A stretch of DNA of 32,000 bases from Bacillus sp. Brlt_9 (GCF_051948935.1 NZ_JAYJLO010000003.1:455388-487387), one strand, 5' to 3'. Counted from the stretch's first letter, positions 1 through 32,000 are shown. The notes: a model not told the origin generated them from the letters alone. Made by a program: numbers and translations.

Positions 1-555
1 ATAATGTTTGCTCTTTGCTTTGAATTTGTGCCGGGGGAAGTGATTTTGCCGTTAGCTGGTTATTGGGTGTATCAAGGGGAATTTAATCTTCACCTAATGG
101 CACTTGCTGCATCTATTGGTGGAACAATTGGACCTATTAGTTTATATGCCTTGGGGATGTATGGGGGAAGACCGTTGGTTGAAAAGTATGGGAAGTTCTT
201 CTTAATTAACAAAAAGCAAATTGATTCCTCTGATCGTTTCTTTGAGAAGTATGGTTCTAGTGTAGCTTTTTTTGCAAGGTTTTTACCGGTAGTGAGAACA
301 GCTATCTCAATTCCCTGTGGTATGGCAAAGATGAATTTTTCTAAATTCGTATTCTATACTTTTCTAGCTATGTATCCGGTTACGTATTTTTATTTATACT
401 TAGGTATGAAACTAGGGGAGCATTGGCAAGAAGCAGGGGCGTTGTTTGATCAATATACCGCTCCAATAATTGGTGGAATAATAGGAGTTTTAATTATTTA
501 CTTTATCGTGAGAAGCTTTAGATCTAAAAGACGAATAACTGCGCAAAACAAATAA
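1..555 (+). CDS. DedA/SNARE-associated family membrane protein, 5' end truncated by the window edge
   Basis: The frame is open to base 1. EFVPGEVILPLAGY and FFARFLPVVRTAISIPCGM are DedA-type motifs. Several hydrophobic helices are present and a terminator follows. Confidence 0.85.
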   Translation: MMFALCFEFVPGEVILPLAGYWVYQGEFNLHLMALAASIGGTIGPISLYALGMYGGRPLVEKYGKFFLINKKQIDSSDRFFEKYGSSVAFFARFLPVVRTAISIPCGMAKMNFSKFVFYTFLAMYPVTYFYLYLGMKLGEHWQEAGALFDQYTAPIIGGIIGVLIIYFIVRSFRSKRRITAQNK

Positions 556-579
556 AAGTGCGATAGCAGCACTTTTTTT
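554..579 (+). terminator. Rho-independent terminator
   Basis: AAAAGTGC-GATAGCA-GCACTTTTTTT, overlapping the stop codon region. Confidence 0.7.
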
Positions 580-649
580 GTTTTTATACGTTGAATTAGG
601 TGTTAGTAAAAAAATAGAATGAACTATCCTTTGTAATTGGAGTGGTTCG

Positions 650-1261
650 ATGTATTTCTTAAACGCACTAGCTGAATTTATTTCTAAGGAAAAAAAGGAA
701 GATTTTCAGTCATATATAGGTCATTTAGAGGCGATTAAACAAAATTATAGTGACTTTGAACAACTTGAAGTAATGACTCACGAAACTTTGAATGCTGATG
801 GACTCGTGTATATGGAAATGAAGGAAATTGATAGTATTGAAAACGATGAAGAGATTGAGATAGACTTTATTGATAAAAATGGGAGAAAAATGACTCAGTT
901 ATCTTGGAAAATAACCCTATCATCGATTGGGGAATGGAACGGATATTGTAAATGTAATGCGAGTATGGAAGGATACAATGAGAAAAAAGAATGTTGTGGT
1001 AACTGTGATTGGTATCGACCAACCTATACTCTTCAAAAAATTATAGCAAGTTATAAAGAATTCAAGGGGAATCAAAAAGATATATGGGATACGGAAAAGT
1101 GCTGGGCCAAATACTATAAAAAGTACCAAAGAATGAGATTAACAAGTGAAAAAGGACAGTTAATGGAACAAATAGAAAGTTATGAATGCAGCATTATGAA
1201 AAATGAAGAAAAAATTAGAGAGATAAATAAAGAGATTTCTGATTTAACATCAAAAGGATGA
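650..1261 (+). CDS. Hypothetical protein with a Cys cluster (CKC...CCGNCDW) and a C-terminal coiled-coil-like tail
   Basis: GGAG RBS 8 nt upstream of the ATG. 203-aa ORF with a terminator overlapping its stop. Confidence 0.7.
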   Translation: MYFLNALAEFISKEKKEDFQSYIGHLEAIKQNYSDFEQLEVMTHETLNADGLVYMEMKEIDSIENDEEIEIDFIDKNGRKMTQLSWKITLSSIGEWNGYCKCNASMEGYNEKKECCGNCDWYRPTYTLQKIIASYKEFKGNQKDIWDTEKCWAKYYKKYQRMRLTSEKGQLMEQIESYECSIMKNEEKIREINKEISDLTSKG

Positions 1262-1280
1262 TCCCTTTTGATGTTTTTTT
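1250..1280 (+). terminator. Rho-independent terminator
   Basis: TCAAAAGG-ATGATC-CCTTTTGA followed by TGTTTTTTT. Confidence 0.75.
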
Positions 1281-1417
1281 ATTTTCTCGAGGAACAATGG
1301 TCTTAAAAAAAGAGACCTATTTTATTGAATTTGGTAAAAATCATAAAATCTTGTTTATAATAGTTAATATATGATATATGATAATAAAAGATTATAACAA
1401 AGGAGAGTTACAAACTT

Positions 1418-2413
1418 ATGAAGAAAGCTGTATGGGTCCCATTATTGGTCATCTTAGTTGTAGCACTAGGATTCGCGGCTAATTATTTTATGGGCAGTGG
1501 GAAAGTAAACAATCTTATCGAAAGAGCGGATACCTCATTAGAGAAAGAGGATTATAAAAAGGCTTCAGAGCTATATACTGAAGCAAGTGAAATGAAGAAA
1601 GATAAAAAAATTGATGATTTAAAAGTTCTTTCTAAAGAAATGAATAAATTAGATGAAATGAAGAAAACAGAAGCTCCTAAGGTAACATCAGAACAAGTTG
1701 ATAAGGTTAAAGTCTTACCTAAACATCAATTTGAAAAACAAATTACTAAATCTCTAGTAAAAGTTGAAGAAGAGACTGATGAATTACAATCACAGTTGCA
1801 AGCAAACGAAGAGAAAATCAAAGTTATTGAAGAAGTTCTCAAAAATAAAGAATTAAGTAATGTTGATGAATTGACGAAAGATGGCGTTATGAAATTCACA
1901 ATTGACCATCCACTAATTAAAGAGCAAGAAAAGAAATGGTCAGAATTTGTTACGAAGGCTAAAGAAGAAGCTAAATCTTTTGCAAAAGAGAAAGAAGAAA
2001 AAAAACAATTAGCTGAACAGAAAAAACGAGAAGAACAAAAGAAAAAAGACGAACAACAGAAGCAATTAGCTGAAAAACAAAAGCAAGAACAACAGAAGCA
2101 AGAGCCAGTGAAAAAAGAAGTTGCTAATGTAGAAGGTAAAAAAAATATAGAAACTACGAATAATGAAACTACGAATAATGAAACTACGAATAGTGGAACT
2201 ACTACTCAAAAAGTACCTGATTTTAAAGTTGGGGTATCTGTTGTGAATTCGTATTTAAAAGCACATAATCTTGAAGGTACTGCGGTATATGAAAACCAAT
2301 TAGATACTGATGATAGTTTTGCCTATAGAGTTACAGACTGGGGTAATAACGGAAAAACAATGTACTATGCAGTGAATAAGAATACTGGTACTGTGGCATC
2401 ATTTGAAATGTAA
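1418..2413 (+). CDS. N-terminally membrane-anchored protein with a K/E/Q-rich coiled-coil region and a small globular C-terminal domain
   Basis: AAAGGAG RBS. N-terminal TM helix (VWVPLLVILVVALGFAANYF). Long EQKK/QKQ low-complexity stretch and an ETTNN tandem repeat. Confidence 0.8.
   Translation: MKKAVWVPLLVILVVALGFAANYFMGSGKVNNLIERADTSLEKEDYKKASELYTEASEMKKDKKIDDLKVLSKEMNKLDEMKKTEAPKVTSEQVDKVKVLPKHQFEKQITKSLVKVEEETDELQSQLQANEEKIKVIEEVLKNKELSNVDELTKDGVMKFTIDHPLIKEQEKKWSEFVTKAKEEAKSFAKEKEEKKQLAEQKKREEQKKKDEQQKQLAEKQKQEQQKQEPVKKEVANVEGKKNIETTNNETTNNETTNSGTTTQKVPDFKVGVSVVNSYLKAHNLEGTAVYENQLDTDDSFAYRVTDWGNNGKTMYYAVNKNTGTVASFEM
2150..2194 (+). repeat. 15-bp tandem repeat x3 (GAAACTACGAATAAT) inside the CDS, encoding ETTNN repeats
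   Basis: Two perfect copies and one copy with a single mismatch, read directly from the sequence. Confidence 0.9.
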
Positions 2414-2424
2414 AGTTAATTTTA

Positions 2425-2460
2425 AAAGAAAGTGGGATTTTTTCTCACTTTCTTTTTTTT
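2425..2460 (+). terminator. Terminator hairpin, copy 1 of a duplicated upstream element
   Basis: AAAGAAAGTGGGA-TTTTT-TCTCACTTTCTTT followed by a T-run. Confidence 0.8.
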
Positions 2461-2500
2461 ATGAGTACAATTTTAAAAAAAGAAAAAGGATGATCGAATT

Positions 2501-3193
2501 ATGAATTATAGCCAATTAAGTGAAGAAGCAAAGAAGAAAGCAATTGAAACGGCTTATGCAAAAGTGCAAGAGGAAATGATTGATTGGGAAGATGAAATGG
2601 AAAGAATGAAAGGGACTACAATTAACTATTATTTATCAGAATATCATTCCAATAATGGCGAATTAAATTGGAGTATTGAACATAATAAAGTACTACTAAG
2701 TTCTGAGAAATTAGAGTTTGATATACCCTCAATGCTGAAAAATAAAAAGGACTTATTGGAAATTTGGGAACAAATTATTGATATAAGTGGTGAATATTAT
2801 GAGATAGCTGTCTCGCTCTCACCTAGAAATACCGCGGTAAGTTTTACAGAGGATTATGATTGGGATGATTTAGAGAAAAAATTAAAGTATATGGAGAAAT
2901 ATGGCCCTGAATATGGTGTAGATGTAGATAAATATATGATTCCTGTAATGTTTGGTGCAGATATAGAAGGATTTGAAGATCTTAAAGCTGAATTTGAAAA
3001 AATATTGAAGGGTAACGGGCAAAAAGTTGCTGACTATGTTTTGAAACAAGTTGAAGAAATGCTAGAAAAAATCAAAAATGGAATTGAAGCTCAAATTGAA
3101 TATCTAGAATCTGAAGAATACGTTAAATTAATGTTACAAAATTCACCTCATATTTTTGAATTTGATGAAAGTGGAGAAATGCTTAACAATTAA
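2501..3193 (+). CDS. Hypothetical protein, paralog A of a three-member tandem family
   Basis: AAGGA RBS. N-terminal QLSEEAKKKAIE and C-terminal FEFDESGEML are shared with the next two ORFs. Confidence 0.85.
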   Translation: MNYSQLSEEAKKKAIETAYAKVQEEMIDWEDEMERMKGTTINYYLSEYHSNNGELNWSIEHNKVLLSSEKLEFDIPSMLKNKKDLLEIWEQIIDISGEYYEIAVSLSPRNTAVSFTEDYDWDDLEKKLKYMEKYGPEYGVDVDKYMIPVMFGADIEGFEDLKAEFEKILKGNGQKVADYVLKQVEEMLEKIKNGIEAQIEYLESEEYVKLMLQNSPHIFEFDESGEMLNN

Positions 3194-3297
3194 TAGAAAT
3201 ACAAAGTTTGAAGAGGTAATTATGTAAATAAATATTATTAAGTTAACAAAGTGTAATTAATGAGGTATAAGTTGATACACAAAATATCGTTATAAAA

Positions 3298-3336
3298 ACA
3301 AAGAAAGTGGGATTTTTTCTCATTTTCTTTTTTTTA
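3298..3336 (+). terminator. Terminator hairpin, copy 2 of the duplicated upstream element
   Basis: AAGAAAGTGGGATTTTTTCTCATTTTCTTTTTTTT, nearly identical to 2425-2460. Confidence 0.75.
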
Positions 3337-3377
3337 TGAGTAGAATTTAAAAAAGTCATAATAAGGATGGTCAGATA

Positions 3378-4088
3378 ATGAGATATAACCAATTAAGTGA
3401 AGGGGCAAAGAATAGGGCAGTCGTAACAGCTTTCGAAGAAGTTCAAGAAAAAAAGATTGATTATTCATATGAGAAACAGATAATGAGAGAGCTTGCACAA
3501 AATTCATTATTTGAATTCCACTGCAAGAGCAAAAATGTAGATTGGGAATATGAATATGGATTAGTGGATTTCACTATAACTGACATAACAATTAATCTTG
3601 AGAGTCTTCTATCTGATAATGTAAAATTATTAGATGTTTGGAAAGAAATTATGAATGTTAGTACAGAAAAATGTGAGATAGAAGTTGAAGTTTTAGGAAG
3701 GTACCCAATTGCGAATTTTAAAGAAGATTATGAATGGGAAAATATAGAGAAAAAGTTGGAGTATATGAAGCTATATGCAGCTGAGTATGATATTAATGTG
3801 GATAAATATGAAATCCAATTGATATTTGGTGCAAACATTGAACAGTTTGTAGGACTCAGGGATGAATTTGAAATAATTTTAAGGAAAAACGGATTAAAGA
3901 TTGCTAATTATGTTTTAAAAAAGGCTATTGAAATGGTTGGAAAGATGACAGCTAGTATAGACGGACATATAAAATACATTAAATCTGAGGAATATGTAAA
4001 GGAATATTTAGAAAACAATAATGATGTTTTTGATTTCGATATAAGTGGTGAAAGATTGATAGCAGAAAATAGTACTGAAAATAACTAA
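3378..4088 (+). CDS. Hypothetical protein, paralog B of the tandem family
   Basis: AAGGA RBS. Colinear similarity to 2501-3193 (QLSEGAKNRAV, FKEDYEWENIEKKLEYM, FDFDISGERL). Confidence 0.85.
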   Translation: MRYNQLSEGAKNRAVVTAFEEVQEKKIDYSYEKQIMRELAQNSLFEFHCKSKNVDWEYEYGLVDFTITDITINLESLLSDNVKLLDVWKEIMNVSTEKCEIEVEVLGRYPIANFKEDYEWENIEKKLEYMKLYAAEYDINVDKYEIQLIFGANIEQFVGLRDEFEIILRKNGLKIANYVLKKAIEMVGKMTASIDGHIKYIKSEEYVKEYLENNNDVFDFDISGERLIAENSTENN

Positions 4089-4135
4089 TATGAACATTTA
4101 AATACATAAAAAAACAACGAAAAGGATGATTATAA

Positions 4136-4798
4136 ATGAAATTTGTAGACTTAAATAATGGAGCAAAAGAAGTGGCGATTAATGAGGTATACAGTAATTT
4201 AAATAACTGTTTAAACCGTAAAAACGAAATAATCAGAATCAATAAGAATGTTAAAGATGTTTTTAAGAGTTATCAAAGTAACTCTATCAATCTAGCCTGG
4301 AATTTCAAAAATGGCAAAGTGAGTTATAAAGAATTCTCTCCTCAATTAAATATTAGTGATCTGTTAGTAAATAATGATGAAATTAATGGACTATGGAATG
4401 AGTTATATGAAATTACTGATGGATATAGTGAACTAGAAATGAAACTTTCATCAGAAAGTGCTAAGGTAGATTTTATTCTGGATTATATTCCTTTCCTAAA
4501 TACAAGCTATATGATTGGTTTTATTAATAAATATGATAATCAATTCAAAGAGTCTATTATGGCCGAAAGTGAAATAAAATCCGCATTTGAATCCGTATTG
4601 AAAGCTAAGGGTTTAAAAATAACAAGTTACCTGAATCAAAAGTTAAATCAATTGAGAATTGAGATTAATAATATGATTAAAAATGAAATGGAATTTATAA
4701 AATCAAGAAAGTATATAAAAAAACAGTTAGAAACAGGACTAAATTTAAATTTTGATTTTGATGGACATTTAATATCTCAGAATCAAAAAACAGCATAA
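4136..4798 (+). CDS. Hypothetical protein, divergent paralog C of the tandem family
   Basis: AAAAGGATGAT RBS like paralogs A and B. DLNNGAKEVAI at the N-terminus, KGLKITSYL in the middle and FDFDGHLI at the C-terminus. Confidence 0.8.
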   Translation: MKFVDLNNGAKEVAINEVYSNLNNCLNRKNEIIRINKNVKDVFKSYQSNSINLAWNFKNGKVSYKEFSPQLNISDLLVNNDEINGLWNELYEITDGYSELEMKLSSESAKVDFILDYIPFLNTSYMIGFINKYDNQFKESIMAESEIKSAFESVLKAKGLKITSYLNQKLNQLRIEINNMIKNEMEFIKSRKYIKKQLETGLNLNFDFDGHLISQNQKTA

Positions 4799-4810
4799 TT
4801 AAATCTAAAA

Positions 4811-4846
4811 AAGCGATAGATATCTTCCTATTGCTTTTTTCTTTTT
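4811..4846 (+). terminator. Rho-independent terminator
   Basis: AAGCGATAG-ATATCTTC-CTATTGCTT followed by a T-run. Confidence 0.75.
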
Positions 4847-4979
4847 TGAAAATATATATAAGCTCTATATGAGGATCAAGGAGTTCAAGAATTAAAGCGC
4901 AACTTAAGGGAACTAGATATAATAAAAATATTAAGAGTTTTATTTAAACAAGTAATAATTATTTTATTTATAAAAAAGG

Positions 4980-5009
4980 GTTGATTTTATTTTATTATAA
5001 ATAATATAA
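4980..5009 (+). promoter_or_regulatory. SigmaA-like promoter candidate for the RNA array
   Basis: TTGATT (4980-4985), an 18-nt spacer, then TATAAT (5004-5009). Confidence 0.5.
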
Positions 5010-5082
5010 TACAAGAACAGAAACGACCTTGAAGTTGATAAAACTTTAAAGGGAAATTTCTTCTTTTATGAAAGTTAAATAG

Positions 5083-5286
5083 TATTCCTGATGCGGGAGA
5101 ACAGTTACTTCGAGAAAATTCAAACATAAGATTATATTTTTGATTAAAATATAGGTTTCGTGACGTAATAGATATGTTTAGCTTTGAACAACTGTTCGGT
5201 TAGATAAAACTAAGTACGGCGATAACAACTATTTTTGTTTTGATTAGATTCAAAACATTTTACTGTTCTCATTATTCTCAGGAATA
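5083..5286 (+). ncRNA. Y-RNA-like structured RNA, unit 1 (about 204 nt)
   Basis: The 5' arm TATTCCTGA-TGCGG-GAGAACAGT-TACTTCG pairs with the 3' arm ACTGTTCTC-ATTATTC-TCAGGAATA. No ORF. Same strand as the TROVE gene and upstream of it. Confidence 0.6.
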
Positions 5287-5319
5287 TTGATTTTATAAAT
5301 AACTATGATTTTATATATT

Positions 5320-5405
5320 CTATCCTGATGCGGAAGCACAGTTACTTCGTACAATACTTTGGGTGTAATGTAAACACAAAACTGTTCTTATTATTCTCAG
5401 GATAG
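5320..5405 (+). ncRNA. Y-RNA-like structured RNA, unit 2 (about 86 nt, minimal version)
   Basis: CTATCCTGA-TGCGG-AAGCACAGT-TACTTCG ... ACTGTTCTT-ATTATTC-TCAGGATAG. Confidence 0.6.
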
Positions 5406-5429
5406 ATTTAAATTTTATAATTTATAAAT

Positions 5430-5566
5430 CATATACGATGCGGTTAAACAGATACTTCGACAAGACTGTAAATCTTATTAAAACATAAAAGATTCTACAG
5501 CTACCTATTTCGTAGATATAGAGCTAGCTGTCTTTTTATCCTCTGTTTAAAATATTCTCGTATATG
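5430..5566 (+). ncRNA. Y-RNA-like structured RNA, unit 3 (about 137 nt)
   Basis: ATATACGA-TGCGG-TTAAACAGA-TACTTCG ... TCTGTTTAA-AATATTC-TCGTATAT. The interior holds further hairpins. Confidence 0.6.
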
Positions 5567-5576
5567 TACTTATATA

Positions 5577-5619
5577 GGATAGACAAGGGGATCGGATCCT
5601 GATCGCCTTGTAACTATCC
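5577..5619 (+). other. GC-rich extended hairpin between RNA units 3 and 4
   Basis: GGATAG-ACAAGGGGATC-(GGATCCT)-GATCGCCTTGT-AA-CTATCC. No T-run follows. Confidence 0.5.
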
Positions 5620-5639
5620 CAAATTTTAAAAATAACCCA

Positions 5640-5756
5640 CAAGATGTGAAGCGGACAAACAGTTACTTCGAACAATATCAAAAGATAAAATTAAACGCTT
5701 TGTTTTTCCAAATGTCTAACAAAACTGTTTGTGATATTCTCGCATCTTGTTTTTTT
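5640..5756 (+). ncRNA. Y-RNA-like structured RNA, unit 4 (about 110 nt plus U-tail)
   Basis: CAAGATGTGA-AGCGG-ACAAACAGT-TACTTCG ... ACTGTTTGT-GATATTC-TCGCATCTTG followed by TTTTTTT. Confidence 0.6.
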
Positions 5757-5780
5757 AAGGAATAATAATTATGAATATGG

Positions 5781-5887
5781 GATGTAAATTCGAAAACAGA
5801 GCATTTAGATGGTTGAGGCAAATTGATCAATGCAATGAGTGTGAGAGTGAGTTGTAGTGCTCTGTTTTGGAAATTACATCTTTTTTG
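5781..5887 (+). ncRNA. Long-stem RNA element with U-run: a candidate attenuator or leader of rsr, or a fifth end-paired small RNA
   Basis: 5781-5803 pairs with 5858-5880 (21 of 23 positions), followed by TTTTTT. A possible TTGTTT-17-TATGAA promoter lies at 5747-5775. Confidence 0.5.
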
Positions 5888-5920
5888 TGTCTAAAAACAT
5901 CTCTTGGAGGGGTTATATAT

Positions 5921-7597
5921 ATGAAAATGACTAAAGCAGTAAAAGTGAAACGAGAACGTGAAGTAAATAAAGCTGTAACAAACTTTATGGCAGGAACTAG
6001 TTATGAAGTAGATCCTTTAACTACGTTAAAAATGGTTTCTGCTAGTTCAATTTTCGGTGAACCTCAATATTATCGCCACGGTGAATTCCAACAAAAAAAT
6101 GTTCGAGATGGTAGCTACCATTTACATAGATTGTTAAAAAACAATGATGCTTTGTTAGATGATAAATATGATGGAATGAGCACAAGTGCAGTTATGGAAA
6201 AAGTGATTGATGCTGCGTTAGAGTATGATTTTGAAGCGACATTAAAATGGGCTGTAGATTTAAGAAAATCATTCTTTATGCGTTTAAATCCACAAATCAT
6301 TATGGTTCGTGCAGCAATGCATCCAAAAAGAAAAGAATTCACAGCGAATAATCCTGGAGAATTTAATAGATTGAATAAATTGGTGATGAGTCGAGCTGAT
6401 GAACCTTCCGCTCAAGCAACATATTGGTTATATCGTAACGGTTCAAAAAATGGTCTTCCTTCTCTGTTAAAGCGTTCTTGGAGAGATCGTTTGGAAAATG
6501 CATCTGCCTACGAAATTGCTAAGTACCGCAATACGAATATCGGGATGATAGATACAGTTCGTATATCACACGCAAATAGTGAACTCATTAATGAGTTAAT
6601 GACGGAAAATAGTGTAGAGGTGAATGAAGAGGATATGACGTGGAATCGTCTTCGTTCTGAAGGTAAGTCTTGGAAAGAGATTTTTGAAGTTATTAAGCTA
6701 CCTCATATGGCGCTGCTTAGAAACTTAAGAGGGATCTTTAAAGAAATTAATGATGTGGACTTCTGTAAAAAAACAATGGCAGAACTAAAAAATGGTGTTG
6801 CTAAAGGAAGACAATTCCCATTCCGATATTTTAGTGCGTATAAAATGATTCAGGATGAATTGGACACGAATAAAAATCGCTATTTAAAAAATATGGAGAA
6901 TACGCCAATTAATCACGGCCGAATTATTCTAGATGCTCTGGAAGAGTGTATTGATCTATCTAGGGGGATTCTGCCTCAGTTAACCGGAAAGACAATGGCC
7001 TTATCGGATAACTCGGGAAGTGCTTGGGGTACATTTAACAGTGAATTTGGCAAAATGACTGTTGCTGAAATTAATAATCTATCTTCGGTATTAACTGCTC
7101 AAAATTCTGATGAGGGTTATGTTGGTATTTTTGGAGATGAGCTTGACGATAATCCAGTCTCAATGAGAGAAGGCGCTTTATCTCAAGTAAAAGCCTTGGG
7201 GAAAAAGGCTCAATACATTGGTTCGGGTACGGAAAATGGTGTATGGCTATTCCTTCAACGAGCAATAGAGAATAAAGAACACTGGGACAATATTTTCATT
7301 TATTCTGATCAGCAAGCCGGACACGGTGGATTATATGGAGAAGATGCCCGTGAATATGCCCAATACGTGTGTAATGGTCATTACATTGATGTGTTTAAAC
7401 TTGTGAAAGAATATCGAAATAAAGTTAATCCAAAAGTAAATGTATTTACGGTTCAGACAGCTGGATATTCAAATGTACTTGTACCAGAAAACTTTTATCG
7501 AAGTGCTGTATTATATGGCTGGACGGGGAAAGAATCGTTGTACGCGAACGAATACATCAAGCTTTGGGATGAGTTTGAAAATAAAAAACAGGCATAA
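5921..7597 (+). CDS. rsr: TROVE-domain Ro60 ortholog (Rsr) with a C-terminal vWA/MIDAS domain
   Basis: GGAGG RBS at 5906-5910. LPHMALLRNLRGI, RQFPFRYF and VRISHA resemble Ro60 TROVE motifs. ALSDNSGSAWG is a DxSxS MIDAS motif. Start moved from 5867 because that extension lies inside the upstream stem and has no RBS. Confidence 0.85.
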   Translation: MKMTKAVKVKREREVNKAVTNFMAGTSYEVDPLTTLKMVSASSIFGEPQYYRHGEFQQKNVRDGSYHLHRLLKNNDALLDDKYDGMSTSAVMEKVIDAALEYDFEATLKWAVDLRKSFFMRLNPQIIMVRAAMHPKRKEFTANNPGEFNRLNKLVMSRADEPSAQATYWLYRNGSKNGLPSLLKRSWRDRLENASAYEIAKYRNTNIGMIDTVRISHANSELINELMTENSVEVNEEDMTWNRLRSEGKSWKEIFEVIKLPHMALLRNLRGIFKEINDVDFCKKTMAELKNGVAKGRQFPFRYFSAYKMIQDELDTNKNRYLKNMENTPINHGRIILDALEECIDLSRGILPQLTGKTMALSDNSGSAWGTFNSEFGKMTVAEINNLSSVLTAQNSDEGYVGIFGDELDDNPVSMREGALSQVKALGKKAQYIGSGTENGVWLFLQRAIENKEHWDNIFIYSDQQAGHGGLYGEDAREYAQYVCNGHYIDVFKLVKEYRNKVNPKVNVFTVQTAGYSNVLVPENFYRSAVLYGWTGKESLYANEYIKLWDEFENKKQA

Positions 7598-15681: not shown

Positions 15682-15761
15682 TAGGGAAACTAAATGGAAT
15701 AAATGCATAAAAACAAATTAGGGAAATAGGGAAATGAAATTATAAAAGGGAAATAGGGAAC
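15682..15761 (+). promoter_or_regulatory. Array of five same-orientation (T/A)AGGGAA(A/C) octamers in a divergent intergenic region
   Basis: Copies start at 15682, 15719, 15727, 15746 and 15754. Two abutting pairs (b/c and d/e) begin 27 bp apart. Confidence 0.5.
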
Positions 15762-15841
15762 TTTTTAAATAGAATAATAAATTTTAGTTTTTTTGATCAA
15801 AACTACTTATAATGTAAAAAAATCAAGGGAGTTGTCGTGAA

Positions 15842-16363
15842 ATGGAAAAGGTAATCATATACGGATTTAATAATGGTAAGTTTGTTAGAAGAAAAGTTGT
15901 TGAAGTAGAGAACGTAAATGAATTAAGAACAAATGATGGACTTCTTGAAGCATTTGAAAAAAGTTATAAGAGCAAAATACCACATACTTTTGTTCCGTAT
16001 GGGATAGATCCAAACTATCATCCGGAGCTGATACAAATGATCAATATTGCTAAAGAAAATGTTAAGAACTACATTAATGATTTGTATTGGTATGATGTAT
16101 TTTTGTATTTTACTTTTGGTAAAGAAGTGCTTTGGATGCCTTATGAAAATGGGACTTGTATATTTTCATTAAATCCCGCTGATAGTGTTGAAGTAAACGA
16201 AATGGACCAAGCGAAATTTAGTCATTATAAAGAACGTGCAAATGCTATATATCAAATGTCTAACGGTGAATTAAAAGAGATTCCCTTTAAGAAAGCGGAA
16301 GAGTTATTAGAGATAGCTAAAATCTCAACAGAAAAACATATAAAAGCAAAAGCAGTACTCTAA
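15842..16363 (+). CDS. Hypothetical protein
   Basis: AAGGGAG RBS. 173-aa ORF. Confidence 0.7.
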   Translation: MEKVIIYGFNNGKFVRRKVVEVENVNELRTNDGLLEAFEKSYKSKIPHTFVPYGIDPNYHPELIQMINIAKENVKNYINDLYWYDVFLYFTFGKEVLWMPYENGTCIFSLNPADSVEVNEMDQAKFSHYKERANAIYQMSNGELKEIPFKKAEELLEIAKISTEKHIKAKAVL

Positions 16364-16381
16364 TAAAGAGCACTGCTTTTT

Positions 16382-16966
16382 TTAAAAGTTTTTGGCTGCC
16401 ATCTTAATGATTTTATCGACCGCACGCTCGTTATTCCCATCAGAGAAAGCTTGAATATAGTTACTCCATAGCGTGGATAAAAGTAACTCTACTGAAAAAT
16501 GTTTTCCGGTTAATTCATCTAATTCAAGCAGGAACATTTCACCACGCTTCACGTTTCTTTTAGAAATTGTATAGTTAATAGTAATGTTACTTTGATATTT
16601 TTTCTTAAATATTTGTACTTGATTCGCGCCGGGGTTATTTATTTCAATAGTATCTGCTTCTAAATCATATTGAGTTAACTCTTCATACATTTTTTTAATG
16701 CTGTGTTTTTTCATATATCGCTGAATGAAATCTACATAAAGAATGTTGAGGAATTGTGATGTATCCATTGGAGTTTCATAGACGGTTTGAATATAGTCAC
16801 AGATAAGTCGGGTTCTTAAATAGAGAGTGTGAGGGATAGTTACAGCTAGTTCTACTTCTGTAGACTGTCTATCGATCCAAGACTCAAACCAATGAATAAT
16901 AGGACTTTTAATATTTGATAGTTGTACTTCTCTACCTAATAAATCTACTTTACTATACGATTTCAT
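16382..16966 (-). CDS. Hypothetical protein
   Basis: AGGAGG RBS. 194-aa ORF. Confidence 0.75.
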   Translation of the reverse strand: MKSYSKVDLLGREVQLSNIKSPIIHWFESWIDRQSTEVELAVTIPHTLYLRTRLICDYIQTVYETPMDTSQFLNILYVDFIQRYMKKHSIKKMYEELTQYDLEADTIEINNPGANQVQIFKKKYQSNITINYTISKRNVKRGEMFLLELDELTGKHFSVELLLSTLWSNYIQAFSDGNNERAVDKIIKMAAKNF

Positions 16967-17084
16967 TTAAATGACCTCCTAGGTTCGCGTTCTTTTGTTA
17001 TAGTCTATGGTTTGTCATTCCAATCTATGAATAAAAAATAAAACTTTTGGGAATGATAGAGCTATAAAATTAATCGGAGGTAAT

Positions 17085-17192
17085 ATGATGAAAGTAAAAG
17101 TGAGTGAAAAAGAAAAAAAGAGAGTACAAAAATTAATGAAAAAAGTGAAAGAGAAAGGACCGTTAAAACAAACAAGAATACTAAAATTTTAG
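17085..17192 (+). CDS. Possible 35-aa lysine-rich basic peptide, below the ORF-track cutoff
   Basis: MMKVKVSEKEKKRVQKLMKKVKEKGPLKQTRILKF. GGAGG RBS 5 nt upstream and a strong terminator immediately after. Confidence 0.45.
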   Translation: MMKVKVSEKEKKRVQKLMKKVKEKGPLKQTRILKF

Positions 17193-17198
17193 TTACTT

Positions 17199-17240
17199 AA
17201 AGCCACTGTTATATTTAAAGATATAAGTGGCTTTTTATTT
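17199..17240 (+). terminator. Rho-independent terminator
   Basis: AAAGCCACT...AGTGGCTTTTT. Confidence 0.8.
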
Positions 17241-17297
17241 TTCTATACGAAGCAATAACAATGTAAACTGACATAAACGCTATTAGGGAGATAAAAA

Positions 17298-17918
17298 ATG
17301 AATAGAAAATGGGTTAATTTGAAAATACCAAATGAGATAGTTCATCTAGATAACCTATGGAATATTTGGCAGCGTAAAGTGCCATATTTGAATCAGAAAG
17401 ATTTAGGTTGGACTATATGGAGTTTTGCAGACAGAAATAATATTAGTCTTACAAGGGAGAACTATGCAGAGCTGGTTATTATGTTTTTAGAAGAAAATTC
17501 GTATGAGTTGAAAATAGGATTAGAAAGCTTATTGAGAAAGGACCAGCAAGAGCTAAAAAATATGGTTCGAGATGTGGACAAAATAGGGATAGGGATCCAT
17601 TTACATATGGTCAATTGGGAAATAGTGTTTGACATAAAGCCTATGATATTCAACTTAGACGAAGAAAGCGCTCAAGGTGAAGTTAGTAGAATATTAGAAA
17701 TGATGCCTGAAGAGCTACTTTTACAGATAGAGTTACAAGAGTTTTTCATTCCAAGTGATATGTCGAATGTACAGAGGATGATATGGTATAAAGAAGCTTG
17801 GTGTAAGTGCGTAAAAGTAAAATATAGAAGTGCCTTTCAAGAGGTGATTGAATTCATCCTTGAAGATTCTAGAAAAAAATTAAATGAACTAAAGAAAGAG
17901 TTTAATGTTAGAATTTAA
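17298..17918 (+). CDS. Hypothetical protein, paralog 1 of a tandem pair
   Basis: GGGAG RBS. Shares LWNIWQRKVPY..LGW, MPEELLLQIELQEFF and KLNELKKEF with the next ORF. Confidence 0.8.
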   Translation: MNRKWVNLKIPNEIVHLDNLWNIWQRKVPYLNQKDLGWTIWSFADRNNISLTRENYAELVIMFLEENSYELKIGLESLLRKDQQELKNMVRDVDKIGIGIHLHMVNWEIVFDIKPMIFNLDEESAQGEVSRILEMMPEELLLQIELQEFFIPSDMSNVQRMIWYKEAWCKCVKVKYRSAFQEVIEFILEDSRKKLNELKKEFNVRI

Positions 17919-18034
17919 GGAATGGTGTTTAGTGTTTGTTTAATTTACATACAAGTTATCTATTTATAATTTTTTTCTATTCTTGGATGCTAATACATTA
18001 GAATATGGAAAATGGTTTTAAAGGAGAATGTAGA

Positions 18035-18655
18035 ATGTCAAGAATGGAAAAAGATTGGGTAAATCAGTTTAATAAAATATGGCGATTGTGGGTAGAGAAG
18101 GCTCCTTATTTTGTTGATCCTGATATTGGTTGGGCTATTGTAACATATATGAAAGAAGAGGATATTTCATTTATTCATAACAATCCTGTTGAGGTGTTTA
18201 TTGGATTTTTACATAAAAATTATAGAATGTTGTATTTAGATTTTATTTTTAAGGAAAAAGAAGTTGATGAAGGTTTTTTTAGTCTAATTGGGTATATTAA
18301 TAAATTTGAAATCGATGTTCATTTTTATTTAGAAGATTGGAAAGTTAAACTTGAACTAATTCCAATGAATGAATTTATTAATAGTGGACTGGCTTACGAA
18401 AGGGCTCTGGCTTTACTTAATGGGATGCCGGAAGAATTTCAAAGGAGAATAGAGGTTCAAGAAATGTTTATGTCTGAAAGCCTGTCTGATCAGGATAGGT
18501 TAATGTCTTATAAAAAACAATGTTGTGATTATATTACTTGTACATATAAAGACGTGATTTCTGATATGAAAAAATATGTTATATCTAACACGCACGTAAA
18601 ATTAAAAGAGCTAAAGCAGGAGTTAATGATTTATAGCACAATTGGTTCAAAGTAA
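18035..18655 (+). CDS. Hypothetical protein, paralog 2 of a tandem pair
   Basis: AAAGGAG RBS before the ATG at 18035. FNKIWRLWVEKAPY..IGW, MPEEFQRRIEVQEMF and KLKELKQEL. Confidence 0.8.
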   Translation: MSRMEKDWVNQFNKIWRLWVEKAPYFVDPDIGWAIVTYMKEEDISFIHNNPVEVFIGFLHKNYRMLYLDFIFKEKEVDEGFFSLIGYINKFEIDVHFYLEDWKVKLELIPMNEFINSGLAYERALALLNGMPEEFQRRIEVQEMFMSESLSDQDRLMSYKKQCCDYITCTYKDVISDMKKYVISNTHVKLKELKQELMIYSTIGSK

Positions 18656-18662
18656 AATAAGT

Positions 18663-18698
18663 AAAAGCTAAATTTAATATAATTTGGCTTTTTTTTAT
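18663..18698 (+). terminator. Rho-independent terminator
   Basis: AAAAGCTAAATT-TAATAT-AATTTGGCTTTTTTTT. Confidence 0.8.
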
Positions 18699-18796
18699 TA
18701 CTAATTTTCCACTTTGACATTTGTAAATTTTATAATTGAAGCATATAAAGGGGCCTTGTTAACGGGGAACGTAAAACTCGTACAAAGGAGAATTAA

Positions 18797-19375
18797 ATGT
18801 TTAGTAATGGCCATAATAGAGTGGAAAAAGAAGTAATGAGAGGTTTAAGGAATCACTTGCCTTTCTTGTATCAAAGAGGGAAGTTAATTACAGATGTGTT
18901 CAAGTTGTTTTGCGGGGAAGACTACTTGGAATATATCGTTCAGGTATTAGAAAATGCGGACTTTACAGTTGAACCTGAGAACGGCGATTTAATCGGATGC
19001 AAAGGAAGGCGCTATCACAAATTGCAGAGTGACTTGGTTACATATGAAATGATGCTCACGTATAACTTGAAGTACGGCTTACAAGTGAGCTTAGATTATT
19101 CTGTTCGTTTGAAAATAAATGATGATGATGAAAGAATTGTCTTTTTGCTTCATAAGTATGCCCCTGAAAAAACTAATAATGAAAAACAGTTTTTAGAGTC
19201 TATGTCTTTGAAAGAGAAAGAAAGATTGTTAAATTGGTTATTAGAATTAGAAAAAGCTAAAAAAGAAGACATAGCAAAAGGGCTACGAATTGAAGAAATA
19301 AATAACTGTTTAGAACTCGGGATTTTAAACGTAGTATATGATGCAACTGCTCAAATGGTAAAAAGGGTTGGTTAA
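18797..19375 (+). CDS. Hypothetical protein
   Basis: AAAGGAG RBS. 192-aa ORF. Confidence 0.7.
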   Translation: MFSNGHNRVEKEVMRGLRNHLPFLYQRGKLITDVFKLFCGEDYLEYIVQVLENADFTVEPENGDLIGCKGRRYHKLQSDLVTYEMMLTYNLKYGLQVSLDYSVRLKINDDDERIVFLLHKYAPEKTNNEKQFLESMSLKEKERLLNWLLELEKAKKEDIAKGLRIEEINNCLELGILNVVYDATAQMVKRVG

Positions 19376-19517
19376 GAGTGCATTAAGAGTGGGGAAAGGA
19401 TTACAATTCATTAGTTCTTCCTGGCATAGGGGCGCTTATGGGTTGTATGTTATAAGCTGGTTTATAAAACAGTTTTGAATCGTAATCGGAAAACCAATTT
19501 CTAATGGGGTAGATGTA

Positions 19518-19721
19518 ATGAACCACCGTAAATATAAGAGAATAATGGAAACAGAAAAGGTTATTCAACGTATACAGGATGGAACAACCTATTACTGTTC
19601 AAATGAAAATTGTAAAAATAAAGTAGTGTTTAAAGACTATGAAGAAGGCAAAGTCGTATTTTGTGGAAAATGTCATACGGGTATATTTGTGAAAAACAAA
19701 AAGAAGAAAAAACGAAAATAA
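19518..19721 (+). CDS. Small zinc-ribbon-like protein with a poly-lysine tail
   Basis: CSNENC...CGKC Cys pairs. C-terminal KNKKKKKRK. Confidence 0.6.
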   Translation: MNHRKYKRIMETEKVIQRIQDGTTYYCSNENCKNKVVFKDYEEGKVVFCGKCHTGIFVKNKKKKKRK

Positions 19722-19731
19722 AACAAAAAAC

Positions 19732-19770
19732 AAAAGACCTATCGCAATTTAGATAAGTCTTTTTGTTTTT
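19732..19770 (+). terminator. Rho-independent terminator
   Basis: AAAAGACCTATC-loop-GATAAGTCTTTTTGTTTTT. Confidence 0.7.
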
Positions 19771-19914
19771 CTGATTTAAATGCATTAACCGTATTTCTAA
19801 TGGTTTCTAATGTATCTGCTGGTATATTGCTATCGCTAGAAAATTTCCGTTTTTTTTCTTGTAGAATATTCATTTTAAATTATTATAAGAAAAAATTACG
19901 GAGGTTTTATTATT

Positions 19915-20160
19915 ATGAAAAAGGTAGTAAAGTCAGATAAGAAAATCGCACTATATTCTTTATTTATGATGATGATTTGGGCATTATTAATGGTTGTAAT
20001 TGATACTAACGACACTACGTTGTTATTGATTTTTTGCTTTGCGTTTGTATTTACTTTTGGTGTTGGTATATTACCGGCATACAGACTATGGGCAAATGGC
20101 TTAAAGTTACAAACAAATCCTGAGGATCAACAAGATGAAGAGTGTACGAAGATGATTTAA
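19915..20160 (+). CDS. Small membrane protein (2 TM)
   Basis: GGAGG RBS. Two hydrophobic helices. Confidence 0.7.
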   Translation: MKKVVKSDKKIALYSLFMMMIWALLMVVIDTNDTTLLLIFCFAFVFTFGVGILPAYRLWANGLKLQTNPEDQQDEECTKMI

Positions 20161-20185
20161 GTCTATATTACAAATTATATTTTAT

Positions 20186-20217
20186 AAAAAGCTTCGATTT
20201 AATCGTAGCTTTTTTTA
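20186..20217. terminator. Bidirectional terminator
   Basis: AAAAAGCT-T-CGAT-TTA-ATCG-T-AGCTTTTTTT. Confidence 0.75.
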
Positions 20218-20285
20218 TTTCAAAAATAGATATAAAAAAAGAAACTACCTTTGGGTGGCCTCTTTTGCATTTATTGTGACTTTGA

Positions 20286-20465
20286 TTATCTTAATTTAAA
20301 TCTGTTTTCCCATACTGCTATTTTTTTAAGCTCTTCCTCTGTATATGGTTTAAGAAAAATATTTCTACCAAAGACGTCAGTAATTCTAGACCAACAAACA
20401 ACTCCAAAAACTAATACTTGTGACAGTAGAAATAAGAATCCGATAATAATAAGTGATGAGTTCAT
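20286..20465 (-). CDS. Possible 59-aa single-TM protein, below the ORF-track cutoff
   Basis: MNSSLIIIGFLFLLSQVLVFGVVCWSRITDVFGRNIFLKPYTEEELKKIAVWENRFKLR. GAAAGGAA upstream. More protein-like than the overlapping plus-strand ORF at 20251-20496. Confidence 0.45.
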   Translation of the reverse strand: MNSSLIIIGFLFLLSQVLVFGVVCWSRITDVFGRNIFLKPYTEEELKKIAVWENRFKLR

Positions 20466-20607
20466 AAAAAAACATTCCTTTCAAATTTTAAAATGAGTAT
20501 ACCTAATTTGGAGAGATAGGTGGAAAAAAAGTATAAAATCGAGGTGCAGAGTTACTAGCTAGGGTAGACAAGAAAAAAGACTTTTTAAGGAATATTTTGT
20601 AATCCTT

Positions 20608-20633
20608 TGGTACAATATTCATATTAGAATATT
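20608..20633 (+). promoter_or_regulatory. Extended -10 (TGGTACAAT) overlapping the inverted repeat AATATTC-N6-GAATATT upstream of the rtp homolog
   Basis: Read directly from the sequence. The repeat sits between the putative -10 and the RBS, consistent with an operator. Confidence 0.4.
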
Positions 20634-20655
20634 TGTTCGAAAGGGGAATAAGTAG

Positions 20656-21021
20656 ATGGGTACTGCGCATAAAAGTAGATTTCTAGTGAAGCAAAGAGCG
20701 TTTTTGAAAATATATTTAATTTATATGGCTGAAAAAAAGAAGTTATATGGTTTACAATTCCAAGAAACCATAAGAGAAGAATTTATGGCTTTTGGATATC
20801 GTCCTAACCATTCTGAAATATATAAATCGCTACACGAACTCATTGATGAAGGCATACTAAAGAGAATGAAAACATTAAAACAAGGAATGAAGTTTCAAGA
20901 GGTTATTTATTATAGGATTGAAGATAAAGAGAAAGCAGATTTATATAAAAAACAATTAAAAGTAGAACTGGATAGATGTCATAATATGCTCGGAAAAGCT
21001 ATAGCGGATATATATAGCTAA
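20656..21021 (+). CDS. rtp: Replication terminator protein (RTP) family winged-helix protein
   Basis: 121 aa. FLVKQRAFLKIYLIYM..KKLYGLQF, RPNHSEIYKSLHELIDEGILKR and LYKKQLKVELDRC are near-colinear with my recollection of B. subtilis Rtp (122 aa). Confidence 0.85.
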   Translation: MGTAHKSRFLVKQRAFLKIYLIYMAEKKKLYGLQFQETIREEFMAFGYRPNHSEIYKSLHELIDEGILKRMKTLKQGMKFQEVIYYRIEDKEKADLYKKQLKVELDRCHNMLGKAIADIYS

Positions 21022-21042
21022 TACAAAACATAAGTAAAGTTA

Positions 21043-21080
21043 AAAAAAACATTGTTTAATATATGAACAATGTTTTTTTA
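21043..21080 (+). terminator. Rho-independent terminator
   Basis: AAAACATTGTT-TAATATATG-AACAATGTTTTTTT. Confidence 0.8.
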
Positions 21081-21346
21081 TTTATATGTAAAGGTAGTAA
21101 GTAAAATGCGGTCTAAAATTAATCTTCACCATTAGTGAATTATTAAAATTGATTTTAGTAAATTAATAACTAATGGTAAATGGTTTTAGAAAACAGCCTT
21201 TTTATGTAAAAAACGCAAAATAAACATAGTTAAAGTGAATATAAATAATGTTTTTTCATTAAAAAACAAAAAAACAAATATTTATTTTTTCCAAACTGCA
21301 TTTTAAGGATCGTATACTTGAAAATAATAAAAGGGAGGGATGTTAT

Positions 21347-21889
21347 TTGGATTTTAAGGACAAATTTTATGAAGTGTGCAAGCAATTAGAACTGGTTAAT
21401 GATTCGTTTCCGCTCCTTATAATGCAAATACCAAATCATCATTTTTTTAAGGCCCGATACAATGAAATTTTGAATACAGATTCAGAGGTAGAAAAGATTG
21501 TACAGCGATACTTAATGGATATGAAATTTATATTAGATGTAAATGGTCTACCGTTTGAAATGCAGAATGTAATTAGAACGGCTTCAGATTTTCCTTTTAT
21601 TATTCAAATTGTATATGAGTATAAGAGGGGAATATACACTGATGTAGGTAAACATTATGCGACTAAAACCGAAGCACCGTATTACTTAGCGAAAGCAAAA
21701 GATCTGTTTTTCCCTGATTGGATGGTTATTCAAGAAAATTTTGGTGTAAGTAAAAATGAGTTGTTAGAAAAGTGGTTTAAAATATTCATCAAAAAAATTA
21801 ATACAGAATTAAATAATGTGATTGAAAAAGAATTAAGTGAACTAGAAAAAGAGTTAACTAAAAGAATAGAAGAAATTTATAAAAAATAA
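21347..21889 (+). CDS. Hypothetical protein (TTG start)
   Basis: AGGGAGGG RBS 7 nt before the TTG. 180-aa ORF. Confidence 0.7.
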   Translation: MDFKDKFYEVCKQLELVNDSFPLLIMQIPNHHFFKARYNEILNTDSEVEKIVQRYLMDMKFILDVNGLPFEMQNVIRTASDFPFIIQIVYEYKRGIYTDVGKHYATKTEAPYYLAKAKDLFFPDWMVIQENFGVSKNELLEKWFKIFIKKINTELNNVIEKELSELEKELTKRIEEIYKK

Positions 21890-22000
21890 TATTTCCCCTA
21901 TTTGAAAATATAACGATTATAATCTTAAAAATTTAGAACTTTGTCATTGTTAATAGAAACGATGACAGACAAAAAAACAAAATATTAAGGAGTGTTTTAA

Positions 22001-22603
22001 ATGAAAGTAGCATTAGTTAAAAAAGGTGAAGTTATTCAAGGAAATGCACAATCTATTACTCAGCAGGTAAAGGAGTTATTAAGCAAAAAACTTGGTTTCG
22101 AAATTGGGCTTGAAAGTAATGCAAGCGAGATTGAAAATGAAAGGGTTTTAGATAGTGAAGAATTTAAGTTAAGATTATGTTTAGAAGAGATTCAATTGGA
22201 GAAAGATCAACACAAAAAATTAGAAGAAGTAGGATTTACTTTTGAATTTGAAAATGATACACAAAAAATCATTTCAGTTTTAGGTTTATTAGCAATTAAA
22301 TGTTTTGTTGAACCAAGAACTGTTCAAATGATTCGGAATGGAGAAGTTATTTTTGAAAATCTATCCTGCGATGTAAGAGAGAAAATTGAAGAAATGATAG
22401 AAGAGAAGATTGGAATTACAGTTCAACTTCAAGAGGATGATACTGAGGATGAATTTGAAGTTTATGTCCACACTGACACTTATGAAGATTTAACGGAAGA
22501 GGAAATTGATAAAATAGAAGAGGTAGGAATAAACGAGGATCCTGTAGGTGGTACTCAAGCTATAAAAAAATATTTAGATATTGAATTCAAATATATTGAT
22601 TAA
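22001..22603 (+). CDS. Highly acidic protein made of two homologous ~100-aa halves
   Basis: AAGGAG RBS. GEVIQGNAQSITQQVKELLSKKLGFEIGLE aligns with GEVIFENLSCDVREKIEEMIEEKIGITVQLQ, and KLEEVGFTFEFENDTQKII aligns with KIEEVGINEDPVGGTQAIK. Confidence 0.75.
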   Translation: MKVALVKKGEVIQGNAQSITQQVKELLSKKLGFEIGLESNASEIENERVLDSEEFKLRLCLEEIQLEKDQHKKLEEVGFTFEFENDTQKIISVLGLLAIKCFVEPRTVQMIRNGEVIFENLSCDVREKIEEMIEEKIGITVQLQEDDTEDEFEVYVHTDTYEDLTEEEIDKIEEVGINEDPVGGTQAIKKYLDIEFKYID

Positions 22604-22615
22604 GGATGGAGAAAA

Positions 22616-22939
22616 ATGAAAAGAATTGTATTCGGAATTATTTTACCAAAAACGATCGATGAAAATTGGATTACTACATTTGCTGCTAATGAAAAGGAAT
22701 TGGAATATTTCCCTGAACATAGAGCTTTAGGCCAGATAATAAATGAATCAGATGATGATAAGACGTATTCTATTGAAGAAGTTATGGAGATAGTAGCCCA
22801 GAGTGAAAAAAAGAGTTGGCATCCAAACTTCAATCATTATTTAAAAAATAAGATACGTGAAAACTCAGAGGATACACATTTTATAGTAGAACCTAGATTG
22901 TTTCCTTTGTATGATTCATTGTTAAAAAATAATATGTAA
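22616..22939 (+). CDS. Hypothetical protein
   Basis: AAGGATGGAG RBS. Starts 12 nt after the previous stop. Confidence 0.7.
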   Translation: MKRIVFGIILPKTIDENWITTFAANEKELEYFPEHRALGQIINESDDDKTYSIEEVMEIVAQSEKKSWHPNFNHYLKNKIRENSEDTHFIVEPRLFPLYDSLLKNNM

Positions 22940-22956
22940 GGAATGAGGAATTGAAG

Positions 22957-23193
22957 ATGAAGGAAAGAACAATAAATGTGAAATTCCCGGAAATTGTATC
23001 TTTAAATGTACCAGAAATGAACTGGTTAAAGGAATGTTATGAAGAATTATCTATAGAGGATAAACAAAAAGTTAAAGAAATTGGTCTTGAAAAATGTGTT
23101 ACTTTTCCCGAGGAAGAATTAAAAGTACCTTTTAGTGAATCTATGAAAATTGTAAGATTTTTAATAGATCTACACGACAAATACGATATGTAA
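22957..23193 (+). CDS. Hypothetical small protein
   Basis: GAGG RBS. ATG at 22957 preferred over TTG at 22951. Third gene of a tight three-gene operon. Confidence 0.65.
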   Translation: MKERTINVKFPEIVSLNVPEMNWLKECYEELSIEDKQKVKEIGLEKCVTFPEEELKVPFSESMKIVRFLIDLHDKYDM

Positions 23194-23197
23194 AATA

Positions 23198-23227
23198 AAA
23201 AAAAGAACTCATTTATGAGTTCTTTTT
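23198..23227. terminator. Bidirectional terminator
   Basis: AAAAAAAAGAACTCAT-TT-ATGAGTTCTTTTT. Confidence 0.8.
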
Positions 23228-23671
23228 CTAATTCTTATTAACCTCTGAAGGATGATCTTCTTCCTCATCTACAATACTTTTTCTTAGTTTATTGAAATTA
23301 GACACAGACATTAATAATGAAAATACAAATAGGACCCAAAATGGGATAGATATACTTGCAAATAATAGGTCCATAATAAACCAAGAACTAAAAGTGATTA
23401 AGAATGAAATAAAAAAGAGTATAAGAGGGTTAGGCTCAGGTGGTAATAATTTTTGCTTTCTAGTAGCGACGTAAACCAAACCAGTAAGAGAACCAAAGAC
23501 TATACTAAAAATAGAAATTGCAACACTAAACTGGAATGCATCCCAAAAGGTAGGAATAGTCATTCCTAAAAAACTAACCTGTGATATGAAGAATAGAGCT
23601 CCTGCATAAATAGCCGAGAATACTAAGAAAATTATAAGAGCTATGATCATATATATAATCAAATAATTCAC
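23228..23671 (-). CDS. Integral membrane protein (about 4 TM)
   Basis: Hydrophobic throughout with an acidic C-terminal tail. The start is uncertain: GTG at 23671 or TTG at 23662 after AGGTGA. Confidence 0.75.
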   Translation of the reverse strand: MNYLIIYMIIALIIFLVFSAIYAGALFFISQVSFLGMTIPTFWDAFQFSVAISIFSIVFGSLTGLVYVATRKQKLLPPEPNPLILFFISFLITFSSWFIMDLLFASISIPFWVLFVFSLLMSVSNFNKLRKSIVDEEEDHPSEVNKN

Positions 23672-23877
23672 CTGCTTTTATGAAAAAAGTTAGATACTAT
23701 TGAGAAATAACTCATACAAATATAAGCAAAATGATGTGGTATGCAATTTTATTTAGAAAGAATTTATTTCAAAATCATTGTTTCTCTTGAGCTATAATAT
23801 AAACAATGAATGGTTTATATGTAATAGAATTAATCTAGAATAGATTATATTTTATTGCTTAATGAAAGGTGAGAAAG

Positions 23878-24390
23878 ATGAGTCTACAAGATTTATTAGA
23901 AAAAGCATTAGAGATTGCAATAGAATGTCATAAAGGTCAAGTTGATAAGGGTGGGAATCCATATATCTTGCATCCGTTGGCCGTGGCAAGTAGAGTACAT
24001 AAATTAGAAGAGAAGATAGTAGCTATATTACACGATGTAGTCGAAGATACATATATGACACTTGATCGTCTACGAGAAATTGGTTTCCCGGAATACATAG
24101 TCCTAGCGGTTGATTCTGTTACTAGAAGAGATGGGGAAGCCTATGACGAGTTTTTATTTCGTTCAAGCTTAAACTGTATTGGTAGGGTTGTTAAAATAGC
24201 TGATATATTAGAAAACAGTAATTTTGATAGAATACCTAAAGAGATTCAAATTAAGCTTGGGGAAAAACAAATAACGAGATTGAAGAAAAAATATGCTAGA
24301 GCATTATCTATACTTACTAAGCCGGGATGGGTATTTAGGGATAGAAAATGGTTTGAAAATCCGAAACTTGTTTTTGATAAAAACGAGTAA
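23878..24390 (+). CDS. HD-domain protein of the RelA/SpoT hydrolase type (small alarmone hydrolase-like)
   Basis: AAAGGTGAG RBS. CHKGQVDKGGNPYILHPLAVA and ILHDVVEDT (HDxxED) motifs. Confidence 0.8.
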   Translation: MSLQDLLEKALEIAIECHKGQVDKGGNPYILHPLAVASRVHKLEEKIVAILHDVVEDTYMTLDRLREIGFPEYIVLAVDSVTRRDGEAYDEFLFRSSLNCIGRVVKIADILENSNFDRIPKEIQIKLGEKQITRLKKKYARALSILTKPGWVFRDRKWFENPKLVFDKNE

Positions 24391-24395
24391 ATTGG

Positions 24396-24426
24396 AAACC
24401 TTCATTTTAAATGAGGGTTTTATTTG
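24396..24426 (+). terminator. Rho-independent terminator
   Basis: GAAACCTTCATTT-TAAATGAGGGTTTTATTT. Confidence 0.7.
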
Positions 24427-24430
24427 TAAT

Positions 24431-24459
24431 TTGCGATTATAAGGATGTTTTTTTATATA
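24431..24459 (+). promoter_or_regulatory. SigmaA-like promoter candidate for the XRE gene
   Basis: TTGCGA, a 17-nt spacer, then TATATA. Confidence 0.45.
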
Positions 24460-24513
24460 AATTACCTTAATTAGTGTATGATGATAAAGGATAAAAATTA
24501 TAGAGGTGAAACA

Positions 24514-24801
24514 ATGAATAAAGCTATTAAAACTTTTGAAGACATAAAGAAAGATGCTCTTCAAGAAGGACCACAGGCCTATGGTGAAGTTATGGCGACA
24601 GAGATATTTGGACAGATGATGGCTATACGTGATCAGAAGGGGATTTCACAAAGAAAATGGTCAGAACTTAGTGGTGTAGCCCAAAAAACCATTTCTAGAT
24701 TGGAGAACGGTTTGGATACACCAAGGTTACAAACAGCCCTAAAGCTTGCTTCTGCTTTGGGATATTCTATGAAATTAGTACCCCTTGATGAAGATAAATA
24801 A
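24514..24801 (+). CDS. XRE-family helix-turn-helix transcriptional regulator
   Basis: AGAGGTG RBS before the ATG at 24514. ISQRKWSELSGVAQKTISRLENG is a typical Cro/C1 HTH. Confidence 0.85.
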   Translation: MNKAIKTFEDIKKDALQEGPQAYGEVMATEIFGQMMAIRDQKGISQRKWSELSGVAQKTISRLENGLDTPRLQTALKLASALGYSMKLVPLDEDK

Positions 24802-24804
24802 ACA

Positions 24805-24841
24805 AAAAGACCTTCTCTTGATAATGAGATGGTCTTTTTTA
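24805..24841. terminator. Bidirectional terminator
   Basis: AAAAGACCTTCTC-TTGATAAT-GAGATGGTCTTTTTT. Confidence 0.85.
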
Positions 24842-24847
24842 TTTATA

Positions 24848-25303
24848 CTATTTTACTGAATCCTTTTTATCTTTTGCTCTACCTCTATTGAAGTAGAAGA
24901 AGATTGGAAGTGGAATGATGATAAAACCTAAACTTCTAATGACAGTATTTAATGCTTCTTGTTTCGTTCTCTCTTTATTGTCTTCAACGTTGTTATCGTA
25001 TTCTGCACGAATTTGTTCTTCACTTAAAGTTTGATTCGTATCTTTAAATTGGCTCATTTTCATCTGTTTAAAAGAGTTATAAGTTTCATAGTAAGGGGTA
25101 GGACTAATAAGGTCGGATAACCCCATAAATGCCCCAATTCCACCTCCTATCGATAACATAAGAGTTGCAAATAAAACTAGATGAATATATAACTGTCTAA
25201 ACACGTTTTCTCCACCTTCCTCTTTCCACTTAAGAGCAGCAAGAATAATAAAAGCGATGACTGCAATTGGTAAACCTAATAATAAGAATGGAATAATAAT
25301 CAA
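24848..25303 (-). CDS. Membrane protein (3 TM) with a charged central loop (TTG start)
   Basis: AAGGAGGG RBS 6 nt before the TTG. Confidence 0.75.
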   Translation of the reverse strand: MIIIPFLLLGLPIAVIAFIILAALKWKEEGGENVFRQLYIHLVLFATLMLSIGGGIGAFMGLSDLISPTPYYETYNSFKQMKMSQFKDTNQTLSEEQIRAEYDNNVEDNKERTKQEALNTVIRSLGFIIIPLPIFFYFNRGRAKDKKDSVK

Positions 25304-25506
25304 TGAACTCCCTCCTTAATTAATTATATTTATCAAGAGTAGAGTAATGCCTTTTTCTAAATAAAAAAGATAGTCATTCCGAGTGATACTTAACTTCATT
25401 AAGTATTTTGTGTTTTTACTATACATATGAAAAAATATGATTATATTTAGTATCATAATAAGGCTAATGAGTGCTTTATTCCTTTTTAAAAATAGAGGGT
25501 GATCCA

Positions 25507-26271
25507 ATGTTGGTTAAAGATAAAGTTGCTGTTATTACTGGTGGTGCATCAGGTATAGGGAGAGAAACTTCGTTAAAATATGCTCGTGAAGGAGCTAAAG
25601 TAGTAGTTGCTGACTTTAACGAAGCTGGTGGTACAGAAACTGTGAAACTAATCAAAAAAGAGGGCGGCGAAGCAGTCTTCTATAAAGTGGATGTTACGAA
25701 GTATGATGAAGTTGAGAAGTTAGTTGAATTTACTGTAGATACATATAAAACAATTGATGTAATGTTCAATAATGCTGGTATTGGTGGTGCAGGTGTAGTT
25801 AATAATCAAGACTTAGAATTATACCATAAAGTTATAAATGTAAATCAGCACGGTGTAACTTATGGAATTATGGCAGCAAGTAAAAAAATGATTGAACTTG
25901 GTGTAAAAGGTGTAATAATTAATACTGCTTCAGTATTTGGATATATGGCCTCTGTTGGTACTTTTGCTTATCACGCTACAAAAGGTGCAGTGGTAATGAT
26001 GACGAAATCAGCTGCATTAGACTTAGCACCATATGGAATAAGAGTTGTAGCAATTGCTCCAGGTTTTGTTGAAACACCGATTGTAGAAACATATAAGAAA
26101 ATGGGAATAGAAGATAAACTTAAAGCTCTTCAAATGGGTAAAGAATATATCCAGCCAGAACAGATTGCCGATGTAGTGTGCTTATTAGCAACTAAAGAAG
26201 CGAGAATGGTAAACGGTAGTGTTGTAATGGTAGATGATGGTTTTGCATCCTTTAAGTCATACTTAGGTTAA
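25507..26271 (+). CDS. Short-chain dehydrogenase/reductase (SDR) family oxidoreductase
   Basis: AGAGGGTGA RBS. TGGASGIGR cofactor motif, NNAG, and the catalytic YHATK (YxxxK). Confidence 0.9.
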   Translation: MLVKDKVAVITGGASGIGRETSLKYAREGAKVVVADFNEAGGTETVKLIKKEGGEAVFYKVDVTKYDEVEKLVEFTVDTYKTIDVMFNNAGIGGAGVVNNQDLELYHKVINVNQHGVTYGIMAASKKMIELGVKGVIINTASVFGYMASVGTFAYHATKGAVVMMTKSAALDLAPYGIRVVAIAPGFVETPIVETYKKMGIEDKLKALQMGKEYIQPEQIADVVCLLATKEARMVNGSVVMVDDGFASFKSYLG

Positions 26272-26276
26272 GGTAT

Positions 26277-26308
26277 TAAGAGGTTATGAATTTCATAACC
26301 TCTTTTCT
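26277..26308 (+). terminator. Rho-independent terminator
   Basis: AAGAGGTTATGAA-T-TTCATAACCTCTTTTC. Confidence 0.85.
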
Positions 26309-26340
26309 GTTGAATAAATAACTAGAAAAATTTTAAATAA

Positions 26341-26368
26341 AAAAACATAAACCTGTTTATGTTTTTTC
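26341..26368. terminator. Second hairpin with flanking A-run and T-run
   Basis: AAAAACATAAAC-CT-GTTTATGTTTTTT, 33 nt after the previous terminator. Confidence 0.5.
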
Positions 26369-26433
26369 CACTTTCAATTTTCATTAAAGTAAAATTGGCT
26401 TATAAAACGTATAAAGGAAAAGGGGCTCCTATT

Positions 26434-26700
26434 ATGAAAGCGGTTTTAAAGATTGAATGGATTTTTGAAAGTGAACAAGGTGTAAAAGAAATAGAATGTA
26501 TGAACATTGAAGAAGCAGAGGAACTAAGAATGCAAATGATTGAAAAAGAGAAAAAAGAAAGTGAAATCAAAATAAAATCAAATGTTAAAGTTCCGCATTT
26601 TAATATGATTTCTTTAGCAAGCATTGTTAGAAGTAAAGAGGGAGTATGGGATGAAAGCCCTACATATTATAACTATGTTATAGAAGAAGTAAGTGCATAG
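26434..26700 (+). CDS. Hypothetical small protein
   Basis: AAAGGAAAAGGGG RBS before the ATG at 26434. The track's extension back to 26359 runs through the hairpin. Confidence 0.6.
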   Translation: MKAVLKIEWIFESEQGVKEIECMNIEEAEELRMQMIEKEKKESEIKIKSNVKVPHFNMISLASIVRSKEGVWDESPTYYNYVIEEVSA

Positions 26701-26710
26701 GTAGAAGTGT

Positions 26711-26747
26711 AAAAATCACTAGGGAAAAATTCGCTAGTGATTTTTTA
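26711..26747 (+). terminator. Rho-independent terminator
   Basis: AAAATCACTAG-loop-CTAGTGATTTTTT. Confidence 0.85.
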
Positions 26748-26888
26748 TTTGAAATTTTTTAGTGTCCGAAAACGGCATAATTTCAAGGGGTTCAAGATTC
26801 TTACAAAACTGTAAGGGAGGAGGTGTAATGCTATAAGTTAATGCGATCAATGAAACAAGTAGCATTTTTATATATACAATGGGGGAAT

Positions 26889-27482
26889 ATGATAATGATT
26901 AAGAAGGTAATAGGTTTTAGTTTAGCGGCAACATTTGCAGCTGTAGCATTAACAGGGTGTGGACTTCTACCACAAAAATCAAATGGTTTGATACTATATG
27001 GTTCGGATCAACAAATTGATAGTCAGATTAAAAAATATAATAAAGATTTAAAAGATAATAATTCATTTAAGATCAAAATATTAGAAGTAAACAAACAAAA
27101 GACTCTAGTTATGAGTAAAAATACTGCTGAGGAACTAATTAAAATTGAAGCGCTGCGACAAGTTGAAGGAGAAAATACTAAACCGATAGATAAATTACCC
27201 GAGGTAACAAAAGAAAAGGCTATAATGTTCGCTAAAAATGAAATGAAAGATTTTAAGGTTGATGGAAAAAACTATACGATAAAATATGAAGGGAATATTA
27301 TTATAGGGAATGGTCGTACTTATGTGGATTCGTTCTTAATTATAGATGATAGTGAGTTTGAGAGTATCTCGGGTACTGAGAAAACAATGGGGTTATTAAA
27401 ATTCAATAAGGATCCTAAAAATGAAACAATAAACGTATCCAAAGAAACTGAAAAGTTCCAAATGGTGACGTTTAAAAAGTAA
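26889..27482 (+). CDS. Lipoprotein
   Basis: GGGGGAA RBS. Signal peptide with the lipobox ALTGC. Confidence 0.8.
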   Translation: MIMIKKVIGFSLAATFAAVALTGCGLLPQKSNGLILYGSDQQIDSQIKKYNKDLKDNNSFKIKILEVNKQKTLVMSKNTAEELIKIEALRQVEGENTKPIDKLPEVTKEKAIMFAKNEMKDFKVDGKNYTIKYEGNIIIGNGRTYVDSFLIIDDSEFESISGTEKTMGLLKFNKDPKNETINVSKETEKFQMVTFKK

Positions 27483-27491
27483 TATGATTTA

Positions 27492-27525
27492 AAATAAAGA
27501 CCTAAAGTGATAGGTCTTTATTTTT
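27492..27525 (+). terminator. Rho-independent terminator (copy 1 of a near-identical pair)
   Basis: AAATAAAGACCTA-AAGTGA-TAGGTCTTTATTTTT. Confidence 0.85.
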
Positions 27526-27600
27526 GATAAAATTTAATGATAAATAGGAATATAATGTTATATTATTAAAGTAATATATAACCTACTAGGAGGAAATGGA

Positions 27601-28164
27601 ATGAAAAAAGGATTATTGGCACTATCAGTTGTATTAGGGGTATCTTTAGTAGGATGTTCTTCAAATGAAGAAGCTAAAGATAAAAAAGAAGTAAAAACAG
27701 AAGAAGTAAAAACTAATCAATCGAAGTCAGAAAACAAACAGGCTGAGGCAAGTAAAAAACCAGAAGAAAAGAAAGAAGCAAATACTACTGATAAAGCAGG
27801 AGAAGAATTTGAAGTGAAATGGAATGATAATGTTTCCATTGATAATAATACTATCTCTGTAAAAGTAGATACCAACTTAAAAGACGGTACTAAAATCTTG
27901 TACGAAGTTCGAAATTCTGGAAATGATAAAGATAGACTTGATGGGCAGTTAGAAGTACAAGGTGGTAAAGTAACTGGACAACTTGATATTAGTCAGTTTA
28001 AGCCAGGGAAAGTAACTGCAAAAGTGAGATTCTATCCATTCCAACAAACTAAAGAATTACAGCAAATTTATGGTGGTACTGGTGAGAAAATTAAAGGTGA
28101 TAAAGTTGTAGAAAAGAGTGTAGGTAAGGTTGTAGCTGTGGATAAGGTTTATAACAAGCGCTAA
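27601..28164 (+). CDS. Lipoprotein with a K/E-rich linker
   Basis: AGGAGG RBS. Signal peptide with the lipobox SLVGC. Confidence 0.85.
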   Translation: MKKGLLALSVVLGVSLVGCSSNEEAKDKKEVKTEEVKTNQSKSENKQAEASKKPEEKKEANTTDKAGEEFEVKWNDNVSIDNNTISVKVDTNLKDGTKILYEVRNSGNDKDRLDGQLEVQGGKVTGQLDISQFKPGKVTAKVRFYPFQQTKELQQIYGGTGEKIKGDKVVEKSVGKVVAVDKVYNKR

Positions 28165-28174
28165 TATGAATAGT

Positions 28175-28209
28175 AAATAAAGACCTAATAAGTAGGTCTT
28201 TATTTTTTT
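28175..28209 (+). terminator. Rho-independent terminator (copy 2 of a near-identical pair)
   Basis: AAATAAAGACCTA-ATAAG-TAGGTCTTTATTTTTTT. Confidence 0.85.
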
Positions 28210-28352
28210 GTATATAAGTGCAGATGTATTGGGAGGTTCTATATAAATAAAGATTATTAATTATCCCATTATAAGAGAATTAGATATAAAATGTGATTAA
28301 TACTAAGATTGATCTTGTATGAAAGGAAATACAAAAAGGAGATGTAAGAAAT

Positions 28353-28550
28353 ATGTTTTATGTTGAATGTTCTTGCGGAGCGAAGAGTAAAATTGAATTA
28401 TCCGAAGTTATAGGTGAGGGTAGAAAAGGTAAAGAGATTGTTGTAGATGGAGAAGTAGACATTGTTATTGGTGATTATGAATTGTTGAATGTTTATTGTT
28501 CAAGCTGTGAAGTGGAATTAAATGATAAAGAAAAAACTTATAAACTGTAA
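28353..28550 (+). CDS. Small Cys-pair (zinc-ribbon-like) protein
   Basis: AAAGGAG RBS. CSC near the N-terminus and CSSC near the C-terminus. Confidence 0.6.
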   Translation: MFYVECSCGAKSKIELSEVIGEGRKGKEIVVDGEVDIVIGDYELLNVYCSSCEVELNDKEKTYKL

Positions 28551-28698
28551 AGAGAAAGGGGCTACGATAGTACGTCCTTTTTAATTTGTGTAGGATTTAA
28601 ACGATGTGAAATAATTCCCATATATTATTGATATTTTATATGAAATGCATAGATTGTTACTGGAAATGTCTTTTGCTGTGGTAGAAGAAGGTGATGAG

Positions 28699-30396
28699 TT
28701 GCGAACGATTTCCAAAAAAATAGTAGGCGTACTTACTATTTCGCTTACAGCAAGTTTTTTAATGACAAACGCTCTAATGTATTACAGTGTATACGATAAA
28801 ACGCTTGAAGCAGCAGGTATTGAAGCATATGGTTGTGCAAATATTACGACTGGTCTATTAAATCCAGAAGATGTACAAAAAGTTTTAAAAGGGGATAAAG
28901 AAACTGTTGAAAAAGTGGGAGATCAAATTGAGTGGACAGTAAAACATAAAGATATATTTGATGCTCAATACATATTAGATTTAAAAGGAAACATCGTTGC
29001 TTCAGATAGTAACTTATTAAAGAGTGGCTCTAAAATTGGTGATAAGCATCCGATTGACCCTGAATTAATTCATCATTTAAAAGATATGAAGCATCCTGTT
29101 TTTTCTGAAGTCTATGAATTTAATGGAAAAGAAAAGGTGACAGGATTTGCACCTATATTTAAAGATCAGGATCCAAATAAAGAAGTGATAGCAATAAGTG
29201 CTATTGATTTTGACGCTTCTATTGTAACTCAAAGAACATTAGAAACGATTGGTTCATCTGTTTTACTTAGTGCGATTCCATTGTTATTAGTATTAGTTGT
29301 TACGGCACTATTTGTAAATAGAATCATAAGACCGATTAGAATTGTTTCTGATAAAGTAAATGAGGTAAGTAAAGGGGATTTATCTAAAGAAAAGCTTTTA
29401 TTTAAAAACAAAGATGAAATAGGGATGTTAGCTGAAGACTTCAACTCATTGACTGGTAGATTTAAAGATATAATAGGTGATGTTTCATTGAATACCGCTC
29501 ATTTAGCTGCTACTTCTGAAGAGTTGTATGCTAGTGCTCAGAATATATCTAGTATTTCAGATAAAAATACAAACAGACTAGTCGAAGTTAACGATATGTC
29601 TGAAACACAATCGAATCATATGACCGAAATAGCTACAATTATTCATAACCTATCAAATCATATACAAATTATTTCAGAGCAATTGAACACATTTAGTTCA
29701 ATTTCTAAAAATACTGTAGAAGAGGCGATTGCAGGAGAAGGAGTAATTGAAGAAACAAACTATCAAATGCAAAACATTGTAACGAAAATAGAAACTTTAA
29801 CACAGACTATGATGTCATTACAGCTAAAGTCTAAGAAGATTGATAAAATAATAGAAGTCATTAGTGCAGGTTCGGAACAAACGAACATTATTTCTATGAA
29901 TGCTGCGATAGAAGCAAATAAGGCAGGAGAGAGTGGTAAGGGCTTCGCGGTAGTAGCTGGTGAGGTTCGTCGATTAGCAGAAGAATCGTCAAGCTCTACA
30001 GGAATGATAAGGGAATTGCTAAATGAAATTCAAAAAGAAATAAATGAAGCGTTAAATGAAAGTAAAGAGGGGAATAAGGAAGCTAATGAGGGGATGTCTA
30101 AAGTAAAAGAAGCTGGGGAATCGTTTAATCAAATCTCCACTCGTATTAAAATGGTAAGCCAAGAAATTACTACTGCTTCTGAATCGGTAGAATCTGTATC
30201 GAGTGAAATAGAAGAGATTATAGAGAAAATGGATCATATAGTGAAGCTTCTTGATGATACAACTAAAAATATTTATGAAACATCTACAGCTATAAATGAT
30301 CAAAATAGTTCATTTAAAGAAATAGTTGATGTAACGAATAGTATTTCAAAAACATCAGAACAATTAAAAGAGATAATAGGGTATTTCAAAATATAA
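28699..30396 (+). CDS. Methyl-accepting chemotaxis protein (extracellular sensor domain, HAMP, MA signalling domain)
   Basis: Two TM helices flank a ~180-aa sensor region. HAMP region ([12 protein letters not shown]). Signalling hairpin [41 protein letters not shown] at 28699 after AAGGTGA is preferred, since the track's ATG at 28645 has no RBS. Confidence 0.9.
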
Positions 30397-30400
30397 TAGA

Positions 30401-30435
30401 AAAAGACTAATCGATTTAATGATTAGTCTTTTTTA
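30401..30435. terminator. Bidirectional terminator
   Basis: AAAAGACTAATC-GATTTAAT-GATTAGTCTTTTTT. Confidence 0.85.
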
Positions 30436-30437
30436 CT

Positions 30438-30788
30438 TTAACAAGCCAAGCAAAATTGCCATCCTCTTATAACTTCTTGAGTATATTCAATTAAGACTTC
30501 GATTGACTTTAAATTGAAGTTTGTAAAGTCGAAAGTATATCCTCTAAATTGAACAAAAGGGTTTTCTGGTGTTGCGTTTTGTAATTCCTGAAGAAATATT
30601 TTCATATCACCTGATAAGCCATCGTATCGAAAATGAATTGAATCTATTATTTGAACGTCCTTTTTATTAATAGGTTCTCCTACTGTACCTGGGGGCTGGA
30701 TATGAAATATTTTAAGAGTGCGTGTAAAACTATCTGCCCCAATTGACATAGTCCCATAACCAAATTTCAAAACTTTGTTTTCAATCAT
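30438..30788 (-). CDS. Hypothetical protein
   Basis: AGTGAGG RBS. 116-aa ORF. Confidence 0.7.
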   Translation of the reverse strand: MIENKVLKFGYGTMSIGADSFTRTLKIFHIQPPGTVGEPINKKDVQIIDSIHFRYDGLSGDMKIFLQELQNATPENPFVQFRGYTFDFTNFNLKSIEVLIEYTQEVIRGWQFCLAC

Positions 30789-30948
30789 TATTTTGCCTCA
30801 CTTTTGTTTTTCTATATTATAAGTTGCAAACGTCCTAATTAGGAAAAAATAAATGGAATAATGAATATCGCACCAGTATTGAATTTAATATGAAAGTTCA
30901 TTAGTACGAAACATTATCTATATAATAAAACTCACTTATTTATGTGAG

Positions 30949-31152
30949 TTATTTTTCAACTCCAAGTTGTTTTGCAATAATGTTTTGTAACGTGTGATTG
31001 TTTGCGGCAAAACTAGATGCACGGGTAACATTATTTTAAGTTGATTTTGGTAGTTTTAATTCTTTGTTTGTACTTGTACTTCTCTTGAGGAATTTCTCTG
31101 CATCTTTAACGGCTCTCTCTAAGTTAATTCTACTACTAGGCAATGTAATCAT
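30949..31152 (-). pseudogene. Small ORF interrupted by one in-frame TAA (possible pseudogene)
   Basis: GAGAGGA RBS. MITLPSSRINLERAVKDAEKFLKRSTSTNKELKLPKST*NNVTRASSFAANNHTLQNIIAKQLGVEK, ending in a hairpin at 30927-30957. Confidence 0.3.
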
Positions 31153-31269
31153 CCTCTCAAAATATGAAATATGTATTAAGTACCTGTTTGTTAGTTTTAG
31201 CTACTTTATATAAAATATATATATGGTTAACAAATAATAAAAGATATTTTAGAAAGAAGTACATTGTAT

Positions 31270-31404
31270 ATGAATGTATATGCTGAAGCTGTAAAATGTG
31301 GTTTTGGTGTAGTGACAATTGAAAAGTTATTGTTTCTTGAACACGTAATGGAGCATATGGTTGAATTAGAATCCTTGTTGAAGTCAAATATCGACAGTGA
31401 ATGA
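31270..31404 (+). CDS. Possible 44-aa ORF, below the ORF-track cutoff
   Basis: MNVYAEAVKCGFGVVTIEKLLFLEHVMEHMVELESLLKSNIDSE. The RBS is weak. A bidirectional terminator lies about 55 nt downstream. Confidence 0.25.
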   Translation: MNVYAEAVKCGFGVVTIEKLLFLEHVMEHMVELESLLKSNIDSE

Positions 31405-31456
31405 TATATAAGGAAGAGAATTGTGCTAGGTTGTAATACTTATGGTATAAACGAAT

Positions 31457-31497
31457 AAAAACGCGAAGGTATCTGTAGCCTTTGCGTTTTTATTTGC
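31457..31497. terminator. Bidirectional terminator
   Basis: AAAAACGCGAAGG-TATCTGTA-GCCTTTGCGTTTTTATTT. Confidence 0.8.
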
Positions 31498-31545
31498 TGA
31501 AACATAATATATTTGTGTTTAGTTTGAATTATTGGATTGAACTAA

Positions 31546-31881
31546 TTATCCGTTATTGTTTTTTAAAGTGTTCCACTTATTCACAGATTTCATTAGTGAA
31601 TTAGATAACTCCTGAAGCTCTCCGTTACTTAAATAGAAAGGTTTTAATGAGAAGAAAGGTTTCCTAAATTTGAACCAATTATCTACACCTGTGTAGTGGT
31701 ATAAAAAACTATGTTCTAATACATATTTTTGTTCTTTATAAATGAAATAAAAGTAAAAAGTTTTGATTTTCCCGCTGCGATCTCTTTTGAAATCATATAA
31801 TTCCATTTCAGATAATACCTTTTGAACTCGTGGTAATGTAGTTGTATGAACTTCTTCTTTGAATATGTGAACTAAAGTCAT
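31546..31881 (-). CDS. Hypothetical protein
   Basis: GAGGT RBS before the ATG at 31881 (MTLVHIF...). The track's extension to 31950 is Y/K/N-rich and has no RBS. Confidence 0.65.
   Translation of the reverse strand: MTLVHIFKEEVHTTTLPRVQKVLSEMELYDFKRDRSGKIKTFYFYFIYKEQKYVLEHSFLYHYTGVDNWFKFRKPFFSLKPFYLSNGELQELSNSLMKSVNKWNTLKNNNG

Positions 31882-32000: not shown

What the first reader, a model, noticed from the sequence alone, without database searches (positions are those of the whole stretch)
5083..5756. Four tandem covarying structured RNAs (a Y-RNA-like array) directly upstream of the Ro60/TROVE gene
This stretch has no ORFs. It contains four units of different length (about 204, 86, 137 and 117 nt) that share one architecture. 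The 5' arm is an outer helix, then (T/A)GCGG, then a 9-nt inner helix ending ACAG(T/A), then an invariant TACTTCG. The 3' arm is the complementary inner helix, then RWTATTC, then the complementary outer helix. Unit 1: TATTCCTGA-TGCGG-GAGAACAGT-TACTTCG ... ACTGTTCTC-ATTATTC-TCAGGAATA. Unit 2: CTATCCTGA-TGCGG-AAGCACAGT-TACTTCG ... ACTGTTCTT-ATTATTC-TCAGGATAG. Unit 3: ATATACGA-TGCGG-TTAAACAGA-TACTTCG ... TCTGTTTAA-AATATTC-TCGTATAT. Unit 4: CAAGATGTGA-AGCGG-ACAAACAGT-TACTTCG ... ACTGTTTGT-GATATTC-TCGCATCTTG. Both helices change sequence between units yet stay complementary, which is compensatory change. The asymmetric internal loop (5 nt opposite 7 nt) and TACTTCG are conserved, while the interiors are unrelated. 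That pattern indicates a selected RNA fold with a shared protein-docking module, not a DNA repeat. A sigmaA-like promoter (4980-5009) precedes unit 1 and only unit 4 ends in a U-run, which suggests one precursor processed into several RNAs. An RNA whose 5' and 3' ends pair into a stem carrying a conserved loop or bulge, encoded next to rsr, fits the definition of a Y RNA. More than one Y RNA beside rsr is known in other bacteria (for example Salmonella YrlA/YrlB). I do not recognise this consensus. I also could not find the tRNA-like module reported for YrlA-class RNAs, so this may be a distinct Firmicute Y-RNA class.
Basis: partly seen in the sequence, partly recalled or inferred. Interest (0 to 1): 0.85.

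Follow-up and report, generated by a model that had tools for sequence, protein, structure and literature searches.

The report
Four Y-like RNAs beside phage Ro60
Four small structured RNAs lie in a row in front of a virus-type Ro60 (TROVE) gene; they share a diverged version of the protein-docking stem of bacterial Y RNAs but carry unrelated inserts, so they are new, divergent members of a known RNA-protein partnership.

Summary
Window 5083-5749 holds four units on the + strand. Each has an outer helix, WGCGG, a 9-bp inner helix, UACUUCG, a variable interior, the inner helix return, RWUAUUC, and the outer helix return.

The same module occurs next to homologues of the downstream TROVE gene in Bacillus phage G, B. 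toyonensis, B. mexicanus and many large phage and gut or rumen contigs. It is always on the TROVE strand. Loci carry one to about six or seven copies. Both helices covary strongly, and the non-Watson-Crick positions are mostly G:U.

In relatives the same stem encloses the tRNA-like domain of YrlA. Rfam YrlA aligns end to end with such modules, below its gathering score. The stem is therefore a diverged YrlA Ro-binding stem. The window's four units have no tRNA-like domain and no Rfam hit, so they resemble YrlB or Yrl RNAs.

The protein folds as a Ro60 ring plus vWA domain. Its closest solved structure is Thermus phage phiLo Ro60, which binds two upstream Y-like RNAs and host PNPase.

Verdict: real Y-RNA-type partners of a phage Ro60. 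The kind is known. The clade-specific consensus, the arrays and the varied cargo appear undescribed. Transcription, processing and binding are inferred, not shown.

The parts
4981..5010 (+). Sigma-70/SigA-like promoter candidate (TTGATT, 18 nt, TATAAT) about 73 nt upstream of unit 1
   Evidence: Consensus scan, 10 of 12 matches. Identical in B. toyonensis L001. Not statistically enriched, so function is inferred.
5083..5286 (+). Unit 1: Y-RNA-like. Outer helix 5083-5091/5278-5286, loop TGCGG 5092-5096, inner helix 5097-5105/5262-5270, UACUUCG box 5106-5112, 149-nt interior, 3' loop ATTATTC 5271-5277
   Evidence: Sequence; fold z -4.4; PWM 33.5 bits; module scan
5320..5405 (+). Unit 2: Y-RNA-like with a short (31-nt) interior hairpin. 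Box 5343-5349
   Evidence: z -3.4; CM R1 37.4 bits, E 2.6e-7; PWM 33.5 bits. In B. toyonensis the interior carries a 7-nt indel while the stems are unchanged.
5430..5566 (+). Unit 3: Y-RNA-like with an 82-nt interior. Box 5453-5459
   Evidence: z -2.3; PWM 27.8 bits
5577..5619 (+). G+C-rich hairpin between units 3 and 4. It is not a module and its role is unknown.
   Evidence: Fold -24.7 kcal/mol, z -5.3. Conserved in B. toyonensis; changes fall in the loop, plus one C-to-U in the stem that keeps a G:U pair.
5640..5756 (+). Unit 4: Y-RNA-like (5640-5749, box 5664-5670, 53-nt interior) followed by a U-run at 5750-5756
   Evidence: z -3.5; PWM 32.5 bits. The inner helix shows a compensatory C>T / G>A change against B. 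toyonensis.
5779..5888 (+). Long interrupted hairpin (about 23-bp stem, variable apex) plus a U-run, directly upstream of the TROVE ribosome-binding site. It is terminator-like or possibly a further RNA.
   Evidence: Fold z -5.3. The stem is conserved in B. toyonensis and B. mexicanus with G:U-compatible changes and one compensatory pair.
5921..7597 (+). Ro60-like protein gene (TROVE HEAT-repeat ring plus vWA domain with a DxSxS MIDAS motif), 558 aa
   Evidence: Pfam TROVE; PHROG 850 'RNA-binding protein', E 3.8e-42; AF2 pLDDT 82. The best PDB fold matches are phiLo phage Ro60 9KOP/9L5Y, then Xenopus and human Ro60 and D. radiodurans Rsr. DNSGS is invariant.

Best explanation
The four units are non-coding Y-RNA-type RNAs made from the + strand. 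Each uses its paired 5' and 3' ends as a docking module for the Ro60-like protein encoded immediately downstream. The docking module is the outer helix, the asymmetric WGCGG / RWUAUUC internal loop, the inner helix and the adjoining single-stranded UACUUC. The variable interior of each RNA is the cargo or effector end. By analogy with characterised Ro60-Y RNA particles, the RNAs would gate the protein's RNA-binding surfaces, tether it to other factors such as host PNPase, or both.

Shown here:
- The fold is real and under selection.
- It is made from the + strand.
- It is specifically linked to this TROVE clade.
- It corresponds to the YrlA Rsr-binding stem.
- The protein has a Ro60 fold.

Inferred:
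- Transcription and processing into discrete RNAs.
- Direct binding to the protein.
- The roles of the UACUUC box and of the four different interiors.
For: 1. Linkage and strand. In 166 loci fetched through the TROVE protein, the 5' motif WGCRG-N8-11-TACTTY occurs 315 times on the TROVE strand and 16 times on the other. There are 156 complete two-helix modules on the TROVE strand and none on the other. They cluster within 500 nt upstream or just downstream of the gene.

2. Structure.
- Of 311 motif anchors, 156 have a matching 3' arm downstream, against 11-20 in shuffled, reversed or upstream controls.
- On 90 distinct modules all 17 tested pairs show changes on both sides. 95% of cells are paired, against 37-48% when partners are slid. 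The covariation score is 0.90 against 0.12-0.14.
- When partners were chosen by Watson-Crick pairs only, the remaining positions were G:U-type 138 times and A:C-type 25 times. This indicates an RNA read from the + strand.

3. Identity of the stem.
- Rfam YrlA (RF02553) hits lie inside modules of L009, L108, L064, L155, L095, L105, L099 and phage G at 33-42 bits, E 4e-8 to 3e-3.
- In L108 the whole 114-position model aligns to the whole module. The YrlA outer helix, AUGC loop, inner helix and CUAc match the module's YGA, WGCRG, inner helix and UUAC.

4. Protein. It has a TROVE domain and a Ro60 ring plus vWA fold, and its nearest solved structure is phage phiLo Ro60.

5. Precedent.
- phiLo Ro60 binds two Y-like RNAs encoded upstream of its gene and forms complexes with host PNPase (PMC12135203).
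- Bacterial Y RNAs lie within 4 kb of rsr on the same strand (PMC4201824).

6. Orthologue comparison. Against B. toyonensis (94% identity) the changes fall in interiors and spacers, and one compensatory pair occurs in unit 4.
Against: - There are no expression, processing or binding data.
- No Rfam family, including Y_RNA and YrlA, matches the window's units even at E <= 10.
- The canonical 5'-strand motif is absent. The four units read UGAU, UGAU, CGAU and UGAA. CGAA occurs in only 19 of 120 modules and GNCGAAG in only 1.
- The protein shares only 12-18% identity with structurally characterised Ro60 proteins.
- In a reverse scan of IMG/VR, 12 of 27 complete modules had no TROVE gene inside the fetched stretch. 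Flanks were often short, and at least two of the scan's stretches (L178, L192) come from contigs already known to carry a TROVE gene.
- The UACUUC box has no described counterpart beyond the YUAY of YrlA.
Confidence: 0.8

Rival explanations
1. The conserved stem is a maturation or stability cassette. It would be a leader-trailer duplex recognised by a host or phage RNase (for example RNase III) to release or protect the small RNAs and tRNA-like RNAs inside. It would be independent of the TROVE protein, which sits in the same RNA-gene cluster only by position.
For: - TROVE loci are rich in tRNA arrays, tmRNA and even ROOL RNA.
- Some modules enclose a complete tRNA in normal order, directly after UACUUC, for example L086 4695-4767.
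- 12 of 27 complete modules found by pattern had no TROVE gene in the fetched flank.
Against: - The module was found by following the TROVE gene and sits directly next to it in loci that have no tRNA at all (window, L001, L003).
- Its architecture aligns with the Rsr-binding stem of YrlA.
- Ordinary tRNAs in the same loci lack the stem.
- A processing site would not need a conserved asymmetric loop and a single-stranded box kept across this many loci.
Confidence: 0.1
2. The region is a cis-acting 5' leader of the TROVE mRNA, with repeated protein-binding or attenuator elements that autoregulate expression, and does not encode separate RNAs.
For: - It lies between a promoter-like site and the TROVE gene.
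- U-runs follow unit 4 and the long hairpin at 5779-5888.
Against: - In many relatives the modules lie downstream of the TROVE gene or kilobases away, for example L095 4668-5400, L108 4675-4932 and phage G L005 3787.
- The number of copies and their interiors vary freely.
- Relatives' modules carry a YrlA tRNA-like domain.
Confidence: 0.04
3. They are DNA-level elements, such as miniature inverted-repeat elements, recombination sites of the attC type, or replication or packaging signals.
For: Imperfect inverted repeats of variable length, in tandem, in a mobile genome.
Against: - The arms covary without sequence conservation.
- The strand bias is absolute, 156 to 0.
- G:U-type mismatches outnumber A:C-type 138 to 25, which is meaningless for duplex or cruciform DNA.
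- There are no target duplications and no recombinase nearby.
Confidence: 0.02
4. The array is a set of decoys or antitoxin-like RNAs (as in type III toxin-antitoxin repeats or anti-defence sponges). These would act on a host nuclease or defence system, with the TROVE protein as a stabilising chaperone only.
For: - Tandem RNA units in a phage.
- Several relatives' modules display tRNA-Lys(UUU)-like cargo (L086, L087, L029).
- A PARG gene lies next door in this window.
Against: - The units are not identical repeats.
- No toxin-type endoribonuclease was recognised among the adjacent genes scanned; most gave no family hit at all.
- This idea is compatible with the main explanation, not exclusive of it, because it concerns what the cargo ends do.
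Confidence: 0.04

Closest known systems
YrlA (Rfam RF02553), the tRNA-mimicking bacterial and phage Y RNA (Chen et al. 2014, PMC4201824; Wang et al. 2018, bioRxiv 10.1101/312249)
   Same: - Encoded next to a Ro60 homologue on the same strand.
- The 5' and 3' ends pair into an outer helix, an asymmetric internal loop and an inner helix.
- The Rfam consensus aligns position by position with relatives' modules: cggCga/AUGC/helix/CUAc against YGA/WGCRG/helix/UUAC.
- Some relatives, including phage G, carry the T-arm, acceptor-like hairpin and D-arm domain inside the same stem.
   Different: - The four window units have no tRNA-like domain and no YrlA hit at any threshold tried.
- Even tRNA-like relatives score 33-42 bits, below the gathering score of 69.
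- The GNCGAAN0-1G motif is replaced by YGA-WGCRG.
- There is an extra invariant UACUUC box and a conserved 3' loop (R)WUAUUC, whereas the published description says only the 5' strand is conserved.
YrlB of Salmonella and additional Y RNAs of D. radiodurans and M. smegmatis (PMC4201824)
   Same: They are second, shorter Y RNAs encoded beside rsr. They share the Ro-binding stem motif. More than one Y RNA per locus is normal.
   Different: - Here there are four RNAs and none is YrlA-type.
- There is no sequence similarity.
- YrlB orthologues were found only within S. enterica serovars (PMC4201824), whereas this module is shared across many phage lineages.
Yrl1 and Yrl2 with phiRo60 of Thermus phage phiLo (PMC12135203; PDB 9KOP, 9L5Y)
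   Same: - Phage-encoded Ro60 with several Y-like RNAs in the non-coding region upstream of its gene.
- Stem, bulge, stem architecture.
- phiRo60 is the closest solved structure to the window's protein (Foldseek E 9e-14, TM 0.64/0.76).
- That system shows binding and recruitment of host PNPase, which gives a mechanistic precedent.
   Different: - 18% protein identity.
- The phiLo RNAs were picked by a CGAA motif that the window's units lack.
- The paper's text, searched for Y RNA terms only, mentions two Y-like RNAs and no larger array, UACUUC box or comparative covariation.
Vertebrate Y RNAs and nematode stem-bulge RNAs (Rfam Y_RNA RF00019)
   Same: The terminal stem carries the Ro60 site (GGUCCGA with a bulge). 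The opposite end is variable. There are several paralogues per genome.
   Different: - No detectable sequence or covariance-model similarity.
- They are Pol III transcripts.
- The loop geometry differs.

Membership tests
Bacterial/phage Y RNA (operational definition of Chen et al. 2014) | Encoded within about 4 kb of a Ro60/TROVE gene, on the same strand | tested here: met
   The units lie 165-838 nt upstream of the TROVE start, on the + strand. The same holds across relatives: 156 complete modules on the TROVE strand and none on the other.
Bacterial/phage Y RNA (operational definition of Chen et al. 2014) | 5' and 3' ends pair into a long stem interrupted by an internal loop or bulge | tested here: met
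   MFE folds; covariation of 17 of 17 pairs
Bacterial/phage Y RNA (operational definition of Chen et al. 2014) | Conserved 5'-strand motif GNCGAAN0-1G (CGAA) | tested here: not met
   The units read UGAUG, UGAUG, CGAUG and UGAAG. CGAA occurs in 19 of 120 modules and GNCGAAG in 1 of 120. The motif position is occupied by YGA-WGCRG, as the Rfam alignment shows.
Bacterial/phage Y RNA (operational definition of Chen et al. 2014) | Bound by the Ro60 protein in vivo or in vitro | not testable with these tools
   Needs RIP, EMSA or a structure.
YrlA, Rfam RF02553 | Covariance-model score at or above the gathering score (69 bits) | tested here: not met
   No hit in the window at gathering or at E <= 10 or E <= 1. 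Relatives' modules reach only 33-42 bits.
YrlA, Rfam RF02553 | tRNA-like domain (T-arm, acceptor-like hairpin, D-arm) at the distal end | tested here: not met
   There is no tRNA, T-loop or YrlA signal in the four interiors. The domain is present in 21 of 120 modules of relatives.
Ro60 / TROVE protein family (the partner gene) | TROVE domain above the Pfam cut-off | tested here: met
   PF05731, 37.3 bits against a cut-off of 23. The match is partial (residues 266-345).
Ro60 / TROVE protein family (the partner gene) | HEAT-repeat ring plus C-terminal vWA domain with a MIDAS motif | tested here: met
   AF2 model, pLDDT 82, pTM 0.81. Full-length Foldseek matches to 9KOP/9L5Y, 1YVP, 2I91, 9NEN and 2NVO, E 1e-9 to 9e-14. 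D363-N-S-G-S367 is invariant in 26 homologues.
Phage-clade Ro60 stem module (defined here) | Match to a 5'-arm weight matrix trained only on non-Bacillus modules, plus a two-helix 3' partner | tested here: met
   The four units score 27.8-33.5 bits. The next best site in the window scores 8.5 and the shuffle maximum is 19.4. 3' partners were found for all four.

The most novel reading that the evidence does not exclude
Large phages may carry a modular 'Y-RNA cassette' system. One conserved Ro60-docking stem (YGA / WGCRG / helix / UACUUC ... UAUUC) would be reused up to about six or seven times per genome to display different cargo domains. Cargo seen includes the YrlA-type permuted tRNA mimic, whole tRNA-Lys-like cloverleaves, short hairpins and long unrelated folds. 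A single phage Ro60 could then be directed to, or could sequester, several host RNA-processing or defence factors. The Bacillus cereus-group element in this window would be a variant that has lost the tRNA mimic entirely.
Probability: 0.3. Interest if true: 0.7.

Novelty: new variant of a known kind. Interest (0 to 1): 0.5.

Why it matters
Ro60-Y RNA particles are conserved from bacteria to humans, but their RNA partners are known in few lineages. The known bacterial covariance model (YrlA) misses this whole clade.

This work gives a sequence-and-structure definition of the docking module for a large family of phage Ro60 homologues; the protein search returned 3526 relatives. It also shows that the tRNA-like domain can be dispensed with or swapped. 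These points make direct experiments possible:
- which bases of the loop and the UACUUC box the protein reads;
- what the different cargo ends recruit;
- whether phages use Ro60 RNPs to manipulate host RNA decay, as the phiLo work on PNPase suggests.

The result is an extension of a known system, not a new principle.

Tried and rejected
1. Rfam at gathering and permissive thresholds on the window gave nothing relevant. ARAGORN found no tRNA or tmRNA.

2. Megablast of 4000-9000 against INPHARED phages and PLSDB plasmids gave no match. The source element is not in those collections.

3. Covariance model R1 was built from interior-trimmed modules. It finds only unit 2 in the window, because its maximum hit length cannot span interiors of 50-150 nt. 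It was not used for the census.

4. I tried to train long insertions by mixing full-length and trimmed modules. MAFFT split the 3' inner-helix strand between two places (alignment A4), so no model was built from it. A regex-plus-helix scanner with explicit controls and a weight matrix were used instead.

5. A relaxed structure-only scan was too permissive (761 hits on + and 690 on -). It served only to reveal the WGCAG and UGCGCA loop variants.

6. Considered and rejected: a kink-turn reading of the internal loop, because the terminal GA of the outer helix pairs with UC as in the YrlA model; and pairing of the UACUUC box with 16S rRNA, for which there is no evidence.

7. PARG as a conserved partner was rejected. 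It occurs only in the B. cereus-group loci, 3 of 166.

8. The supplementary tables of Chen et al. 2014 are not held. I could not check which phage G RNA they listed.

Full report
**Observation.** There are four units on the + strand: 5083-5286, 5320-5405, 5430-5566 and 5640-5749. The last is followed by a T-run at 5750-5756.

Each unit has these elements in order:
- an outer helix of 9-10 bp ending in GA/UC;
- a 5-nt 5' loop, (U/A)GCGG;
- a 9-bp inner helix ending ACAG(U/A);
- the invariant UACUUCG;
- an interior of 149, 31, 82 or 53 nt;
- the return strand of the inner helix;
- a 7-nt 3' loop, RWUAUUC;
- the return strand of the outer helix.

Minimum-free-energy folds recover both helices and the asymmetric loop in all four units, with z-scores of -2.3 to -4.4. 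There is no ORF of 60 aa or more in the stretch. The downstream gene (5921-7597) has a TROVE domain and the next gene is a microbial-type PARG. Rfam finds nothing here at gathering or permissive thresholds, and ARAGORN finds no tRNA.

**Related loci.** The TROVE protein has 3526 relatives in the protein search, most at 57-60% identity. They include B. cereus (98%), B. toyonensis (90%), B. mexicanus (70%) and gp540 of Bacillus phage G (60%).

All three Bacillus-group contexts fetched have a gene-free stretch of about 1 kb upstream of the gene. That stretch holds the same module:
- four orthologous units in B. toyonensis;
- three in B. mexicanus;
- five in phage G, plus one more about 2.2 kb upstream.

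I then fetched 80 loci from species genomes, mostly rumen and gut Clostridia MAG contigs. I also fetched 80 loci from IMG/VR, many from contigs of 100-500 kb.

Across all 166 sequences (these loci plus the window):
- The 5' motif WGCRG-N8-11-TACTTY occurs 315 times on the TROVE strand and 16 times on the other.
- Complete modules with both helices number 156 on the TROVE strand and none on the other. They occur in 83 loci.
- They cluster within 500 nt upstream of the gene or just downstream of it.
- Arrays reach six modules, for example L095 4668-5400. Up to seven motif hits occur in one locus.
- Loop variants exist: WGCAG, and UGCGCA in Acetatifactor. Variants mostly agree within a genome, 85% against 52% expected.

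**Is it a selected RNA fold?**
- *Partner test.* Anchoring only on the 5' motif, 156 of 311 anchors have a two-helix partner downstream. Shuffled, reversed or upstream controls give 11-20.
- *Covariation.* On an alignment of 90 distinct modules with interiors trimmed, all 17 tested pairs change on both sides. 95% of cells pair, against 37-48% when partners are slid by 1-3 columns. The covariation score is 0.90 against 0.12-0.14. The modules were selected for pairing, so the percentage paired is partly circular. The diversity of pair types and the slid controls are not.
- *Strand.* I re-selected partners by Watson-Crick pairs only, which is neutral between strands. The leftover positions are then G:U-type 138 times and A:C-type 25 times. 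The fold therefore belongs to an RNA read from the + strand, not to DNA or to the other strand.
- *Independent model.* A weight matrix of the 5' arm trained only on 105 non-Bacillus modules picks exactly the four units as the top hits in the window, at 27.8-33.5 bits. The next hit scores 8.5 and the shuffle maximum is 19.4.
- *Orthologue comparison.* Against B. toyonensis (94% identity) the substitutions and indels fall in interiors and spacers. Unit 4 shows a compensatory C>T / G>A pair.

**What the stem is.** In about a fifth of the modules in relatives the interior has a T-arm, then a closed acceptor-like hairpin, then a D-arm. This is the permuted tRNA mimic that defines YrlA.

Rfam YrlA (RF02553) hits these interiors in L009, L108, L064, L155, L095, L105, L099 and phage G. 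Scores are 33-42 bits with E from 4e-8 to 3e-3, below the gathering score of 69.

In L108 the full 114-position model aligns with the whole module. The correspondences are:
- YrlA outer helix cggCga to the module's ..YGA;
- the YrlA AUGC loop to WGCRG;
- inner helix to inner helix;
- CUAc (the YUAY of Chen et al.) to UUAC of the UACUUC box;
- the 8-nt 3' loop to (R)WUAUUC.

The module is therefore a diverged form of the Rsr-binding stem of YrlA. The published motif GNCGAAN0-1G (PMC4201824) is not kept. The window's units read UGAU, UGAU, CGAU and UGAA at that position, and CGAA occurs in only 19 of 120 modules.

Other interiors are short hairpins (35 of 120), carry a T-arm only (16), or are unrelated folds (48). 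A few hold a complete tRNA in normal order immediately after UACUUC, for example the tRNA-Lys(UUU)-like sequence at L086 4695-4767. The window's four interiors belong to the non-tRNA classes.

**The protein.** Pfam detects TROVE over only part of the sequence, and sequence search against PDB finds only the phiLo phage protein. An AlphaFold model built from 26 homologues has pLDDT 82 and pTM 0.81. It matches full-length Ro60 structures in this order: phiLo phage Ro60 (9KOP, 9L5Y), Xenopus and human Ro60, D. radiodurans Rsr. The vWA MIDAS motif DNSGS is invariant. PHROGs files the protein under phage 'RNA-binding protein'. The rest of the window is made of small, mostly unannotated + strand genes with scattered PHROG hits, which fits a large phage or prophage. 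It has no close match in INPHARED or PLSDB.

**Literature.**
- Chen et al. 2014 (PMC4201824) defined bacterial Y RNAs as RNAs near rsr on the same strand with a terminal stem. They found YrlA-like RNAs in 254 bacteria and 22 phages.
- According to PMC12135203 that set included Bacillus phage G.
- PMC12135203 (2025) shows that Thermus phage phiLo Ro60 binds two Y-like RNAs encoded upstream of its gene. The RNP engages host PNPase and attenuates its activity.
- A comparative survey of jumbo phages notes TROVE proteins in a subset (PMC7824862).
- I found no description of the WGCRG / UACUUC / UAUUC consensus, of arrays of four to six or seven units, or of the variety of cargo. The library is incomplete, and the 2020 review by Sim et al. 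is not held.

**Mechanism.** The best-supported reading is that the four RNAs dock through their terminal stem on the phage Ro60 homologue and present four different distal domains.

By analogy with D. radiodurans Yrn1 and phiLo Yrl1/2, they would gate the protein or tether it to host factors such as PNPase.

The conserved single-stranded UACUUC beside the inner helix may contact the protein. That is speculation.

Whether the units are cut from one precursor cannot be told. A conserved promoter-like site lies at 4981-5010, and other promoter-like sites precede units 2 and 3. Only unit 4 and the long hairpin at 5779-5888 are followed by U-runs. Promoter-like matches are not enriched in this AT-rich region.

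**Rivals.**
- *Processing or stability cassette independent of Ro60.* This is the most serious rival. The loci are rich in RNA genes, and 12 of 27 complete modules found by a pattern scan of IMG/VR had no TROVE gene in the fetched flank. Against it, 20 of the 120 pattern hits did carry a TROVE gene, always on the same strand, and the stem corresponds to the YrlA Ro-binding stem.
- *cis-acting leader.* Unlikely, because modules often lie downstream of the gene.
- *DNA repeats.* Excluded by the strand bias and the G:U excess.

**Verdict.** The kind (Y RNAs of a phage Ro60) is known. This is a divergent variant that current models do not detect. It has a clade-specific docking consensus, expansion into arrays and interchangeable cargo. 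Interest is moderate.

Noticed in passing
window 5779-5888 (+): A long interrupted hairpin (about 23-bp stem with A.A and G.G mismatches and a variable apex) plus a U-run lies directly upstream of the TROVE ribosome-binding site. The stem is conserved in B. toyonensis and B. mexicanus with G:U-compatible changes and one compensatory pair. In the window it contains a CGAA, which B. mexicanus does not keep. It could be a terminator for the RNA array, a regulatory leader or another Ro60 ligand.
   Followed up: partly
window 5577-5619 (+): A G+C-rich hairpin (-24.7 kcal/mol, z -5.3) lies between units 3 and 4. It is conserved in B. toyonensis, is not a module, and has no assigned role.
   Followed up: partly
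window 7647-8483 (+): A microbial-type poly(ADP-ribose) glycohydrolase gene (Pfam PF10021, E 4e-49) lies immediately downstream of the TROVE gene. A homologue is present only in the B. cereus-group loci (3 of 166), so it is not a general partner of this Ro60 clade.
   Followed up: yes
L086 4670-5050; L087 1809-2030; L029 2702-2790: Some modules enclose a cloverleaf in normal tRNA order (ARAGORN tRNA-Lys UUU, Rfam tRNA 46-59 bits) starting right after UACUUC, not the permuted YrlA arrangement. In others the inner helix takes the place of the acceptor stem. Whether these are functional tRNAs, decoys or Y-RNA cargo is open.
   Followed up: partly
L099 875-1518; L108 6125-6525; L005 10647-10958; many loci: The TROVE gene of these phages sits in RNA-gene-rich regions. 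These hold a full ROOL RNA (284 bits), tmRNAs and tRNA arrays (up to 15 tRNAs per locus; 76 of 166 loci have at least one). The window and its two closest relatives have none.
   Followed up: partly
L051, L065, L066, L076, L078, L083, L085 (Acetatifactor contigs), about 2670-2900: A lineage-specific variant of the 5' loop, UGCGCA, is paired with a 3' loop G(A/C/U)CYUUUC. All of these carry YrlA-type cargo.
   Followed up: no
window 9779-9830 (+): A weak partial match to the tmRNA model (15.7 bits, E 0.015, model positions 82-140). It is probably chance.
   Followed up: no
L095 6599-6712 and 2162-2444: Sub-threshold matches to RAGATH-33 (45.5 bits against a gathering score of 120) and to the group I intron model (27 bits against 50) occur near the TROVE gene of an IMG/VR phage.
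   Followed up: no
window 1-32000: The whole window consists of small and medium, mostly + strand genes with few family hits: PHROG unknowns, a FabG-like reductase at 25471-26271 and phrog_8572 at 28645-30396. It has no near match in INPHARED or PLSDB. This fits an undescribed large phage or prophage of the B. cereus group.
   Followed up: partly
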